A stretch of 64,000 nt of DNA from positions 1,756 through 65,755 of the forward strand of contig CANQQV010000006.1 of assembly GCA_947626095.1 (NCBI GenBank), read 5' to 3'. Each line of letters begins with the position of its first letter. The stretch's first letter is position 1. Source of the DNA: an uncultured Bacilli bacterium. Its GTDB lineage: Bacteria; Bacillota_I; Bacilli_A; RF39; UBA660. The notes beneath the pieces were generated by a model, which did not search any database, had not been told where the DNA came from, and saw nothing but the letters and a program-made list of their open reading frames with translations. Below are positions 1 to 64,000 of this stretch, one piece after another. A program made the position numbers and the translations under genes.

Positions 1-73
1 AATGTTTATTTCCTTCTAATGAAAGAACAGGTGTTGTTCCATCATCAATAATAGTTTTTCTTATTGACTCCAT
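1..73 (-). CDS. hypothetical protein, 5' fragment (gene continues past window start)
   Basis: ATG at 73-71 preceded by AGAGG SD (rev-comp of 81-85). Frame stays open (MESIRKTIIDDGTTPVLSLEGNKH) to position 1. Confidence 0.3.
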   Translation of the reverse strand, partial: MESIRKTIIDDGTTPVLSLEGNKH

Positions 74-354
74 TTATTTACCTCTGATTATTACTAAATT
101 AATTATATCATATATTTAATTTAGTAAAGACAAGTGATTTATTTTTAAGTGTTTTAAAAAGATGTTAAGGTAGAATTTGGTTCAAAAAGAACTGGTTTTT
201 AAAAATTTTATAAACGGATATAACATAATATAAGAAAGTGAATTGATAAATGTATAAATTGTAATTTTTTATTGCTCATTTTTGCTATAAGTTATAGTTA
301 TTACCTAATATATTACTGAAATGATATAATTAAGTAAGAAAGTAGAGGTATGAT

Positions 355-975
355 ATGAAGAAGTATTTAGATTTTATTATAAAAGGTATATATGCTGGTA
401 TTTTAATAAGCATGGGTGGTATTGCTTATTTAGCTATAGAAAATAAAATAGTTGGTTCTTTTATATTCTCGTTTGGTTTATTAACTGTGTGTATGTATTC
501 ATTTAATTTATATACTGGAAAAGTAGGTTATTTACTTGATAATAAATTAAGCTACATAATTGAGCTATTATTATCTTTAATTGGTAATTTTATTGGAACT
601 TTAGTAGTTGGGAATGTGATGCGTTTAACAAGGTTTAGTAGTTATATTGAGAAGGCTCAAAACTTAGTTAATATTAAGTTAAATGATAGTTTGTTAAGTA
701 TTTTTATTTTAGCTGTATTTTGTGGTGTTATTATGTATATTGCAGTTAATAATTATAAAAAGCAAAAAGACGTAATAGGGAAGTATATGACAATATTTAT
801 GGGGGTTATGGCTTTTATATTATGTGGTTTTGAACACTGCGTAGCTAATATGTTTTATTTTAGTATAGCTGGAGTTTATTCATTTAAAATGTTTTATTAT
901 TTAATTGTTATGATATTAGGTAATAGTTTAGGATCGTTAATTATATCATTCTATGATTTAAAGCTAAAAAAATAA
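355..975 (+). CDS. formate/nitrite transporter (FNT) family membrane protein, short form
   Basis: 206-aa polytopic ORF with FEHCVANMF motif typical of FNT channels. SD AGAGG upstream. Confidence 0.75.
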   Translation: MKKYLDFIIKGIYAGILISMGGIAYLAIENKIVGSFIFSFGLLTVCMYSFNLYTGKVGYLLDNKLSYIIELLLSLIGNFIGTLVVGNVMRLTRFSSYIEKAQNLVNIKLNDSLLSIFILAVFCGVIMYIAVNNYKKQKDVIGKYMTIFMGVMAFILCGFEHCVANMFYFSIAGVYSFKMFYYLIVMILGNSLGSLIISFYDLKLKK

Positions 976-997
976 GAACCATTTAAAGGTTCTTATT

Positions 998-2137
998 TTA
1001 TATTCTGTATAATACAGTTTTCTTCTTAGATACGTATAACATACCTCGAGCTAGAAGATAAGCTAAGATTAAAGCTATAAAGCTTATGAATGCACCTGTT
1101 TCTGGATTTTCTAATTTAGGTGCAGCTTTAGCTGTCTTAGTTGGCTTTTGACTACTAGTTGTAGTAGTTGTAGTTGTTTTAATCGGATTAGCGATAGATA
1201 TCTTTGATATTCTTGATGATTTAGGAATATTATTAAAATTAGTAAAATATGTAATATGATCTGAATTAAAGGTTGCATCACTTAATGGTTTTAAATAGTA
1301 TTTATTATCTTTGTTATTTATTAAGTCTTGTCTTCTTGATTCAACGTCTAACCAAGTAGGATCTATACTATACCATTTGCCGTCGATAGCAACAATATTC
1401 CAAGCATGGACTGTGCCATCAGGATTATTTTTATCAGTATATCCAACAACGTTCATTGTCATAATACCTAGTTTATTTAAAATTTGACTTTCTAGATGAG
1501 CATAGTGTTCACAGACACCCATCTTTTTTTCAAATATTGATTCATTTAAACTTAAGTCTTCATATAACCAATCATCGTCATATGTTATATTATCTATAAC
1601 GTATAAAGTTGTTTTTTTGATTATATCTTTAACTGTTTTGTTACTTTTATTATATATTTCTTTGGCTACTTCATTAATTTTAGCATCGTATTGTGGATCA
1701 ATAGAGTATTCTTCATTTAAGAATGAGCCAGTACCATAGTTAACTTTGTTGTACATAGTACTACCTAGATCAAAGGAATCATATACTTTGACACGACTTA
1801 TGGTTGTTAAATCGAAGGTCGTCATATTAACAATAGAATTATTGATATATAAAGTATTTATTTGGTCATTTGGTGATAATTTTAGTAGCTTTCCGTTCTC
1901 TAAGTATACATTATCAAGAGTGATATATACTAAGTCGTTAAAACGGTTAAAATCAACGCTATTCAAGTACGGTAAGTCATCTTTTTCGATAAGCAAATCA
2001 TAAGCAGAACGGTATAGACTACCAGAGCTATCATTGACAACGTCTTTCAGCTTTGTATAATCTGCATTGACATTTATTACCCAAATTAACGTAAATAACG
2101 AGACTATTGACAGTATATGTTTAAGTCTTTTTACCAT
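998..2137 (-). CDS. secreted transglutaminase-like (Cys-His-Asp) protein with C-terminal NPETG cell-wall sorting signal
   Basis: N-terminal signal peptide. Core GVCEHYAH...HAWN...DPTW. Thr-rich linker, then NPETG plus a hydrophobic helix and KKK tail. Confidence 0.75.
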   Translation of the reverse strand: MVKRLKHILSIVSLFTLIWVINVNADYTKLKDVVNDSSGSLYRSAYDLLIEKDDLPYLNSVDFNRFNDLVYITLDNVYLENGKLLKLSPNDQINTLYINNSIVNMTTFDLTTISRVKVYDSFDLGSTMYNKVNYGTGSFLNEEYSIDPQYDAKINEVAKEIYNKSNKTVKDIIKKTTLYVIDNITYDDDWLYEDLSLNESIFEKKMGVCEHYAHLESQILNKLGIMTMNVVGYTDKNNPDGTVHAWNIVAIDGKWYSIDPTWLDVESRRQDLINNKDNKYYLKPLSDATFNSDHITYFTNFNNIPKSSRISKISIANPIKTTTTTTTSSQKPTKTAKAAPKLENPETGAFISFIALILAYLLARGMLYVSKKKTVLYRI

Positions 2138-2326
2138 TTTATTTGGCTCCCTTCTTATTCTTTTGACATTTTGTAATAATACAGTTATCTATATTATCAC
2201 TATTAATATATCAAATATTAGGATGAAAAGCACTATATTTCGATAGTAAAAATGTAAAGTAATTTTTGAATATTTTACGTTTTCCCTTTGCACAGCGTAA
2301 ATATTTACAATTTCCTATTTACACAT

Positions 2327-2347
2327 AAAAAAATTAGCTTTCGCTAA
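2327..2347 (-). terminator. weak intrinsic terminator downstream of tsaC
   Basis: On the minus strand: TTAGC-GAAA-GCTAA hairpin followed by T7. Confidence 0.4.
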
Positions 2348-2352
2348 CCTTT

Positions 2353-3369
2353 TTATAATTCAATATAATTATGGGAACAAGCTCTAATTAAACGGTTCAT
2401 AATAGCAAGGCCTAAACCAGTTGTTTCGACACCTTCGATAATTACTAATTCTTTATTTTCTTTATCAATACTTCTTAAGATACGGAAGATATTATGAGAT
2501 ATTTCTTCAAGAGTTTTACCGTATCCAATTGCATTTTTAAATTTAGTTATGTTTTGATTATTTGTTATTACTAGGGTGTTATCGTTTTCAAGTTCTTGCA
2601 TTTTATTAAGCATTTTGTTCTTATCATCACTATAAACTAAGACGCATTTCGTTTGAGGAGCATAGTGTCTGTATTTCATACCTGGAGATAGAACTGGTTC
2701 GTTTTTTTCAACCTCTTTTAGGACGTGACTGGAAACATTAACTTTAGCAAATTTGCTTAGATCTTCATAGGTTATTTTACCTGGTCTTAAGATATTAATT
2801 TCATTATTTATGACTCTAATAACTGTTGATTCTAGACCAATTTTGGTGTCACCACCATCAATGATGTAATCAACACGATCATTTAGTTCATTAAAGATAT
2901 CATTAATATTGGTACCACTTGGTTTACCGGATATATTAGCACTAGGAGCAGCAATAGGGGTGTTAGATAGTTCAATTAAATCATGAGCTATTTTATTTTC
3001 AGGCATTCTGATACCAACAGTATCGAGGTTAGCTGTAACAACATTTGGAACAATATCTTTTCTATTTAAAACAATAGTTAATGGACCAGGGAAAAAGTTA
3101 TTAATAAGTTCGTATTCTAAAGGGGAAATGTCTTTAGCTATTCTTTCAATCATTTCAATATTGGAAACATGAAGAATAAGAGGATTATCAGAAGCTCTTC
3201 CTTTAGCAATAAAAATATTTTTAACGGCTTCTTCGTTTAAACCATCAGCCCCAATTCCATAAACTGTTTCTGTAGGGAATAGAACTAGTTGGCCGTTTTT
3301 GATACATTCAGCGGCTTCTTTTAATAATTCTTTTTGATAATTAGTTCGAACATCTAAGTATTTAGCCAT
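2353..3369 (-). CDS. tsaC: L-threonylcarbamoyladenylate synthase (Sua5/YwlC long form)
   Basis: YrdC-fold motifs (FPTETVYGIGADG, SANISGKP) plus a Sua5 C-terminal domain. Likely start is MAKYLDV at 3369 with GGTGA SD; the ORF track extends to 3381. Confidence 0.9.
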   Translation of the reverse strand: MAKYLDVRTNYQKELLKEAAECIKNGQLVLFPTETVYGIGADGLNEEAVKNIFIAKGRASDNPLILHVSNIEMIERIAKDISPLEYELINNFFPGPLTIVLNRKDIVPNVVTANLDTVGIRMPENKIAHDLIELSNTPIAAPSANISGKPSGTNINDIFNELNDRVDYIIDGGDTKIGLESTVIRVINNEINILRPGKITYEDLSKFAKVNVSSHVLKEVEKNEPVLSPGMKYRHYAPQTKCVLVYSDDKNKMLNKMQELENDNTLVITNNQNITKFKNAIGYGKTLEEISHNIFRILRSIDKENKELVIIEGVETTGLGLAIMNRLIRACSHNYIEL

Positions 3370-3417
3370 AAAAATCACCAATGAAGATTATACTATTATT
3401 TTTTAAAAACTACAATT

Positions 3418-4215
3418 TTATTTAAAGATATGAAAGGTTTCTTTTAGTTCGTTAAATGAAGCATTGTTATGACCAACTATATCAAAGACTTTAGCATATT
3501 CGGCAAAATCTTTTTCGGTATTTTCATTTAAAAAACCAATTTTTAGTGTTTTATCTTTTTTATCTTCACTAACCATTTTAATATCATCGATTCCATCACC
3601 TAGTAAAACGATATTCTCTTTATCTTTGATAATTTCTTTGATAGTTGGAGGAAGACCAATATCATTTTTATTTAGGGAATGAATAATGTTGTTAGAGATA
3701 CCAGTGGCAATGCCGTTTTCGAATTTAATGAAGTTTGCAACAATATGAATGTTATCATATAAAGCATTATTTTGAATTAGGAATTCTTGGATAAAATTAC
3801 CAATACCAGCAGAGATGATAATTACGGGTATATTTTTAGCATACATAGTTTGTAAGAATTCTTTAGCGCCATCTCTAAATTTCATCATATGAGAATTTTT
3901 GGCAGTAGCTTTGATAACTGATTCTGGTAGTTGATACTTAATAAATAAATTAATATGATTCGTCCACCATTCAATCATTAATTTATTTTTAGTTTCGTAA
4001 TCTAAAGTTAAATTAATTTCAATAGGGCGATATTTATTATAAAGGTTTTGTCTTTCTTTAATATAATCTTCAGAGACGTTACCACTTTTTGAGAGCACTC
4101 CCCAAGAAGACTCACTATCGCCGGCTGTTATTGTACGATCAAAGTCAGTTACAATATAGTAGTTATTGTTCCAATTATTTACGGAATCTATAATTTTGTC
4201 TTTAATATATAGCAT
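3418..4215 (-). CDS. HAD-superfamily 5'-nucleotidase, UMPH-1 / cytosolic nucleotidase III-like
   Basis: DFDRTIT (motif I), IISAGIGNFI, IHSLNKN, LLGDGIDD and YRPIE...EWW all match the UMPH-1 pattern. Start taken at MLYIKDK (4215) because the track start 4302 overlaps the divergent neighbour. Confidence 0.8.
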   Translation of the reverse strand: MLYIKDKIIDSVNNWNNNYYIVTDFDRTITAGDSESSWGVLSKSGNVSEDYIKERQNLYNKYRPIEINLTLDYETKNKLMIEWWTNHINLFIKYQLPESVIKATAKNSHMMKFRDGAKEFLQTMYAKNIPVIIISAGIGNFIQEFLIQNNALYDNIHIVANFIKFENGIATGISNNIIHSLNKNDIGLPPTIKEIIKDKENIVLLGDGIDDIKMVSEDKKDKTLKIGFLNENTEKDFAEYAKVFDIVGHNNASFNELKETFHIFK

Positions 4216-4285
4216 AATATCACCAGTAAATATAATAACATAAATAGAATAGGGGGTGTGGTATAATTTAAGTGAGGTGTAACGT

Positions 4286-5182
4286 ATGGATAGATTTGTC
4301 ATTATAGAAATAGGTAGTACTAATACTAAGGGATATGTTTATGATAAAGGTGAAGTTAAAAGCTTAGGATTTAGGACGATTGAATTTAAAAATCATTATA
4401 AAAAAGAGAATAAAATTGCTGAAGATGATAAAGAATTACTATTTAGTTTTGTTAATGAAATAAAGGAAGATAATACTTATGTTTTTGGAACAAGTATTTT
4501 TAGAAATTTATCTAGTGAACAAAAAGATGAGTGGTTAAAAGAATTTAAGGATAGGACAGGAATAGATTTTAGAATTGTAACACCAGATATGGAAAATGAG
4601 TATACTGTTTATGGAGCGATTGCAGACATCAATTATAAAGGAAAGATAGCAGTTATGATTGGTGGTGGAGGCTCTACGGAATTATCAATTGTGGAAAATA
4701 AGAAAATTATTGAAAAAGCTAATTCTTCGTTTGGAGCAATGGACACTACGGATATGTTTCCAGATATTAAAACAGATAAAGCAAGTACTGATTATGATTT
4801 AATGGTAGAAGAAACTAAAAAGTTAGTAAATATACCAAAGAATAAAGCAGATATTTTAATTTTAGCTGGAGGAGATTATATCTATTTTTATGAAGAATTA
4901 AATTATCCTGTTACCAAAAATAAGTTTTATGATAATCCCTTACAACCTTATTCTTTAGATACTAAAACAATGGATAGATTAGATCGTAATTTCTTTTATG
5001 AAGTATCTTTAGATGAAGTATGTGAAAGAACACAGAATGAAGGTTGGTGGCGTGGAGCACGTGGAATGCGTTTATGTGTTAAAGCTTTAGTTGATATTTT
5101 AGGGGTTAAAGATATAATTCCAACGAGAATTACAATGGTTTATGGAATTGTGGAGAAGATAAAAAATAAAGAATTAAAATAA
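4286..5182 (+). CDS. Ppx/GppA-like ASKHA-fold phosphatase family protein
   Basis: N-terminal IEIGSTNTK and GGGGSTELS motifs resemble the Ppx/GppA N-domains. About 300 aa. Confidence 0.5.
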   Translation: MDRFVIIEIGSTNTKGYVYDKGEVKSLGFRTIEFKNHYKKENKIAEDDKELLFSFVNEIKEDNTYVFGTSIFRNLSSEQKDEWLKEFKDRTGIDFRIVTPDMENEYTVYGAIADINYKGKIAVMIGGGGSTELSIVENKKIIEKANSSFGAMDTTDMFPDIKTDKASTDYDLMVEETKKLVNIPKNKADILILAGGDYIYFYEELNYPVTKNKFYDNPLQPYSLDTKTMDRLDRNFFYEVSLDEVCERTQNEGWWRGARGMRLCVKALVDILGVKDIIPTRITMVYGIVEKIKNKELK

Positions 5183-5302
5183 AAAAGTGGATTTGATTAT
5201 AATACCTCCAAAGTTCTTTCTAAATATATTTTAACATATCTTTATGTTCTTTTTATTTAGTGAGTACTTGACGGGTACTAGTATCTTTGGTCTACTTTTT
5301 GT

Positions 5303-6646
5303 TTAGAATTTTAAAGCTTTTTTAGAATTAGTATTTGGTGTTGGAGAGGGATTACTTGGTATATCAATAGCTGCAAGTTCCATAATAAGTTTTACTAATT
5401 CTAAATTTTTTATTTTGGTATTATCGTATTTACTTAAGAATTCGTTTATGAAGTATTGGCATTTATAAAGTTGTTTATTTTCTTTGTCAATATTCTTTAA
5501 AAGTTTTAAAAGTTTAATTGTAATATTTAGTTTATAGTTTAAAGCATTAATAGCACTTTCCTGGTTAATGTTGGTATTAGGTAATGTTAAGCTGTTTAGA
5601 AAATCCCTAGTAATTTCAAAGATAACACGACAATAGTTTTCGCTTTCTTCAGAAGGTATTTGAAAATCTTGTTCAATAATAATAAATAAGATAAACTGAC
5701 GATATACGGCTTCTTTTTGATGAGCTATTATATTAGAATAAGTAGAGCGTAATTGGTTATATTCATTAATAAGGATATTTAAAGGTTTTAAAGTAATATG
5801 AGATGATTGATCTTTTTGGAAAAAGTTTCTTAGTAATTGATTAGTATTTAGGAGAGAAGGATTACTTTGAATAGTATTTAATAATTGTAATAAATCAGAA
5901 TATATATTTGTATATGCGAAGGTAAGATTATAATTATTTAGTTGCATCCATTCTTGATATATATAATCAAGATGTTTTTTGTTAGCGTACTGATATTGAG
6001 ATAGGTACTCTAAAGTATTATTTATAGCATGAGAATTGGCATGATTTTCTAATTCTTGGTAACTAATATTACAGAATGGTAATGTTACTTTAGAAGGTTG
6101 TGGTGTAAGAGTATGTTTAGTATAGGCTAGTGATTCTTCACTAACTAAGTTATTTTGTTTATCGTTATATTGATGATAGTGTTCAATAAGGTGATTAATT
6201 ATAAAGATAATTACTAGCAGATTATTAGTACTTCTTAGAATTGATGTTTCTGGTAATAAAGTTGTTAATTCGTTGCCGTATAATTCATATTGTAAAACAG
6301 AAGATGAAATATTTAATCTTTTATGATGAGGGATAAAACCATTAACTTTATTTGAGAATTCTACATAATTAATAGAGATAGGTGGTAAGTTATGTTTAGT
6401 ACATGCTTTATTCATAACGTGTAATAAAAGAAGTTTTTTTCCTTCGAGACATATTTCTTTTTTGCAGTTAATAATGAAAGTGATTATAACATCAAGCATA
6501 GATTGCTCTAGAGATTGTAAATTAGAAAAATTGTTATAAAAAAAAGTGAATATTGTTTGTTGATGTTCTAAAGATAAAGTATAATTAGGATTGTTTAAGT
6601 TATTACTTATTTGTTGATAGATTTTAACGATGTTTAAGGTTGGCAT
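5303..6646 (-). CDS. hypothetical protein (helical, Q/N/L-rich)
   Basis: Long uninterrupted 447-codon ORF with GGAGGTGA SD. No motif recognised. Confidence 0.6.
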   Translation of the reverse strand: MPTLNIVKIYQQISNNLNNPNYTLSLEHQQTIFTFFYNNFSNLQSLEQSMLDVIITFIINCKKEICLEGKKLLLLHVMNKACTKHNLPPISINYVEFSNKVNGFIPHHKRLNISSSVLQYELYGNELTTLLPETSILRSTNNLLVIIFIINHLIEHYHQYNDKQNNLVSEESLAYTKHTLTPQPSKVTLPFCNISYQELENHANSHAINNTLEYLSQYQYANKKHLDYIYQEWMQLNNYNLTFAYTNIYSDLLQLLNTIQSNPSLLNTNQLLRNFFQKDQSSHITLKPLNILINEYNQLRSTYSNIIAHQKEAVYRQFILFIIIEQDFQIPSEESENYCRVIFEITRDFLNSLTLPNTNINQESAINALNYKLNITIKLLKLLKNIDKENKQLYKCQYFINEFLSKYDNTKIKNLELVKLIMELAAIDIPSNPSPTPNTNSKKALKF

Positions 6647-6700
6647 GTTGTCACCTCCGGTAATAATATATTATTTTAATTTATAATAAAAAACAAGTCA

Positions 6701-7594
6701 TTATTTTTTTGACTTGTTTTTAGTATTTTTCTTTTGGCTATCAGTAACTTTTTTGGTCTTTTCTTTTGTCTTTTCTTCTTTTATTTCATATTCTTTTTCA
6801 TCGTTGTTTTTTGTTACTTTTTCTAATTCTTCATCATCAATTTTAGCAATACTTATTAAGTTAGCTTTCTTTTCAGGATTTTCAATATCGATACCTAATT
6901 TATTATATATTTCATCGATACGATCATGAATCTTATTATTTTGTGAATTAATGAATAAGATTATGATTAATGTAGCAATTGCAACTGTAACGATGTTTGC
7001 AATAATTATTCCTAAATTTTTGGCATTTTCTTTCTTTTCAGCTTCTTTTTCAGCTTCTCTCATTGCTTCAAAGATATCATAACGATCTTTAGGATCTTTA
7101 GCATATTCAGTATCTATTGCATTTTTGACTGCTTCTTCATCGAAACCTTGTAAAACTGTTTCACCAATGATGATTACAGGAACACCATTACCATTTTCTA
7201 TGTCACCTTGAATTTTACTTGTACCAACAAAGTCTTGAACAGCTTTGGCTAATTCTCCATTTTCGGCTGCTGATTCTGTTCTCCATAATTCAAAAGCTTT
7301 AAGTTGAAATTTAGCATCGTATTCTGGAGCTATTTCGTTTAAGTAAGTTAAAAAACTATGACAAATTGAACATCCATAACCGATAAAAGCATATACAGTT
7401 ACTTGATCGTCAGAATCATCAACTTTGTTAATTGATAAATCAATTGAAGTATAACCGTCAGCTCCACTAAATAAACTTTCTTCACCATTGATAGCTTCAA
7501 TTAAATTCATTGAAGTATAGTCATCAGGATTTGGAGCAGCAAATGTAATTATTGGTAGAAGTAGACCAGTAATTAACAATAATATTTTTTTCAT
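6701..7594 (-). CDS. exported thioredoxin-fold protein (CSIC motif) with C-terminal TM anchor and K/E-rich tail
   Basis: Signal peptide, GYGCSICHSF CxxC motif, one TM near the C-terminus, lysine-rich tail. Confidence 0.6.
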   Translation of the reverse strand: MKKILLLITGLLLPIITFAAPNPDDYTSMNLIEAINGEESLFSGADGYTSIDLSINKVDDSDDQVTVYAFIGYGCSICHSFLTYLNEIAPEYDAKFQLKAFELWRTESAAENGELAKAVQDFVGTSKIQGDIENGNGVPVIIIGETVLQGFDEEAVKNAIDTEYAKDPKDRYDIFEAMREAEKEAEKKENAKNLGIIIANIVTVAIATLIIILFINSQNNKIHDRIDEIYNKLGIDIENPEKKANLISIAKIDDEELEKVTKNNDEKEYEIKEEKTKEKTKKVTDSQKKNTKNKSKK

Positions 7595-7700
7595 TTAAAA
7601 CACCACCTATTAATAATTATAACATAATTTAGAGTATTGTTAAAAAAAGTTACAATAAAAAAACTATTAATAAGGGTTATGTTATTAACAGTTTTAAAGT

Positions 7701-8450
7701 TTAATCTAATTTAAGTGTTTGTTCTGGTGTTACTAAGTTATCAAATGGTTCAAAATCAAAGTTTATATCAAAGCTAGCAGCAAATAAACGAGCTCTTTTA
7801 ATATCAGCTGGGGTTGTTGCTTTACTTAATAATGAGTAGATAATACTTTTTAGGAAACCATGATAAATATTAGTTCTTTCGTCATAGGCTGTTATGATTT
7901 TATCTAAATCATTAGTTATTGGTAAAAGACGCATTTGTTTTAATAAATCTCTAGCTTCTTTAATAGTAAGACCAGTAAATAAGTTGTTTATTTTTTGATT
8001 GCGTAGAGAAGGTAATAAACCTGGTAGTACTTGAACTTCTTCAGCTTCAGTTATTTTATTTCCTTCAGTATGAAAATGAGCTGAATATGTTCCTCTTAGG
8101 ACATCTATAATACCTGGATATGTAGGAATTCTTAGCATTTCAAAAGTAAAATCTGATAAATTTTCGTACATATCTGTTACTTCGATTTCGACAGGACAGT
8201 TACTATTTAAAGAACTTTCTGGAAATTTAGTTATTAAATAATTAACTATTTCTGATACGGCATTATTGTATTCAGTCATTAAATTGTTTTCTCTTTCTTC
8301 GTTACTTTCTATACCATATTTTTTAAAATATTTTTCATTAAATCTAACATATTCATTTAGATTATTAAGGTATTTTCTTTCGATTACGTCAATAGGAGAT
8401 AATTCTTTTTTTTCTTCTTTTTGTTCATTCTTTTTAAACTTACCAAACAT
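7701..8450 (-). CDS. hypothetical protein
   Basis: ORF with AGGTGG SD 8 nt before MFGKFKK (8450). The track start 8480 lacks an SD. Confidence 0.6.
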   Translation of the reverse strand: MFGKFKKNEQKEEKKELSPIDVIERKYLNNLNEYVRFNEKYFKKYGIESNEERENNLMTEYNNAVSEIVNYLITKFPESSLNSNCPVEIEVTDMYENLSDFTFEMLRIPTYPGIIDVLRGTYSAHFHTEGNKITEAEEVQVLPGLLPSLRNQKINNLFTGLTIKEARDLLKQMRLLPITNDLDKIITAYDERTNIYHGFLKSIIYSLLSKATTPADIKRARLFAASFDINFDFEPFDNLVTPEQTLKLD

Positions 8451-8549
8451 TATAAAACCACCTACTGCGTATTGTAGCACAAAAGATAAAAAGTGTATAG
8501 TTTTGCTCTTTTAAATGGTATAATATAAATAATAAGGTAGTGTGATAAG

Positions 8550-10262
8550 ATGAAAAAAGGCTTAATTCTATTATTTTTATTATTTATACCAGTAGTTTGT
8601 TATGCAAATCCAGATTATACAATAGATAAATATAAGATAGATATTGATATTAATAATAATGATTACATAGTAAAAGAAAATATTGAGGTGTCGTTTCATA
8701 AAATAGTAACTAATATGAAGATGACTTTACCATATGATATTAAAGATTTAAAGATTAATACTGAATATGATACTGTTACTAGTGATAATAGAATAATAAC
8801 AATTAGTAATGATAAAAAAGCTAATAGTAGTTATGAAGTAAGTTATTTATTACCTAGTAATAGTGAGGGTAATAGCTATAATATTGAGATTGCTAATAAC
8901 TATGATGGAATAATAAAAGAAACAGAATTTGTTGTTAATCTACCTAGTTCAGTGACTAAAGAAAATATTAAATTTTATTATGAAGATGAAGATGTAACTA
9001 AGGATATTGAATATAAGTTAGAAGGAAATAAAGTTGTTGGTAGTTATAAGAAGGCTTTATTAAATGGTGATAAATTAGTTTTAAATGTTAAATATAATAA
9101 AGTTTATATTAATGGGTTTAATTTATTAGTAATTGTTTTACCTATTATATTATCTATTATTAGTTATTATATATGGTATATGTATGGTAAAGATTTAAAA
9201 GTTAATATTGTTAAATCATTTAGTTTACCTAAAGATTTAACACCATTGGATATAGCTTTAGTTAAAAATGAAAAAGTAGTAAATGATGATGTATTTGCTT
9301 TCTTAATATATATGGCTAATAAAGGGTATATTAAGATAGTTGAAGAGAAGAATAATGAATTTTATTTAGAACGAGTTAAAGATTATGATGGTGATAATTA
9401 TCAAGAAGAAGTGTTTATTAAAGCGTTATTTAGAAAGACAATGAAAATTACTTTAGCCGAATATATCGATTTAGTATCAGAGAAAAAACAAATTGAAAAG
9501 GAAGAAAAGTTAGAAAAGAAAGTAGCTTCTACGGATTTGGTTTATTGTTATAAGAGAGCTTTAACTAATTTATTACCAGCTATTAATAATGATGAAGAAA
9601 AAGCAACTTATTATGAATTAGAATCTGATCGTAAGAAAAATATCTTAATATTCTTTGTTGCAGCTATTTTAGTTTTTATTACTCTAGTTCCTTTTGTTGA
9701 AATTAATAAATTGTATTTATTTCCATTTTCGATTATATATAGTGTTATTGCTTTAAAGATTCTTTTGATGTTAGTTAATAGTATTAATATAGATGATGAA
9801 AGAAATAAAAATAAGAAAATATATATGTTGTTGTTAAGTATATTAGTAATAATGATATGTGTAATTGTTCTTATACCTTCATTTAGAAGAAATTTAATAT
9901 ATTCATTAGCTTTTATCATAAGTTTTATAAGTGTTGTATTTATATTAATTTTGTATAAATATATGCCAAAGAGAACTTTATATGGTAGTAAGGTGTTTGC
10001 TAAAATTGAAGGATTAAAGATATTTGTTGATACTTGTGATAAGAGTGATTTAGAAATAGCATTGAAAAAGAATAAAGATTATTTATATGATTTGTTGGCT
10101 TATTCTTATATTCTTGGTAAGACAAGTAAAGTATTTAGTTTAATGAAAAATAGTAATATTAAAGAACCAAAATGGTATAAGTTAAAAGATGAATTTACAG
10201 TTGTGAAGTTTTATAATTCATTAAATAGATTAAAGAGTAATTTAATGAAAGAACTTAGTTAA
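8550..10262 (+). CDS. DUF2207-like membrane protein (signal peptide, extracellular domain, several TM helices)
   Basis: Topology and size resemble the DUF2207 family. This is recollection only, with no catalytic motif. Confidence 0.5.
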   Translation: MKKGLILLFLLFIPVVCYANPDYTIDKYKIDIDINNNDYIVKENIEVSFHKIVTNMKMTLPYDIKDLKINTEYDTVTSDNRIITISNDKKANSSYEVSYLLPSNSEGNSYNIEIANNYDGIIKETEFVVNLPSSVTKENIKFYYEDEDVTKDIEYKLEGNKVVGSYKKALLNGDKLVLNVKYNKVYINGFNLLVIVLPIILSIISYYIWYMYGKDLKVNIVKSFSLPKDLTPLDIALVKNEKVVNDDVFAFLIYMANKGYIKIVEEKNNEFYLERVKDYDGDNYQEEVFIKALFRKTMKITLAEYIDLVSEKKQIEKEEKLEKKVASTDLVYCYKRALTNLLPAINNDEEKATYYELESDRKKNILIFFVAAILVFITLVPFVEINKLYLFPFSIIYSVIALKILLMLVNSINIDDERNKNKKIYMLLLSILVIMICVIVLIPSFRRNLIYSLAFIISFISVVFILILYKYMPKRTLYGSKVFAKIEGLKIFVDTCDKSDLEIALKKNKDYLYDLLAYSYILGKTSKVFSLMKNSNIKEPKWYKLKDEFTVVKFYNSLNRLKSNLMKELS

Positions 10263-10298
10263 ATAGTAGTATAATAGAAGTGTTAAGGATGTGATACG

Positions 10299-12842
10299 AT
10301 GATATTAATAATAATATTAGGATTTGTTATCTTGGGATTTATTATTGGTGAATCAATTGAAAGTAGGCCAAAGGCTGAAAGGAAATTGGTTGCTTATAAT
10401 ACAGTTAATGGTCAACCAATATATTTAGATCAATGTCGTTTTATACGTTATGATACAGAAACAGGTAACCCAATATTTGAAAATCCATATCGAATAGTTA
10501 AGTATGATTCACAAACGGGTAGACCAATTTGTGCGCAATTTGAAGTTGATAAAAGTGAATATAAAGATAATCGCTTTAATAGGGTTGAAGTTAAAAAACC
10601 ATTAACAGAAGAAGATAAAAATCGTTTATCTAATTCAATATTGATGATTGTAGGAGCTTTACTAGTTGTTATTGCTTCAGTTATTTTCTTGGCAACATCA
10701 TGGGAATCAATTTCAGGAATTATTAAAACTTTAGTATTAGTATTAGTTCAAGGAATGTTTTTCTTATTTGGTTATTTGTGTAAAAATAAGTTAAAAATTG
10801 AAAAAGTAGCAAAAGTATTTAATTATTTAGCTTTATGTTTTGTACCAATTGTTTTAATATCTTTATCAACGTTTGAATTAATTGGAAGCTTTTTATCAAT
10901 TCATGGTGAAGGATTCCGTTTGTATGTAACAATAGTTGGAATAATAGCTGATATTTTGTATAAAGTAATAGGATACTATAAGAAAGATAAAGTATGTAAG
11001 ATAATGAGTTATGTTGCTGAAGTAGGGGCTTTATTCTTTATAACTGATTATATTAGTAATGATGCATTAGCTAGTACGATTGTAGCTGTTTATAATATTT
11101 TAATTAGTTTTTTAATTAATAAGAATATTTTAGATAAAAAGGCTTATAAAATACCTAATAATATATTTAGTTATATTGCTTTATTATTAATTGTTATGGT
11201 AATTATTGTAAATAATGGTAGTTTATTGGTTTATATACCAATGATATTGTATACAATATATTATTATATAGAATATATTAAAGATACAGAGGGTAAGGTA
11301 TATAATTTTGTATTCTTTATTATTACATATGTCATTAATTTAACGTTAGTAAATAGAATAGATGGATCACCATATTTTGTTTATATCCTAAGTATAATGC
11401 CTTTAGTATTGTTAACTAAAACAATGAAAAATAAGAATAGTAAAAATGTTTTATATATAGTTGAATCAGTTGTTGCTCTATTATTTATTATGTTTGCTTT
11501 AGCAACACCAAATAAAACAGTTTATTATTTAATGACATTTATAATGGGATTTGGTTTCTATTTAATGATGTATGTATTAACTAAACAACCAATATATAAA
11601 GGAGCTGCTTATTTATTATTTACAAGTATTTTTATAGATATATTCTATATAAGCGATATATTAGATTATGCTAAATATATTCCTTTAGTCGTAGTAATAT
11701 TAATATATTTATTTGAAAATGTCTTTGATGAATTTAAAGACAGGGTTTCAATGGGATTAATTATTGCGATTCTAATACTTGAATCATTCTGGTTAATTCA
11801 AACATACTTTGTATTAGCACCATTAGTATTAATGCTAGCTTATATAAAACTAGAAAAACTGGATGAGACTTTATTAGTGATTCCAATGTTAACAAGTTTA
11901 ACTTTATTTGGAATGAATGATAATATAATTACGTTGGCATTAAGTTATATCTTAATTTCTATTTATACAGTTATGTCTTTATTACATAAGAAGTTTAATA
12001 TATATTCAGTTGCTTCAGTATTAGCAATTGTAATGGCAGCGATTGTATTTAAATATAAAGACTTAATTTTATTTGCTATATTATTAGTTTGGAGTATAGT
12101 TCATTTAGTTAGAAATAGTAAAGAAAAAAATTATTTATTTAAATTTGTTAATATTATAAGTGTATTAGGATTATACGTATCTACTTTAAGATTCTTTGAT
12201 ATTGATTTAATTGCTTTATATTTAGTTGGTTATTATATTGCGACTATAGCAATATCTGTATATGTTCTTAAAGATATTGGCGGCGACTTTGATAAATTTG
12301 CGGGATGTTTTGTCTTTGCAATTATTTCCTTAGTAAGTTTATTTATTGTTAAAGAGATTCCAGATGCTTTAATTTTAATAATATTCTTTTTCTTAGTTTC
12401 TTTAATAAGCTTTGTAGTGAAATGGCGTCATTACTTATATGAAGCTTTAATTATTATGATAGTTAATATAATTTATTTAACGATAGAATTCTGGGCGCAA
12501 ATACCATGGTATTTCTATATCTTAGCAATAGGTATGGGCTTAATAATCTTTGCAATGTTTGATGAAAGATTTAAACAAAAGAAGGAATTGAAAGGTACTA
12601 ATGAGGAGGCTGTTACACAAATACCGGTTAATGTTGTACCAGTTAATAATGAAGTTGGTATGCCTGAAGTAAATACGGCTGAAGTAGAAGAGCCTGTGCC
12701 TCAAGTAAAAGAAGAAGTTTTAGAGGAAAATAAAGTAGTAGATACTGAAGAAAAGAAACAAGAAGAAAAAGAAGAAGAAGTAAAGAGAAATACGCCAAAG
12801 AGAAGAGGACGTAGAAAGAAAACTGATAGTAAAACAACATAG
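10299..12842 (+). CDS. large polytopic membrane protein with N-terminal YDxxTGxPI repeats and charged C-terminal tail
   Basis: 847 aa with more than 20 predicted hydrophobic helices. Three 18-residue repeats near the N-terminus. E/K/R-rich tail. Confidence 0.65.
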   Translation: MILIIILGFVILGFIIGESIESRPKAERKLVAYNTVNGQPIYLDQCRFIRYDTETGNPIFENPYRIVKYDSQTGRPICAQFEVDKSEYKDNRFNRVEVKKPLTEEDKNRLSNSILMIVGALLVVIASVIFLATSWESISGIIKTLVLVLVQGMFFLFGYLCKNKLKIEKVAKVFNYLALCFVPIVLISLSTFELIGSFLSIHGEGFRLYVTIVGIIADILYKVIGYYKKDKVCKIMSYVAEVGALFFITDYISNDALASTIVAVYNILISFLINKNILDKKAYKIPNNIFSYIALLLIVMVIIVNNGSLLVYIPMILYTIYYYIEYIKDTEGKVYNFVFFIITYVINLTLVNRIDGSPYFVYILSIMPLVLLTKTMKNKNSKNVLYIVESVVALLFIMFALATPNKTVYYLMTFIMGFGFYLMMYVLTKQPIYKGAAYLLFTSIFIDIFYISDILDYAKYIPLVVVILIYLFENVFDEFKDRVSMGLIIAILILESFWLIQTYFVLAPLVLMLAYIKLEKLDETLLVIPMLTSLTLFGMNDNIITLALSYILISIYTVMSLLHKKFNIYSVASVLAIVMAAIVFKYKDLILFAILLVWSIVHLVRNSKEKNYLFKFVNIISVLGLYVSTLRFFDIDLIALYLVGYYIATIAISVYVLKDIGGDFDKFAGCFVFAIISLVSLFIVKEIPDALILIIFFFLVSLISFVVKWRHYLYEALIIMIVNIIYLTIEFWAQIPWYFYILAIGMGLIIFAMFDERFKQKKELKGTNEEAVTQIPVNVVPVNNEVGMPEVNTAEVEEPVPQVKEEVLEENKVVDTEEKKQEEKEEEVKRNTPKRRGRRKKTDSKTT

Positions 12843-12860
12843 TCAACTATGTTGTTTTTT
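12831..12860 (+). terminator. intrinsic terminator
   Basis: 12-bp stem AAAACAACATAG/CTATGTTGTTTT, loop TCAA, T-run. Overlaps the stop codon of the 847-aa gene. Confidence 0.8.
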
Positions 12861-12936
12861 GGTGATAATCTATATACAAATTTGACAAATTTAAGTATAA
12901 TGATATAAGAGGGTAGAAAGATATGGAGGTACTTGT

Positions 12937-14232
12937 ATGAACATAGTTATTCCAAAACCAGTTAATGAAGTTTTAAACATTATAAATGAAAAAGGCTATG
13001 AAGCATATATTGTTGGTGGAGCTGTTCGTAATTGGATTATGCAACTTAAACCAACTAATTATAATATAAGTACTAATGCTTCTTTAGAAAATATAAAAAG
13101 TGCTTTAAAAGGATATAATACTTTCTACTGTGGAGAAAATGATTCGCACTTAGGAATAGTTAATTCAAAGTTTCCAATGGAAGTTGCGAAGTATCGTGGA
13201 AAGACTAATACTTTAGAAGCTGATTTAGCTTCGAGAGATTTTACGATGAATGCTTTAGCTTATTCTGATGAAGATGGTTTAATTGATTATAGTACTGGTA
13301 TACGAGATATAAATAATAAGATAATTAAATTAAATGGGGAAGATGATGAAGTATTTATCAATGATCCATTACGTATTTTAAGAGCTATTAGATTATCTGG
13401 AGAATATGCGATGCGTATAGATATGGGGACGCAAGTCTTTATGAAAGATGATAAAGATTTACTTAAGAAAGTTGCCCCAGAGAGAATAAGAGATGAGTTA
13501 TGTAAGATTTTGGTAGTACCAAGAGCTGATTTCTATATTAAAAAATATTTTGAAATATTTATTGAATTTATTCCAGAATTAGCGTTATTAGAAAATTTTA
13601 ATCAAAATGATCCACAACATATATATGATGCTTTGGAACATACTTTTGTCGCATTAAAGGTTGTTGAACCTAAACTAGAATTAAGATTAGCAGTATTGTT
13701 CCATGATATTTCTAAACCATTTACTTATGTTAAAAATAGTGAAGGAATAGGAGAGTATCCTAATCATGCTAAACGTAGTGCTGATATGGCTAGAGAAATA
13801 ATGAATAGACTAAAATTTAATAAAAAGATGATTCAAAAAGTTACGAAGTTGATTGAATATCATGAATATAAAGTACCTGAAAATGATGTTTTAGTTAAAC
13901 AGTTTTTGACGAAATTTGGCACAGAAAATATTGAAGATTTATATAAAATAAAGAAAGCTAATCAATATGCCAAACATCCAGCTTATGTAAGTGAAATGGC
14001 TAATATAGATAAAGAGTATGAAAGATTAAAGAAGTTTTATCGTAAAACAGCCTTTATTAAGAAGAATGAATTAAAATTAACTGGTAAAGATTTATTAGAA
14101 CTTGGTATTAAGCAAAATGAAGTTGGTAAAGTATTAAATAGTTTATATCAGGATATAATAAATGGTAAGTTAAAGAATAATCGTGAAAAATTAGTTGATT
14201 ATGTTGTCACTAATTTGATTCCAGAAAATTAA
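12937..14232 (+). CDS. cca: CCA-adding tRNA nucleotidyltransferase with HD domain
   Basis: GGAVRN nucleotidyltransferase motif, RDFTMNA, DPLRILRA, HD motif (LFHDISKP). GGAGG SD. Confidence 0.85.
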   Translation: MNIVIPKPVNEVLNIINEKGYEAYIVGGAVRNWIMQLKPTNYNISTNASLENIKSALKGYNTFYCGENDSHLGIVNSKFPMEVAKYRGKTNTLEADLASRDFTMNALAYSDEDGLIDYSTGIRDINNKIIKLNGEDDEVFINDPLRILRAIRLSGEYAMRIDMGTQVFMKDDKDLLKKVAPERIRDELCKILVVPRADFYIKKYFEIFIEFIPELALLENFNQNDPQHIYDALEHTFVALKVVEPKLELRLAVLFHDISKPFTYVKNSEGIGEYPNHAKRSADMAREIMNRLKFNKKMIQKVTKLIEYHEYKVPENDVLVKQFLTKFGTENIEDLYKIKKANQYAKHPAYVSEMANIDKEYERLKKFYRKTAFIKKNELKLTGKDLLELGIKQNEVGKVLNSLYQDIINGKLKNNREKLVDYVVTNLIPEN

Positions 14233-14257
14233 AAAAGAGAATTAATTCTCTTTTTTT
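14231..14257. terminator. bidirectional terminator between convergent genes
   Basis: Palindrome AAAAGAGAATT/AATTCTCTTTT flanked by an A-run and a T-run. Confidence 0.7.
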
Positions 14258-14661
14258 GGTTGTTCTTCTTCCGTTTTAGTTTCTTCTTGTTGAATTTCAT
14301 CTTTGCGGTTGTATTTTACTACTTTACCATTATAATCATCAATAAAGTTACGATTGATATCTTCAGTAACGTGAATTTCTGTACCATCTTTTAACTTAAA
14401 GGTGTGTTTATAATGAAGAGTTTTATCGTCGGTACATTTTTTAAACCATAATGTTTCACAGTTATTAATATCTTCATAAACATATTCGGTACTCTTAGTA
14501 GCCATTATTTCTTTTTCGTCAAAACCGTATCTTTCAATTAAATATTTTTTAGCAACTGATGCTTGAATATCAGTAGAAGCAAAATAACCGATAACGACAA
14601 AAGCAATTACTAAGATGATAATAATGATAAACAGAATAGATCTTTTGATAAAATTTTTCAT
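14242..14661 (-). CDS. hypothetical membrane-anchored protein
   Basis: 139-aa ORF with one N-terminal TM helix and an acidic tail. Confidence 0.55.
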   Translation of the reverse strand: MKNFIKRSILFIIIIILVIAFVVIGYFASTDIQASVAKKYLIERYGFDEKEIMATKSTEYVYEDINNCETLWFKKCTDDKTLHYKHTFKLKDGTEIHVTEDINRNFIDDYNGKVVKYNRKDEIQQEETKTEEEQPKKEN

Positions 14662-14760
14662 ATTTTCTCCTTACTATAACTATTATATATAATGAAATTA
14701 TATCATAATTTCCGCATAAAATGACAAGAAGTGGTATAATAATGACAAGGAGGATTTGTT

Positions 14761-15516
14761 ATGATAAAAAAATGGATTTGTGAATTTGTAGGAACAATGC
14801 TATTAGTTATTTTTGGTTGTGGAACTGCTGTAGCTGTTAACTCTTATGTTAATGGAATCTATGGTATTGCATTACCATTCACATTATTAGTTATATCTTT
14901 AGCATTTGGCCTTGTATTAACTGCTTTAGTTTATACAATTGGTAAAGTGTCTGGAGCTCATGTTAACCCAGCGGTATCAATTGCTTGTTTAATTGATAAA
15001 CGTATGAGTGTTCTTGAATGTGTTGAATATGTTGTACTACAAATTCTTGGAGGTATAGCTGGAGCGGCAGTATTAATGTTAATATTTGGTAGTTCTGAAA
15101 GTTTAGGAGCTAATGGATATGATACATTAAGTGCATTACAGTCTTTTGTTCCAACAATGAAAGTTACAGCTGGTATAGCATTCTTAGTTGAAGCAATTTT
15201 AACTTTTATCTTTGTTTTAGTTGTATTAGCTACGACAAAGAAAGAAAATTGTTTTTCAGGTGTAATTATTGGCTTAACATTAGCTTTAGTACATATCTTT
15301 GGTATTGTATTTACTGGAACAAGTGTTAACCCAGCTAGAAGTATTGGTCCTGCATTACTATCAGGTGGAGAAGCATTATCTCAATTATGGGTATTTATAT
15401 TAGCTCCACTAGTTGGTGGTATCTTAGCTGCTTTATTCTATAGATTTGTTCTTAGTGAACCAGAAGAAGTTGCTACTGCAGAAGCGCCTAAAGCAATTAA
15501 AAAAGCTAAAAAGTAA
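14761..15516 (+). CDS. aquaporin / MIP-family channel
   Basis: Two NPA boxes (HVNPAVS, SVNPARS), six TM helices, AGGAGG SD. Confidence 0.9.
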   Translation: MIKKWICEFVGTMLLVIFGCGTAVAVNSYVNGIYGIALPFTLLVISLAFGLVLTALVYTIGKVSGAHVNPAVSIACLIDKRMSVLECVEYVVLQILGGIAGAAVLMLIFGSSESLGANGYDTLSALQSFVPTMKVTAGIAFLVEAILTFIFVLVVLATTKKENCFSGVIIGLTLALVHIFGIVFTGTSVNPARSIGPALLSGGEALSQLWVFILAPLVGGILAALFYRFVLSEPEEVATAEAPKAIKKAKK

Positions 15517-15521
15517 AACAT

Positions 15522-15546
15522 AAAAAAAGAGCATTGCTCTTTTTTA
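15522..15546. terminator. bidirectional terminator (aquaporin / hsp20)
   Basis: AAAAGAGC-ATT-GCTCTTTT hairpin with flanking A-run and T-run. Confidence 0.7.
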
Positions 15547-15939
15547 ATTTATTTCGATAACTTTTTTTGATTCGATTTTTTTAGTTTTAGGAATAGTAAT
15601 TTTTAGAATACCATTATTGAATTCAGCTTTAATTGCTTCTTCATCAATATCAGCAAAAGAGAAGGTTCTTGTAACTTTACCATAAACTCTTTCACGTCTA
15701 ATATATTTTTTATCTGGATCTTCATCATTTACTTCATCTTTCTTTTCAGCAGTAATTGATAAGATACCATCTTCACATTCAAGAGTTATATCTTCTTTGT
15801 TATAACCAGGTATATCTAATTCAATGTTATAATTTCCATCCTTTTCATATACATCACATTTCATCTCATTCATTCGAGGTGTTCTTCCTAAATCATCAAA
15901 AATGTCATCTAAATAAAAATTTCTTGGAATTAAACTCAT
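15544..15939 (-). CDS. Hsp20/alpha-crystallin small heat-shock protein
   Basis: Alpha-crystallin domain pattern (DVYEKDGNYNIELDIPG..., GILKITIPK). Confidence 0.9.
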   Translation of the reverse strand: MSLIPRNFYLDDIFDDLGRTPRMNEMKCDVYEKDGNYNIELDIPGYNKEDITLECEDGILSITAEKKDEVNDEDPDKKYIRRERVYGKVTRTFSFADIDEEAIKAEFNNGILKITIPKTKKIESKKVIEIN

Positions 15940-15967
15940 TAATTCTTTTCCTTCTTTCTATAACTCG

Positions 15968-15996
15968 ATTATAGTACATTAATTAGCACTTGTCAA
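15968..15996 (-). promoter_or_regulatory. consensus sigma-A promoter of hsp20
   Basis: Minus strand reads TTGACA (15996-15991), 17 nt, TATAAT (15973-15968). Confidence 0.7.
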
Positions 15997-16009
15997 TAGT
16001 GAGTGCTAA
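15983..16009. promoter_or_regulatory. CIRCE operator (HrcA binding site)
   Basis: TTAGCACTT-N9-GAGTGCTAA versus consensus TTAGCACTC-N9-GAGTGCTAA (one mismatch). Overlaps the -35 box of hsp20. Confidence 0.85.
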
Positions 16010-16081
16010 TTATATTTACATTATATGCTTTTTTTACAAAAGTATACATGGTATAATATTTGGCAGTTAAGGGGCTTTATT

Positions 16082-17077
16082 ATGTGGAAGATAGGGAATG
16101 TTGAAATTAAAAATCAAATTGTTTTAGCACCGATGGCTGGAATATCTAATACATCTTATCGGAAGATTATTAAAGAGATGGGTGCTGGTTTAATATATGC
16201 CGAAATGGTTAGTGATAAAGCAATTATGTATGCTAATTTGAAAACTTTTGATTTATTAAAGATGAGTGATGAGGAAAGACCAATTGCGCAGCAGATATTT
16301 GGCAGTGATATTGAATCTTTTGTGATTGCGGCGAAGAAGATTGAGGAAGTCATGCATCCAGATATTATAGATATTAATATGGGATGTCCTGTACCTAAAG
16401 TAGCGATTAGAGCTCAAGCGGGGAGTGCTTTACTTAAAAATCCAGATAAGATATATGAAATAGTTAAAGCAGTCGTTAATAGTGTTTCAGTACCAGTAAC
16501 TGTTAAAATACGTAGTGGATGGGATGAACAACATATTAATGCTGTAGAAGTGGCTAAGAAATGTGAAGAAGCTGGTGCTAAGGCGATAACTGTACACGCA
16601 AGAACGAGAAGTCAAGGATATAGCGGAAAAGCAGATTGGAATATTATTAAACAAGTTAAAGAAGCAGTTAATATTCCTGTTATTGGTAATGGTGATGTTA
16701 CGAGTCCAGAACTTGCCAAGAAGATGCTTGATGAAACTAATTGTGATGCAGTAATGATTGGTCGTGGAGTATTAGGTAATCCGTGGTTAATTAAAGAATG
16801 TGTTGAATATTTAGAAAATGGTAAAGTAACAACTAAAGTTAGCTTTTTAGATAAAGTGGAAATGATGAAAAGACATTATGAGTTGTTAATTCAAGATAAA
16901 TGTGAGAAAGCAGCTTTGTTAGAAATAAGAAGTCATATTATTTGGTATTTAAAGGGAATGCCAAAGAGTAAAGAGATAAAGAATTTAATATGTCAAAGTA
17001 AGAGTAGTGAAGAAATGTTTAAAATTATTGAAGATTATAAAAATTATTTATTAAATGAAAAAGTAGATATTGAGTAA
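16082..17077 (+). CDS. dusB: tRNA-dihydrouridine synthase B
   Basis: Dus motifs (LAPMAGISN, INMGCP, VTVKIR, ITVHARTR, GNGD). Start taken at MWKIGN (16082); the track start is 16025. Confidence 0.9.
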   Translation: MWKIGNVEIKNQIVLAPMAGISNTSYRKIIKEMGAGLIYAEMVSDKAIMYANLKTFDLLKMSDEERPIAQQIFGSDIESFVIAAKKIEEVMHPDIIDINMGCPVPKVAIRAQAGSALLKNPDKIYEIVKAVVNSVSVPVTVKIRSGWDEQHINAVEVAKKCEEAGAKAITVHARTRSQGYSGKADWNIIKQVKEAVNIPVIGNGDVTSPELAKKMLDETNCDAVMIGRGVLGNPWLIKECVEYLENGKVTTKVSFLDKVEMMKRHYELLIQDKCEKAALLEIRSHIIWYLKGMPKSKEIKNLICQSKSSEEMFKIIEDYKNYLLNEKVDIE

Positions 17078-17090
17078 TATCTACTTTTTT
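17063..17090. terminator. terminator after dusB, shared with the convergent peptidase operon
   Basis: 9-bp stem GTAGATATT/AATATCTAC, loop GAGT, T6. Confidence 0.75.
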
Positions 17091-18142
17091 AAACCTTTAA
17101 TAAGATTATCTTCGTATTCATCAAGGTGGTTGGTTAAGATAATTTGATGGTTGGCTAAAATTGATAAAATATTATGATCAGTACCATTCATGATAATATC
17201 TTCAAGAATTGTTAAAGCTTTTTCTTTATCTTTAATATATATAAAATATAATTCAATAGCAGTTAAGTGAGCAATGATATAGTAGTAATCTTCAATAATA
17301 CAATATTTTTCATATTCTTCAACTGCTTTTTTACTAAAGCCATTATTTCTTAAAGTTGCAAATAATCTTTTTTTAGATTCATCTTGATGTTCACCATATA
17401 TTTCTAGTAATTGGGTTTTTCTGATAATAGCATGGGCTTGTTCTTTAATTAAGCCATGAAGATAAGCTCTTCTTTTAATGTTGTCGTTACCGAGATTAAG
17501 TTTTTGCGATAAGTAATCTGAAGCGACTATTTCCATAAACATAGAACTTATTTCTCTGATTAATAATTGTTCATGAAAATCAGGATTGTTAAATGCGTCG
17601 ATAACATGAGTAAACTCGTGAGATGAAATAGTTAATTTGCAGATGTTTGGATAGTTAGCTATAGACACGAAAGCTTCGGCGATACTCCTTAAAAAGAGCA
17701 TTTCACCATCCATTGCGTTATTAGGATTAACATATTCTAAATGATCATCGACTTCAGATAAGAATTCAATAAATTGATTATAGAAGAATTCACCTTGTTC
17801 TTGAAAGAAATCTTTCATTATGTCAAGGGTTTGATCGTTATTAATATAGATATTATGATAATCTTTGGTTGAATAAAAATCATTTGGAGTAAAGTTTGTA
17901 CTAGTTAAAGCAACGGCAAGGGGATAAAAAGGTTTGTAAAAAGTAAGTTTTTCGTAATCAATTTTTAATCTTTCTAAAAGCGAAGTAACAGGATCTGGAG
18001 AAACGTAATTATGTTTTAGACGATTAATATAATCGGTTATTTTTTCATAATCAGCACGAATCATTAAATCGTTACTATATGATGAAAACATATCTGCTAG
18101 TTGTTCTAGATAACTAAGACTGATAGTATAGTCTTTTGCCAT
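17081..18142 (-). CDS. truncated M3 (PepF-like) HExxH metallopeptidase family protein, paralogue 1
   Basis: HEFTH followed ~20 aa later by REISSMFME (third-ligand Glu pattern of the M3 family). Paralogous to the two genes upstream. Confidence 0.6.
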   Translation of the reverse strand: MAKDYTISLSYLEQLADMFSSYSNDLMIRADYEKITDYINRLKHNYVSPDPVTSLLERLKIDYEKLTFYKPFYPLAVALTSTNFTPNDFYSTKDYHNIYINNDQTLDIMKDFFQEQGEFFYNQFIEFLSEVDDHLEYVNPNNAMDGEMLFLRSIAEAFVSIANYPNICKLTISSHEFTHVIDAFNNPDFHEQLLIREISSMFMEIVASDYLSQKLNLGNDNIKRRAYLHGLIKEQAHAIIRKTQLLEIYGEHQDESKKRLFATLRNNGFSKKAVEEYEKYCIIEDYYYIIAHLTAIELYFIYIKDKEKALTILEDIIMNGTDHNILSILANHQIILTNHLDEYEDNLIKGLKK

Positions 18143-19240
18143 AACCTAATTCCTTTCCTCTATTTATTAGAATATCAACGTATTCTTTTATGTGTTTGCC
18201 TGGGGTAATACCTAGACTTTGAACATATTTTAAATATCCTTCACTATTTAAATCTTTAGCTTTGATGATCTTAGTTAATAGTTCAAGAGCCATTTCTGGA
18301 TCACAACGATAAATCAAATATAATTCAATGGCTGTTAAATAAGAGATACCATAATGATAAGTTTCTTTTACTTCTTCATATAATACATCTTTGATATATT
18401 GGTTATTACCTTTATTATTATTTTTTATATAGTTAATTAAGGCTTTTTTGTTTTTGAATTCTGGAATTTTAAAATGAGTTTGTAGATCATGTTTAGCACA
18501 GATGATATCAGCATCGTATGAATAATCTTTTAAATACATTTAGCTAATGATAAATGATCAGTTAAATAATCGTAACCGACTAATTCCCAAAAAAGGGTAT
18601 CTGTCTCAATAAAACAATATTTATCATAATCGTATAATAGTTCAGGATTTAAGTAGTTGGCGATACCATGACCTATTTCATGAAATAAAGTTATATAGTC
18701 TTGGGCATTATTTATGATACCAATGTCATAGTATGAATATCTACTACCATAGATGTTTAATGTTTGAGCATACGAAACGTTAGTTCCGGTTAATCTTCTA
18801 AATTGAAGATGGGTTGGAAGACTAGTTTGAATTTTGGTAAATGTTTCACTTATTTCACCTTTAAAGGTACTATAAAAGTCACTTGTAACAGTTAGAAGGT
18901 GATTAGTGTCGGTATTAATTTGTGGTAAGTCTTGAATTGGATTGATGACTAGAGAATCTAAAGATGTTAACATTTGATCAAAATATGGATAATATGGTTT
19001 GAATTTTTTGAAAATGTATTGATCAGAAGAAGCAATGACTTTAGGGTTAGGACGATGATGATATGGTATAAGTTGTGGTGTGTTAGTATCATCATAATAA
19101 TCTATTAAGTATTCTAGTGATGATTTTATACGATTTAAGGTAATAAGTGTTTCAGCATCTGTTTCGTGGTTAATTCTTCTTTCACATTCAATTAGGCGGC
19201 GATTAATTCGTTTGATATTCCATTCATACATGTTTACCAC
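18114..19240 (-). pseudogene. M3-like HExxH metallopeptidase paralogue 2, split into two overlapping ORFs (18530-19240 and 18114-18539)
   Basis: The N-part carries HEIGH...IETDTLFWE. The C-part carries the conserved LTAIELYLIY helix seen in paralogues 1 and 3. The frames differ by one nucleotide at an AAA run (18539-18541). Confidence 0.5.
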
Positions 19241-20387
19241 CCCATCTTTCTAATTCTAATTTCATATCAGAAACAATAGTTGTTGCTTCGGTTAAAATAT
19301 GATTGTTTGCAGTGATAAGCTTGTGGAAGAATGGTAATAAATCTTGATCAGCTGGGATACTTAAAAATTCTTTATATAAAGTTAAAGCTTGTTTTTTATC
19401 TTGTTTATAGATATGTAGTAATTCTAAAGCAATGATATAACTTAAGATATAAGTACCTTCAGAAAAGAGAGTAGTATCTAAAGAAAGAGCAAGTACTTCG
19501 CTATCAATATCATATTCTTTTTCTAATAACTGGTAAAAAGAATTGTTAGTACGATAATTATTTTCTTGCCATGCATTTAGAATAATTGTGTGTAGGACTA
19601 GTGCATCAGCATGATTGTAATAAGTTATAAGAGTAGAATACTTTTGGAAAGCAATAAAGAGTGGGTTTAAACTACCTATGTTTTCTTCTAAAGCAACCAT
19701 TTCAGGGAATATACCATCTACTTCTTCAAATAAGCACTCGTCATTTGAATAGGCACGTTCTGGATTATATAGATTTTTAGTAGCATGACCATATTCATGA
19801 ATTAAAGTGTGAACTTTAGAAGCACTTCTAGTACGACAGATATTGATAAAGTTTTTTCTGACTCCATCGATAAAGGTTGTTGTTCCATCAGATGATTTTA
19901 AATCGTTACCAATATGGCCATTAAATCTTAGGGTAGTAAAACGATCGTTATATGCCTCAGTAAAAAAAGGTAGTAAGTCTGAATCAAAGTCTTGGTAAAA
20001 TAATTGAGTTAGACTTAAAGCTTTATCATTAGTTAAATAGGAGCCGGTAATAGCAGATATATCGAATTCTTCACCAAAATAACTTTTTAATAAGCTTTCA
20101 ACTTCATCTATTTTATCTTCTAATGATTCTAAAGAAAAGTAAAAATCTTGAATTAGAGAATAATAGCGACCATATAAGATACGTTCACTATTGATGTTAT
20201 ATAATCTTTGTTTAAAACTTTCACTTGGTCTTTTGATTGAAGATAGATTTTCAAAGACAAGGTGTTCGGATGAATCTAGGACTTTTTCTAGATATAATTT
20301 TCTTTGAGGGTTAGTTTCTTTTTCAATTATTTTGCGTAATAAATTGATTTGTTTTAAGAAGTCATCGGTCGTCCAATTATATCTCAT
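19224..20387 (-). CDS. truncated M3 (PepF-like) HExxH metallopeptidase family protein, paralogue 3
   Basis: HEYGH...FEEVDGIFPE. Start taken at MRYNW (20387), preceded by GGAGGGGGA SD; the track start is 20402. Confidence 0.6.
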   Translation of the reverse strand: MRYNWTTDDFLKQINLLRKIIEKETNPQRKLYLEKVLDSSEHLVFENLSSIKRPSESFKQRLYNINSERILYGRYYSLIQDFYFSLESLEDKIDEVESLLKSYFGEEFDISAITGSYLTNDKALSLTQLFYQDFDSDLLPFFTEAYNDRFTTLRFNGHIGNDLKSSDGTTTFIDGVRKNFINICRTRSASKVHTLIHEYGHATKNLYNPERAYSNDECLFEEVDGIFPEMVALEENIGSLNPLFIAFQKYSTLITYYNHADALVLHTIILNAWQENNYRTNNSFYQLLEKEYDIDSEVLALSLDTTLFSEGTYILSYIIALELLHIYKQDKKQALTLYKEFLSIPADQDLLPFFHKLITANNHILTEATTIVSDMKLELERWGGKHV

Positions 20388-20412
20388 AAAATCCCCCTCC
20401 ATTTAAGTTGCT

Positions 20413-20441
20413 ATGATATCATAGGTCTTCTTAAATATCAA
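20413..20441 (-). promoter_or_regulatory. putative promoter of the peptidase operon
   Basis: Minus strand reads TTGATA, 17 nt, TATCAT. Confidence 0.45.
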
Positions 20442-20461
20442 TTATTAAGTGAAATTATTGG

Positions 20462-20490
20462 TTGACTTAAGTATTAAAAAATACTATAAT
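20462..20490 (+). promoter_or_regulatory. near-consensus sigma-A promoter with no downstream ORF
   Basis: TTGACT (20462-20467), 17 nt, TATAAT (20485-20490). Confidence 0.65.
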
Positions 20491-20496
20491 GATTAT

Positions 20497-21424
20497 AGTA
20501 AGGAGGTATATAGAAGATAACATTTCTAATATCTTAGTATATTTTAGGGCATAAGCTTGAAAAATAGCGAAAATATAAAGAAATTTATATTTCATTTTGT
20601 GAAAAAATATATTTTTTAACGATATTAAAGAATAGTCTTATGACTATTATGGTTCTTATGAACCCCTCAACTTTAACATGTGCGATTAATGCATTTGTAT
20701 ATTAGTAATAGATTACTAAGCCAAGAAGTTGATTTTCCAGCATATTTATATATGACTGAAGAGAATAATTTATAATTATTCTATTATCTTCTATTAATCG
20801 TTAAATGGTAATTTTGTTCATCCCCATTTAATCATTATCTGAAAAGAGTACTGAATACCGTTATATTCTACTAATAGTTAGCATTTTCTATTTTTCCAAT
20901 ATGGATAGTAGTTATATAATGAAAATGATGAATAGCTTTCGTACTAGCTTAGGTTTTATTTTGATAATAAAATCGCAAGTATGTTATGCATTTTGATTTT
21001 TGTTTAGTAATTAACAGTTATCTTATATGAATTTAGCTTTATCAAAAGTAAAGCTTTTGGGATTATAAGGTAATATGGAAATTATTTGAACATGATGAAA
21101 GCGTTTGAAAATGATGGATCTTAAACTTGTCTTGCAAGGGAATCAAGTAATCCAACCGTTGAGTATAGGTTGGGAGGGTAGCTCCCAAACAACTTATACA
21201 ATATACTATATCGTGTGAGCTCATATAAATATAATTTAGCGATGAATTGGAGAATCCTTATACGAAAGTATAGTTTAAACGTGAATGTAAAATTTACTTG
21301 AAATATCTGAATAAAAACAGATATTTATGATACTATCAAAATAGAATGTTACATTACACTATACGGAGGTTCATTTAAAACGGACAAATGCAAATGTAGG
21401 AACGATTAATGTTCCTATTTTTTT
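20497..21424 (+). ncRNA. candidate large non-coding RNA (unassigned family)
   Basis: Runs from a promoter to the first same-strand terminator. No ORF of 60 codons or more in any frame. GC-rich hairpin islands and a GNRA-capped stem lie in an AT-rich background. Confidence 0.4.
21397..21424 (+). terminator. intrinsic terminator
   Basis: TAGGAAC-GATTAAT-GTTCCTA hairpin followed by T7. Confidence 0.75.
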
Positions 21425-21446
21425 GTGATTAATTTTATAGTAGCTA

Positions 21447-21475
21447 TTGAATTAATGACAAAAAAATTATAAAAT
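21447..21475 (+). promoter_or_regulatory. putative promoter of the FIST-domain gene
   Basis: TTGAAT, 17 nt, TAAAAT. Confidence 0.4.
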
Positions 21476-21526
21476 TATAATGTATAATAAGATATTCTTG
21501 AATAAAAGAATAAAGGGGATGTTAAT

Positions 21527-22684
21527 GTGAAAGCAGTTGTTGGTTCAACTATTCAATCTAGCAGTTATGATGCAGGAATAGAATTAGCTAAAAATGCAAC
21601 TAAAGGACTTAGATTACCAAAGATAGGATTTTTATTTGGTTCAACTAAATATACCCAAGCTGAGTTACTTAGAGGGGTTAAATCTTTTAATCCTGATATA
21701 AAAGTTATTGGTTGTACTTCAAATGAAGCAATTATGACACCAGATGGAATTATTTGGAATGAAGATGGTTTTGCAGGAATGTTATCTTTAGAAGATAATG
21801 AACTTACTGTTGGGGTCGCTTTAACAGAACGTGGAACTGATGCAAGAGTAGCAGGTAGAAGAGTAGCGAAAGAAGCAATGGCAAATGCAGAGAAAAAATA
21901 TCCACCTTTAGCATTTGCTTTATTTACAACACCTGGTAGTGAAGAAGAATATATTAAGGGTATTCAAGATGTATTAGGAGAAATACCAATGTTTGGTGGA
22001 TCAGCTGCCGCTGAAAATAGTAGTCTTAATTGGAGTGTTATTTGTGAAAATAAGTCGACTAATGATGGATGTGCCATTGCTATTTTCTATACAACAAAAA
22101 AAGTTAAGAATGTCTTTGTAAATAATTATGAAAAAACAAAAAATATGGGTATTATTACTAAAATGGATGGACCAAGAAAAATTGTAGAAATAGATAATTC
22201 TTTAGCATTAAAGAAATATGCTGAATGGAATGATATCGAAGCTGAAGATATAATGGATGATAAGCTAGCTTATGCAGCTATTTCTGTACCATTAGGAGTA
22301 AGTACAACAAAAGGTGAGACTGTATTAAGTCATCAATTACTTAAAGGTAATCATGATTATTCGTTAGAAATTGGTTCAAATGCTAGTGTTGATACAGCAG
22401 TCATGCAACTTAAGATAACTGAGGATGGAATGATTGAAGGACTTGTTAAAGGAATTAATCAACTTAAAAATGAATTTAAAGCAACAGCAATAGTTTTATT
22501 GCATAGTAGTGGTCGTAAAAAATATTTAGATGAAAGAATAGATGAAGATTTTGTAGCATTGAAAAATGCGATTGGGGATATTCCTTTTATTGTTACATTT
22601 ACTAATAGTGAGTTTGGAACGGTAGATCATTCTGGAGCTTTGGTAGCTAATTTATCATTATCTATTACTGGGTTCTCTGAATAG
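21527..22684 (+). CDS. FIST-domain (FIST_N/FIST_C) sensory protein
   Basis: GTG start 7 nt after AAGGGGA. GCTSNEAI and FGGSAA segments resemble FIST N/C domains (recollection). Confidence 0.55.
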   Translation: MKAVVGSTIQSSSYDAGIELAKNATKGLRLPKIGFLFGSTKYTQAELLRGVKSFNPDIKVIGCTSNEAIMTPDGIIWNEDGFAGMLSLEDNELTVGVALTERGTDARVAGRRVAKEAMANAEKKYPPLAFALFTTPGSEEEYIKGIQDVLGEIPMFGGSAAAENSSLNWSVICENKSTNDGCAIAIFYTTKKVKNVFVNNYEKTKNMGIITKMDGPRKIVEIDNSLALKKYAEWNDIEAEDIMDDKLAYAAISVPLGVSTTKGETVLSHQLLKGNHDYSLEIGSNASVDTAVMQLKITEDGMIEGLVKGINQLKNEFKATAIVLLHSSGRKKYLDERIDEDFVALKNAIGDIPFIVTFTNSEFGTVDHSGALVANLSLSITGFSE

Positions 22685-22732
22685 TTATAAAAGAATATAT
22701 TTTCTATAATTATATTATATATTAATGGTCAT

Positions 22733-22761
22733 AAAAAAAGCTTGACTATTGAGCTTTTTTT
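22733..22761 (+). terminator. intrinsic terminator after the FIST gene
   Basis: AAAGCT(T)-loop-(G)AGCTTT hairpin followed by a T-run. Confidence 0.6.
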
Positions 22762-22882
22762 AGTTGGAAAAAATTTTAAAAAAACGCAAAAATTAAAAAA
22801 TGTAAATTTTATGAAAATCGATTTTTTGAAAAAAAAGTAAAATATTGTAAATCGAACACAAAAAAATCAAAAAATGCTTTGA

Positions 22883-22905
22883 AGTCCCTATTTTAGGGAC
22901 TTTTT
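22883..22905 (+). terminator. terminator-like hairpin inside the nrdD upstream region
   Basis: AGTCCCTA-TTT-TAGGGACT 8-bp stem followed by TTTT. Confidence 0.5.
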
Positions 22906-22920
22906 CTTATAACAATATTC

Positions 22921-22933
22921 TTGATAATATCAA
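22921..22933. promoter_or_regulatory. 13-bp palindrome, possible operator upstream of nrdD
   Basis: TTGATA-A-TATCAA. Resembles a CRP/FNR half-site pair but with non-canonical spacing. Confidence 0.25.
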
Positions 22934-23092
22934 AAATAAAAAAACAAAAATCCCTAAAAAACGGAAAAAATTAAAAAAATTAAAAAATGCAAAAAGGCAA
23001 TTTTTGAAATTTTTTGCAAAAATAAAACTTTTCTTTTTTATATATGTTTTATATAATGAAATTAGGAAAAGGTAGAAGGAGAGTTTTTAAAT

Positions 23093-25408
23093 ATGGCAAA
23101 GAAAGAAGAAGATCTTTTTGCTACTCTACAAGTAGTAAAAAGAAATGGTAAAAAAGTAGAATTTAATCCAACAAAAATTGCTATAGCAATCAAAAAGGGT
23201 TTTGATGATGTAATCGAAAAATCAATTGATGAAACTGGAGTAGCAAAATACTCTGAAAAAGATATGCAAAAAGTATTTCATGATGTTTTAGATCGAATTG
23301 AAAAAGATTATGCTGATAAAGATAAAATTAAAATTGAAGAAATTCAAGATTTGATTGAATCATCATTAAAGAGTAAAAAATATACAGATGTATATGAAAG
23401 CTTTTCTAGTTATAGAGAAAGAAGAGCACAATCAAGAGAAGCTTTTACAGAAGATAAAAGATCTCATAAATTTTTAAAAACGTTAGAAGGACTTGCTTTA
23501 AAGAGTGCTTCAGAAGATGATACAAAAAGAGAAAATGGTAATATTGATGGTAACTCAGCAATGGGTACAATGTTACAATTTGGTTCTAATGTATCTAAGG
23601 AATTTTCTAAAACATATTTAATGAAGAAAAAATTTGCTGATGCTCATGATGAAGGTGATATCCATATTCATGATATGGATTTTGAAGCAATGGGTACAAC
23701 AACTTGTTTACAAATAGATTTAGATAAACTATTTAAAGGTGGTTTCTCAACTGGTCATGGTTATTTAAGAGAACCAAATGATATTATGAGTTATTCAGCA
23801 TTAGCTGCTATAGCTATTCAATCTAATCAAAATGATCAACATGGTGGTCAAAGTATTCCATTATTTGATTATTATTTAGCACCAGGTGTTGTTAAAACAT
23901 TTAGAAAACAACTTAAAATGACAATTCAAGATTTCTTAGATTATTCAGATTTTGCTAGTTTTGTTAATATGAAAACAGTTGAAGATGTTATTAATAAATT
24001 AACAACTATTGAAACACCTGTTGAAACTTTTGAAAAATTTTATAAAGAAAATGAGTCATTGAAAAGATTATTTACAATGGCATTAGATAAAGCAGTTAAA
24101 AAGACTGATCGTATAACATACCAAGCAATGGAAGCATTTATTCATAACTTAAATACAATGCATTCAAGAGCTGGAGCACAAGTTCCATTTAGTTCAGTTA
24201 ACTTTGGTACTGATACTTCACCAGAAGGTCGTATGGTAATGAAAAATTACTTAATGGCTGTTGATGCTGGTTTAGGACATAGTGAAACACCAATATTCCC
24301 TATATCAATATTTAAAGTTAAAGATGGAATAAATTATAATCCTGGTGAACCAAACTATGATTTATTTAAATTATCTTGTAAGGTATCTGCTAAAAGATTA
24401 TTCCCTAACTTTGAATTTATAGATGCACCATATAATTTACAATATTATGTTCCAGGTAGACCTGAAACAGAAGTTGCAACAATGGGTTGTCGTACAAGAG
24501 TTATGGGTAATGTTGTTGATCCTGATAAACAAATTACACCAGGTCGTGGAAACTTATCTTTTACAACAATTAACTTAGTTAGATTAGGTATTAAACATGG
24601 TATTGTTGGTCCTAATGCTAAAGATAAAGCTGATATGAAAGGTTTCTATGAAGAGTTAGATGAAAAGATTGAATTATGTAAAGACCAATTACTTGAAAGA
24701 TTTGAAATTCAATGTAATAAGAGAGTATATAATTTCCCATTCTTAATGGGTCAAGGCAACTGGATGGATTCAGAAAAACTTAAACCTAATGATAAGTTAA
24801 AGAAAGTATTAAAACATGGTACTTTATCAGTTGGATTTATCGGTTTAGCTGAATGCTTAGTAGCTTTAATAGGAGAACATCATGGTGAATCAGAAAAAGC
24901 CCAAAAGTTAGGTCTTGAAATTATTGGCCATATGAGAAAGAAACTTGATGAATATAGTCAACAATATAAACTTAACTTTACTTGTTTAGCTACGCCTGCT
25001 GAAGGATTAAGTGGAAGATTTACTAAAATAGATAGAGCAATATATGGAAAGATTAAAGGTGTAACTGATCGTGAGTATTATACTAATTCATTCCATGTAC
25101 CAGTTTATTATAATATAACAATATCTAAAAAAATTAAAATTGAAGCTCCATATCATGCATTAACTAATGCTGGTCATATTAGTTATATTGAGTTAGATGG
25201 AGATGTAACAGAGAATGTTGAAGCATTTGAATCTGTTATAAGAATGATGAAAGAAGCTGGAATGGGTTATGGAGCAATTAACCATCCAGTAGATAGAGAT
25301 CCAGTTTGTGGATATGTTGGAGTTATTAAGGACGTATGTCCAGGTTGTGGACGTCGTGAGGGAGATCCAATTCCAGCAGAATTATTAAAGAATTTAAATA
25401 ATAAATAA
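23093..25408 (+). CDS. nrdD: anaerobic ribonucleoside-triphosphate reductase, large body lacking the glycyl-radical segment
   Basis: N-terminal ATP-cone (VVKRNGKKVEF), class III RNR core, C-terminal Cys cluster (VCGY...CPGCG). A stop occurs before any RxxGY motif. Confidence 0.9.
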   Translation: MAKKEEDLFATLQVVKRNGKKVEFNPTKIAIAIKKGFDDVIEKSIDETGVAKYSEKDMQKVFHDVLDRIEKDYADKDKIKIEEIQDLIESSLKSKKYTDVYESFSSYRERRAQSREAFTEDKRSHKFLKTLEGLALKSASEDDTKRENGNIDGNSAMGTMLQFGSNVSKEFSKTYLMKKKFADAHDEGDIHIHDMDFEAMGTTTCLQIDLDKLFKGGFSTGHGYLREPNDIMSYSALAAIAIQSNQNDQHGGQSIPLFDYYLAPGVVKTFRKQLKMTIQDFLDYSDFASFVNMKTVEDVINKLTTIETPVETFEKFYKENESLKRLFTMALDKAVKKTDRITYQAMEAFIHNLNTMHSRAGAQVPFSSVNFGTDTSPEGRMVMKNYLMAVDAGLGHSETPIFPISIFKVKDGINYNPGEPNYDLFKLSCKVSAKRLFPNFEFIDAPYNLQYYVPGRPETEVATMGCRTRVMGNVVDPDKQITPGRGNLSFTTINLVRLGIKHGIVGPNAKDKADMKGFYEELDEKIELCKDQLLERFEIQCNKRVYNFPFLMGQGNWMDSEKLKPNDKLKKVLKHGTLSVGFIGLAECLVALIGEHHGESEKAQKLGLEIIGHMRKKLDEYSQQYKLNFTCLATPAEGLSGRFTKIDRAIYGKIKGVTDREYYTNSFHVPVYYNITISKKIKIEAPYHALTNAGHISYIELDGDVTENVEAFESVIRMMKEAGMGYGAINHPVDRDPVCGYVGVIKDVCPGCGRREGDPIPAELLKNLNNK

Positions 25409-25431
25409 ATAGAAGGAAAGAGGTAAAAGGT

Positions 25432-25617
25432 ATGAAAACAGAAAAAGTAGAAAAGGTTGCTGAAACTAAAGTTGAAAGCAAAAAAATGGTAGGTGAAGGA
25501 GTAGGATTCGAAAGAATCAGAAGAATCACTGGCTATTTAGTAGGTACTGTTGAAAGATTCAACGATGGTAAAAGAGCCGAAGAACGCGATAGAGTAAAAC
25601 ACACATTTGATAAGTAA
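25432..25617 (+). CDS. stand-alone glycyl-radical segment of NrdD (61 aa)
   Basis: FERIRRITGYLVG...RVKH is the canonical NrdD C-terminal glycyl-radical motif. Own ATG 8 nt after GAAAGAGG. Different frame from nrdD. Confidence 0.75.
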   Translation: MKTEKVEKVAETKVESKKMVGEGVGFERIRRITGYLVGTVERFNDGKRAEERDRVKHTFDK

Positions 25618-25621
25618 TAAG

Positions 25622-25646
25622 AGTGGACATTGTCCACTTTTATTTT
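25622..25646 (+). terminator. intrinsic terminator after the nrdD pair
   Basis: AGTGGAC-ATT-GTCCACT hairpin followed by a T-rich run. Confidence 0.75.
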
Positions 25647-25693
25647 GGAATAAAATAATCTTATGTTATAATGAGAACGATTGAAGGTGACTT

Positions 25694-26326
25694 ATGAAAA
25701 AGTTAGATATAATCTATGAAGATAAAGAATTATTAGTAGTTAATAAAGAAGCGCATAAATTAACAATTGCGACTGAAAAAAGAGAAAGTAATACATTATA
25801 TAATGAAGCTAGTAGTTATGTTAAAAAGCAATATCCGAAAAATAAAATATTTATAGTACATAGATTAGATAAAGACACTTCAGGAATAGTAATATTGGCT
25901 AAGAATCAAGATAAAAAGTTAGAATTACAAAATAATTGGGAGAAAGTAAAGAGAGAGTATATAGCAATAGTAGAGGGTAAATTAGAAAAGAAAAAAGATA
26001 TTTTAAAAGATTATTTAGGCGAAGATAAAACGTTAAGAGTTTATATAACGAAAGATAAAAATAAAGGTAAATTAGCAATTACAGAGTATGAAGTAATAAA
26101 AGAGAATAGTAAATATTCTTTACTTAAAATAAAGATAAGAACAGGAAGACGTAATCAAATAAGAGTACAACTTGCTAATATAGGACATCCAATTGTAGGG
26201 GATAAGAAGTATGGTAGTAAAGATAATATATTAGGAAGATTAGCATTACATGCTAATTTAGTAGAATATAAAGATTATTGTTTTATGGCTAAGGATCCAA
26301 AAGAATTTAAAAAATTAATAGATTAA
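25694..26326 (+). CDS. RluA-family pseudouridine synthase (no S4 domain)
   Basis: HRLDKDTSG catalytic motif and GRRNQIR motif. Confidence 0.85.
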   Translation: MKKLDIIYEDKELLVVNKEAHKLTIATEKRESNTLYNEASSYVKKQYPKNKIFIVHRLDKDTSGIVILAKNQDKKLELQNNWEKVKREYIAIVEGKLEKKKDILKDYLGEDKTLRVYITKDKNKGKLAITEYEVIKENSKYSLLKIKIRTGRRNQIRVQLANIGHPIVGDKKYGSKDNILGRLALHANLVEYKDYCFMAKDPKEFKKLID

Positions 26327-26378
26327 TATTATTTAATAGTTAGTTTATGATATAATTATCTAAGAATAGGTGATAAGA

Positions 26379-27257
26379 ATGTCAGGATTAGCTAATTTTT
26401 TATTTGGTAATATATTTCTTATAATATTAGTTGGAATTATTATTTATACTATTCGTCAATATAATGATTTGAAACAGAGAATGGCAATTATTGATGATAT
26501 TTTTAATAAGACTTTAGATGCTTATTTAAAGAAGAAAATAAATGAAGCTAAAGATGTGGCTGATAAGATAATGAAAGAGCATGGAGAAGATGAAATAGTA
26601 GCAGCAGAGATTAATCGTTTGTTATATCAAATAGCAAATTTTGAAAAGGGAACAATAAATGATAAGGTAGCGACAAGTAATTCAATTAATAAGTTTAAGG
26701 TAAGTAAGAAAATAGATCGTGAAAAATACCCTTATTTAACGGTTTTAGATGATTTAGGTACATTTACTGAGGAAGATATGAATTCGCTTGAAAATGGGGT
26801 TGCAATTGCCCGAAAAGAGTATAATACACAAGCTTTTAGATATAATGAGAAAGCTCAAGAAGTACCTATTCAATATTTAACGAAATATTTAAAGTTAGTT
26901 TCACAATATTTGATTTTTGATGCTCCAACTTATGAAAAATATGAAGATGATTATGAAGTATTTGAAGAGAAAGAACCAGAAATTCATTCTTTATCTGTTT
27001 TAAATAGAAGTACAGAAGTAGAAGAGAAGGCGGAAGTACTTAAGTTAGCAGAGGATGAACAGAAGGGACCTGAAATAACGGTTATTGAACATAGTGATGT
27101 TATTTTGAAGCCAACGAGAAAGATTCATCAAGATATTTTAGCAACAGATGTAGTGGATGAAACGAAAAAAGATAAAGAAGAGAAAAGCGAAGATAAAGAT
27201 AGTAAAGATAATAAAGATAATAAAGATAGTAAGAAAGATACAGAAAAAAAGAATTAG
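26379..27257 (+). CDS. LemA-like membrane protein with long acidic/K-rich C-terminal extension
   Basis: N-terminal TM then YNDLKQR..., later ARKEYNTQAFRYNEKAQEVPIQ resembling the LemA signature. ATG at 26379 after AGGTGA. Confidence 0.55.
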   Translation: MSGLANFLFGNIFLIILVGIIIYTIRQYNDLKQRMAIIDDIFNKTLDAYLKKKINEAKDVADKIMKEHGEDEIVAAEINRLLYQIANFEKGTINDKVATSNSINKFKVSKKIDREKYPYLTVLDDLGTFTEEDMNSLENGVAIARKEYNTQAFRYNEKAQEVPIQYLTKYLKLVSQYLIFDAPTYEKYEDDYEVFEEKEPEIHSLSVLNRSTEVEEKAEVLKLAEDEQKGPEITVIEHSDVILKPTRKIHQDILATDVVDETKKDKEEKSEDKDSKDNKDNKDSKKDTEKKN

Positions 27258-27263
27258 ATATTA

Positions 27264-27593
27264 TTATTTATCTAATTCTTTTAATTTGTCATATTGTTTA
27301 TATAAGTATTGAACGTGATTTTCAAGATAAAAATAGTGATAGATATATAAGACAAGGAAAACAGTTAAAATCATAGCTATAGGTAAGAAAATTAAACTAA
27401 GAGCCATCATTCCTAAGAATAATAAAGTAACTACAGCATAAAATAAAGTTACATATAAATGAATTTGTCTTTCGTGTTGGAAGAAACCTATTTTAATTAA
27501 ATGATTATCAATTACTTCTTTTAAATTATTATGCTTTTTTTCAGCTATATAGTTATCAATACTTAACATATATTCATGTATATATTCTCTCAT
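27264..27593 (-). CDS. hypothetical small membrane protein
   Basis: 109-aa ORF with two hydrophobic helices. Confidence 0.5.
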   Translation of the reverse strand: MREYIHEYMLSIDNYIAEKKHNNLKEVIDNHLIKIGFFQHERQIHLYVTLFYAVVTLLFLGMMALSLIFLPIAMILTVFLVLYIYHYFYLENHVQYLYKQYDKLKELDK

Positions 27594-27628
27594 AGATTAT
27601 CACCAATTTAATTATATCATTTAGCCAG

Positions 27629-27655
27629 AAAAAAACAAACTCTTATGAGTTTGTT
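27629..27655 (-). terminator. terminator downstream of tRNA-Asn
   Basis: Minus strand: AACAAACTC-ATAA-GAGTTTGTT hairpin followed by T7. Confidence 0.75.
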
Positions 27656-27665
27656 AATTTTAAAA

Positions 27666-27741
27666 TGGCGCCTGATGTAGGACTCGAACCTACGACCTAA
27701 CGGTTAACAGCCGTGCGCTCTACCGACTGAGCTAATCAGGC
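27666..27741 (-). tRNA. tRNA-Asn (anticodon GTT), CCA encoded
   Basis: Rev-comp GCCTGATTAGCTCAGTCGGTAGAGC...CTGTTAA...GGTTCGAGTCC...GGCGCCA folds as a cloverleaf. 76 nt. Confidence 0.95.
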
Positions 27742-27752
27742 ATTGCTCTTTA

Positions 27753-27780
27753 ATTATAACATTCTTGAAAATAATGTCAA
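27753..27780 (-). promoter_or_regulatory. promoter of tRNA-Asn
   Basis: Minus strand reads TTGACA, 16 nt, TATAAT, ending about 12 nt before the tRNA 5' end. Confidence 0.5.
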
Positions 27781-27818
27781 TAAAAAATTAAAGGTTTTTT
27801 AAAGAACATTTTTAATTT

Positions 27819-28355
27819 TTACGTTTGGATATCAATACTTTTAACTTTGTTCTCACCATTTTTAATAGAAATATTAGCAATTAAAGTTATAACTAGATAT
27901 TCGTTAGTACTTAGTTTTTCATTTTTAGGAGTAGGTAGAGTAGCATTTAAATTATTTATTTTAAGATCAAAAGAATAAGAATAGTAAGTATCAGTTATTT
28001 TCTTTAAATAGTTAGTATTAATTATTTCGTAATTATTCCATGTTTTAATCATATCTTTAGATATTGTTTGGTCAGTAATTATTTCATCATTAATAGAATA
28101 TAAGTAGTTGTTAATAATTTCTTTTTCATTTAAATCATTTAAGATAGATGGCTTTTCAGCTACTAGTGCTGGTTGTTCTTCTTCGCCTTTTATTTCTTTA
28201 AAAGCATTTTTAATTTCTTTAGTAAGACCATTGTATTCACTTAATGAGGCACAATATGATTTGGCACCAAAAACAAGAATAGTTGATGCTCCTAGAAGAC
28301 AGCTATAAATAATTAGATCGAATTTTATATTTCTTCTTAATCTCATATTATTCAC
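27819..28355 (-). CDS. hypothetical exported/membrane-anchored protein
   Basis: 178-aa ORF with an N-terminal hydrophobic segment. Confidence 0.5.
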   Translation of the reverse strand: MNNMRLRRNIKFDLIIYSCLLGASTILVFGAKSYCASLSEYNGLTKEIKNAFKEIKGEEEQPALVAEKPSILNDLNEKEIINNYLYSINDEIITDQTISKDMIKTWNNYEIINTNYLKKITDTYYSYSFDLKINNLNATLPTPKNEKLSTNEYLVITLIANISIKNGENKVKSIDIQT

Positions 28356-28451
28356 CTTATATTATTATACTATAAAATATAATAATTTAAAATAAGGTCG
28401 TTTATTTACTAAGAATAGTTATTCATGGTATAATGGTAAAGGTGATTATAT

Positions 28452-29519
28452 ATGAACGAAAGTAATAATGGACGTGTTAGTTATCAAGTTGGGGGAAGAA
28501 AAAATACTGTAGAAGTTCCAACTAATAATCAACCTAGTATTAATGCAGTAATTAGTGATACTAAAGAGCCAGAAGTATTAGATGTTCCAGTTAATAATTT
28601 TGAAGTAAGTATTCTAGAACGCTATGGAAGAGATTTAACGGCGGTAGAGTATTTAACTGATCCTTCAATAGGAAGAGATAATGAAATTAAACAAGTTATT
28701 ATGACTTTGTTAACACCAGAAAAGAGTGCTTTATTAGTAGGTAAAGCTGGTGTAGGTAAAACATCTATTGTTGAAGGGGTAGCTTATCGTATTCAAAAAC
28801 ATATGGTACCACAAGCATTAGAGGGGTATAAAATATATAAATTAAATGTAACTTCATTACTTGGTCAGACTGAATCTAATGGTCAAATAGAAAATAGAGT
28901 TGATTTGTTAGTTAAAGAGTTAGCGAAGAAAAGTAAGACAATAGTATTTTTAGATGAAACCCATGTCTTAGTAAATAAAGATGGAGCAGAAAATGGTATC
29001 GATTTTGCGAATATGTTTAAAGCAGGATTAGACCGTGGGGAAATAAAAATGATTGGTGCAACAACTGATGAAGAATATGAACAATATATATTAAAAGATA
29101 GAGCGTTTTTAAGACGTTTTCAAAAGATAGATGTTGCTGAAGCTGATCAAGAAACAACAGTTAAGATATTAATGGGAACATATCCTAAAATAGAAGCTAA
29201 AACGGGAGTACATTTTGAATATACATCATTTGTTATTGAAAGAATAATGCGTTTTATTGTAGATATGACAGATGAATATAAAAGAATATATGAAATATCT
29301 AGTAGATATCCTGATATTTGTTTAACAATAGTTTCTAATGCTTTTACTTATGCTTTATTTGATAATGAGAATGTTTGTCGTATTAAACATATTTATAAAG
29401 CAATATGTAATGCGAGAAATGTTTATGACGATGCAAAGAAGAAAGCAATTGAAAAGTTTAAAGTAGATTTTGCTGATTTAATTAGAGAAGAAAATGTTGA
29501 TTTAACGGAAATAGGTTAG
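28452..29519 (+). CDS. single-module AAA+ ATPase related to the D1 domain of ClpA/ClpB/ClpC
   Basis: ERYGRDLT...[10 protein letters not shown]...[20 protein letters not shown], Walker [25 protein letters not shown]. No Clp N-domain and no D2. Confidence 0.7.
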
Positions 29520-29528
29520 AGAATAGAA

Positions 29529-30614
29529 ATGGGAGATAAAATGGAAAAGATTAGAGTTTTGCAAATTGGTTGTGGCAAGATGAGTGTTTTTACAATGCGT
29601 TATGTATTTGAACATGGGGCAAAAATTGTCGGAGCTGTAGATATTAATCCTAAACTTATTGGTAAAGATATTAGTGAGGTAATGGGTGGAGAAAAATGTA
29701 ATGTTACAATTGCTGGAGTTAATGATTTAGCCAATTATATTAAATCTAGTAAACCACATATTGCTATAATTACGACAATGAGTTTATTAAATGATATTAA
29801 AGATTTAGTAAGGACTTGTGTTAGCTTAGGGGTTAATGTTATTACGACTTGTGAAGAAGCATTCTTTGCTAGTAATTCTAATCCAACTATTTATCATGAA
29901 TTAGATGTTTTAGCTAAAGCTAATAAAGTTACAATCACAGGATGTGGATACCAAGATATATTTTGGGGCAACTTAATTAGTACTTTAGCAGGAACAACAC
30001 ATAAAATTACGAAAATAAAAGGTTCTTCGTCTTATAATGTTGAAGACTATGGAATAGCTTTAGCTAAAGCTCATGGAGCTGGCTTAACTTTAGATGATTT
30101 TGATAAGTTAGTAGCGGCTAGTGATAAAATAAGTGAAGAAGAACGAAATAATATTATAAAATCGGGTAATTATGCACCATCTTATATGTGGAATACAGTA
30201 GGGTGGTTGGCTGATAAATTACATTTAAATATTACTAGTATGAAACAAGAATGTATACCACAAACGCATGTGGAAGATTTAAATTCTAATACTTTAAATA
30301 TGACAATTAAAGCGGGTAATGCAACAGGAATGAGTGCTTTAGTAACAGCTGAAACTAAAGAAGGTATTACAATTGAAGCTGAATGTATTGGTAAAGTATA
30401 TGCACCTGATGAAGTAGATACTAATGAATGGACAATTGTTGGCGAACCAGAAACAACAATTACAGTAAGACAACCTAATACGGTAGAACTTACTTGTGCA
30501 GATATTGTCAATAGAATACCTGATGTTATTAATGCTAGACCTGGTTTTGTATCAACTAGTGAAATGGGTGAACCAACTTATCGTGTTGATAGTTTAGAAA
30601 AATATCTTAAATAA
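29529..30614 (+). CDS. NAD(P)-binding Rossmann-fold oxidoreductase (DapB-N / diaminopentanoate dehydrogenase-like)
   Basis: N-terminal IRVLQIGCGKMS dinucleotide-binding motif. Family assignment is tentative. An alternative start lies at 29541. Confidence 0.45.
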   Translation: MGDKMEKIRVLQIGCGKMSVFTMRYVFEHGAKIVGAVDINPKLIGKDISEVMGGEKCNVTIAGVNDLANYIKSSKPHIAIITTMSLLNDIKDLVRTCVSLGVNVITTCEEAFFASNSNPTIYHELDVLAKANKVTITGCGYQDIFWGNLISTLAGTTHKITKIKGSSSYNVEDYGIALAKAHGAGLTLDDFDKLVAASDKISEEERNNIIKSGNYAPSYMWNTVGWLADKLHLNITSMKQECIPQTHVEDLNSNTLNMTIKAGNATGMSALVTAETKEGITIEAECIGKVYAPDEVDTNEWTIVGEPETTITVRQPNTVELTCADIVNRIPDVINARPGFVSTSEMGEPTYRVDSLEKYLK

Positions 30615-30626
30615 GATATTTTTTTC

Positions 30627-30655
30627 TTGCATAATTCTTAAGAGTTTTATATAAT
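30627..30655 (+). promoter_or_regulatory. promoter of the ABC transporter operon
   Basis: TTGCAT, 17 nt, TATAAT. Confidence 0.55.
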
Positions 30656-30746
30656 GAAAGTGACTTTTTTGCAAGAAAACTACATTTATATATTTTTACA
30701 ACATGGGCTAGATAGAAATATCTGCATTTTTGCGTTGTAGATGTAG

Positions 30747-30771
30747 CTAGATTTTATAATCTAGTTTTTTT
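30747..30771 (+). terminator. leader terminator/attenuator upstream of the ABC operon
   Basis: CTAGATT-TTAT-AATCTAG hairpin plus T7, lying between the promoter and the ATG at 30804. Confidence 0.5.
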
Positions 30772-30803
30772 GCGTTGTAAAAAGGTTAGAAAGGAGTGTA
30801 AAA

Positions 30804-31784
30804 ATGTCTTTCATCAATGTTAAACACATTAAAAAAACTTTTAAAGTAGCAAAAAAACAAACAGGAATAAAAGCTACTTTAAAAAACTTTATTAAAAGAG
30901 ATTACAAATATATTGAAGCGATAAAAGATATCTCTTTTGATATTGAAGAAGGTAGTATAGTTGGTTATATTGGCCAAAATGGAGCTGGTAAATCAACTAC
31001 TATCAAAATTTTATCAGGTATTCTAATACCAGATAGTGGAGAAGTTACAGTAAATGGACTTAATCCATGGAAAGATCGTAAGAAGTATGTTTCATCAATT
31101 GGTGTTGTATTTGGGCAACGTTCACAATTATGGTGGGATATTCCAGCAGAAGATACTTTTGATTTATTAAAAGATATCTATAAGATTGATGAACAAAAAT
31201 TTAGAAAAAATAAAGAATACTTAATAAAATTATTAAACATTGAAGATATCATTCGTATTCCTGTAAGACAATTAAGTCTTGGTCAACGAATGCGCTGTGA
31301 AATAGCTGCTTCACTTTTACATGAGCCGAAAATATTATTTTTAGATGAACCGACAATTGGATTAGATGCAATATCTAAACAAATAGTGAGAGATTTTATC
31401 AAAAAAATAAATAAAGAACAAAAAGTGACAGTTATTCTAACCACTCACGATATGAGTGACATTGAAGCCTTAGCCAAAAGAATAATAATGATTGGTAATG
31501 GGTGTGTTGTTTATGATGGTACGTTAAATAACTTAAAGAAAAAATATGATCATCATAAATATGTATCGGTTACAACAAAAACAAAATTAAGTAAATTAAG
31601 AAAGAAAGGAATTATTAAGCAAGAAAAAACAGGAGAGGGCTACAAATTTATGATTGATTCTGATACTTTAGCTATTTCTGATTTTCTAAACTATTTATCA
31701 CTAAAAATTGATATTAAAGATTTAGAGATTGATGATGAATCGTTAGATAATATCATTATTAATCTTTATCAGTCAATTGAATGA
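30804..31784 (+). CDS. ABC transporter ATP-binding protein
   Basis: Walker A GQNGAGKST, signature LSLGQRMR, Walker B ILFLDEPT. Confidence 0.9.
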   Translation: MSFINVKHIKKTFKVAKKQTGIKATLKNFIKRDYKYIEAIKDISFDIEEGSIVGYIGQNGAGKSTTIKILSGILIPDSGEVTVNGLNPWKDRKKYVSSIGVVFGQRSQLWWDIPAEDTFDLLKDIYKIDEQKFRKNKEYLIKLLNIEDIIRIPVRQLSLGQRMRCEIAASLLHEPKILFLDEPTIGLDAISKQIVRDFIKKINKEQKVTVILTTHDMSDIEALAKRIIMIGNGCVVYDGTLNNLKKKYDHHKYVSVTTKTKLSKLRKKGIIKQEKTGEGYKFMIDSDTLAISDFLNYLSLKIDIKDLEIDDESLDNIIINLYQSIE

Positions 31785-32587
31785 AACAATATATATCATT
31801 TTTTAAATTAAAATTTAGTGTTGGTTTACAATATAGAGCAGCAGCAATAGCTGGACTTTGTACACAGTTATTCTTTGGTTTAGTATTTATTATGGTTTAT
31901 ATAGCTTTTTATGGTTCAGGAGATGCAAGTAATGTTGATATTAGTTTAAGGCAGTTAATTACTTATATGTGGTTAAATCAAGCTTTCTTTGCCTTAATAT
32001 ATATTTGGCATAGAGATAATGAAATATTAAATATGATAAGAAATGGAGATGTAGCTTATGAGTTATGTCGTCCACAAAATCTATATTTAATGTGGTTTAC
32101 GAGAATATTATCTTCGAAGTTATCATCAGTAACATTAAGGTGTATTCCACTTATTCTAATAGCTTTAGTATTACCAGAACCATATAACTTAACTTTACCA
32201 TGTAGTATTAGTTCATTTATAATATTTTTAATAGTTTTAGCATTATCTTCATTATTAGTAACAGCCTTAGTAACTTTAATATACATTCTAACTTTTTATA
32301 CAACTGATGGTAAAGGAGTTATGGGGATGTATTCAAGTATAGCTGAAATATTAAGTGGTCAAATAGTACCTATTCCTTTATTTCCAACGATTTTAAAAGG
32401 GGTTGTTTCGCTTTTACCATTTGCTTATATAAGTGATTTTGCTTTTCGTATATATTGTGGAAATATAGTAGGTATAGAGATGTGGCAAGGAATTATAGTA
32501 CAAATATTTTGGGTAGTAGTAATAATCTTTATAGGAATGAAGTTAACGGATAAAATATTACAAAGAGTGGTAGTTCAAGGTGGATAA
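31781..32587 (+). CDS. ABC-2 type permease subunit
   Basis: Six-helix membrane protein with a 4-nt overlap on the ATPase gene. Confidence 0.75.
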   Translation: MKQYISFFKLKFSVGLQYRAAAIAGLCTQLFFGLVFIMVYIAFYGSGDASNVDISLRQLITYMWLNQAFFALIYIWHRDNEILNMIRNGDVAYELCRPQNLYLMWFTRILSSKLSSVTLRCIPLILIALVLPEPYNLTLPCSISSFIIFLIVLALSSLLVTALVTLIYILTFYTTDGKGVMGMYSSIAEILSGQIVPIPLFPTILKGVVSLLPFAYISDFAFRIYCGNIVGIEMWQGIIVQIFWVVVIIFIGMKLTDKILQRVVVQGG

Positions 32588-33363
32588 TGAAAGTATATAA
32601 AGATTACCTAAAATTACATTTAAAATCTATTTTGGAATATAAAGCTTCGTTTATTTTATCGTTAATAGCACAAATATTTGTCTTCTTTACCTATTACTTT
32701 GTTATTTTAACTTTATTTGATAAGTTTAAGAATTTACAAGGATTTAATATATACGAAATATTACTTACTTTTAGTATAATTCATTTTGGTTATTCAATGA
32801 ATGAAACATTTGCCAGAGGAATAGATCAATTTGATCGTTTGGTTGTTAATGGAGATTTTGATCGTATTTTACTTAGACCACAAAATATTTTAATGCAAAC
32901 AATGGGATTTCAAATAGATTATGTTAAAACAGCTAGAATCGTTCAAAGTTTAATTATTCTTATTTATGCACTGATTAGATTAGATATTGAATGGAATATA
33001 TTAAGAATATTATCTATTATATTAATGATTATAAGTAGTATTATTATATTCTTTTGTATCTTTTTAATAGCTGCTTCATATTGTTTTTTAACAGTTCAAG
33101 GTTTAGAAGTAAGAAATGTTTTTACAGATGGTGGTAAGCATTGTGCTCAGTATCCAATTGGGATATATAATAAGGCATTTAGAAGAGTATTTACCTTTAT
33201 TATTCCTTATGCTTTAGTTAATTATTATCCTTTATTATACTTAATTGGTAAAAGTAATAATGCTTTATATGCTTTACTTCCTTTAGTAGTTATAATTTAC
33301 TTAATACCTAGTATTTGGATCTTTAATAAAGGCTCAAAAAAGTATTTAAGTACTGGTTCATAA
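32587..33363 (+). CDS. ABC-2 type permease subunit (second)
   Basis: Six-helix membrane protein. Start overlaps the stop of the previous gene. Confidence 0.75.
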   Translation: MKVYKDYLKLHLKSILEYKASFILSLIAQIFVFFTYYFVILTLFDKFKNLQGFNIYEILLTFSIIHFGYSMNETFARGIDQFDRLVVNGDFDRILLRPQNILMQTMGFQIDYVKTARIVQSLIILIYALIRLDIEWNILRILSIILMIISSIIIFFCIFLIAASYCFLTVQGLEVRNVFTDGGKHCAQYPIGIYNKAFRRVFTFIIPYALVNYYPLLYLIGKSNNALYALLPLVVIIYLIPSIWIFNKGSKKYLSTGS

Positions 33364-33364
33364 G

Positions 33365-33396
33365 AAAAAAGATTTTAGTTAATTCTAAAATCTTTT
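33365..33396. terminator. bidirectional terminator
   Basis: 12-bp stem AAAAGATTTTAG/CTAAAATCTTTT, loop TTAATT. Confidence 0.8.
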
Positions 33397-34024
33397 ATAT
33401 TTTCATCTTTTTATAAAATAATTTAATATAGATGATTAAATAAGCCATAGATATAGCATAACCAGCTAAGACATCGCTAGCGAAATGAACACCTAAATAG
33501 ATTCTACTAATACCGATTAATAAAACTAATAGAGCGATTAAAGAAGAATATAATAGTTTGTATTTCATTTTCATTTTTTTATGATCAATGATATAAAGAA
33601 AAAAGCCATAATAAGCTAAACTAATCATAGAGTGTCCTGATGGGAAACTATAGCCGTTTTCAATTATTAAATTAATATCTAGTGGACGATCACGAACAAA
33701 GATAAACTTTAATGTTTGATTAAGGATATAGCATAGTAAAATATTTAAAGCAATTAGAAAAGCATTCTTTTTACTTTTACTAAAGATCATGATTAGGATA
33801 GTTGATATTAGAATAAACCAGGTACTACATAAGAAAGATATAAATTTAAAGAAGATAGTAACTGGCTTACATTTTAGTTTGATAATCATATTATAAATAT
33901 AATTATCGAAGTTACTTACATTATTTGTAAGAAGTAAATACATCATAAAAAGGAAAATTAAGATACTTAAAGTAAAGATAACTTTTTTCCAATATTTACG
34001 GCATAAAGACAAAGTTTTATTCAT
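33395..34024 (-). CDS. PAP2-family phosphatase (undecaprenyl-diphosphatase-like)
   Basis: PAP2 motifs KxxxxxxRP (FVRDRP), PSGHS, SRIYLGVHFASDV. ATG at 34024 overlaps the stop of the upstream gene. Confidence 0.85.
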   Translation of the reverse strand: MNKTLSLCRKYWKKVIFTLSILIFLFMMYLLLTNNVSNFDNYIYNMIIKLKCKPVTIFFKFISFLCSTWFILISTILIMIFSKSKKNAFLIALNILLCYILNQTLKFIFVRDRPLDINLIIENGYSFPSGHSMISLAYYGFFLYIIDHKKMKMKYKLLYSSLIALLVLLIGISRIYLGVHFASDVLAGYAISMAYLIIYIKLFYKKMKI

Positions 34025-34586
34025 CACTATCACCAAAATAGATATCTAATATTTCTTTATATCTTTTAATTAACTTAGGATTAGCTTCTTTCTTCTTAGC
34101 TATATTGTAGACTTCACGATATAACCAACAATTTTCTTCTTTGGTACCACCGGTTGTTTTCCAAATACGATCGCCGTTTTTTAAGTAGTTATTATAATAT
34201 GCTAACAAAAGATGTAATTTGTCAGCGACCATGATGTTAATAACATTGATATCATCGTTATTTCTTATTCTTCTAATATATTCTTTTTTTCTTTCTAACC
34301 ATTTAGTTATTGACATATCTTCCGATAAATCAGAGACCATATCTGCTACTAAAGTACCAAATTTTTCTTCAATCTCTTCATAACCATATTCTGTATCATT
34401 AATAATATCGTGTAATAAAGCGGATACTAAAACATCTTCAGCAGCGTTAATGTCTCTAATCATTGTATAAACAACCATGGCGTGAAAGCATTTATCTATA
34501 TTTTCGCTTTTCATTTTAATTCCGCGATTAGCTTTAACCATAAAATATATGGCTTCTTCAACACTTGAATACATATTACCACCCAT
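34017..34586 (-). CDS. HD-domain hydrolase, RelA/SpoT-type (p)ppGpp hydrolase-like
   Basis: ALLHDIINDTEYGYEEIEEKFG...VSDLSED matches the HD_4 pattern. Confidence 0.7.
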   Translation of the reverse strand: MGGNMYSSVEEAIYFMVKANRGIKMKSENIDKCFHAMVVYTMIRDINAAEDVLVSALLHDIINDTEYGYEEIEEKFGTLVADMVSDLSEDMSITKWLERKKEYIRRIRNNDDINVINIMVADKLHLLLAYYNNYLKNGDRIWKTTGGTKEENCWLYREVYNIAKKKEANPKLIKRYKEILDIYFGDSDE

Positions 34587-34733
34587 TCTCTACCTTATAT
34601 TATATATTTTATATTAAAATAGGGGATTTGCCAAAGAAAAATGTCAAATGAGAAGAAATACTTGACAAGTATAGACTAGAATTAGCTTATGAATGAAAAA
34701 ATTATTTAAAATATTTAATCGTTTAATTTGCAC

Positions 34734-34774
34734 TATGTGCAATATTACTATCAGTAGTTACTGTTAGTGCAGCT
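34734..34774 (+). repeat. 41-nt conserved 5' box, copy 1 (encodes the signal-peptide h-region CAILLSVVTVSAA)
   Basis: Identical to 36060-36100. Confidence 0.9.
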
Positions 34775-34963
34775 AATACTTGCGATCTACCAGCTGATGG
34801 TAAAAACTGGACAAAAGCTGGTGAATGTGAAGCAACAGTTAATGGTGTTGATTTTGACGATGCAACTACAGCTTGGGGTGTTGCAGCTAGAGATGGTGGA
34901 ACTATTAAACTTTATATTGATATTCCAAGAAATACTGCATCTGCTATAGCAAAATCTTTAGTA

Positions 34964-36037
34964 ATGGATTTAAACGGACACAAAGTGACTTTTGGTGCTG
35001 GTGGTCAATATGCAGCAGACAATGGTGTAACTTTAACTGTAAAAAATGGCGAAGTGGTTCTTGGTAATCCTACTGTAGTTGCATTTATTGTAAAAACTGG
35101 AGGAAGTTTGAACTTAACAAACCTAAAAATTACAGGTGCTGCTTATAGTTGGTCTTTAGTAGAAAATAGCGGCATTTTAAATATCGCTAGTGATGTTAAT
35201 GTAGATTTACCAAAAGCTAATGTTGTTTATACTTCTAAAGCTGGTGCTAAAACTACTTTAAATGGTAAATATAATGTTAATACTATAGTTGGAGTTGATC
35301 CTAGAACTGATGAAGTAGAAAGAAAAGGATCAGTTTCTACAATAGCTGTTAATGGTACATATACTACAGCAGCCAATGCATTAAGCGTTACTGATGGTGT
35401 TGTTGTTACTGTTGCTGCTGATATTGAAAGTGATAATTCTATAGCAGTTGTTAATGGTGGTAGCTTAGTAGTAAATAGCGGTGATTTATATTCTGCTGCA
35501 AGTGCTTCTGCAAATGTTCCAGCTATTAAAGTTGCAGGATCTACTGATGCTACAAAACTAACTGTTAATGGCGGTACTATTGCTAGTAAAAACAATTATG
35601 CATTATATTTAATGAATACAAAAGCTGCTTATTCAATTACTGATGGTACATTTGAAAGTGCTAAAGCTCTTAGTGCTGCAATTGGACTATACACTGGTTT
35701 CACTGAAACTAAAGATGGTGAAACACATGTTGTTCCAGCATTAAAAGGAATCTTAACTGGTGGTAAATATTTGAATAATATTATTGCTAAAGTATTAAAT
35801 GCTGATCAAGGTACTGTTGTTGTTTCAGATGAATTAGTTGCAGAAGGTTACACAGTTAAAGAAGAAGATAACTACAAAGTAGTAGTTTCAACAAAAGCAG
35901 AAAATGATAAGAAACCTGCTGCTAAGCCAGAAGAACAAGCTCCAAACACATATGATGCAGGTCTTGTATATATGGGATTAGCATTAAGTGCAATCGGTGC
36001 AAGTGTTGTTTCTGTTAGAAAATTAAGAAATAACTAA
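34964..36037 (+). CDS. surface protein paralogue 1 (beta-helix-like, C-terminal TM anchor), 5' end disrupted
   Basis: Coordinates follow the ORF track. The same frame is open from 34727 and encodes a signal-peptide h-region. The only plausible start (ATG 34693, MKKLFKIFNRLI) is in another frame. Confidence 0.55.
   Translation: MDLNGHKVTFGAGGQYAADNGVTLTVKNGEVVLGNPTVVAFIVKTGGSLNLTNLKITGAAYSWSLVENSGILNIASDVNVDLPKANVVYTSKAGAKTTLNGKYNVNTIVGVDPRTDEVERKGSVSTIAVNGTYTTAANALSVTDGVVVTVAADIESDNSIAVVNGGSLVVNSGDLYSAASASANVPAIKVAGSTDATKLTVNGGTIASKNNYALYLMNTKAAYSITDGTFESAKALSAAIGLYTGFTETKDGETHVVPALKGILTGGKYLNNIIAKVLNADQGTVVVSDELVAEGYTVKEEDNYKVVVSTKAENDKKPAAKPEEQAPNTYDAGLVYMGLALSAIGASVVSVRKLRNN
35834..36023 (+). 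repeat. 190-nt conserved 3' block, copy 1
   Basis: Differs at 4 of 190 positions from 37265-37454. Confidence 0.9.
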
Positions 36038-36059
36038 TTATTGATTTAAGAAAACGAAG

Positions 36060-36100
36060 TATGTGCAATATTACTATCAGTAGTTACTGTTAGTGCAGCT
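36060..36100 (+). repeat. 41-nt conserved 5' box, copy 2
   Basis: Identical to 34734-34774. Begins 22 nt after the stop of paralogue 1. Confidence 0.9.
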
Positions 36101-36205
36101 AGTAGTGCTTGCTATATTGAAGGAAAAGAAGCTCAATCATCATCTAAACCAGTAAAATGTGTTGCTGAAGTTAATGGTGAAGGTTACGACAATGTAGGTA
36201 ATGCT

Positions 36206-37510
36206 ATGACTGAAGCTATAGCAACAGGTGGATATATTACTTTATATGATAATGTAACTTATTCTACTGATAAAACTGTAGCAAAAAATTTAACAATGAA
36301 TTTAAATAATCATACTGCAGTATTTGGTACTAATAAAATGACTGTTGCTAAAGATGTTACATTAAGTGTTAATGGTGGTAAAGTTACTGCTGGTAATGTT
36401 GTTCCATTTGTTGTTAATGGTACTTTAGTATTAGAAAATGTTACTGCAACAACTGATACTCAATTGCTAGAAAATAATGGAACAGTTACTATTACAAATG
36501 GTACTTATACAACTGAAGCTAAAACACTTTCAGTAATTGAAAATAAAGGTACATTAACTGTGACAAATGCTAAATTTGTTGCACAAAAATTAACTACAGG
36601 TAGTCTTGTTAATAATGCTGGAACAGTAACTATGACTAATTTAGATGTTGATACAACTGGTGCATTACTTACAGTTGCAGCTCATGGTTCAAAAGCTACA
36701 TTAGCTGGTGGATTATATGATGCTACTGCTGTTGTAAAAACAGCTTTAAGTGCACCACCTGCATCTCATGGAGGTGTAGCAGCTACTGTTACTATCAATG
36801 GTGGTACTTATAACACTACAGGTACAGCTTTATATGCAAATTATGGCATGAGTTTAAATGTTACTGGTGGTACTATAACTTCTAAAGATCAAGGATTACA
36901 TTTATATGATGCTACTGCTGTTATTTCAGGTGGTACTATCAATTCTACTACAGCTACAGTTATAACAACAGGTGCTGGTAATGCTTCTTTAACAGTATCA
37001 GGTGGAACTCTTAAATCTGAAGGTTCTTATCCATTATATTTCCAAAATAATAATGCAACATATGCTATAAGTGGTGGAACATTTGAAGCTAAAATTGAAG
37101 ATCGTCCAGCTATTATGATTAGCAACTTAACAACTATTAAAGATGGTAAGACTGAAGTTGCTAAAGCTTACAAAGGAATTTTAACTGGTGGTAAGTACTT
37201 AAATAATATTATCGCTGGAGCAATTGTTGATAATAAAGGTGCAACAGTTGATGTAACTAATGATTTAGTTGCAGAAGGTTACACAGTAAAAGAAGAAGGT
37301 AACTACAAAGTAGTAGTTTCAACAAAAGCAGAAAATGATAAGAAACCAGCTGCTAAACCAGAAGAACAAGCTCCAAACACATATGATGCAGGTCTTGTAT
37401 ATATGGGATTAGCATTAAGTGCAATCGGTGCAAGTGTTGTTTCTGTTAGAAAATATAAAAGAGTTCTAATTATTTTTAGAACTCTTTTTATATTTACTTT
37501 GTTCGTTTAA
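36206..37510 (+). CDS. surface protein paralogue 2 (beta-helix-like, C-terminal TM anchor), no start for its signal peptide
   Basis: Coordinates follow the ORF track. The frame is open from 36050 and encodes CAILLSVVTVSAA, but has no ATG/GTG/TTG before 36206. Repetitive T/G/N-rich segments. Confidence 0.55.
   Translation: MTEAIATGGYITLYDNVTYSTDKTVAKNLTMNLNNHTAVFGTNKMTVAKDVTLSVNGGKVTAGNVVPFVVNGTLVLENVTATTDTQLLENNGTVTITNGTYTTEAKTLSVIENKGTLTVTNAKFVAQKLTTGSLVNNAGTVTMTNLDVDTTGALLTVAAHGSKATLAGGLYDATAVVKTALSAPPASHGGVAATVTINGGTYNTTGTALYANYGMSLNVTGGTITSKDQGLHLYDATAVISGGTINSTTATVITTGAGNASLTVSGGTLKSEGSYPLYFQNNNATYAISGGTFEAKIEDRPAIMISNLTTIKDGKTEVAKAYKGILTGGKYLNNIIAGAIVDNKGATVDVTNDLVAEGYTVKEEGNYKVVVSTKAENDKKPAAKPEEQAPNTYDAGLVYMGLALSAIGASVVSVRKYKRVLIIFRTLFIFTLFV
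37265..37454 (+). repeat. 190-nt conserved 3' block, copy 2
   Basis: Differs at 4 of 190 positions from 35834-36023. Confidence 0.9.
37457..37489. terminator. bidirectional terminator (surface gene / ABC-F)
   Basis: AAAA-GAGTTCTA-loop-TAGAACTC-TTTTT. Overlaps both coding ends. Confidence 0.75.
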
Positions 37511-39115
37511 CTCTTGATAGTATAAGACAGTATTCTTATCATAGTATCTTATTTCACCACTAGGTAACATTAACATTCTTTCAACACCTAAATTATCAAC
37601 AAATTCAGGATTATGAGAAACGATTAACATAGTACCTTCATATTCTTTAAAAGTATCAGCAATAATTTTTTGGGTTTCGGGATCTAAATGGTTAGTAGGT
37701 TCATCTAAGATAAGTAGGTTAGCGCCGGTTAGAGCTAGCTTAGCTAAAGCTACACGACTTCTTTCACCAGGAGATAGGTATGATACTTTTTTATATACTT
37801 CATCACCAGAGAATAAGAAGTTACCTAAAAATGCTCTTAATTCTTTAGTACTTAGATTAAATTCAGAGAAGTTTTCTAAGATTATTTTTTCGTTATCAAG
37901 TAGTTCGTGTTCTTGGGCATAATAACCGATTTCAGTTTTTTCATTTAAGTCAATTGTGCCAGATAAAGGTGTTAATGAACCGACAATTAACTTTAGAAGA
38001 GTTGATTTACCAATACCGTTTTCACCGACAATTAAGAATTTTTCGCCTCGACTTAAATCAAAAGTTAAGTTATCTAATAAAATATGATTTTCATTATAAC
38101 CAAATTTTAAGTTTTCAACTTTTAATGGAACAACGCCACTTGGATGATTAATTTTTATTTTAAATCTAGTAGTTTTTTGTTTCTTTTCTAGAGTAACTTT
38201 ATTTTCTTCTAAACGAGCAAGTTTTTTCTGACGGTCTTTAGCTATTCGAGCTTTCTTTTCATTACCACCAATATATTTAGCAATTATTCTTTTTAATTTT
38301 TCTTCTTCTTTAACTTGTTTATCATATATTCTTTCTTGAGTTTTTAATCGCTCATTTCTGATTTTCATATACTTTTCATAGTTACCAGGAAATAATTCCA
38401 TTTTATGAGTAGCTTTATCAACATATAATGTTTGAGTAGTTACTTGATCTAAGAATTCAATATCATGAGATATAACTAAGATAGTACCATTATAATTTCT
38501 TAAATAGTTAATAATATAATCTTTGGTATCAATATCTAAGTGGTTAGTAGGTTCATCTAAGAGTAATATTTCGGGATTAGAATAGAGTAGTCTAGCAAAG
38601 GCGATTTTACTTTTTTGACCTCCTGATAGATTGCATAGTTTCATATCAAGTAATTCACTATCTATATTCATACCGGTTACTATTTTAAGTAAAATATTTT
38701 CGGCGTTGTAAACTTCATAGTATTCTAGTTTTTCTTGAAGTTTGCCAATTTGTTTCATTATATATTTTATTTTTTGTTCATCAGTTTCTGTACTGGCATC
38801 AGTATAGGCTTTAGATAATTCAGCTTCTAATTTTTTAATTGGTCTACCATCTAAAAGATAATCAAAGACTGATATATCCATACTAGGTATTTCATCGCTG
38901 ATTACTTGAGGTAAAAAACCAATACGAGTACCAGGTTTTAAAATTATTTTACCATTATCAGGTTCTAATTTACCCATAATTAATTTAAAGAAAGTTGATT
39001 TACCAGCACCATTCATACCAATAATACCAACTTTTTCTTTATCTTTAATTTGAATAGTGACATCATCGAATATTTCTTGCAAACCAAAAGACATAGATAA
39101 GTTTTTAATATTCAT
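37466..39115 (-). CDS. ABC-F family ATPase (two ABC cassettes with a charged linker)
   Basis: Two Walker A motifs (GMNGAGKST, GENGIGKST), two LSGG/LSPGE signatures and a K/E-rich interdomain linker. ATG at 39115 after GAGGTG. Confidence 0.9.
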   Translation of the reverse strand: MNIKNLSMSFGLQEIFDDVTIQIKDKEKVGIIGMNGAGKSTFFKLIMGKLEPDNGKIILKPGTRIGFLPQVISDEIPSMDISVFDYLLDGRPIKKLEAELSKAYTDASTETDEQKIKYIMKQIGKLQEKLEYYEVYNAENILLKIVTGMNIDSELLDMKLCNLSGGQKSKIAFARLLYSNPEILLLDEPTNHLDIDTKDYIINYLRNYNGTILVISHDIEFLDQVTTQTLYVDKATHKMELFPGNYEKYMKIRNERLKTQERIYDKQVKEEEKLKRIIAKYIGGNEKKARIAKDRQKKLARLEENKVTLEKKQKTTRFKIKINHPSGVVPLKVENLKFGYNENHILLDNLTFDLSRGEKFLIVGENGIGKSTLLKLIVGSLTPLSGTIDLNEKTEIGYYAQEHELLDNEKIILENFSEFNLSTKELRAFLGNFLFSGDEVYKKVSYLSPGERSRVALAKLALTGANLLILDEPTNHLDPETQKIIADTFKEYEGTMLIVSHNPEFVDNLGVERMLMLPSGEIRYYDKNTVLYYQELNEQSKYKKSSKNN

Positions 39116-39146
39116 ATGTATCACCTCGCACTTAATATAATAACAT

Positions 39147-39178
39147 AAAAATAGAAGATAATTAATATCTTCTATTTT
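39147..39178. terminator. terminator closing the AAA_5 two-gene operon
   Basis: 10-bp stem ATAGAAGATA/TATCTTCTAT, loop ATTAA, flanked by A4 and T4. Confidence 0.7.
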
Positions 39179-40047
39179 GGTATTCGTTTTAGAACAAAGT
39201 CTTTTTCGCCTTGACGATTAATATATTCAAATAAATTATTGGTATCATCAACTAAATCATAACCGCTTATACCTATTTCATCAATTGTAGGAATTATAAT
39301 ATCATTTTTTTGTGGTTTAATAATTTCTTTGATAGTTTGAAAGTTACTTGGTTTGCCATAACCAGAAGCCCAGCCACTATAAGTAGCATCTGGTGTTTCT
39401 TCGATAAGACGGAAGTTTAGTCTTCTAATCCAGGATGGATGACATAGAGGGAAATATAATTTTTGGGGATTTAAACGTTCGTTTTCTTGTTTTAAAATAA
39501 ATTCACTAAAATGTAATTGATCCTCAACAGTAGACATTTCAAAAATATGTAAGTCAATGCTATATCCTAAGTTTTCTAATAATTCAACAATAGTTAAGAT
39601 GATGGCTCCACGATTAAAGATAGCATTAGCTCTAGTATAACCATAAAAGGAAGTATTTAAATAAATATCTATTTTCTTTCTTCTAGTTTGTGTTTTGTTT
39701 AACATAGATAGGGGACTTCCTTCTAAGTAAGCTTTTACATCAGGAGCATAACCGATATAATCATTAAATTGTTTATTACGTTTTTTACTCATTTTAATAT
39801 ATTTTTCTAATTTAATTTTTAACTCGATTAATTTTTCAAATTCTTCATGATAACCATATAGACACAATTTATAGGCTTCATCTAGAGAGTAGGTGTGAGT
39901 AAAGTTATAATCATCTTTAATACTGCATGGATTGCTAAAGGTATTTTGACATATGTTATGGTTTTTTAGATAATCGATAAATTCTGATAAAGAATAAAAT
40001 TTATAATGCATAACTTTATAGTTATTTTGACGATATAAACGATACAT
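39172..40047 (-). CDS. partner protein of the AAA_5 ATPase (possible degenerate vWA/CobT-like fold)
   Basis: ATG lies 2 nt after the stop of the ATPase gene. IDIYLNTSFYG sits where a MIDAS DxSxS motif would be. Assignment is tentative. Confidence 0.5.
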   Translation of the reverse strand: MYRLYRQNNYKVMHYKFYSLSEFIDYLKNHNICQNTFSNPCSIKDDYNFTHTYSLDEAYKLCLYGYHEEFEKLIELKIKLEKYIKMSKKRNKQFNDYIGYAPDVKAYLEGSPLSMLNKTQTRRKKIDIYLNTSFYGYTRANAIFNRGAIILTIVELLENLGYSIDLHIFEMSTVEDQLHFSEFILKQENERLNPQKLYFPLCHPSWIRRLNFRLIEETPDATYSGWASGYGKPSNFQTIKEIIKPQKNDIIIPTIDEIGISGYDLVDDTNNLFEYINRQGEKDFVLKRIPK

Positions 40048-40049
40048 AA

Positions 40050-41792
40050 TTACCTACTTAATTTAAGACTTTTAAGACCTTGATAATATATATTACTTGA
40101 ATTAATGTTTTGCATATTACCGATTATCATATTTAAATCATCTTGACCTAAATTTTTGACAACATTAGAAGTTAAGATATCTGGAACTGGTATTTTATTC
40201 AATTCTTTTTTATATACTTTACCAATTCCTCTGGTTGAGACAACGTGTGGGATTTTTGATTTTAAAACAGCATCTCTAAATGACCACATAAATTTTAAAA
40301 TTTGTTCACTAGGATATAAACATTCTTCTAGTTTACGATCATAATCAAAGAAGATATTATCAAAACGATCTAGAGTAGCAGCATCTAAAGCAGTACGACC
40401 AACATATTCTAAGTCAGCACCTTTACCCCAAGTATTAGCAGCAGCTATAATATGAAAGTTTGGATGTCTATCAATTGTTTCGTGAGGGAAAGCCATATAA
40501 CCATTAGCTAAAGCTGAGTTAATAACAATTAAAGCTGAAGGATCCGAATTATCAATTTCATCTAAGAAGAATAAACCACCATTTTTAAAAGCTTTATAAA
40601 ATTCAGTTTCACGATAAGTACCACCAGCATCAATAAAACCAGTTAGTTTAAATTCATTTGAAGCATTATTAGTATAATACATATGAAGACCTAAAGATTC
40701 TGCTACTTGTGAGACAGCAACGTTTTTACCACTACCAGCTGGTCCTATTAACATGATAGGTTCATCTAAAGCAGTTTGTCTTAGTATTTGTTCATATTTT
40801 TCGTGGTAGAAACCACCAGTTGTATGAGCTATTTCCGTATTATTTATGATAATACTATGAGATACTGGGACGTTAATAGTCTTAGTATAATCTTCAAGGA
40901 TTTTATCAAAGATAGTTCTTAGTAAATGATTAATATTATTTTCTGTATTAAATTCTTCGATAGCATGCTTAATTAATTCGAGTAAAGCCTTTTTGGTTTC
41001 AGCATTTAATTCCTTAGTTAAATAATCACTTATCTTTTTTTGAGGATCAGGTGAAGCTAAATAATCTTCTAAGTTTTTATTTATTTTATCTTTTACTGCT
41101 TCATTAGTAATAGAGAATAGTAGGGCATTTAAATTATCTAATAAGTTATCAGCATTTTGTCTAGTACGAGGAATAAATGAATCATCTTTAATTTTTGTAC
41201 CATCAATATTAAATTCTTCACCATTAACGATATAGGTATTATTTTTTACTTCTTCTATTTCATTACAGAAATAGCTTAAAATATCACGACTATTTGAATA
41301 CATTACTTCATGATTTATTTTAGTATAACCTATATATAGATGAGTGTTTTCATTATTTGGTTTAGTAACACCAGCAATTAATTCTTCAGAATTAGCATCC
41401 CAAATAACAGAACAAAAATGCATGTAATTACTAAGGATTTTAAATACTTCACATTTATGATCACGATAAAGTAAATTAATTAATCTTTGATATCGATCAC
41501 TATCATCAAGACGATAACGGCGAAAGTCATTAATAGCATTTGTTATTTCGTCTTGATTATAACCACTAACAGTTAATATTTTATTATTAGAATTCCAGAA
41601 GGGATCACGATCTTCCATATAACTATCGTAGACAATTTTAGCGAAAATTATCCCTGTATTTGATATCTCTTTGTGATTAATAGAGTAGTTATATGGACAA
41701 TTGGAATTAAGCCTTCTTTGAATGTCTTCATAGCTAAATTCTCTTCCTTTATATGCTATGAAAACAGTTCCACTTTTTTCATAGTCTTCCAT
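40050..41792 (-). CDS. AAA_5 (CobS/MoxR/McrB-clade) ATPase with a large novel N-terminal region
   Basis: C-terminal half: GPAGSGKN Walker A, LFFLDEID Walker B, IIAAANT sensor 1, LDAATLDRF. Start taken at MEDYEKS (41792) after GGAAGAG; the track start is 41810. Confidence 0.7.
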   Translation of the reverse strand: MEDYEKSGTVFIAYKGREFSYEDIQRRLNSNCPYNYSINHKEISNTGIIFAKIVYDSYMEDRDPFWNSNNKILTVSGYNQDEITNAINDFRRYRLDDSDRYQRLINLLYRDHKCEVFKILSNYMHFCSVIWDANSEELIAGVTKPNNENTHLYIGYTKINHEVMYSNSRDILSYFCNEIEEVKNNTYIVNGEEFNIDGTKIKDDSFIPRTRQNADNLLDNLNALLFSITNEAVKDKINKNLEDYLASPDPQKKISDYLTKELNAETKKALLELIKHAIEEFNTENNINHLLRTIFDKILEDYTKTINVPVSHSIIINNTEIAHTTGGFYHEKYEQILRQTALDEPIMLIGPAGSGKNVAVSQVAESLGLHMYYTNNASNEFKLTGFIDAGGTYRETEFYKAFKNGGLFFLDEIDNSDPSALIVINSALANGYMAFPHETIDRHPNFHIIAAANTWGKGADLEYVGRTALDAATLDRFDNIFFDYDRKLEECLYPSEQILKFMWSFRDAVLKSKIPHVVSTRGIGKVYKKELNKIPVPDILTSNVVKNLGQDDLNMIIGNMQNINSSNIYYQGLKSLKLSR

Positions 41793-41815
41793 ATTTTCTC
41801 TTCCTATCATTATAG

Positions 41816-41919
41816 TTTGTTATTAACATATTATTAATAACTGATACCAAAAAAATTAATTCTCTTGATAGTTTAATTATATATAGTAAAATAGTTATTG
41901 TCAATATGTTAATAACAAA
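41816..41919. repeat. perfect 17-bp inverted repeat pair separated by 70 bp
   Basis: TTTGTTATTAACATATT (41816-41832) and AATATGTTAATAACAAA (41903-41919). Confidence 0.85.
41876..41904 (-). promoter_or_regulatory. consensus sigma-A promoter of the AAA_5 operon
   Basis: Minus strand reads TTGACA (41904-41899), 17 nt, TATAAT (41881-41876). Confidence 0.65.
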
Positions 41920-41937
41920 AAAGTAAAAAGAATTAAC

Positions 41938-41965
41938 AAAAAAATTAGATACGGGTATATCTAAT
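41938..41965 (-). terminator. terminator of folD
   Basis: Minus strand: ATTAGATA-loop-TATCTAAT hairpin followed by T7. Confidence 0.7.
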
Positions 41966-42795
41966 TATTTTTTGCGTAGGGTATAAGCTAAATGAACATT
42001 ATTCATTAGTTCGTAAACAGTCATTGGACCAACACCACCAGGGACGGGAGTGATATAACTACATTTGTCTTTTAGGTTTTCAAAGTCAGCATCGCCATAT
42101 AATTTACCGTCTTCACGGTTGATACCAACGTCAATTACGACAGCATCTTTTTTGACCATATCTTCAGTTAAGAAATGTTTATGACCAATTGCCACAATTA
42201 TAATGTCAGCATTTCTAGTTATTTCAGCAATATTTTTAGTTTTGGAATGACATAAAACAACTGTAGCATTACGATTAATTAATAAATTAGCAATTGGTTT
42301 ACCAACAAGAATACTACGTCCAATAACGACAACGTTAGTTCCTTCTAATGCTATTTCGTATTCATCTAGTAAATCAATAATACCTTTTGGAGTGCATGGG
42401 ACTAAACCATTAACTTTTTGAATTAATTTACCTGCATTGACATAAGTTAGACCATCAACATCTTTTAAAGGACTGATTGTATTTTGAATAACACTCGCAT
42501 CTAAATGAGCAGGTAGGGGCATTTGGACAATAATACCATCTACTTTATCATCATTATTTAGGGTTTCAAGCTCACTAATTAATTCATCTTGAGTTACTTC
42601 ACTAGGAAAGTTTTTGTGAACAAAATAATAACCTAGTTCTAAAGCTAATTTTTCTTTTTGCTTAATATAAACATTGCTGGCTTCATCAGCTCCAACTTGG
42701 ACGACAGCTAAACCTAGTTGTTTATCAACTTCTTTTATTCTTTCTTTTAATTCTTCTAACTTCTTTTTACGAAGTTCTTTACCATCTAAAATCAT
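41965..42795 (-). CDS. folD: bifunctional methylenetetrahydrofolate dehydrogenase/cyclohydrolase
   Basis: Typical FolD sequence throughout (YIKQKEK, DGIIVQMPLP, CTPKG, GRSILVGKP, TPVPGGVGPMT). Confidence 0.95.
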   Translation of the reverse strand: MILDGKELRKKKLEELKERIKEVDKQLGLAVVQVGADEASNVYIKQKEKLALELGYYFVHKNFPSEVTQDELISELETLNNDDKVDGIIVQMPLPAHLDASVIQNTISPLKDVDGLTYVNAGKLIQKVNGLVPCTPKGIIDLLDEYEIALEGTNVVVIGRSILVGKPIANLLINRNATVVLCHSKTKNIAEITRNADIIIVAIGHKHFLTEDMVKKDAVVIDVGINREDGKLYGDADFENLKDKCSYITPVPGGVGPMTVYELMNNVHLAYTLRKK

Positions 42796-42844
42796 TTTTC
42801 TACCTCACCATATCTAAATTATATCATAAGAAAAGGACTTAGAA

Positions 42845-43663
42845 TTATTTCTTAAGTCCTGCGGCGTCAAATGCAGATCTGATGCTATCAGCTTCAACAT
42901 ATTGATTAATACCACCAATAACTTTGTTCTTTTTAATAATAAGAGTTAGTGGAGTACCACCTATATTATCACTAGCATATGTTTTCCATTCACCACTACC
43001 TGATAATGAAGTTAATGTTTCAAATGCTTCTTCATCTTCAATATATGGTTGAGCAACGTTGAAATTAATTATTTTAGCTAAATCAATATATCTAATAGTT
43101 ATATTATATTCTTTAGCTACTTCAGTAATAATTGGGGCATATGCAGCGCAATAACCACATCCTTGACGACCAATTAAAACAACAATTGTATTTTTTTTAG
43201 ATTCACTTTCAATATCAGCAGCAGTTATTTCTTTAAAAGCTGATGTATCATAAGAATTAGATGTTTGTTCTTCTGAGTATGTATCGGAAACATCTTGGTC
43301 ATTTGCATAGTCATTATTTTCATTAGAGTTATTGAAAACACCAAATAGTAAAATAACATTTAATAGACAAATAATTAGAGTAAGGAAAAGTATTATATTA
43401 TTTTTCTTTTCCATATTAACTAATCGATCTTCGATAGACATTTCATCGAAGCTTATATTTTCATCATCATCAATTTCGTCTTCTTCAGTTTCTTCTACTT
43501 CTTCAGCTTCAACTTTTTCTTCCTCTTCATCTTCTACTTCTTCAGCTTCAACTTCTTCTTCCTCTTCATCTTCTTCTAATTCTTCTTCGATTTCTTCTAC
43601 AACTTCTTTTTCAATTTTTTTGGCTGCAGTTTCTTTTTTATCTTTTTGTTTCTTTTTTGCCAT
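42845..43663 (-). CDS. membrane-anchored thioredoxin-fold protein (CGYC) with poly-Glu N-terminal region
   Basis: MAKKKQK start after AAGGGAGG. E-rich cytoplasmic segment, one TM, extracytoplasmic GRQGCGYCAAYAP thioredoxin motif. Confidence 0.65.
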   Translation of the reverse strand: MAKKKQKDKKETAAKKIEKEVVEEIEEELEEDEEEEEVEAEEVEDEEEEKVEAEEVEETEEDEIDDDENISFDEMSIEDRLVNMEKKNNIILFLTLIICLLNVILLFGVFNNSNENNDYANDQDVSDTYSEEQTSNSYDTSAFKEITAADIESESKKNTIVVLIGRQGCGYCAAYAPIITEVAKEYNITIRYIDLAKIINFNVAQPYIEDEEAFETLTSLSGSGEWKTYASDNIGGTPLTLIIKKNKVIGGINQYVEADSIRSAFDAAGLKK

Positions 43664-43797
43664 AACAAATCCTCCCTTAAGAGTATTATAAAACAAAATA
43701 ACTATTTGCTCAAATAAAATATATATGTAAATACTAATAAAATATCTTTATTTATTACCTTTATAAAAGGTATAATGATTTTGAAGGTAGTGATGAG

Positions 43798-44199
43798 ATG
43801 AATAATATTGTATGTCCTAATTGCGGTTCAGTTAATAATGGAGGGGCACAGTACTGTGTTAAATGTGGTACTAGTTTAGTTGATAATCAAAATTCAGGTG
43901 TGGCTCAAAGTAGTGGGCCTACTGGTCATTTAACTATTGAAAGAAAGGATAGTTTTTGGGGAATAGCTGTTTCTTTAACGGTTAGTATAGGAAATAATTC
44001 ATATCAATTACCTAATGGTGGTAAACTTGATTTTGAATTAATACCAGGTACTTATCCTGTATCATATAAAGTATGGTGCCGTAGTTTGAAAACAGTTAAT
44101 GTTGTTATAACACCAATGTGTCAGAATAGAATTTATTTTACGCCAGATTTATTATTAGGTGGTTTTAAAATAAAGGAGAAAGAGTCTAAGTTGCAATAA
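43798..44199 (+). CDS. zinc-ribbon domain protein
   Basis: N-terminal CPNCG...CVKCG zinc ribbon. Confidence 0.6.
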   Translation: MNNIVCPNCGSVNNGGAQYCVKCGTSLVDNQNSGVAQSSGPTGHLTIERKDSFWGIAVSLTVSIGNNSYQLPNGGKLDFELIPGTYPVSYKVWCRSLKTVNVVITPMCQNRIYFTPDLLLGGFKIKEKESKLQ

Positions 44200-44228
44200 A
44201 AAATACTGAATTTATATTCAGTATTTTT

Positions 44229-45716
44229 TTAATAACATGGTCCATGACGATTTTTAGGGTATTTGTTTTCTAATCTATATACATCATCACGATCGACTAA
44301 TACTAAAGGGTATTGTTTAAACCAAGATGGTAAATTTTCTGGGCGATTGGTATCAGCGTCTTTATAAGTATCTAGTAGCATACAGTTATTACCGCAAGTA
44401 CCATTTATTAGAGTATCCATACTGTAGTAGCCTAATTTTGTTAATTCATGAAGAAAATTACTAAAGACATATGTTGGAATGTTTTGGGCTGATTTGGATA
44501 AATATTTTTGAACTTCTAAACCAGCAACAACAATACCATTTTTATCTCTGACATAGTCTTCTTCGTAATTTTTAGCTATTAAATAAAGGTTAGGACAAAT
44601 TATTTTTTCATAAGACCATTTAGTTTTAATTAATTTAATAACGTAATCACCGATACGGTAGCAAGATAGAGTAGCACCACTACTTAAATATCCTGTTTCT
44701 TTACTATGACTTAAGTCTAAATATTTCTCAACATAACTTTGAAGTTTATGACCTAAGTTATGTGAATAAATACCACTTAAAGTAAAATCCCATTTAGGAT
44801 CAGTATCTGGTTTTTGAAAAAGGTTAATTGTTTTGGCGAATTGATCAATTAGGTCTTTAGATACTGAGTCGGCATAGTGATGATAGATAGTAAATTGGTA
44901 ATCAATTGAACTATTAAATAGACGATCGGCATCTTTTTTGAACTCATTTATTTTTTCATCATTTCGAGCAAATGTATAGCTAGATTCACCAGTTTTTATT
45001 CGGTCATATTTTAGGAGTTTGCCAGCTAAAGTATTTTCTTTATAGTGAGAAAGAATATATTCTTTTAAAGATAACCAAATATTTTTATCCGGAAGATTTT
45101 TAAAAGCTAAAATAGCTAAGTTACAGATATCTTCTATATCCATTAAAGTTGGGATAAAAGTTAGTTGTTCATATTCTTTATACGTTACACTAGTTAAGTA
45201 TTTAGTAAAATCATCATAGATGGTATTAATTGTATTAGGGTGGTGTTCTAAGATATAAGCCATAAATAAATATCTGATATGAAGATTCTCGTGAAGATAA
45301 AAGAATTCAATTAAATCATAATTATTATCAATGTCTTCAAAGGTAAATTCAATAATTGCTTTTAGAGTATCTTCATCTCTTTGTTCTAATTCAGAATGGT
45401 GACTTAAAATATATTTTTGACCCCATGTAGTATTGTGAAGAAGGTTAAGAAGATGTTCTTTAGTTAAGTAATTAAAGCTTAAATATTTATTTAAAATATA
45501 TATAGTTTCTTTTTGATATTCATCCATATCGTAGATGATAGCGAAACAAAAGTAGTAATGTTTATCAATTAGTTTTTTTAAAAAGCCTTTGACTATTTCT
45601 TTTCTATCTGGATCTTTTCTAACATAGGATATTATACTATCGTAGTCATAAGAAGTTAAAGAGAAAACAAAATCGACTTTGCCTTTTTTTAGGTATTCTA
45701 TTACATTAAAAGCCAT
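44229..45716 (-). CDS. hypothetical protein
   Basis: 495-codon ORF. The C-terminal part is vaguely kinase-fold-like, but I cannot support that. Confidence 0.55.
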   Translation of the reverse strand: MAFNVIEYLKKGKVDFVFSLTSYDYDSIISYVRKDPDRKEIVKGFLKKLIDKHYYFCFAIIYDMDEYQKETIYILNKYLSFNYLTKEHLLNLLHNTTWGQKYILSHHSELEQRDEDTLKAIIEFTFEDIDNNYDLIEFFYLHENLHIRYLFMAYILEHHPNTINTIYDDFTKYLTSVTYKEYEQLTFIPTLMDIEDICNLAILAFKNLPDKNIWLSLKEYILSHYKENTLAGKLLKYDRIKTGESSYTFARNDEKINEFKKDADRLFNSSIDYQFTIYHHYADSVSKDLIDQFAKTINLFQKPDTDPKWDFTLSGIYSHNLGHKLQSYVEKYLDLSHSKETGYLSSGATLSCYRIGDYVIKLIKTKWSYEKIICPNLYLIAKNYEEDYVRDKNGIVVAGLEVQKYLSKSAQNIPTYVFSNFLHELTKLGYYSMDTLINGTCGNNCMLLDTYKDADTNRPENLPSWFKQYPLVLVDRDDVYRLENKYPKNRHGPCY

Positions 45717-45771
45717 AAAGTCATCTCCTTAATGGTTTGTTATTATAACATGAAATGTAATAATTTAACAA

Positions 45772-46632
45772 TTAGAGATTAGTACTTTGTTTTTTAATAA
45801 GTTTAGCGTGAACGACAATGCGATCACCACTATTATTTTTACAAGTAGATAAAGTAAGAATTTTATCTTGCTCATTAACTTCAGTCTTAATTGGAGCTTT
45901 ATTTCTTGATTTCATTGTTTGTAACCATTCTATTTTATCTTTAGAATTACTGAAATTAGTTTTTAAATAGTAGGTTTCTTCTTTAATGGTATAAATAGAA
46001 AATATTTGAAAAACATAATTTGTTTTAGGTGTTGATAACCATATAACGTAATTATCTTTATTATTTTGCCATTCGTTAGTTAAAACAGTTCTTAATGATC
46101 CAAACATCGTACCATCTTTACGACCATGACCATAGATGATAGTATTGTCATCTAAAGAATCAAGATTATTGCGATAGTCCATAAAAATCCAACCAGCATT
46201 ATTTTTATGATTATTAAAAGAATGATTTAAATAATAAGTATTATTTTTACTTTGAACTACTGGATAATCAATATTAGTATTATCAAGATGAATGTATCCA
46301 ACAGTATTTTGGTTGGTTTTAAGATATTCATCAAAAGAAATATTATAGAACGGTTTATTTGCATAGTACCAATAATCATTATATATTTCATCAGGAGCGT
46401 TGATTAATTCGCTATTGCTTGTATTTATATTTATTTTTGTTTGAGTGTTAAGATCATTGATTATTTTATTTGTATTATGATTGTCGATAAGCCATGTAAT
46501 ATTTTGATATAAAGTATAAATAAAAGTAAAGATTAGAATGGTAAGGATGATTATGTAAGGAAGTAATTCAATTATCTTTTTTTTAGTTATTTTTTTCTTA
46601 GAAAATTTCTTTCTTTTGGTTTTATTGGCCAT
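45772..46632 (-). CDS. srtB: class B sortase
   Basis: N-terminal TM anchor, catalytic YGH, TLSTC and downstream Arg (RIVVHAKL). ATG at 46632. Confidence 0.85.
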   Translation of the reverse strand: MANKTKRKKFSKKKITKKKIIELLPYIIILTILIFTFIYTLYQNITWLIDNHNTNKIINDLNTQTKININTSNSELINAPDEIYNDYWYYANKPFYNISFDEYLKTNQNTVGYIHLDNTNIDYPVVQSKNNTYYLNHSFNNHKNNAGWIFMDYRNNLDSLDDNTIIYGHGRKDGTMFGSLRTVLTNEWQNNKDNYVIWLSTPKTNYVFQIFSIYTIKEETYYLKTNFSNSKDKIEWLQTMKSRNKAPIKTEVNEQDKILTLSTCKNNSGDRIVVHAKLIKKQSTNL

Positions 46633-46708
46633 ATTAATCACTCTTTATTGAGCGTTATTATATCATTTTATATTTAAAAGTACAATTTTTTGAAGTACAA
46701 TATAGCTG

Positions 46709-47275
46709 GTGATTTTTATGACAATTGAAAATATTAAGACGCCAAACGATATTCTGGATTTTATGAACGAACATATTAAGTATGGTTGGATAGATGTTGA
46801 TAATGAGGAACATATTAACAATATGAAAAATTTTAGAAAATTATATCGAACGATGAGTATTGATGAAACCTTAAAGTATTGTTTAGGTACTTGTATTGAA
46901 CAGGTATATTTAATGAGTATGTTATTAAGTAAAATAAATATTCCCAATAAAATGTTTTGTACTAGAATATACGAAGGCAAAGATTTTAATAATTTAGAAG
47001 AGGAAGAACATATGCATTGCTTTGTATTATATTATTTGAATGGTAAAGTTTATCAAATAGAACATCCTAATTGGGAAAGAATAGGTATTTATGAATTTGA
47101 TAGTGAAGAAGCAGCTATAGCTGAAATTAATGATTATTATGTTAAGATGGCTCAAGGTAAATCACGACCAGTAACTGAATTTTTTGAAGTAGTACCAAAT
47201 ATGTCTTTTAAAGATTTTAATTTATATATTAACAGTTTGGATGAAGATAAAGAAAAAAGTGTTTCCTTTTCGTAA
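46709..47275 (+). CDS. hypothetical protein, possible transglutaminase/papain-like cysteine peptidase fold
   Basis: GTCIEQ...HMHCF...IEHPNW arrangement resembles a Cys-His(-Asp) core. Tentative. Confidence 0.45.
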   Translation: MIFMTIENIKTPNDILDFMNEHIKYGWIDVDNEEHINNMKNFRKLYRTMSIDETLKYCLGTCIEQVYLMSMLLSKINIPNKMFCTRIYEGKDFNNLEEEEHMHCFVLYYLNGKVYQIEHPNWERIGIYEFDSEEAAIAEINDYYVKMAQGKSRPVTEFFEVVPNMSFKDFNLYINSLDEDKEKSVSFS

Positions 47276-47298
47276 AAGGAAACACTTTACTTTTCACA

Positions 47299-47375
47299 TG
47301 GGGCGGTATGTGGGAATCGAACCCACGCGTGCCAGAGCCACAATCTGGTGTGTTAACCACTTCACCAACACCGCC
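47299..47375 (-). tRNA. tRNA-His (anticodon GTG) with encoded G-1 and CCA
   Basis: Rev-comp GGCGGTGTTGGTGAAGTGGTTAAC...TTGTGGC...GGTTCGATTCCC...CCGCCCCA. 77 nt. Confidence 0.95.
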
Positions 47376-47451
47376 ATGCGCATAAATAGAATAACAAATA
47401 ATTGAATAAAAAGCAAGTATATATTATAATTAAAAATAGGGAAGTGGATAT

Positions 47452-47676
47452 ATGAATGCTTTATATTTGTTTTTAGTTAAAGAAACTTTTTGGGATAGAG
47501 TAGAATATGAAATTAAAGATTTAGGTAAAATGTTTGTTGAGTTTTTTCAAATGATTAAAGAAGTTACCTATGATTTATTAGCTGGCTATGTAGGTGAAAC
47601 TGTCCTAAATATGTTTTTGATTGGTCTTGGGGCATTAGCTATTATGTTAATATGTCTTAAGATTATCAATAGATAA
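47452..47676 (+). CDS. hypothetical small membrane protein
   Basis: 74-aa ORF with a C-terminal TM helix. Confidence 0.4.
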   Translation: MNALYLFLVKETFWDRVEYEIKDLGKMFVEFFQMIKEVTYDLLAGYVGETVLNMFLIGLGALAIMLICLKIINR

Positions 47677-47701
47677 AGAGGAGTTAGGCTCCTCTTTTTT
47701 T
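47675..47701. terminator. bidirectional terminator
   Basis: AAAGAGGAG-TTAGG-CTCCTCTTT hairpin followed by a T-run. Confidence 0.8.
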
Positions 47702-49840
47702 GTCTAGTAATAGTTTGAAATCATCTTCATCAATACCAAAGTTGACAGTACGATATTCTTTTTTTGTGTCAACTGCTGTTAAGATTAAATGTGAACCAAT
47801 TCTTATTTTTACTTTTGATTTACGTCCTTTAAATGAAGCTGTGGCATCGTCGTAATAGAAATGATCGCCTTCTAAGTCTTCAACAAGAATTTTACCTTCA
47901 ATGCCATCAACTGTTTTAATATAAATACCACGACTATTAACATATGTAACGTTGGCTTCGAATTTTTCACCAATATGTTCAGACATATATCTAATCATTT
48001 CAAAATGGTTAGCATCTCTTTCGGCTTGATCAGCATTACGTTCTTTACGTGTTATATGACGACATACTTTTTCCATATCGTCATATGCTACATCAACCAG
48101 TTGAATGTTGAAACGATTATCTCGTTGTTGTTTTAAATTGTGATGAGCAAGAAGGTCGGCTGCTCTTCTAATAGGACTTGTAAAGTGACCATATTTAGGT
48201 AGAGCCAAACCAAAGTGTCCTTGATTTTGAACGTCGTATTTAGCTAATTTCATAGCTCTTAACATTATATTAGCAACGATGTTACGTTCATCAGCATTTT
48301 TAATTTGAGCTAGCATTTGTTGAATGACTTTACCATTTACAATGTCGTGTGATGATTTGACTTTAATACCACTACGACCAATTAAATTAAAGGCTTCTTC
48401 AACATCTTCTTCATCTGGTTTTTCATGAATACGTAGTGGAGAAGGTAAGATCATGTAGTTAGCATAACATTCGCCAGCTAGTAACATGAAGTTTTCAATA
48501 ATTTTTTCAGCAGTTCTTTGAATACGTTGTTTAAATTCAACAGGCATACCGTTTTCATCAACTTCGATTTCGATATCGTTGTTACCAAAATCAACATAAC
48601 CACGATTTCTTTTGGCTTTTTCTAATTTATTTGAAAGGCCTTGCATTAGAGTAAGATTGTCATAAAATTCTTCATAACCTTCAACTAGTTCGCCTTCTTC
48701 TAAAACTTTATTAACTTCTTCATAAGTCATGGCGCGACGAGAATTAATGACAGTATCAACAAAATCATAATTTATTATTTTACCTTCAGGTGTAAGTTCC
48801 ATAATACAGCTTAAGCATAGACGGTCAACGTTAGGATTTAATGAGCAAATTCCGTTTGAGATGATATGGGGAAATTGCGGAATAACAGTATTGACCATGT
48901 AAACACTAGTACCTCTTTGAATTGCTTCATCCCATAGTTGCATACCAGGATGAATGTAATGTGTTACATCAGAAATATGAACTCCTAAGACATAGTTACC
49001 TTTTTCATTTATTTCTAAACTAACGGCATCATCACGATCTTTAGTTTTTTCACCATCAATAGTAAATACTAGTTTATCAGTTAAGTCTAAACGATCTTCT
49101 TTGTCTTTGTATCTAACTTCTTTTGGTAAAGCTTGAGCTTCTTCTAAAGCTTGTTCAGTAAAATCAATCGTAATATGATTTTCAACAGCAATCATCTTTA
49201 AATCAGCATCCGGATCATCTTTATGACCTAAGCCTTTAATAAAGCCAGCATAATATTTACCATTTGATAATTTATCAATTTTAACAAGTAAGCGATCACC
49301 TTCAACTAATGGTTTCATAGCAATACCATTAATAATAATTGGGTGGTCAATTTTAGCATTGTATGGTTTTAAAATCATTTCACCATCTTTAGTAGCTACT
49401 TCAACAATGACTAAACCATCTTTTCTTTTAATTATTTTATCTACACGACAAACAATATGACCATGATCCATTTTATTGGTTGGCCTTAATATTACAGTGT
49501 CACCATCTAAGGCATCATGTAAATCATTAGGTCTTACTTTATATTTGCCATAATCATCAGTTATAAAGCCTTCACCATGTTTGTTAATATTTATTTCGCC
49601 CTGTACATAACCTAATTCACTTGGGAATGTGCGATACAATTTTTTTCTTTCATCAAAGTAAACGTCGCCACTAACAATTAGTTCTTCTAGAACTTCCATT
49701 AACATGTCGTTTTTGTAGCCTTTTCTAGCACACATTTCTTTTTTGATATCACGATAGCGATATTTTTTTGTTCTGTATTTAGGATTGTTGAAAAATTCCA
49801 GCAATTCGTTTTTTAATTTTATTCTTTTTTCATCCATCAT
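47684..49840 (-). CDS. rnr: ribonuclease R
   Basis: RNB catalytic domain (DGEKTKDRDDAVS), cold-shock-like N-domains, C-terminal S1 domain. Confidence 0.9.
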   Translation of the reverse strand: MMDEKRIKLKNELLEFFNNPKYRTKKYRYRDIKKEMCARKGYKNDMLMEVLEELIVSGDVYFDERKKLYRTFPSELGYVQGEININKHGEGFITDDYGKYKVRPNDLHDALDGDTVILRPTNKMDHGHIVCRVDKIIKRKDGLVIVEVATKDGEMILKPYNAKIDHPIIINGIAMKPLVEGDRLLVKIDKLSNGKYYAGFIKGLGHKDDPDADLKMIAVENHITIDFTEQALEEAQALPKEVRYKDKEDRLDLTDKLVFTIDGEKTKDRDDAVSLEINEKGNYVLGVHISDVTHYIHPGMQLWDEAIQRGTSVYMVNTVIPQFPHIISNGICSLNPNVDRLCLSCIMELTPEGKIINYDFVDTVINSRRAMTYEEVNKVLEEGELVEGYEEFYDNLTLMQGLSNKLEKAKRNRGYVDFGNNDIEIEVDENGMPVEFKQRIQRTAEKIIENFMLLAGECYANYMILPSPLRIHEKPDEEDVEEAFNLIGRSGIKVKSSHDIVNGKVIQQMLAQIKNADERNIVANIMLRAMKLAKYDVQNQGHFGLALPKYGHFTSPIRRAADLLAHHNLKQQRDNRFNIQLVDVAYDDMEKVCRHITRKERNADQAERDANHFEMIRYMSEHIGEKFEANVTYVNSRGIYIKTVDGIEGKILVEDLEGDHFYYDDATASFKGRKSKVKIRIGSHLILTAVDTKKEYRTVNFGIDEDDFKLLLDKKRGA

Positions 49841-49975
49841 CTCAAACCCTCCAATTTAATTATTAACACATATATAAGATAATGTAAATAAAATTACCTA
49901 TATAAATTATTTATAATACTATAAGTAATTTAATATAAATAATTAAATTATGTTAAAATTAAAGAGGTGATAAGT

Positions 49976-52354
49976 ATGTTTAATGATAAACAAATTGTTA
50001 TAACTAATGCAACTAATAAAATAAATTTATTAAAAAGTTTTAATGAAGAATTACTTAATATAAAAGTTTATACTTTAAGTGAATTTAATAAATTATTTTA
50101 TTTTGATTATGATGTTAAAACTTTGAATTATGTCATGACGAAATATCATGTTAAATATGAAATAGCTAAAATATATTTAGATAATATTTTGTATGTTGAA
50201 GATAAAAGTTATAATAGTTTAAAATTAAATTTCTTATCAGGTTTAAAAAAAGAGTTAATGGATAATAATTTGTTAATTGTTAATAAGTTATTTAGAAGTA
50301 GTATTTGTAATAAAAGAATTGCTGTATGTAATTTAACTAAAACTAAAGAATTGGATAAATTAATTAAAGAGTTAGAAGTAAATAATGAAGTAAGTATATA
50401 TAATCCTGAAGGACATAAATATATACATGAAATAAGAGAGTTAGAGACAATCGATAAAGAAGTAGAATATGTAGCTAATCAAATATGTGATTTAGTAAAA
50501 AAGGGAATAGATATCAAGCATATTTTTATAACTAATTTAGATAATGAATATCGTAAGTTAATAAGAAGAATTTTTCCGATGTTTAATATACCTTATGTCG
50601 TATGTGATAATGAAACGATATATGGAACTTTTTTGTGTTCGAAGTTTTTAGAATTATATAGTGATGATCTTAAAGAGACGATAGAAAAATTAAAAGAATA
50701 TGTTGTAAATAGTGATACAGAAAATATTTATAATACGATTATTAAGATTATAAATAAGTATGTAGAAGTGGATAATGAAATAAGCAAAAAAGAAATGATT
50801 GTTTATGATTTAAAACATTCTAGTTTAATAAAAGAAGAAATAGTTGAGGCAGTATTAGAAGTTGATTTAAATGATTATTTATTTAGTGATGATGACTATG
50901 TTTTTTGTTTAGCATTTAATCAAGGAGTTATACCAAAGATATATAAAGATGAAAGATATTTAACAGATAAAGAAAGAAAAGAATTAGGTATATCTTTAAC
51001 GGTTGATAGTAATAAACAAGAAGTAGAAGAAATTGTTAAGACATTAGCAAATATTAAGAATTTGTTTATTAGTTATAAATTAAATAGTGATGGGGAAGAT
51101 TATGTAATTTCTAGTTTAAATGAAAGACTAAATTATGAAGTTATAAAAAATGATGAGATAGAATTAAATAATTCTAATTTATATAATGAATTAAAGTTAG
51201 CAATGTGTTTAGATGAATATTACAAGTATGGTACTACTTCTAAGTTACTCACAACTTTAAATAGTTCTTATGAAATACCATATAATACGTATAGTAATGA
51301 GTTTAAAGAAATAGATAATGATAGTTTTAAAAAATATATTAATAATAAAATAACTTTATCTTATAGTAGTTTAGATAAGTATTATAGATGTCCTTTTAGT
51401 TATTATGTTGGTAATATACTAAAATTAAATATTTATGAAGAAACTTTCTTTCAATTAGTAGGTACTTTATTTCATAGTATTCTAGAAAAGAATCTTAATA
51501 GTAATTTAAGTTATGATGAATTATGGGAACAGGAAGTAAATAATTTAAATCATGAATTTAATAGTAAAGAAAAATTTTTCTTAGTTAAGTTAAAAGAAGA
51601 ATTAAAGTTTATTTTAGAAGTTATTAAAAATCAAGAAAACTATACTAATTTACATGATGAATTACATGAAGAAAGAATAGTAACTAATATTGCTGGGAAT
51701 ATCGAAGTTAAGTTTACAGGAATTATCGATAAAATTAAGTATGAGAAAAAAGATAATGAAACGATTGTGGCAATTATTGATTATAAGACAGGTAATCCTA
51801 ATTTAGATTTAACAACTATTCCTTATGGGATTGGGATGCAATTACCAGTTTATCTTTATTTGGCCAAACAATCTAAGAAATTAGAAAATATTAAAGTAGC
51901 AGGATTCTATTTACAAAAGATATTAAATAATGAAGTTGCTGTGGATAAGTCTAAGAGTTATGAACAGTTAAAGAAGCATAATTTGTTATTACAAGGATTT
52001 TCTAATGAAAGACAAGATATTTTAAGTGAGTTTGATAAGACGTTTGAAGATAGTAATATGATAAAAAGTATGAAGGTCTTAAAAGATGGTTCTTTTGCCA
52101 GATATACTAAAGTATTATCAGATGAACAAATGAATAAGTTAATAGATATAACTGAAGATAAGATTAATAAGGGGGCTTTAGAAATTGAAAAGGGAAACTT
52201 TGTTATTGCACCGAAGAAGATAGATAAAGAAAATTATGGTTGTAAGTATTGTGAATATAAAGATATATGTTTTCATACGGAAAAAGACATGGTGGAATTA
52301 ATTCCTTTACAAATAGAAGATGTAATAGGAGGTGAAGATAATGAATTGGACTAA
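49976..52354 (+). CDS. addB: helicase-nuclease subunit B (AddB/RexB), short form
   Basis: C-terminal PD-(D/E)xK nuclease (GIIDKI...IIDYKTG) and four Cys (RCPF...CKYCEYKDIC) as in Fe-S AddB. ATG at 49976 after AAGAGG. Gene order is addB-addA. Confidence 0.8.
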   Translation: MFNDKQIVITNATNKINLLKSFNEELLNIKVYTLSEFNKLFYFDYDVKTLNYVMTKYHVKYEIAKIYLDNILYVEDKSYNSLKLNFLSGLKKELMDNNLLIVNKLFRSSICNKRIAVCNLTKTKELDKLIKELEVNNEVSIYNPEGHKYIHEIRELETIDKEVEYVANQICDLVKKGIDIKHIFITNLDNEYRKLIRRIFPMFNIPYVVCDNETIYGTFLCSKFLELYSDDLKETIEKLKEYVVNSDTENIYNTIIKIINKYVEVDNEISKKEMIVYDLKHSSLIKEEIVEAVLEVDLNDYLFSDDDYVFCLAFNQGVIPKIYKDERYLTDKERKELGISLTVDSNKQEVEEIVKTLANIKNLFISYKLNSDGEDYVISSLNERLNYEVIKNDEIELNNSNLYNELKLAMCLDEYYKYGTTSKLLTTLNSSYEIPYNTYSNEFKEIDNDSFKKYINNKITLSYSSLDKYYRCPFSYYVGNILKLNIYEETFFQLVGTLFHSILEKNLNSNLSYDELWEQEVNNLNHEFNSKEKFFLVKLKEELKFILEVIKNQENYTNLHDELHEERIVTNIAGNIEVKFTGIIDKIKYEKKDNETIVAIIDYKTGNPNLDLTTIPYGIGMQLPVYLYLAKQSKKLENIKVAGFYLQKILNNEVAVDKSKSYEQLKKHNLLLQGFSNERQDILSEFDKTFEDSNMIKSMKVLKDGSFARYTKVLSDEQMNKLIDITEDKINKGALEIEKGNFVIAPKKIDKENYGCKYCEYKDICFHTEKDMVELIPLQIEDVIGGEDNELD

Positions 52355-55300
52355 TGAACAATTAGAAGCGATTAATAAGTCAGGAACCAATATTATTGTT
52401 TCAGCGGGAGCTGGTAGTGGTAAGACAGCAGTATTAACAGCTAGAGTTATGCGTATTTTAAAAGAAGGTACACATATTGATGAATTATTAATTTTAACCT
52501 TTACTAAAGCTGCAGCTAAAGAAATGAAAGAACGTATTAGAAAAAAAATTAAAGGTGATGAAACGTTAAAACCAGAATTAGATTTAATTGATCAGGCGTA
52601 TATTACAACCTTTGATTCTTATGCGTTATCAGTTGTTAAAAAATATCATTATCTTCTTAATATATCTAATGATATTAAGATATCTGATGCTTCTATTATT
52701 AATATGCAAAAAGTTAAATTAATGGATCAAGTCTTTGATAAATATTATGAACAACCAACGAAAGAATTTACGAAATTAATTTATGATTTTTGTACAAAAG
52801 ATGATGCTAGTTTAAAAAATTGTTTATTAAATATTGCAACGAAAATAGATGGTTTAACAAATAGAGATGAGTATATAGCTGATTACTTTAATAATTATTA
52901 TAGTGATAGTTTTATAAGTAAAATTTTAGATGAGTATGTTAGTTATTTAAAAGATAATGTGAAGATAATTAAATCATTAGCTAAGAGATTAGCGTTTGTA
53001 ACTGATGGTGATTATGTTACGAAGTTAGATGAAGCACTAAGTGAATTAGATAATTGTGAGACCATTGATGACTTTTATTTAAAAGTTCCTTTAATTAAGT
53101 TACCAATGTTACCTAGAGGTAGTGAAGAAGAAGTTAAAGCGTTAAAAGAGAGCTTAAGCTTAGCTTTAACAGAGTTTAAAAAGATAATTACGGAATATGG
53201 TAGAGAAGAAGATATTTATCAAACGTTAGATATTATGAAAGATTATTTAGTCATAATATTAGATATCGTAAAAGACTTTTTAGAGTCTTTACATCAATAT
53301 AAACAAGATAATGAAATATATGATTTTCAAGATATTGCCATGTTATCAATTAAAATATTAGAAGAACATTCAGAAGTACGAGAAGAGATAAGAGATTCGT
53401 TTAAAGAGATAATGATAGATGAGTATCAAGATACTAATGATATACAAGAAAAGTTTATTTCGTTAATAATGAATAATAATGTTTATATGGTAGGAGATAT
53501 TAAACAAAGTATTTATCGTTTTAGAAATGCTAATCCGCAGATATTTAAAAATAAATATGATAAGTATGCAAAGAATGATAATGGTATAAAGATTGACTTA
53601 GTACAAAATTTTAGATCAAGAAATGAAGTATTAGATAATATTAATGAAGTCTTTAAACTTATTATGGATAATGTGATTGGGGGAGCTGAATATCACGAAT
53701 CACATCAAATGGTATTTGGAAATAAAGATTATATTAATAAAGGTAATACGGGATATGAATATAATTTCGAAATAAGAGAGTATGATAATCCAAAAGGAAA
53801 TAAATATAGTAATAATGAAATAGAGATATTTGCAATAGCTCAAGATATAAAAGAAAAAGTAAATAGTAGATATCAAGTATTTGATAAAGACTTAGGAGCT
53901 TTAAGAGATATTAAGTATAGTGACTTTGTAATATTAATGGATCGTAGTACTAGTTTTGATTTATATAAAAAAGTATTTGAGTATTTAGGAATACCATTAA
54001 GTATATATAAAGATAGTAAGTTAAATGATTCTGATGATATCTTTATTTTAAAAAATATTATTAATTTAATAGTTAAGATAGCTAATAATGAGTTAGATCA
54101 AGAATTTAAGTATGCTTATACATCAATTGCTCGTAGTTATTTATTTGAAATAGATGATAATGAGATATTTAAGACTTTTATGAATGATAGCTTTAAAGAT
54201 AGTGTTATTTATAATACTTTTAAGGATTTAGCTAATAGTTTAAGTAGTGAAACAGTCACTTCATTATTAAATAAGATTATTGAAGTAACTAAGATGTATG
54301 AAAAGTTTATTAAAGTAGGAAACGTAGAAGAAGCATTAGTACGTATTTCTAAGTTATTAGATATAGCTGATAATTTAGGTTCTTTAGGATATAATGTTTT
54401 TACTTTTAGAGATTATTTAAATGAATTATTAGATAGTGAAGAAGAAATGAAGTATAAGACAAGTAGAAGTGATAGTAATTCAGTTAAGATAATGACGATT
54501 CATACTTCGAAAGGCTTAGAATATAATATTTGTTATTATAGTGGTTTAAGTAAAGAATTTAATATTAGAGATTTAAATGAACGTTTTATGTATGATAATA
54601 GATATGGTATTATAACTCCTTATTTTAATGAAGGTATTGGAGAGTCTTTTATTAAGAGATTAGTAAAATACCATTATTTAGAAGATGAAATATCTGAAAG
54701 AATAAGACTATTTTATGTTGCTTTAACAAGAGCGAGAGAAAAGATGATATTATTTACACCAAAGAAAGATGAAGTAGTTAATGATTTAGAAAAAAATAAA
54801 ACAATTGATTTAAATGTAAGACGAAGATATAAATCATTTAGTAAGATTTTAGATTCAGTTAAATATAAAATAAATAAGTATTATAAAGAGATAGATATTG
54901 ATAGTTTAAACTTAACAAAAGATTATTTATATAATGTTTCAGCGTTAGATAAGTTAATTAGTAATGAAGAAAAGATTAAGGTTGAAGAGATAGAAGTAAT
55001 TAGTAATAAGGTATTAAAACAAGAACATTTTTCAAAGAACTTACATGAATTAATTGATTTAGAAACAAAAAAGAATATGGAATTTGGAACATTAGTTCAT
55101 GAAACGTTAGAATATATTGATTTTGTAAAACCTAATTATGAATTAATTGAAAATCATTTTATTAGAAATAAAGTAGAGAAGTTCTTAAGTAATCCATTAC
55201 TATTACAGAGAGATAAAGCGAAAATATATAAAGAACATGAATTTATTTATAGTGATGAAATTAGTGAGTATCATGGTATAATAGATTTAATGTTAGAATA

Positions 55301-55463
55301 TGATGATAAAATAGATATTATAGATTATAAATTAAATAATATTAAAGATGATAATTATTTAAAACAATTAGAAGGATATAGAACATATATAAGAAAGATA
55401 AGTAATAAAGAAGTAAATATTTATTTATATAGTATAATTAGTGAAACATTAGAAAAATTATAA
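52341..55463 (+). CDS. addA: ATP-dependent helicase/nuclease subunit A
   Basis: UvrD-type motifs (AGAGSGKT, DEYQDTN, QNFRS, TIHTSKGLE, YVALTRA) and a C-terminal nuclease (GIIDL...IIDYK). Confidence 0.9.
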   Translation: MNWTNEQLEAINKSGTNIIVSAGAGSGKTAVLTARVMRILKEGTHIDELLILTFTKAAAKEMKERIRKKIKGDETLKPELDLIDQAYITTFDSYALSVVKKYHYLLNISNDIKISDASIINMQKVKLMDQVFDKYYEQPTKEFTKLIYDFCTKDDASLKNCLLNIATKIDGLTNRDEYIADYFNNYYSDSFISKILDEYVSYLKDNVKIIKSLAKRLAFVTDGDYVTKLDEALSELDNCETIDDFYLKVPLIKLPMLPRGSEEEVKALKESLSLALTEFKKIITEYGREEDIYQTLDIMKDYLVIILDIVKDFLESLHQYKQDNEIYDFQDIAMLSIKILEEHSEVREEIRDSFKEIMIDEYQDTNDIQEKFISLIMNNNVYMVGDIKQSIYRFRNANPQIFKNKYDKYAKNDNGIKIDLVQNFRSRNEVLDNINEVFKLIMDNVIGGAEYHESHQMVFGNKDYINKGNTGYEYNFEIREYDNPKGNKYSNNEIEIFAIAQDIKEKVNSRYQVFDKDLGALRDIKYSDFVILMDRSTSFDLYKKVFEYLGIPLSIYKDSKLNDSDDIFILKNIINLIVKIANNELDQEFKYAYTSIARSYLFEIDDNEIFKTFMNDSFKDSVIYNTFKDLANSLSSETVTSLLNKIIEVTKMYEKFIKVGNVEEALVRISKLLDIADNLGSLGYNVFTFRDYLNELLDSEEEMKYKTSRSDSNSVKIMTIHTSKGLEYNICYYSGLSKEFNIRDLNERFMYDNRYGIITPYFNEGIGESFIKRLVKYHYLEDEISERIRLFYVALTRAREKMILFTPKKDEVVNDLEKNKTIDLNVRRRYKSFSKILDSVKYKINKYYKEIDIDSLNLTKDYLYNVSALDKLISNEEKIKVEEIEVISNKVLKQEHFSKNLHELIDLETKKNMEFGTLVHETLEYIDFVKPNYELIENHFIRNKVEKFLSNPLLLQRDKAKIYKEHEFIYSDEISEYHGIIDLMLEYDDKIDIIDYKLNNIKDDNYLKQLEGYRTYIRKISNKEVNIYLYSIISETLEKL

Positions 55464-55478
55464 AAAGGTGGAAAAAAG

Positions 55479-57122
55479 ATGATAGAAAGTAAGAAAGTAA
55501 AAAAGCAAATATTGGTAATGATTGATGCTTTAATCGACATCATTAATAAGCCGTCTTTAGTTGTGAGTAAAAGTCCTTATTTTTATCATCATAAATTTAA
55601 ATGTAATTTTATTATTCATATGTATATCTTTAAATTATTAATTAATAATAAAGAATACTTAGAAACGAAATATAATGAGTATATTTCTAAATATCCAAAG
55701 AAAGTATATTATAGTATTACTAATATAACTAATATTGAGTATGTTAAAGAGTTAGATTTACTTTATCAAATAAAAGATAAGGTAACTTTAGATAGTTATC
55801 AAGTTAATTTAGAGGAAGAAAGAATATATTTTAAAGATAAGACATATGTAGATTATAAGTGGTTCTTAGCTTTTCTTTCAATGTTATTAGATAATAGTAA
55901 AAATGATGAATATAAAGAAATAAATATTTGTTATACAATAGCGAATAAAGATATAGGAAAAGTTAAAGATAAGAAAGATCTTAATAAATTCTTAGAAAAT
56001 TTTATCTATTATAAAGTAAAGATAAAGCATGTTAATCAAAATAAAGTAGTTAAAGAAAATGATATTTTAATTGTTAAAAATACAGCAATTAATTATTTAA
56101 AACATTTAAAACAATATAAACATGGGCTAGAAAGTGAAGAATCATATTTAATTTTCTATAACCTATTAAAGAAAGAATGTCATAAAGAGGGATTTATATT
56201 AGCAGAAGAAGAAATGAATCTTTTAGATATTCCTTATAGTGAGTTAAATAAGATAAAAGAATTAATTGATAATAGTTTTTATAATAATTCTTTAAATAAA
56301 CAAGTTCATGTAATTGAAAGTGCGGTATGGCAGTTAAGTAATGATATTTCTTTATTGGAACATATGAACTCAGCTATTGATAGTTTAGTTGATTTATTAA
56401 CAATAATAAGAATAGAAAACTATAAAACGTATGAAATGATAAGAAAAGAATATGGTTTAGATGATATAAGAATATTACTTATTTTGATTGTTAATAAAAA
56501 TTTACTTACTTATTTAAATGAAGATAGTATTGATTATAGTTTGCTAGATTTAAATAATGTTAAACCTAAATATATGAATAATATATGTGAAACTAATGAG
56601 GCATTAATTAAAGAACGTTTAAAAAGTTTAAATATGGAATTACAATCAGTTAAAAGAGATTTAGATGTTTATAAGAAAGAACGTAATGATTTAAATAAAA
56701 AAGAATTAGATAAGGATAAATATCAAAAAGAACTAGAATTATGTGTTGGTAAGATAAATAGAGCGAGTATTGTAATAGGTAAATTAAATTCAATGATATC
56801 TTCATTATCGAAAGAATATGAAGAAGAAAGAAAAAAAGTAATTAATAAGTATCATAGTTTAGATATGTATAATACTAATTATTCAATTATTAAACATATT
56901 TATAATGCAATAATGGCATGTAGTTATTATATAAAGACTAATAATGCTAATATTTTAAATAATATAATTGTTTTTGAAGATTATGAGAAAACAGAAAATT
57001 CATTTTATTTAGAGATAACCTTAAGAGAGTTACTAAAAATTAGTAATCAAAATGTTTTAAATGGAATTAAAGAACAAGAGTTATTACCTAAGTTAGCACA
57101 GGAGGTAGGAGATGAAAGTTAA
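55479..57122 (+). CDS. hypothetical coiled-coil protein (distant paralogue of 61301-62833)
   Basis: 547-aa ORF immediately after addA. AGGTGG SD. Confidence 0.6.
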   Translation: MIESKKVKKQILVMIDALIDIINKPSLVVSKSPYFYHHKFKCNFIIHMYIFKLLINNKEYLETKYNEYISKYPKKVYYSITNITNIEYVKELDLLYQIKDKVTLDSYQVNLEEERIYFKDKTYVDYKWFLAFLSMLLDNSKNDEYKEINICYTIANKDIGKVKDKKDLNKFLENFIYYKVKIKHVNQNKVVKENDILIVKNTAINYLKHLKQYKHGLESEESYLIFYNLLKKECHKEGFILAEEEMNLLDIPYSELNKIKELIDNSFYNNSLNKQVHVIESAVWQLSNDISLLEHMNSAIDSLVDLLTIIRIENYKTYEMIRKEYGLDDIRILLILIVNKNLLTYLNEDSIDYSLLDLNNVKPKYMNNICETNEALIKERLKSLNMELQSVKRDLDVYKKERNDLNKKELDKDKYQKELELCVGKINRASIVIGKLNSMISSLSKEYEEERKKVINKYHSLDMYNTNYSIIKHIYNAIMACSYYIKTNNANILNNIIVFEDYEKTENSFYLEITLRELLKISNQNVLNGIKEQELLPKLAQEVGDES

Positions 57123-57558
57123 AAAATATATCTTACCGGTTGTAAATATTTTAATATCAGTATTGGGGATTATTTCATTGTTTGTGTTTAAGATGAGTGA
57201 ATATGTTGTTTATATTATGATGATGACGGCGATGATTGGATGGATAATAACTTATCTGGTTCCTTTTATTACAGGAATTGCTTTATTAAATAAATCACAT
57301 TATAAAAGGGCTTTAGTTTTAAATGTTGCTAGTTTGATAATGGGAATTTTTATAATTGTGATGATTGCGATTTTATATGATAAACATTTTTTATTTATGT
57401 TAGTAGCTTATATTGTTATAGTAGTAATTAATATTGTTAATATAATATATATTAGTAGAATTCTAAAAAAAGATTATGATAAAAATAAAAGTAAGAGAAA
57501 GAAAGAAAAAGATAAATTAAAAAAGATGAAGGAAGAGAATAATGGTGCAATCTTATAA
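57112..57558 (+). CDS. hypothetical membrane protein
   Basis: Four hydrophobic helices and a K-rich tail. Overlaps the upstream stop. Confidence 0.55.
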   Translation: MKVKKYILPVVNILISVLGIISLFVFKMSEYVVYIMMMTAMIGWIITYLVPFITGIALLNKSHYKRALVLNVASLIMGIFIIVMIAILYDKHFLFMLVAYIVIVVINIVNIIYISRILKKDYDKNKSKRKKEKDKLKKMKEENNGAIL

Positions 57559-58081
57559 AAAGAAAACAAAAGTAAAAGAAGCTAAGGTAGATAAAGAAAA
57601 AGTAAAATTAAAAGATGCGTTAAAAAAACATAAGAGTATTTTGATAATTATAGTAATCGTAATTATCTTAATGTCTGGTAGTGGAATTGGTATATGGTTT
57701 AAAGAATATAATGAACCAGTAAATAGATTAAAGAGATATTTAGTTAATAATAAATATGATTGTGGTAATAGTACATGTCGTAAAGAGAAAGATAATATAA
57801 CATATACAATTAGTTTTAAAAATGATAGTTACCAAGTGTCAAATGATGTTTATACTTTGAATATATCACGTAAAACACCATATATTGTTCTTAAAGGAAG
57901 TACTAAAACTTGTGCTTATGAAAAAGAAGATTATGAACCTTTAGAACTGATTGATGATGAATTTACTTATGATAAAGATTGTGCCAGATACATTGATGAT
58001 ATTAATGAGAGTATAAAGAAATATCATAGTATTTTAAATAATGCTAAAGTAGATATAGATGATTTAGTAAGTAAAAAATAA
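57542..58081 (+). CDS. hypothetical membrane-anchored protein
   Basis: K-rich N-terminus, one TM, Cys-containing ectodomain. Confidence 0.55.
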   Translation: MVQSYKKKTKVKEAKVDKEKVKLKDALKKHKSILIIIVIVIILMSGSGIGIWFKEYNEPVNRLKRYLVNNKYDCGNSTCRKEKDNITYTISFKNDSYQVSNDVYTLNISRKTPYIVLKGSTKTCAYEKEDYEPLELIDDEFTYDKDCARYIDDINESIKKYHSILNNAKVDIDDLVSKK

Positions 58082-58105
58082 TGGAGATGTTTTCTCCATT
58101 ATTTT
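58077..58105. terminator. bidirectional terminator
   Basis: 11-bp stem AATAATGGAGA/TCTCCATTATT. Confidence 0.8.
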
Positions 58106-58107
58106 GT

Positions 58108-58839
58108 TTATTGTAATATACAATCTGCTAGTTCATAAGTTCCTTTAAGAGAACAAGTTATTTTAACATTATCATTCCCGGTTAGATTAAAAGAATCACG
58201 CCAGTTGATAAGGAAATAGTTACCAGGATAATTATTATTTTGATAAGTTGTTTTACTATCAAATAATTTGTAGGTATCATTATCAGTAATCATATAACCA
58301 GAAATAGTAAAGGTTGTTTTACTAAGTAGGGTAATATTATTATATAAATCGTTAAAAGATATTTCAGTAACATTTTTAAAGTTAATTGGGGTTTGATCAA
58401 TAGTACTTAGTTTAAGTTGACCATTACTTAGATCAATGTTACCGACAAAATATATTGTTGTTCCTTTTTTTAGATTGATGTTTTGACTAATTATAGCTTC
58501 TAAAGTATTAGAACTATCTTTGTCTTCACTAATAGTAAGAGTCGTTTCTTCTTTATTAGCTTTAATTGTTTTAATGTAACCACTACTCATATACCATATA
58601 CCACTTTTTTTAGTTGTATAGTTAAGAAGATAGCCGGTAGTAATACGAATATCAGTACCTAGTTTAGCGTCAATACTAGGAACATTATTAGCGTCGCTAA
58701 CATCAATTGGATTGGTTTCTTCTTTTTTCTCATCTTTAGGAATAATCTTGTTCCAAACAAAGACACTGGATACCATGATAATTAGAAGAATAATAAAAAT
58801 TATTTGAGCTTTATATTTAGTTATTTTTATAATAATCAC
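58108..58839 (-). CDS. hypothetical membrane-anchored protein
   Basis: 243-aa ORF with an N-terminal TM helix. Confidence 0.55.
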   Translation of the reverse strand: MIIIKITKYKAQIIFIILLIIMVSSVFVWNKIIPKDEKKEETNPIDVSDANNVPSIDAKLGTDIRITTGYLLNYTTKKSGIWYMSSGYIKTIKANKEETTLTISEDKDSSNTLEAIISQNINLKKGTTIYFVGNIDLSNGQLKLSTIDQTPINFKNVTEISFNDLYNNITLLSKTTFTISGYMITDNDTYKLFDSKTTYQNNNYPGNYFLINWRDSFNLTGNDNVKITCSLKGTYELADCILQ

Positions 58840-58944
58840 CTCATTTAAGCTTATTATATAATAGATATTCGGAAAGAGGTATATTTTTTCAAACTAGTAA
58901 ATTAAAGAAAAAAGATGTATGATGGAAAAGACGGAGGAATTTAA

Positions 58945-59349
58945 ATGACAAAAAAGAATAAATATCAAGAAATAATTGATTTTGTAGAAAATAAGACAGG
59001 ATTTATTAAATATAATAAGATGCATATAGTAGAATTGGATGATTGTTATGCGAAGATGGAAGCGTTAATTGATGAAAATTCATTAAACCCTAATGGAACA
59101 GTCCATGGTGGTTTATTATTTGGTCTTGCTGATACCGTAATGGGAATGGCGGCGCGAACGACAGGAAGAAACTTAGTAACTATTAATTCGCAAATAGATT
59201 ATTTAAAGATGGCTAAGGGCAAGAAAATTATAGCAACAGCAGAGAAACTAAAAGTTGGTAAGACAACAGCGGTTTTTAGATGTAATATGTATGATGAAAA
59301 GGATGTTTTAGTAGCAACAGCGACTGGTACTTATTTCTTTATTGATTAA
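58945..59349 (+). CDS. PaaI/YbgC-type hotdog-fold thioesterase
   Basis: NPNGTVHGGLLFGLADTVMG motif. About 134 aa. Confidence 0.85.
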   Translation: MTKKNKYQEIIDFVENKTGFIKYNKMHIVELDDCYAKMEALIDENSLNPNGTVHGGLLFGLADTVMGMAARTTGRNLVTINSQIDYLKMAKGKKIIATAEKLKVGKTTAVFRCNMYDEKDVLVATATGTYFFID

Positions 59350-59373
59350 ATAGTTCGTTAGAACTATTTTTTT
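59350..59373 (+). terminator. intrinsic terminator
   Basis: ATAGTTC-GTTA-GAACTAT hairpin followed by T7. Confidence 0.7.
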
Positions 59374-60260
59374 AAATCATTTAATATTATTTCGGTTAAT
59401 TTATTAGTACTAAAACTATGAATAGAATTCTTAAGAACAATTAAAGAAAAATAGGTTTCGGGGAGTTCTTGTTTAGTTTTTATTTCAAATATTTTACCTT
59501 CTTTTAGTTCGTTTTGAACAAATTCTTTAGTAGATAAACCGATGCCTAAACCAATTTTAACAAAGTCTTCTAATAAAGAAGAACTAGCTATTTCTAATTT
59601 GGTAGTTATTTTGATATTATTATCGGTACAAAATTTATCAAAAGTTTCTCTAGTTGTGGAAGGATATTTTTGTAAAAGAATAGGGTATGATTCTAAATCA
59701 TTGATATCTATTATTTTATCTTTTAATTCTTGATAGGTATCTGAAGCAATAAAAGCCATTTTTAATTTACCTAAACGTATTAATTCTAAATCTTCGTCTT
59801 CATTAATTTCTTCTTTAGCAATCAGAATATCAATTTTACCTTCTTTGAGCATTGTACGCATTACTTTACTAGGGTCAGTGAAGACTTGGATAGCAATATT
59901 AGGATATTCTTGATGAAAGATTTTTAAATATTTTAAAAGAAAGATACGCATTAGAGTAGTACTAATGCCGATTCTAATTGTACCTTTTTCAAGTTTTTTT
60001 AAGTTAGAAAATTGCATCTCAGCATTACTAAAAGAGTTAATGGCTTGTTTAACATAGTTATATATTTCTTTACCATTATCAGTTAGAATAACTCCTCTTT
60101 TGGTACGAATAAATAATTCGCCACCTAATGCTTCTTCCAGATTTTTAATTTGTTTAGTAACAGCTGGTTGACTTATCATAAGAATTTCGCTGGCTTTAGT
60201 AATATTACCAACCGATGCTACAACATAAAATATTCGGTATAGTTCAAAATTAATATTCAT
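59364..60260 (-). CDS. LysR-family transcriptional regulator
   Basis: N-terminal wHTH (FYVVASVGNITKASEILMISQPAVTKQIKNLE) and a LysR substrate domain. ATG at 60260, 8 nt after GGAGG. Confidence 0.9.
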   Translation of the reverse strand: MNINFELYRIFYVVASVGNITKASEILMISQPAVTKQIKNLEEALGGELFIRTKRGVILTDNGKEIYNYVKQAINSFSNAEMQFSNLKKLEKGTIRIGISTTLMRIFLLKYLKIFHQEYPNIAIQVFTDPSKVMRTMLKEGKIDILIAKEEINEDEDLELIRLGKLKMAFIASDTYQELKDKIIDINDLESYPILLQKYPSTTRETFDKFCTDNNIKITTKLEIASSSLLEDFVKIGLGIGLSTKEFVQNELKEGKIFEIKTKQELPETYFSLIVLKNSIHSFSTNKLTEIILNDLKK

Positions 60261-60352
60261 TATCATAACCTCCAGTTATCATAGAAATAAAATATTTGTA
60301 TTTTAATTATAATTAATTGTTAAGTATAATTCAATTATAAAGAGGTGGCATT

Positions 60353-61216
60353 ATGGAAATGATTGTTGATTTACATACTCATAGTATTTATTCTGATGGA
60401 AGTGATACACCTAAAGAAATAATTAAAAAAGCAAAAGTAAAAAATATTAATTGCTTAGCGATTACAGATCATGATAATCTAGCTGGCGCCAAAGAGTTAG
60501 TTAGGATGGTACATGATAGTATGGATATATATAGTGGGGTTGAATTAACGGCAAAAGTATCAAAAGGAAGAATGCATATACTTGGTTATAATATAGATTT
60601 AGAAAATGAAGAAATTAATAGAGCTTTGAATGAACAAAAAGAAGCAAGTATATATAATATATTACTTTATGTAGAAATATTAAGAAAAGATTTTGATCTT
60701 TATTTACCTAATGATGAAATAGATAAAATAGTTAATGCTAAAGGAAATGTTGGTCGCCCTCAGCTGGCTTTATTATTAGTAAAACTTGGTTATGCTGTAG
60801 ATGTAGAAGAGGCTTTTCAGAAATATTTAATTCATGCTTATGAAAGAGTAAGAAAAGTAAAAAAGGGGCTGACGAAAGAAGAATGTATAGAATTAATTAA
60901 TGATGCTTTAGGAGTAGCAGTGTTAGCACATCCTAATAGCTTAAAATTACAATTACAGGAACTTAAAGAAGAGATACATTATCTTAAAAGTGTTGGGTTA
61001 AAAGGTGTGGAAACTATTCATTCTAATTTAAGCGAACAGGAAAGAATTGCTTATCATGAAATTGCCTTAGGAGAAGGATTGCTTGAAAGTGGAGGAACAG
61101 ATTATCATGGCTATTCTGTTAAGCCAGATATAGAGTTAGGGACGGGGAGAAATAATAATGTTTTTATTCCGGTAGATAGTTTAACTTTAACTAAAAAAGT
61201 AAAGTCTAGATATTAA
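60353..61216 (+). CDS. PHP-domain phosphoesterase (TrpH/YciV-like)
   Basis: DLHTHSIYSDGS, ITDHD, LAHP, GGTDYHG metal-binding motifs. Confidence 0.8.
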   Translation: MEMIVDLHTHSIYSDGSDTPKEIIKKAKVKNINCLAITDHDNLAGAKELVRMVHDSMDIYSGVELTAKVSKGRMHILGYNIDLENEEINRALNEQKEASIYNILLYVEILRKDFDLYLPNDEIDKIVNAKGNVGRPQLALLLVKLGYAVDVEEAFQKYLIHAYERVRKVKKGLTKEECIELINDALGVAVLAHPNSLKLQLQELKEEIHYLKSVGLKGVETIHSNLSEQERIAYHEIALGEGLLESGGTDYHGYSVKPDIELGTGRNNNVFIPVDSLTLTKKVKSRY

Positions 61217-61237
61217 AGCTCACGTGTTGAGCTTTTT
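61215..61237 (+). terminator. intrinsic terminator
   Basis: AAAGCTCA-loop-TGAGCTTT hairpin followed by a T-run. Confidence 0.75.
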
Positions 61238-61300
61238 AAATGATATAGTTTTTTGCTAATTATTATGTTATAATAATTTATAGTAAAGTAGGTGAGTAAA

Positions 61301-62833
61301 ATGTTAACTAATGAATTAAAAGCAATCGAAGTACTAATGACACATTTAGTTAATGATACTTCATTACATAAAGAAGTATACTCACGTTTTACAGAAGAAA
61401 AAACATTTGAAAAGACAAAAGTTGGTTTATTTAATCAAATATCTATAAATTCGCTACTTGATACATATGAAGAGAATCCTAATTTTTCTTTAGAATTCTT
61501 TTTATATAATGGACTTATTCCTGGAATGTATGAAACAGCAGTAGCTACTCCAACAGTAGATATTGCATTACAGAAAGATGTTAAGGAATATTATCGAAGA
61601 TTATATAGAGCTTTGAAAGATGGTAATTATACCTTTGATGAAAATAATAATATATTTGTTTCGAGTGAAGAAATAGAAACGATAGTACCACAAATATGGT
61701 TATATCGTTTATCTAATGCTTATCGTAAATCGGCTTATAAAGAAATGTTTTTATATAATAAAAAGAGTGAAAATAATATTTTAGATATAAATGGTTTGAT
61801 TGATTATTTAAGACATACTAAAACATTCTTAGTAACGATGAAGAGTGGAAATACTAATGATGATTTAGCTAAAATATTTAGTGATACTAAGGAAAGAGTA
61901 ATATCTAAATTTAAAGATAGTAAAGAAGTAAAAGTTGATGATATAATTCAAACATTTAAAGATACTGTACCAAGTAATGTTACGGTAGAGATTAGTAAAT
62001 ATAAGTTAGCTGATGCTTTTTGGTTAGCAAAAAAAGTAGAAAAATATCCAAATTTTTATAGTGAACCATTAGAAGTTCAACAAAAACTAATTAATAGTTG
62101 GTTAATAGAGTTTATTAATAGTAATGAAATAGCAAATCGTCAAACACAGAAATATGTTTTAGCATCAACATTAAGAGAGGATGCAACTTATCGTGGAGAA
62201 GATATTCCAAAAGAGGAAGTAATTGTAGGTTTGTTTAATTTATATATAAAATTAATTAATGAATTAGATTTAGATTTAAATGATATATCATTAAGTAATT
62301 TTCATTTAACTAATTATTTAAGTCCTAATTTACAAGATAATTTAGCTAAATTAACAGAAATGATTAAACTAATTAATAAAGAACATGTATTAAAGGTCGA
62401 AGCGAAAGATAAAGTTGATAATGAGTTAGCTAAATTAAATGAAGCAAAAGAAACCAAAGATACTGATAAAATAGAAATGCGTAATAAGAAGTATCAAAAA
62501 GCTTTAAGTGATTATCAAGAAAAAGAAGAAATAGAAAATAATCATCAAGTAGCAAGAAATCAGTTACAAGCTTTAATTACAGAAGAACAAAAAATATCTT
62601 TAGCTAATATAGCATTTGATAATGATAAGATAATGAGTTTAATACTTAGAGCAATTAAAGAAGGTAGATTGTATATTCAACCTAATGGTAATAGTTTATA
62701 TATTGAACTTTATAATGATACTTTAGGGAAAAATATATTTAAAGCACGAATTTCTTTAGAAGAATTATTAGAATTTATTATGAATGTTAATTTAACATTA
62801 GAAGATATGGCTTATACTAAGAAGGTTAGTTAA
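61301..62833 (+). CDS. hypothetical coiled-coil protein (distant paralogue of 55479-57122)
   Basis: ATG at 61301 after AGGTG. The track start 61292 is a GTG inside the SD. Confidence 0.6.
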   Translation: MLTNELKAIEVLMTHLVNDTSLHKEVYSRFTEEKTFEKTKVGLFNQISINSLLDTYEENPNFSLEFFLYNGLIPGMYETAVATPTVDIALQKDVKEYYRRLYRALKDGNYTFDENNNIFVSSEEIETIVPQIWLYRLSNAYRKSAYKEMFLYNKKSENNILDINGLIDYLRHTKTFLVTMKSGNTNDDLAKIFSDTKERVISKFKDSKEVKVDDIIQTFKDTVPSNVTVEISKYKLADAFWLAKKVEKYPNFYSEPLEVQQKLINSWLIEFINSNEIANRQTQKYVLASTLREDATYRGEDIPKEEVIVGLFNLYIKLINELDLDLNDISLSNFHLTNYLSPNLQDNLAKLTEMIKLINKEHVLKVEAKDKVDNELAKLNEAKETKDTDKIEMRNKKYQKALSDYQEKEEIENNHQVARNQLQALITEEQKISLANIAFDNDKIMSLILRAIKEGRLYIQPNGNSLYIELYNDTLGKNIFKARISLEELLEFIMNVNLTLEDMAYTKKVS

Positions 62834-62893
62834 AACCTTCTTTTTTAGTTAAAATTGAGTATAATAAAGATATTATTAGAGAAGAGAGATAAG

Positions 62894-63817
62894 ATGGAAG
62901 TTTTGGATAAAATATCAAGTTCAGTTGCTTATGTGAAAGATAATAGTAAGTATGTAAAAGTTAATTATGAAGAAATAGATAAACAAATTGAAAAAATTGA
63001 TTTTACGAAAGTTAGTTTCTGGTTAGATAGTAATCCATATGGAGTTTTGGATTTACCTTATGAAGATTTATTTACTTTTTTACTTATTTTTCATGCAATA
63101 GGGGATTATTGTTTTTGGGGAGATCCAAAGTGGGAGATTTATGTTAATGGTAAAGTATTAGATGGTTCTTATGCTATTATGTATTTAATTATTAATAAGT
63201 TTATGGAAGATAAAACATTTAAAATGAGTTATGAAGAATTTAGAAAATTTTTACAAGGTAATATAGAGATACCTTTAATTAAAGAAAGATATGAATGTTT
63301 ACAAGAAGTTTATAAATATTTAGAAAAACATAATTTTTATAAGGAAATAAAAGAGATGAATGATGATATAACCTTATTAAACTATATAATTAATAATTTT
63401 AGTTTCTTTAAAGATGTTAGTATGTATAAAGATAAAGAAATAGCTTTTTATAAAAGAGCACAATTAATTACTTCGGATATTTTACATATTAAGAAAAAGT
63501 GTGGACATGAAAAAGTAGATTATTCGCATTTACTAGGGTGTGCTGATTATAAAATACCACAAGTAATGAGATGTTATGGAATGTTAGAATTTAATAATGA
63601 ATTAGCTAATTTAGTAGATAATAAAAAGTTAATTCTTAAAGATAGTGAGATGGAAGTAGAAATAAGAGCTTTAACTTTAGAAGTAATAGATTATGTATAT
63701 CATAAGTTAGATGGTAAAGTATCACGTATGGATATTAATGATTTAATATGGTTAATGGGACAGGATAAAAGTAAAATGACAAAGAATTATCATCGTACTT
63801 TAACTATTTGTTATTAG
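62894..63817 (+). CDS. queuosine salvage protein family (DUF2419 / Qng1-like)
   Basis: HAIGDYCFWGDPKW, YKRAQLITSDI and CADYKIPQVMRCYG resemble DUF2419 signatures (recollection). Start taken at MEVLDK; the track TTG start lies inside a TATAAT. Confidence 0.6.
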   Translation: MEVLDKISSSVAYVKDNSKYVKVNYEEIDKQIEKIDFTKVSFWLDSNPYGVLDLPYEDLFTFLLIFHAIGDYCFWGDPKWEIYVNGKVLDGSYAIMYLIINKFMEDKTFKMSYEEFRKFLQGNIEIPLIKERYECLQEVYKYLEKHNFYKEIKEMNDDITLLNYIINNFSFFKDVSMYKDKEIAFYKRAQLITSDILHIKKKCGHEKVDYSHLLGCADYKIPQVMRCYGMLEFNNELANLVDNKKLILKDSEMEVEIRALTLEVIDYVYHKLDGKVSRMDINDLIWLMGQDKSKMTKNYHRTLTICY

Positions 63818-63825
63818 GAGTGATT

Positions 63826-64000
63826 ATGACAAAGTATTATAAGGTAATGTTTGGTACTACATCAGGTGCAAAAAGTGATTTTAAATATAATTTAAATAAT
63901 GTTACAGTTGCTCGAACTTGGAATAAAAATGGTCAAACGCCAAGTGAAATGGGTGGTTTTAATTATACGACGGAAGAGTGTTTAATAAGATGGTTACATC
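63826..64000 (+). CDS. hypothetical protein, 5' fragment (runs off window end)
   Basis: ATG at 63826 after AGGAG. Open frame (MTKYYKVMFGTTSGAKSDF...) to the window edge. Confidence 0.4.
   Translation, partial: MTKYYKVMFGTTSGAKSDFKYNLNNVTVARTWNKNGQTPSEMGGFNYTTEECLIRWLH

Follow-up and report, generated by a model that had tools for sequence, protein, structure and literature searches.

A candidate two-chain class III ribonucleotide reductase with its predicted radical glycine on a separately encoded 61-residue protein

In an uncultured gut bacterium of the class Bacilli (GTDB lineage RF39; UBA660), the nrdD gene of class III ribonucleotide reductase (RNR) is laid out as two consecutive open reading frames (ORFs), a long one that ends before the glycyl-radical loop and a short one that encodes it. 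The window, that is, the whole stretch of DNA that was analyzed, comprises 64,000 nucleotides, and the source genome is a draft of 34 contigs with an estimated completeness of 91% and contamination of 7.9%. The features of the locus are listed below by their positions in the window; + denotes the forward strand, and residues of Prevotella copri NrdD are matched by alignment, with their roles taken from PMC11226230.

21527-22684, FIST-domain gene (FIST/FIST_C, Pfam), the upstream neighbor of nrdD
22881..22903, +, terminator-like hairpin, a 10-bp stem and then a T run, 3' of the FIST-domain gene; 5' limit of the nrdD unit
23071..23083, +, Shine-Dalgarno (SD) region GGTAGAAGGAGAG before the nrdD ATG, from direct reading of the sequence
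23093..25408, +, nrdD large chain (ORF1), 771 aa; Pfam NRDD, ATP-cone, NF005497
23705..23707, +, codon of Cys205, equivalent to P. copri Cys171 on barrel strand 1
24488..24490, +, codon of Cys466, counterpart of P. copri Cys416, the thiyl-radical cysteine to which the glycine hands the radical
24551..24553, +, codon of Asn487, equivalent to P. copri Asn435, a marker of the formate-dependent NrdD type
25304..25351, +, putative Zn-ribbon Cys cluster, VCGY (738; Cys739) ... CPGCG (749-753; Cys749, Cys752)
25352..25405, +, large-chain C-terminal tail, RREGDPIPAELLKNLNNK, mostly missing in fused relatives; helical by prediction, at falling confidence
25406..25408, +, TAA that ends the large chain, with an equivalent TAA or TAG in 19/19 species of the genus
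25409..25431, +, noncoding spacer of 23 nt that holds the SD GAAAGAGG (25416-25423)
25432..25617, +, small chain (ORF2), 61 aa, 7 kDa, predicted glycyl-radical subunit; Pfam NRDD
25531..25533, +, codon GGC for Gly34, predicted to be the radical glycine, equivalent to P. copri Gly711
25622..25649, +, intrinsic terminator, hairpin 25622-25638 (AGTGGAC-ATT-GTCCACT) and then TTTTATTTT / TTTTATTTTGG
25694-26326, gene for a PseudoU_synth_2 protein (domain match), the next gene after the terminator

Rereading the sequence bore out the layout given in a preliminary description of this DNA: the 771-aa ORF stops just past its Cys cluster, the glycine motif sits in another frame with its own ATG at 25432 and an SD 8 nt before it, one terminator follows the pair, and a pseudouridine synthase gene comes next. 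The frame of the small ORF is 2 nt off that of the large ORF and is open back to 25405. A hairpin scan found no terminator-like site between the two ORFs, and the pair, flanked by terminator-like hairpins, is probably cotranscribed. When positions 22600-25900, spacer included, were compared with Rfam, the single match was to an L20 leader (E 0.4) and was taken as chance.

The large ORF matches the Pfam NRDD family (PF13597) over model positions 1-531 of 562 (E 4.5e-184; 613.7 bits against a cut-off of 26.2), NCBIfam NF005497 over positions 3-711 of 746 (1019 bits; cut-off, 764), and TIGR02487 (573 bits). Its parts are an ATP-cone at residues 13-112, the catalytic barrel, the NxN flap, and a putative Zn ribbon; a glycyl-radical loop is missing. 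Residues 13-758 align with residues 8-708 of the P. copri NrdD chain (8P23; PMC11226230), the nearest solved structure; NrdD of phage T4 (1H78/1H79) is also close. In this alignment, the predicted catalytic and radical-transfer residues are intact, namely, Cys205, Cys466, Asn487, the NxN flap, and Glu637, which corresponds to P. copri E581. The putative Zn ribbon has three cysteines, with Asp where the P. copri CxxC has its first Cys, a pattern common to fused relatives in the same family. The chain stops 19 residues past CPGC.

What the large chain lacks, the small one carries. It reads MKTEK...FERIRRITG34YLVGT...DRVKHTFDK and consists of a K/E-rich leader (residues 1-20) and the conserved core VGEGVGFERIRRITG34YLVGTVERFNDGKRAEERDRVKH, which is 62-90% identical to the C terminus of NrdD proper. 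In a Pfam scan it matched NRDD only, over model positions 533-562 of 562 (32 bits; cut-off, 26.2), with no match to PF01228, the C-terminal Gly_radical domain of pyruvate formate-lyase (PFL); the match to NF005497 covers positions 710-744 of 746, and residues 26-58 align with residues 707-739 of the 8P23 chain. The loop RITG34Y is thus off the barrel polypeptide, in a separate ORF, and the pair together has it. ORF1 and ORF2 meet at the exact family junction in Pfam, in NCBIfam, and in 8P23 (708 -> 707), an agreement in sequence that is far beyond chance. As in canonical NrdD, there are an ATP-cone, an NxN flap, a 10-stranded barrel, a putative Zn ribbon, a RITGY motif with the helix that follows it, and an NrdG in the genome; unlike in single-chain NrdD, the chain is interrupted after the Zn ribbon and before the glycine loop, and nrdG is unlinked here. 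The break falls inside the glycyl-radical domain (GRD), residues 676-739 in P. copri NrdD, whose mobility has been tied to dATP inhibition of that enzyme (PMC11226230).

The preliminary description had also allowed for an assembly or sequencing error, in which a base is missing from the A-rich run at 25400-25410 and the true gene is one ORF with a K/E-rich linker. One added base in this run would indeed fuse the ORFs, since the ORF2 frame is open to 25405; the run is A-rich, and the genome is a draft. However, the junction is identical, base for base, in two independent ENA assemblies, ERZ27249456 (100% over 1821 nt) and ERZ27249252, and 12 contigs, drawn from NCBI, Logan, and ENA, encode exactly this 61-aa protein. 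Both ORFs are kept in all 19 species of the genus examined. All 18 of the others are split, with three frame offsets (0, 1, and 2 in 6, 8, and 5 of the 19 species) and with spacer lengths (15-40 nt, not a multiple of 3) beyond any single-base error; six species have in-frame stops, and the K/E-rich linker is missing from fused relatives altogether. Identical independent assemblies and 18 split sister species show that no base is missing at the junction, and the probability that we attach to such an error is vanishingly small.

Throughout the genus, the TAA or TAG of the large ORF is followed by a GAAAGAGG-type SD and a conserved ATG (19/19 species), the small ORF is 61 aa long (59 aa in one species), and every indel falls in the spacer. 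The dN/dS ratio is 0.087 for the large ORF; for the small ORF it is 0.082, with 0.05 for the glycine module and 0.18 for the leader. By these values, purifying selection on both ORFs is strong. Inside the two ORFs, the 19 species have no additional stops or indels, and the genus comparison revealed neither relaxed selection (dN/dS near 1) nor scattered frameshifts in the small ORF. These observations bear on the possibility that nrdD is a decaying pseudogene, frameshifted and nonfunctional, with deoxynucleoside salvage in its place. The small genomes of the genus (1.0-2.4 Mb), in which no other RNR was detected, and the unlinked nrdG would fit decay, but selection is as strong beyond the break as before it, the SD and ATG have been conserved, 26/27 genomes keep NrdG, and the architecture persists over families, classes, and cultured isolates. 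We consider a pseudogene exceedingly improbable. By the refuting conditions that the preliminary description itself had set, the missing nucleotide and the pseudogene are rejected.

The split is not confined to the genus. It is also found in other Bacilli and in Clostridia, cultured isolates among them; in even genome samples, the split form was seen in about 21 of the 111 Bacilli with the module and in about 13 of the 84 such Clostridia. We collected 88 split loci, defined by a small ORF directly downstream of nrdD. An SD and a start codon were recognized in 79 of them, the frame offsets are distributed 27/36/25, and the spacer ranges from -1 to about 300 nt (with one misassigned row left out). 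Programmed recoding (a -1 or +1 frameshift, read-through, or bypass) or posttranslational ligation could in principle rebuild a single NrdD chain from adjacent ORFs with a short spacer, and in some species an in-frame stop alone separates them. Yet the frame relation is not conserved either in the genus or among the 88 loci, the spacer varies in length and has no Rfam match, and instead of a conserved slippery site, there are an SD at the right distance and a conserved ATG. Neither ORF contains an intein-type (Hint) domain by Pfam, and phage genomes with the small ORF offer no large ORF that it could be joined to. Recoding or ligation is therefore very improbable. Varied offsets and spacers, conserved ORFs, and purifying selection together rule out, for practical purposes, programmed recoding as well as an indel or a pseudogene. 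In the 19 genus species and among the 88 loci, the stop, SD, and ATG are found again, and the genuine separate ORF of the preliminary description, with a radical loop that would be supplied in trans, is supported. A split by a mobile element (intein or homing endonuclease) was considered separately and rejected: the spacer has only 23 nt (15-40 in the genus) and no ORF, and Pfam finds no Hint domain in either of the two ORFs.

Comparison with fused relatives indicates how the split form differs. The distance from the CxxC to the glycine is 52 residues over the two chains, versus 13-19 residues in fused relatives. Some 35-40 residues of the split form are not present in fused relatives, comprising a tail of about 11-15 aa on the large chain and a leader of about 22-25 aa on the peptide; by this comparison, the split is not a simple stop in a preexisting linker. 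On a FastTree phylogeny of 103 large chains, 6 changes between split and fused forms are needed, 3 or more of which well-supported branches make unavoidable; the loci were picked by similarity to the small ORF, and split forms are enriched in this set. The tails of split forms from Bacilli and Clostridia have a motif in common, EG-x-x-V/I-S/P-x-E-K/L-L, a hint of shared ancestry with transfer in addition.

As the preliminary description had noted, no nrdG is adjacent to the pair. The gene was found on another contig of the same genome (G000:C11:4725-5165; TIGR02491, 157 bits against a cut-off of 126; Fer4_12 and Radical_SAM Pfam matches). NrdG scores above the cut-off in 26 of 27 genomes of the genus, conserved but unlinked to nrdD, and loss of nrdG was not seen in split lineages. 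Other radical-SAM activase-like genes are present in some of the genus genomes. The source genome contains no second NrdD, only the glycine-less large chain and one glycine module. Class I/II RNR (PF02867) is absent from 25/27 genus genomes and from 12/16 other split carriers, including a cultured isolate of Acutalibacter caecimuris. The nrdD pair is thus the only apparent RNR, a statement that rests on absence across many draft genomes; an organism with so small a genome might practice deoxynucleoside salvage too. Since the large chain has no glycine loop and there is no second NrdD, the peptide would be an obligate subunit rather than a spare part.

For structure prediction, we used a same-genus copy whose ORFs are in frame (L017) and folded its read-through fusion, with the TAA read as Q, as a single chain by AF2 with a 132-row alignment. 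The model has the NrdD fold (mean pLDDT, 83), and its best match in the PDB is the GRD-ordered chain 8p23_B, with 834 columns aligned. A helix is predicted at residues 763-778, in the region of the large-chain tail, and the local elements of the glycine module are alike in the fusion model and in a natural fused control (L006, same alignment). The pLDDT of the glycine loop is below 50 at fusion residues 815-824; the loop of the control is equally weak (753-759), and the model therefore speaks neither for nor against docking of the loop.

We conclude with good confidence that nrdD in this lineage is a genuine two-gene unit for a two-chain class III RNR of the formate type. The catalytic barrel, in which Cys466 would be the thiyl-radical residue, would come from the 771-aa chain, along with the ATP-cone and the putative Zn ribbon; the 61-aa chain would be translated on its own, using the SD and ATG in front of it, and would supply the Gly34 loop and the short C-terminal helix that normally lies across the top of the barrel. 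The unlinked activase NrdG would abstract the hydrogen of Gly34 from the free or the bound peptide, the peptide would enter the barrel noncovalently at the site of the C-terminal loop in single-chain NrdD, and the radical would pass from Gly34 to Cys466. We infer separate translation, assembly in trans, and activation of the peptide by NrdG from sequence. Oxygen cuts glycyl-radical proteins at the glycine, so that after exposure, the 7-kDa chain alone would have to be replaced; by likeness to GrcA, such repair may be the advantage of the split.

It could be argued that the small protein mainly serves elsewhere, for instance in regulating NrdG or as a radical donor or decoy that acts on some other glycyl-radical enzyme, and that the large chain is inactive or has another radical source. 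Other genomes have stand-alone homologs at a distance from nrdD, phages have such homologs as well, and the additional activase-like genes mentioned above would also fit this view. On the other hand, its core resembles the NrdD C terminus and matches NRDD but not PF01228, the gene is directly downstream of nrdD in every genus species and at the 88 loci (which are defined by this adjacency), and the large chain has all radical-transfer residues without a glycine of its own. A main role elsewhere is accordingly quite improbable.

To our knowledge, the radical glycine of characterized glycyl-radical enzymes is always on the catalytic chain, and the sole trans-acting radical module that we know of is GrcA/YfiD for PFL. 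GrcA/YfiD from Escherichia coli and phage T4's Y06I are autonomous glycyl-radical cofactors, spare parts for PFL (PMC13450708, PMC8683613). Like them, the 61-aa protein is small, has a glycine module only, has a variable or disordered N-terminal part, and has copies in phages; by analogy with what is thought of GrcA, it would be charged by the activase of the parent enzyme and would complete a barrel that has no working glycine loop. Unlike GrcA, it is a homolog of NrdD and not of PFL, has 61 rather than 127 aa, and would be an obligate subunit beside a glycine-less large chain, not a backup for a damaged full-length enzyme. The parallel with GrcA drawn in the preliminary description gains strength from phages that carry the small module alone.

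In phages, the small ORF has no NrdD inside 4 kb at 61 of the best 80 IMG/VR loci. The glycine module is the sole NRDD match in 19 of 20 whole viral records; among the module-only records, 13 reach a completeness of 90% or more and 7 carry terminal repeats. The sequences of these module-only phages imply action in trans, and they suggest an unrecognized auxiliary gene that supports dNTP synthesis of the host. In other families, stand-alone homologs of 86-95 aa occur in addition to a full-length NrdD that has its own glycine loop. More tentatively, as something possible rather than probable, we propose that the 61-aa protein belongs to a large, unrecognized family of autonomous NrdD-type cofactors, which would be charged by NrdG, plug reversibly into a glycine-less or oxygen-cleaved barrel, and be replaced after oxygen damage. 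The radical site of the genus would then be a consumable, phages, by carrying the peptide alone, would exploit it, and the 86-95-aa version of other Bacilli, which keep a full-length NrdD, would be a true spare part. The 86-95-aa version in other Bacilli sometimes adjoins superoxide reductase.

Split RNRs of other classes exist. Friedrich et al. in 2007 reportedly found an active enzyme assembled from the pieces of class I NrdA in Aeromonas phage Aeh1, where mobE, a homing endonuclease gene, divides the coding sequence; that split involves an inserted mobile endonuclease gene, whereas here a spacer of 15-40 nt holds no inserted ORF, and the radical loop is what is isolated. In Pseudomonas aeruginosa, the class II RNR is split into NrdJa and NrdJb (Crona et al. 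2015, via PMC9669993). As summarized there, the catalytic chain is likewise encoded by two adjacent ORFs, the second of which carries a C-terminal functional module; unlike the pair described here, NrdJa/NrdJb belongs to class II (adenosylcobalamin), and NrdJb is, by the same summary, much larger, with IscU-like and Zn-finger/redox parts and no radical site. In the full-text literature (subscription-only papers being outside the scope), we found no description of a split NrdD or of a spare part for NrdD. A June 2026 review states that spare parts are known for formate lyases only and lists the matter as undetermined for other glycyl-radical enzymes (PMC13450708); the cofactor family, if real, would answer this question.

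If an essential enzyme such as class III RNR always has its radical site on a separate 7-kDa protein, its quaternary architecture would be new; in many of these anaerobes, no RNR other than the nrdD pair was detected. With the split, the part that is sensitive to oxygen may have become replaceable. If the two-chain reading holds, the pair would be a system in which to study how NrdG gains access to the glycine, which the active enzyme keeps buried, how the radical domain docks and undocks, and how strict gut anaerobes limit the cost of oxygen damage. In annotation pipelines, the small ORF is called a "hypothetical protein" or missed, and the large ORF may therefore pass for a truncated NrdD.

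The 771-residue NrdD of the window stops short of its glycyl-radical loop, which is encoded by a second ORF; the preliminary description of this arrangement was right in every detail (ORFs, coordinates, SD, frame, and Gly codon).

22881-22903 and 25622-25649: terminator-like hairpins flanking ORF1 and ORF2
23093-25408, + strand: ORF1, large chain; 771 aa, ATP-cone and NrdD barrel, ending ...VCGY...CPGCGRREGDPIPAELLKNLNNK-TAA
23-nt spacer between ORF1 and ORF2, + strand: contains GAAAGAGG at 25416-25423
25432-25617, + strand: ORF2, small chain; 61 aa, starting 8 nt past GAAAGAGG in a frame different from that of ORF1
25531-25533, + strand: Gly34 codon GGC, in ORF2

The ORF2 protein is MKTEKVEKVAETKVESKKMVGEGVGFERIRRITGYLVGTVERFNDGKRAEERDRVKHTFDK. 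The Pfam NRDD model is split over the break (positions 1-531 in ORF1 and 533-562 in ORF2), as is NCBIfam NF005497 (length 746; 3-711 in ORF1 and 710-744 in ORF2); residues 13-758 of ORF1 and 26-58 of ORF2 align with chain residues 8-708 and 707-739, respectively, of Prevotella copri NrdD (PDB 8P23). From these alignments, the break lies past the Zn ribbon and ahead of the buried Gly loop, inside the region matching the P. copri glycyl radical domain, which comprises residues 676-739 with Gly711 as the radical glycine (PMC11226230). The Zn ribbon (window 25304-25351) has three Cys only in this NrdD clade (HPVDRDPVCGY...CPGCG), with Asp in the window where the P. copri CxxC has its first Cys; this feature is not tied to the split because fused relatives also have it.

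The alternative raised earlier, a single missing nucleotide or a pseudogene, is contradicted by identical independent junctions, variable frame offsets, and low dN/dS. The exact 61-aa protein is found on 12 contigs (NCBI, Logan, and ENA), and the junction is identical base for base in two independent ENA assemblies, ERZ27249456 (100% identity to the window over 1821 nt) and ERZ27249252. The latter, a low-coverage contig (2.5x), lacks ∼54 nt of the large ORF at about window positions 24278-24331, either an in-frame variant or a misassembly, and is otherwise 99.9% identical. In a sister species (eight further assemblies), the junction reads ...NLNLNK-TAG, followed by a 19-nt spacer and another frame offset, with both ORFs intact. 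The stop and the separate SD and ATG recur in all 19 species of the genus with a retrieved locus: the large ORF ends with TAA or TAG 18 to 20 residues past CPGC, a GAAAGAGG-type SD (a weaker AGAAGAG in one species) lies 6 to 9 nt ahead of the conserved ATG, and the small ORF is 61 aa long (59 in one). All length differences are confined to the spacer, which ranges from 15 to 40 nt, and ORF2 is offset from ORF1 by 0, 1, or 2 in six, eight, and five species, respectively. A sequencing indel cannot produce such varied spacers and three frame offsets with intact ORFs. Programmed frameshifting, read-through, or bypass would require that the frame relation be constant or that a signal be conserved, whereas the elements kept are a ribosome-binding site and start codon; an Rfam search of the nrdD region gave no match. 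A pseudogene is ruled out by strong purifying selection on both ORFs, the part downstream of the break included: pooled pairwise Nei-Gojobori estimates of dN/dS are 0.087 for the large ORF and 0.082 for the small one (Gly module, 0.05; K/E-rich leader, 0.18). We conclude that the two ORFs are genuinely separate and reject error, pseudogene, and recoding as explanations.

When one genome per species was scanned, 581 relatives of the small ORF were identified. Among the best 80 loci, 69 are split, with a large NrdD ORF just upstream of a short Gly-motif ORF; the others comprise 4 fused genes and 7 loci without an NrdD close by. Frame offsets of 0, 1, and 2 occur 27, 36, and 25 times across all 88 split loci, 79 of which have a recognized SD and start codon. 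The carriers are uncultured Bacilli/"Tenericutes" MAGs, many Clostridia (Oscillospiraceae, Lachnospiraceae, and Acutalibacteraceae), some bins labeled Desulfovibrionaceae or Muribaculaceae, and cultured isolates. When genomes were sampled evenly, with in-frame cases counted from flagged stops alone, the split form was present in ∼21 of 111 module-bearing Bacilli and ∼13 of 84 module-bearing Clostridia. Both states occur in the window's own family (19 split and 7 fused), and the large-chain tree, built on a locus set biased toward split forms, contains at least three and probably six changes between them.

The large chain retains the residues whose roles were assigned in work on P. copri NrdD (C171, C416, N435, and E581; PMC11226230).

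Cys205 (P. copri C171): Cys on strand 1 of the barrel
Cys466 (P. copri C416): cysteine that carries the thiyl radical and faces the glycine
Asn487 (P. copri N435): marker of the formate-dependent type
Glu637 (P. copri E581): catalytic glutamate

The large chain has kept the NxN flap as well, and the two-chain enzyme looks competent by its retained residues. No second NrdD was found in the draft window genome, and PF02867 (class I/II RNR barrel) was found neither there nor in 25 of the 27 draft genomes of the genus. NrdG scores above the curated cutoff in 26 of these 27 and is unlinked to the split nrdD in all; the absence of an adjoining nrdG had been noticed from the window alone, and a search elsewhere located the gene on another contig (G000:C11:4725-5165). 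There (L001 1459-1992, within L001 614-3441 of G000:C11), it lies between genes for an HTH-type membrane protein and a large multi-pass membrane protein, with no RNR gene in that interval. PF02867 is missing from 12 of 16 further split carriers; among these 12 are six 94 to 98% complete MAGs of the window's family and the cultured isolate Acutalibacter caecimuris M00118, in which the split NrdD is the sole one. With no second NrdD, no PF02867, and NrdG kept, the two-piece enzyme is the apparent sole dNTP route, and judged from draft genomes this appears to hold for many carriers, in which deoxynucleoside salvage might be another source. A few MAGs of the same genus encode a second, fused NrdD of another subtype with an adjacent nrdG (G001:C3:21119-25221 and G024:C46:6426-8686); in the tree, these cluster with loci L007 and L012, which are NrdDs of other families in the class, and they could represent additional copies, transfers, or contaminated bins.

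Relatives of the peptide are also encoded by 509 IMG/VR stretches. Among the best 80 (L142-L221), the small ORF has no NrdD within 4 kb in 61; in 12, the upstream sequence is too short for a call, and the remainder comprise 3 split pairs, 3 fused genes, and 1 locus with a partial NrdD match at another place within it. The Gly module is the sole NRDD match, with no NrdD barrel, in 19 of 20 whole viral records (G731-G750); of those 19, 13 are ≥90% complete (CheckV) and 7 have direct terminal repeats. Phages keep the module without the barrel, so it would act on a host-encoded barrel; this implies that phage-borne NrdD-type Gly peptides may work in trans and is the strongest indirect support found here. 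In the isolated Eggerthella phage EL753P1 (L131; OP172808.1, 1-3125), an nrdD with an apparent intein insert ends past the Zn ribbon and is followed by a 102-aa ORF (no Pfam match) and a 42-aa ORF ending ...GEGVGFERIRRI*; the remaining Gly motif (TTGYLTGSADRWNDAKKAELRDRVKHGK) sits in another frame, the cause being a frameshift in this record or else an oddity of the small gene.

In fused NrdDs of the same family, 13 to 19 residues separate the CxxC from the glycine (e.g., CPGCGRTESDGVKFERIRRITGY); in the split NrdD of the window, the distance is 52 residues across two chains. The large chain has an extra tail (DPIPAELLKNLNNK in the window) and the peptide an extra leader (MKTEKVEKVAETKVESKKM), which differs among lineages; in the small proteins, the conserved core begins at VGEGVGFERIRRITGY. 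Many split lineages have a Cys-rich tail (...NCCK, DCCQNK, NCDCNR, NSCDC, HCDC, and FCGCE; L035, L037, L038, L045-L048, and L100), reminiscent of the pairs of redox-active Cys at the C termini of class I/II RNRs; the window genus has none, its large chain ending ...LLKNLNNK. An in-frame copy from the same genus, read through as a fusion and modeled with AlphaFold2, has the NrdD fold (mean pLDDT, 83.1; pTM, 0.78), with a helical tail and a disordered linker and leader (pLDDT <50 at 773-798). The PDB chain that it matches best is 8p23_B, in which the GRD is ordered (834 aligned columns, versus 581 to 726 for other P. copri chains). The Gly loop is of low confidence, equally so in a natural fused control for which the same alignment was used, and local secondary structure is alike in the two; the models are compatible with canonical docking of the loop. 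Three further families of the class have NrdDs (L008, L009, and L010; 784-811 aa) with a C-terminal extension past the Gly module that is thioredoxin/glutaredoxin-like by eye only (...KKVPTLFVF...).

From the sequences, we conclude that the window pair would form an obligate two-chain class III RNR. NrdG would form a glycyl radical at Gly34 in the 7-kDa chain, and the peptide would take the place of the C-terminal loop of a single-chain NrdD and pass the radical to Cys466. Oxygen cuts glycyl-radical proteins at the glycine and here would destroy the small chain only. ORF conservation supports the main interpretation of the preliminary description, a Gly loop supplied from a genuine separate ORF, and we infer that the small chain functions in trans. 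The proposed working mode is like that of GrcA/YfiD with PFL, but the peptide is homologous to NrdD, not PF01228, and falls outside that family; unlike GrcA/YfiD, it would have no back-up role in the window genome, since the large chain there lacks its own radical glycine. The split class II NrdJa/NrdJb is also an RNR in two ORFs (PMC9669993), but its second chain is without the radical, whereas the small chain of the window carries Gly34. We found no description of a two-chain NrdD in the literature searched, and a 2026 review of glycyl-radical enzymes lists spare parts as known for formate lyases only and undetermined elsewhere (PMC13450708). For enzymologists who study RNRs or glycyl-radical enzymes, the split NrdD is clearly interesting and directly testable.

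Genomes from other families within the class that have a full-length NrdD encode, in addition, a stand-alone 86-95-aa protein at the following loci.

L124, 2882-3154, + strand
L128, 2875-3147, + strand
L119, 3061-3324, - strand
L120, 3086-3373, - strand
L121-L123, L125-L127, L129, and L130: further loci

This protein, in which an N-terminal part of ∼55 aa without a Pfam match precedes an NrdD-type Gly module (PFQRIRRITGYLVGTLDRFNDAK...), is a candidate for a true spare part for class III RNR. At L124 and L128, a gene for desulfoferrodoxin (superoxide reductase) lies directly upstream of its gene, and a Crp-like regulator gene is divergent.

Follow-up and report, generated by a model that had tools for sequence, protein, structure and literature searches.

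What kind of machine is encoded by two adjacent genes of an uncultured Bacilli bacterium (GTDB lineage Bacteria; Bacillota_I; Bacilli_A; RF39; UBA660), one of which joins an ATPase motor to a domain resembling E. coli AsnB? The pair lies on the minus strand, at positions 39172-41792 of the window, by which we mean the whole stretch of 64,000 nucleotides that was analysed (contig CANQQV010000006.1, assembly GCA_947626095.1). An earlier note, made from the sequence alone, had suggested either a stripped-down CobS/CobT-like or a McrBC-like pair, acting as a chaperone/remodeller or as a defence-type NTPase and effector. The reading favoured here, to which we assign a probability of roughly 0.6, is that of a motor-adaptor pair for protein remodelling, composed of a MoxR/CobS-class AAA+ protein and a VWA-type partner.

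Layout of the operon

Gene 1 (40050-41792) and gene 2 (39172-40047) are co-directional on the minus strand and separated by 2 nt. Both are real genes: the homologues of each run into the hundreds, and their E-values reach 0. The ORF finder delimited gene 1 as 40050..41810 (586 aa) and gene 2 as 39172..40047 (291 aa). According to the homologue alignment, in which relatives begin at MEDYEKSG, and to a ribosome-binding site, AGGAAGAG (41798..41805, minus strand), 5 nt upstream of the start codon, the true start of gene 1 is the Met at 41792 (580 aa), as had been assumed before; the upstream ATG at 41810 is probably unused. Residue numbers for gene 1 are counted from 41810 throughout.

A sigma-70-type promoter, TTGACA-17 nt-TATAAT, with 12/12 consensus matches is located at 41876..41904 (minus strand), in an AT-rich region where promoter-like sites as such show no excess (22 found vs 24.5 expected from shuffling). 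At the other end, an intrinsic-terminator-like hairpin (39148..39178, minus strand) consists of a perfect, AT-rich 13-bp stem overlapping the stop codon and followed by a U-rich tract. Its folding energy of -14.3 kcal/mol (z = -5.2) was matched by 0/200 shuffles; the consensus scanner made no terminator call because the stem has <3 G-C pairs. An Rfam search of the operon and its leader returned no match. The spacing, promoter and hairpin bear out the discrete two-gene operon originally proposed, and all the motifs quoted in that proposal were found (GPAGSGKN, LFFLDEID, IIAAANT, LDAATLDRF, IDIYLNTSFYG and PSWIRRLNFRL).

Gene 1: a AAA+ motor behind a glutaminase fold

The open reading frame, its homologues, AF2 modelling and fold comparison together describe gene 1 as a fusion of a pseudo-glutaminase N-domain, a helical linker and a MoxR/CobS-class AAA+ module. 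The AAA+ module (aa 336-586; 40053..40805, minus strand), with its alpha/beta core and lid, matches Pfam AAA_5 at 3.8e-12 (46.8 bits vs a cutoff of 22; aa 352-483 against profile positions 2-139 of 139) and phrog_249 at 2.8e-53. AF2 models it with moderate confidence, and Foldseek places it next to NorQ (9qhf/9qhd, E ~3e-7) and CbbQ (5c3c and 6l1q, E ~2e-6), all with probability 1.0. CobS, CbbQ and NorQ are also the best matches of the ATPase among PDB sequences, the top one being CobS at E 0.0046. The profile and fold matches confirm the earlier assignment to the AAA_5/CobS-MoxR clade.

The Walker A motif, GPAGSGKN (aa 356-363; 40722..40745, minus strand), departs from the canonical GxxGxGK[S/T] in carrying Asn at the Ser/Thr site. 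The Asn is invariant in the clade, and the exact motif occurs in 53/72 locus ORFs; GKN also occurs in the homologues from phage GH15 and an Enterococcus phage, and farther relatives have GKS or GKT. Judged from these sequences, the GKN P-loop is a hallmark of the clade, common to cells and phages. The Asn might impair or change nucleotide hydrolysis; as P-loops go, a Walker A with an invariant GKN is out of the ordinary and merits biochemistry. The other motor motifs are intact: Walker B LFFLDE (aa 413-418; 40557..40574, minus strand), including D417 and E418, sensor 1 AAANT and the LDRF-type sensor 2 TLDRF are all invariant among homologues, and the Arg motifs are preserved as well. Mean pairwise identity among homologues reaches 91% in the AAA alpha/beta core vs 52% in their N-domains, a sequence contrast that points to a motor under tight constraint.

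The N-domain (aa 11-207; 41190..41780, minus strand) has a class-II (Ntn-type) glutamine-amidotransferase fold. Its AF2 model has a pLDDT of ~90, and the top PDB match in Foldseek is E. coli AsnB (1ct9, E 4.7e-10 with chain D); superposition on chains A and B covers ~205 columns at an rmsd of 3.7-4.0 A. The GlmS glutaminase domain 1xff (TMt 0.58) and the N-domains of beta-lactam synthetases (1jgt, 1m1z and 1mbz) are among the further fold matches. At the sequence level, Pfam GATase_7 is matched by 3/17 homologues (best 9.7e-7; P0034 scores 25.1 bits vs a gathering cutoff of 25), and GATase_6 and DUF3700 matches also occur in homologues, while the window's own gene 1 reaches no GATase model in the Pfam scan. 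The alignment with AsnB given by hhalign (E 3.9e-4 at 36% probability) recovered the segments that had been aligned at first inspection. Because the N-domain profile gave no match among PDB sequences at E up to 10, the case for AsnB homology was built on the fold search, the Pfam matches of individual members and hhalign. The AsnB likeness noticed at first inspection thus stands, with the correction that it extends over the whole glutaminase domain and is not confined to its second half.

This fold lacks the catalytic nucleophile, as had been pointed out. The family begins MExxEKSGxxFIAY, and in the alignment of its homologues no Cys, Ser or Thr is invariant at the N-terminus. The residue opposite Cys1 of AsnB is Gly14, which is invariant and has 13 residues ahead of it; this end of the alignment has low confidence, and the neighbouring Ser13 varies. 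The equivalent of AsnB Asn74-Gly75 is kept in part as (N/S)82-G83. No synthetase (acceptor) domain is present; the N-domain is followed by the helical linker and the AAA+ module. The linker (aa 208-335; 40806..41189, minus strand), consisting of low-confidence AF2 helices, measures ~125-130 aa rather than the ~170 first estimated, and its C-terminal half is common to the phage ATPases, the phrog_249 match beginning at aa 266.

Beta-lactam synthetases offer a parallel for such a domain, in that their AsnB-type N-domains are non-catalytic and lack the Cys1 nucleophile; there the domain is joined to an adenylating synthetase domain, whereas here it is joined to a AAA+ motor. Elsewhere the N-domain profile is found joined to a AAA ATPase of the classical PF00004 type (P0290), as stand-alone proteins and in tandem arrays, which, on this sequence evidence, is the behaviour expected of a binding module. 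The cellular version of gene 1 would be a clean case of a pseudoenzyme turned to use in binding, and a AAA+ motor fused to a dead class-II glutaminase fold appears to be an undescribed combination.

The DUF7192 partner and its distribution

Gene 2 (39172..40047, minus strand) encodes a putative adaptor of 291 aa belonging to Pfam PF23822 (DUF7192; 5.5e-31, 108.4 bits vs a cutoff of 27, aa 8-257) and to phrog_1909 (4.7e-38). DUF7192 is mentioned in no paper in the literature searched. The AF2 model (pLDDT 85, pTM 0.81) finds the VWA domain of NorD, from NorQD complexes, as its first PDB match (E 1.7e-3, probability 0.92, TM 0.21), followed by the VWA domains of TRAP, factor B and Ku; in BFVD, DUF7192 proteins are followed by vWA/CobT-like proteins of phages, with E-values between 3e-3 and 4e-2. 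The Pfam scan detected DUF7192 and no VWA profile, and searches of PDB sequences with the single sequence and the profile yielded nothing real. PPR-protein matches obtained with the single sequence were set aside as compositional, with 0 significant stretches. PSWIRRLNFRL, which had been likened to CobT-type partners, likewise found nothing to support it in the profile search.

At the place of a VWA MIDAS, following the predicted strand 125-131, lies NTSFY (aa 131-135; 39643..39657, minus strand), a degenerate form of DxSxS. Among 29 sequences, N is present in 28, S133 in 18 and the Ser of the fifth position in 7, so that DxSxS is not conserved. The VWA nature of gene 2 is accordingly weak and leans on models: the vWA likeness previously suspected finds an echo in the NorD folds, but not in the MIDAS. 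More strictly kept is a near-invariant loop (aa 93-118, QFNDYIGYAPDVKAYLEGSPLSMLNK; 39694..39771, minus strand), modelled as disordered (pLDDT <50 at aa 89-106 and 114-121), which we infer to be a candidate element for contact with the ATPase.

The DUF7192 gene is an obligate neighbour of the ATPase gene in cells and phages. The two adjoin in 66/67 genome loci from Bacillota, Actinomycetota and Bacteroidota, so the partnership, whose absence had been named beforehand as refuting, holds. Phages of Staphylococcus, Listeria, Enterococcus and Mycobacterium show the same adjacency, among them GH15, LMTA-148, vB_CECAV_04 and Crossroads. The Staphylococcus phage GH15 (Herelleviridae) pair, namely the AAA ATPase ORF047 and the hypothetical protein ORF046 (phrog_249 and phrog_1909), consists of true homologues, at E 1e-69 and 6e-42 against HMMs of the two genes, with the same order, adjacency, GKN P-loop and FKLTGFIDA(N/G)G segment; the phage ATPase differs in having no AsnB-like N-domain. 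This domain was detected in cellular copies only (gut Bacilli and Eggerthellaceae) and was not found in phage GenBank records or IMG/VR. Among plasmids, the matches were confined to distant ATPases of the MoxR/CobS kind, and none was a relative over the full length.

The core pair is already catalogued (PF23822 DUF7192, whose phage members were confirmed; phrog_249; phrog_1909) and common in phages, including Staphylococcus phage K. For the gene 1 fusion no description was found, in keeping with the earlier note, which overlooked both the catalogued pair and the GKN shared with phages. Sequenced phages that encode a phrog_249 ATPase number in the hundreds, among them Listeria phages and the Staphylococcus Kayviruses used in therapy. 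The protein is routinely given a wrong label, "porphyrin biosynthesis" or "CobS", and a paper on the Kayvirus transcriptome does not discuss it.

Around the pair, no neighbour gene recurs in >10/67 loci, synteny with housekeeping genes is kept within sub-lineages, and the N-terminal region of the ATPase differs between subgroups. In a sister subgroup with GKS (L067-L075), an invariant third gene (c3), which belongs to no Pfam or PHROG family and is recognisable by its HExGHG motif only, stands beside the pair.

Proposed mechanism and alternative readings

NorQ/NorD, in which a MoxR-class AAA+ protein and a VWA partner insert non-haem iron into nitric oxide reductase, is the nearest model: it supplies the best structural match of the AAA+ module (9qh*) and the best PDB fold for gene 2, and it too is composed of two adjacent genes, motor and adaptor. 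Gene 2 differs in being far smaller and in lacking the MIDAS and the NorD N-domain and linker, gene 1 in adding the pseudo-glutaminase domain and the GKN P-loop, and a NOR operon context is missing. For CobS/CobT(/CobN), the likeness lies in CobS as the best PDB sequence match and in phage CobT-like vWA proteins as second-tier folds for gene 2. In these systems a VWA finger sits in the NorQ pore (PMC13036017, PMC9976466) and the CobT shaft is inserted into the CobS ring (bioRxiv 10.64898/2026.07.21.739949). Of the ideas first put forward, the CobS/CobT-like one is favoured, although its VWA half is weakly supported and the MIDAS is not conserved.

By analogy with both systems, gene 1 would form a hexameric ring, gene 2 would dock on it with a protruding element in the pore, and ATP hydrolysis would pull or twist the adaptor, whereby a client protein would be remodelled. 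The candidate pore element is the invariant disordered loop of gene 2 (aa 93-118), whose counterpart on the ATPase may be the invariant segment MYYTNNASNEFKLTGFIDAGG; the contact with NEFKLTGFIDAGG in the ATPase would be made by this loop or by a different finger reaching into the pore. The six dead-glutaminase N-domains, compared with those of other AAA+ proteins, would make up a client- or ligand-binding crown and would not be enzymes. As to the client area, weak hints point to DNA/nucleotide metabolism or proteolytic processing. A constant DUF7192 partner whose nearest folds are VWA adaptors would recast the catalogued pair as a motor-adaptor remodeller, and this reading hands DUF7192 a testable role.

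Several other functions were weighed against this remodelling pair. That the pair is a true CobS/CobT cobaltochelatase, or another metal chelatase acting on tetrapyrroles, is scarcely credible, although phrog_249 bears a label to that effect and CobS is the top PDB sequence match: the label was transferred from distant similarity, the match is poor, the score with the NCBIfam CobS equivalog TIGR01650 is 16.7 bits vs a cutoff of 558.55, no CobN-sized neighbour recurs in the 67 loci and gene 2 has no MIDAS motif, so that membership among the cobalt chelatases is effectively refuted. Very improbable, too, is an active amidotransferase or amidohydrolase, whose supply of ammonia or cleavage of amides would be coupled to the ATPase. 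The class-II GATase fold and the partly kept Asn-Gly would suit it, but the position aligned with the nucleophile is an invariant Gly, gene 1 contains no synthetase domain and the window's own copy reaches no GATase model; with nucleophile and synthetase both missing, we rejected it. The McrBC-like pair was likewise abandoned, as no McrB/McrC family match was obtained, McrB lay outside the top 50 fold matches and gene 2 has no nuclease fold.

More room must be left for biology connected with phages. If the pair were an anti-phage or conflict system that has escaped recognition, the AAA+ protein would be the NTPase that detects infection, by means of the variable domain at its N-terminus, with gene 2 as effector or adaptor; the self-contained module, its patchy spread across phyla, the variation of the N-terminal region among subgroups, the homologues in phages and the MoxR-vWA cores known from conflict systems (PMC7159879, which mentions no amidotransferase or Ntn fusions) all fit such a role. 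On the other hand, PADLOC-DB v2 returned for gene 1 only IetA at E 0.0045 (14 bits) and for gene 2 nothing, and the ten neighbours gave only the generic ABC-ATPase likeness of an ABC-F gene, which goes against the defence-type pair of the earlier note. Moreover, Pfam and fold searches recognised no effector domain, purifying selection on the motor is very strong, housekeeping synteny is kept within sub-lineages, and lytic phages carry the core pair among early and nucleotide-metabolism genes; we consider defence unlikely. Somewhat more plausible, though still doubtful, is a phage-derived module kept by its host for the same job as in Herelleviridae, for example the assembly or maturation of a replication/nucleotide-metabolism complex, or proteolytic processing. 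The closest annotated relatives of the pair are phage proteins with the GKN P-loop, and genes of nucleotide metabolism are found repeatedly in its vicinity, in phages as well as in the cellular loci L002/L006, but these neighbours have a theme in common and no sequence homology. An SSB-like acidic tail (...DDLPF/...EELPF) ends gene 2 in one subclade, and the HExGHG gene of the GKS subgroup recalls the jumbo-phage arrangement of MoxR, vWA and metallopeptidase, which, with the MoxR-vWA pair of ATV tail assembly, resembles the present operon as a viral MoxR-type motor plus vWA-type co-chaperone (PMC7824862). The window's gene 2 has no such tail, however, its subgroup has no peptidase gene, and no phage genes lie nearby in the window. 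This origin is compatible with the motor-adaptor reading and does not exclude it. A bolder proposal, which we hold to be less likely than either defence or phage descent, sees a so far unrecognised class of AAA+ machines, common to gut bacteria and virulent phages, whose target would be the DNA-replication/SSB interactome, in line with the SSB-like ...DDLPF docking tail of some adaptors, the dead glutaminase of the cellular form serving as a metabolite sensor (glutamine/nitrogen status) or as a client-recognition crown, or the cellular version having been re-purposed as an anti-phage system.

Operon layout and domain architecture

We rate the pair formed by gene 1 (the ATPase gene) and gene 2 as a MoxR/CobS-class motor with a VWA-like adaptor, the motor carrying a pseudo-glutaminase N-domain and a GKN P-loop, that is, a Walker A motif with Asn where Ser or Thr is expected. 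Both families are already catalogued (AAA_5/phrog_249 and DUF7192/phrog_1909). The literature searched makes no mention of DUF7192, nor do the comparative-genomics papers searched on MoxR-vWA systems mention an amidotransferase or Ntn fusion. The pair is a solid, testable lead, and it corrects a widespread phage annotation.

The ORFs of gene 1 (40050..41810) and gene 2 (39172..40047) run co-directionally on the minus strand with a 2-nt gap, in AT-rich chromosomal DNA (21-32% GC) of an uncultured Bacilli bacterium of the gut. Since 21 homologues of gene 1 start with MEDYEKSG and the ATG at 41792 (-) has a ribosome-binding site, AGGAAGAG, 5 nt ahead of it, gene 1 starts at 41792, where the earlier note had placed it; residue numbers count from 41810. 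The promoter, at 41904-41876 (-), is a perfect TTGACA-17-TATAAT, and an Rfam search of the operon leader gave no match. The consensus scanner called no terminator; a 13-bp AT-rich perfect hairpin with a U-rich tail occupies 39148-39178 (-) (-14.3 kcal/mol, z = -5.2), and the stop codon of gene 2 lies inside it. The nearest relative genome is a rabbit-gut MAG (L009), whose gene 1 is 86% identical.

The domain identities shown are the AAA_5 module and the class-II glutaminase fold in gene 1 and DUF7192 in gene 2. Residues 352-483 of gene 1 match Pfam AAA_5 (46.8 bits, cutoff 22), as had been called by eye for its C-terminal half, and its match to the phage family phrog_249 spans residues 266-532 (2.8e-53). 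CobS, CbbQ and NorQ are the top PDB sequence matches (E about 0.005-0.01), and in a fold search against the PDB the AAA+ half of the model resembles CbbQ and the NorQ of NorQD complexes. The GPAGSGKN P-loop is invariant within the gene 1 clade and occurs exactly in 53 of 72 locus ORFs; among phages, GKN recurs in GH15 of Staphylococcus (GGAGSGKN) and vB_CECAV_04 of Enterococcus (GRAGSGKN), and more remote relatives have GKS or GKT. Mean identity among gene 1 homologues is 91% in the AAA alpha/beta core, 73% in the lid, 54% in the linker and 52% in the N-domain.

In an AlphaFold2 model built from 22 homologues, pLDDT is about 90 for the N-domain (aa 11-205), confidence is moderate for the AAA+ module, and the helical linker between them (aa 208-335) is poorly defined. 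The first-ranked PDB fold match is E. coli asparagine synthetase B (1ct9 chain D, E 4.7e-10; chains A and B, about 205 columns at 3.7-4.0 A), followed by the GlmS glutaminase domain (TMt 0.58), human ASNS and beta-lactam synthetase. Pfam scans of 17 N-domains returned GATase_7 in three (best 9.7e-7), DUF3700 in three and GATase_6 in one; residues 56-168 of homologue P0034 reach 25.1 bits for GATase_7 against a cutoff of 25. With hhalign, the N-domain profile aligned at 61-193 with 59-188 of a real AsnB sequence (E 3.9e-4), LAVNGEIYN pairing with LTVSG--YNQ and FAFALYDSEKDAYLIGRD...PLYMGY with HFCSVIWDANSEELIAGVT...HLYIGY, the same pairings that the earlier note had given. The family begins MExxEKSGxxFIAYKG, and a global alignment sets Cys1 of AsnB opposite the invariant Gly14, which has 13 residues in front of it. 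As no invariant Cys, Ser or Thr occurs at the start of the aligned homologues, which bears out the reported lack of a catalytic Cys, the N-domain is, by its sequence, a pseudo-glutaminase that has lost its catalytic residues.

Gene 2 matches Pfam DUF7192 (108 bits, cutoff 27) and phrog_1909, and its structure model is confident (pLDDT 85, pTM 0.81). The fold search found no strong PDB neighbour; the VWA domain of NorD, from NorQ-NorD complexes, takes the first three places (E 1.7e-3 to 2.2e-2, TM about 0.2), followed by VWA domains of TRAP, factor B and Ku. A search of a viral structure library gave strong matches (E 1e-14 to 1e-9) to DUF7192 proteins from phages of Mycobacterium, Gordonia and Lactobacillus, with phage vWA and CobT-like proteins as a second tier (E 3e-3 to 4e-2). 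Because weak VWA matches recur in these two independent libraries, the model points to, but does not prove, a very diverged VWA-like fold. At the MIDAS position the family has N-x-S-x-(Y/L/S) rather than DxSxS. Residues 93-118 (QFNDYIGYAPDVKAYLEGSPLSMLNK) are the most conserved, nearly invariant stretch and the sole low-confidence, disordered part of the model, a combination characteristic of segments that fold upon binding to a partner.

Distribution, linkage and neighbourhood

Gut metagenomes are rich in full-length gene 1 homologues (60-97% identity), on contigs of up to 1.39 Mb. A scan of one genome per species gave 67 loci (L-numbers), mostly from uncultured Bacilli or 'Tenericutes'. Eggerthellaceae and Coriobacteriales, cultured Gordonibacter among them, carry full-length copies of about 45% identity, and Muribaculaceae, Christensenellaceae and others carry copies without the N-domain. 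Linkage to DUF7192 is obligate: in HMM scans of all ORFs its gene adjoins that of the ATPase in 66 of 67 loci, and the remaining one, L029, stops at a contig edge. In L023 a second, divergent pair (ATPase, 762 aa, GPSGCGKS, 12112-14397; DUF7192, 14401-15447) lies 2.4 kb downstream of the first. Both genes are broken into several ORFs in two MAGs (L028 7986-10626; L063 5451-8987), possibly as pseudogenes or assembly frameshifts.

Gene order is reversed in L059-L062, with two tandem N-domains (confirmed in L059 and L060), and L057, L064 and L065 have no N-domain. The GKS subgroup (L067-L075) has a coiled-coil N-terminus and always a third conserved gene, which immediately precedes that of the ATPase and encodes about 310 aa (e.g. 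L067 6977-7903, L071 6868-7800); its invariant HExGHG...E signature looks like that of a gluzincin-type metallopeptidase, and neither Pfam nor PHROG gave a family match. Among 1.84 billion proteins the N-domain profile recovers no more than about 100 representative clusters, some fused to AAA_5 and others stand-alone. One protein joins the domain to a classical PF00004 AAA ATPase (P0290, 559 aa) and one is a four-copy tandem array (P0241, 906 aa); stand-alone copies directly follow gene 2 in L025 (9450-10097) and L029 (9806-10306). The ATPase-DUF7192 pair is adjacent in four phages, Staphylococcus GH15, Listeria LMTA-148, Mycobacterium Crossroads and Enterococcus vB_CECAV_04, the last in reversed order. 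The AsnB-like N-domain is cellular: 50,697 phage records and IMG/VR contain no copy of it.

The operon has ordinary neighbours: genes for FolD and a thioredoxin-like membrane protein lie upstream and one for an ABC-F ATPase downstream, with a sortase and RNase R farther out. The arrangement Trx-like, folD, pair, ABC-F is common to the window, L009, L010, L017 and L018, and synteny is kept within sub-lineages, which fits long-term chromosomal residence and not a mobile island. Any one neighbour family recurs in at most 10 of the 67 loci. The thioredoxin-like protein (42845-43696, -), kept with folD in the same four loci, has an E/D-rich acidic low-complexity N-terminus, a transmembrane segment, a CGYC motif and no Pfam match. 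The ABC-F protein (37466-39124, -; two ABC_tran domains and ABC_tran_Xtn) scores 1.6e-56 against PADLOC 'mad3', a match put down to general similarity among ABC ATPases, since the vicinity has no further MADS components. Two adjacent Thr/Gly/Val-rich, surface-type paralogues (34964-36037 and 36206-37510, +) have a C-terminal stretch of about 75 aa in nearly identical form (...GILTGGKYLNNIIA... to ...KKPAAKPEEQAPNTYDAGLVYMGLALSAIGASVVSVRK), with a membrane anchor at its end; the sortase gene lies at 45772-46641.

Proposed mechanism, alternatives and possible clients

Established MoxR/VWA systems follow one common plan. In NorQ-NorD, a finger of the VWA domain enters the hexamer pore, the NorD C-terminus touches the ring, and the adaptor, twisted and stretched through ATP hydrolysis, acts on the client (PMC13036017; PMC9976466); in CobS-CobT, the adaptor's shaft is inserted in the ring and CobN binds its opposite face (bioRxiv 10.64898/2026.07.21.739949). 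By analogy we infer a ring, a docking mode and a client as the likeliest way in which the pair works. Gene 1 would be a hexameric motor and gene 2 its adaptor, whose invariant disordered loop is a candidate pore or ring contact that may touch the MYYTNNASNEFKLTGFIDAGG insert of the ATPase, itself just as invariant, and the six pseudo-glutaminase domains could together make up a crown that binds a client or small ligand.

That the pair is a phage-derived module doing the same job as in Herelleviridae is rather doubtful; it is compatible with the motor-adaptor explanation and would refine it. A defence system, an option the earlier note had raised, is somewhat less probable: patchy distribution, variable N-termini and occurrence in phages fit, but PADLOC has no match for the pair, no effector domain is present, no defence genes were found among its neighbours in the window, and the motor is very strongly conserved. 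An active amidotransferase is highly improbable, being refuted as membership by the tests, which found no nucleophile. Least credible is a genuine cobalt chelatase: gene 1 fails badly as a CobS equivalog (16.7 bits vs 558), which refutes membership.

For the motor-adaptor reading, weak hints to a client come from nucleotide-metabolism neighbours, an SSB-like DDLPF/EELPF tail and the HExxH protein linked in the sister subgroup. Nucleotide-metabolism genes recur near the pair in phages (L001, GH15; L076, vB_CECAV_04: nucleotide kinase, MazG, nucleoside deoxyribosyltransferase, metal-dependent hydrolase) and in some bacteria (L002/L006 8900-10600: HD, NT5C, AAA_33 kinase, Nuc_deoxyri_tr2), with no sequence homology found between the two sets. 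Gene 2 homologues of one subclade, to which the window's tail-less gene 2 does not conform, end in an acidic ...DDDDLPF or ...DEELPF (L040 9761-10693; L041 5647-6600; L043 9743-10699; P0166, P0218, P0237), resembling the docking tip at the bacterial SSB C-terminus (DDD(I/L)PF). Just one of about 800 other ORFs of the loci ends in [LIMV]PF, and it is not acidic; the gene 1 homologue P0073 ends ...YYDSGLPF.
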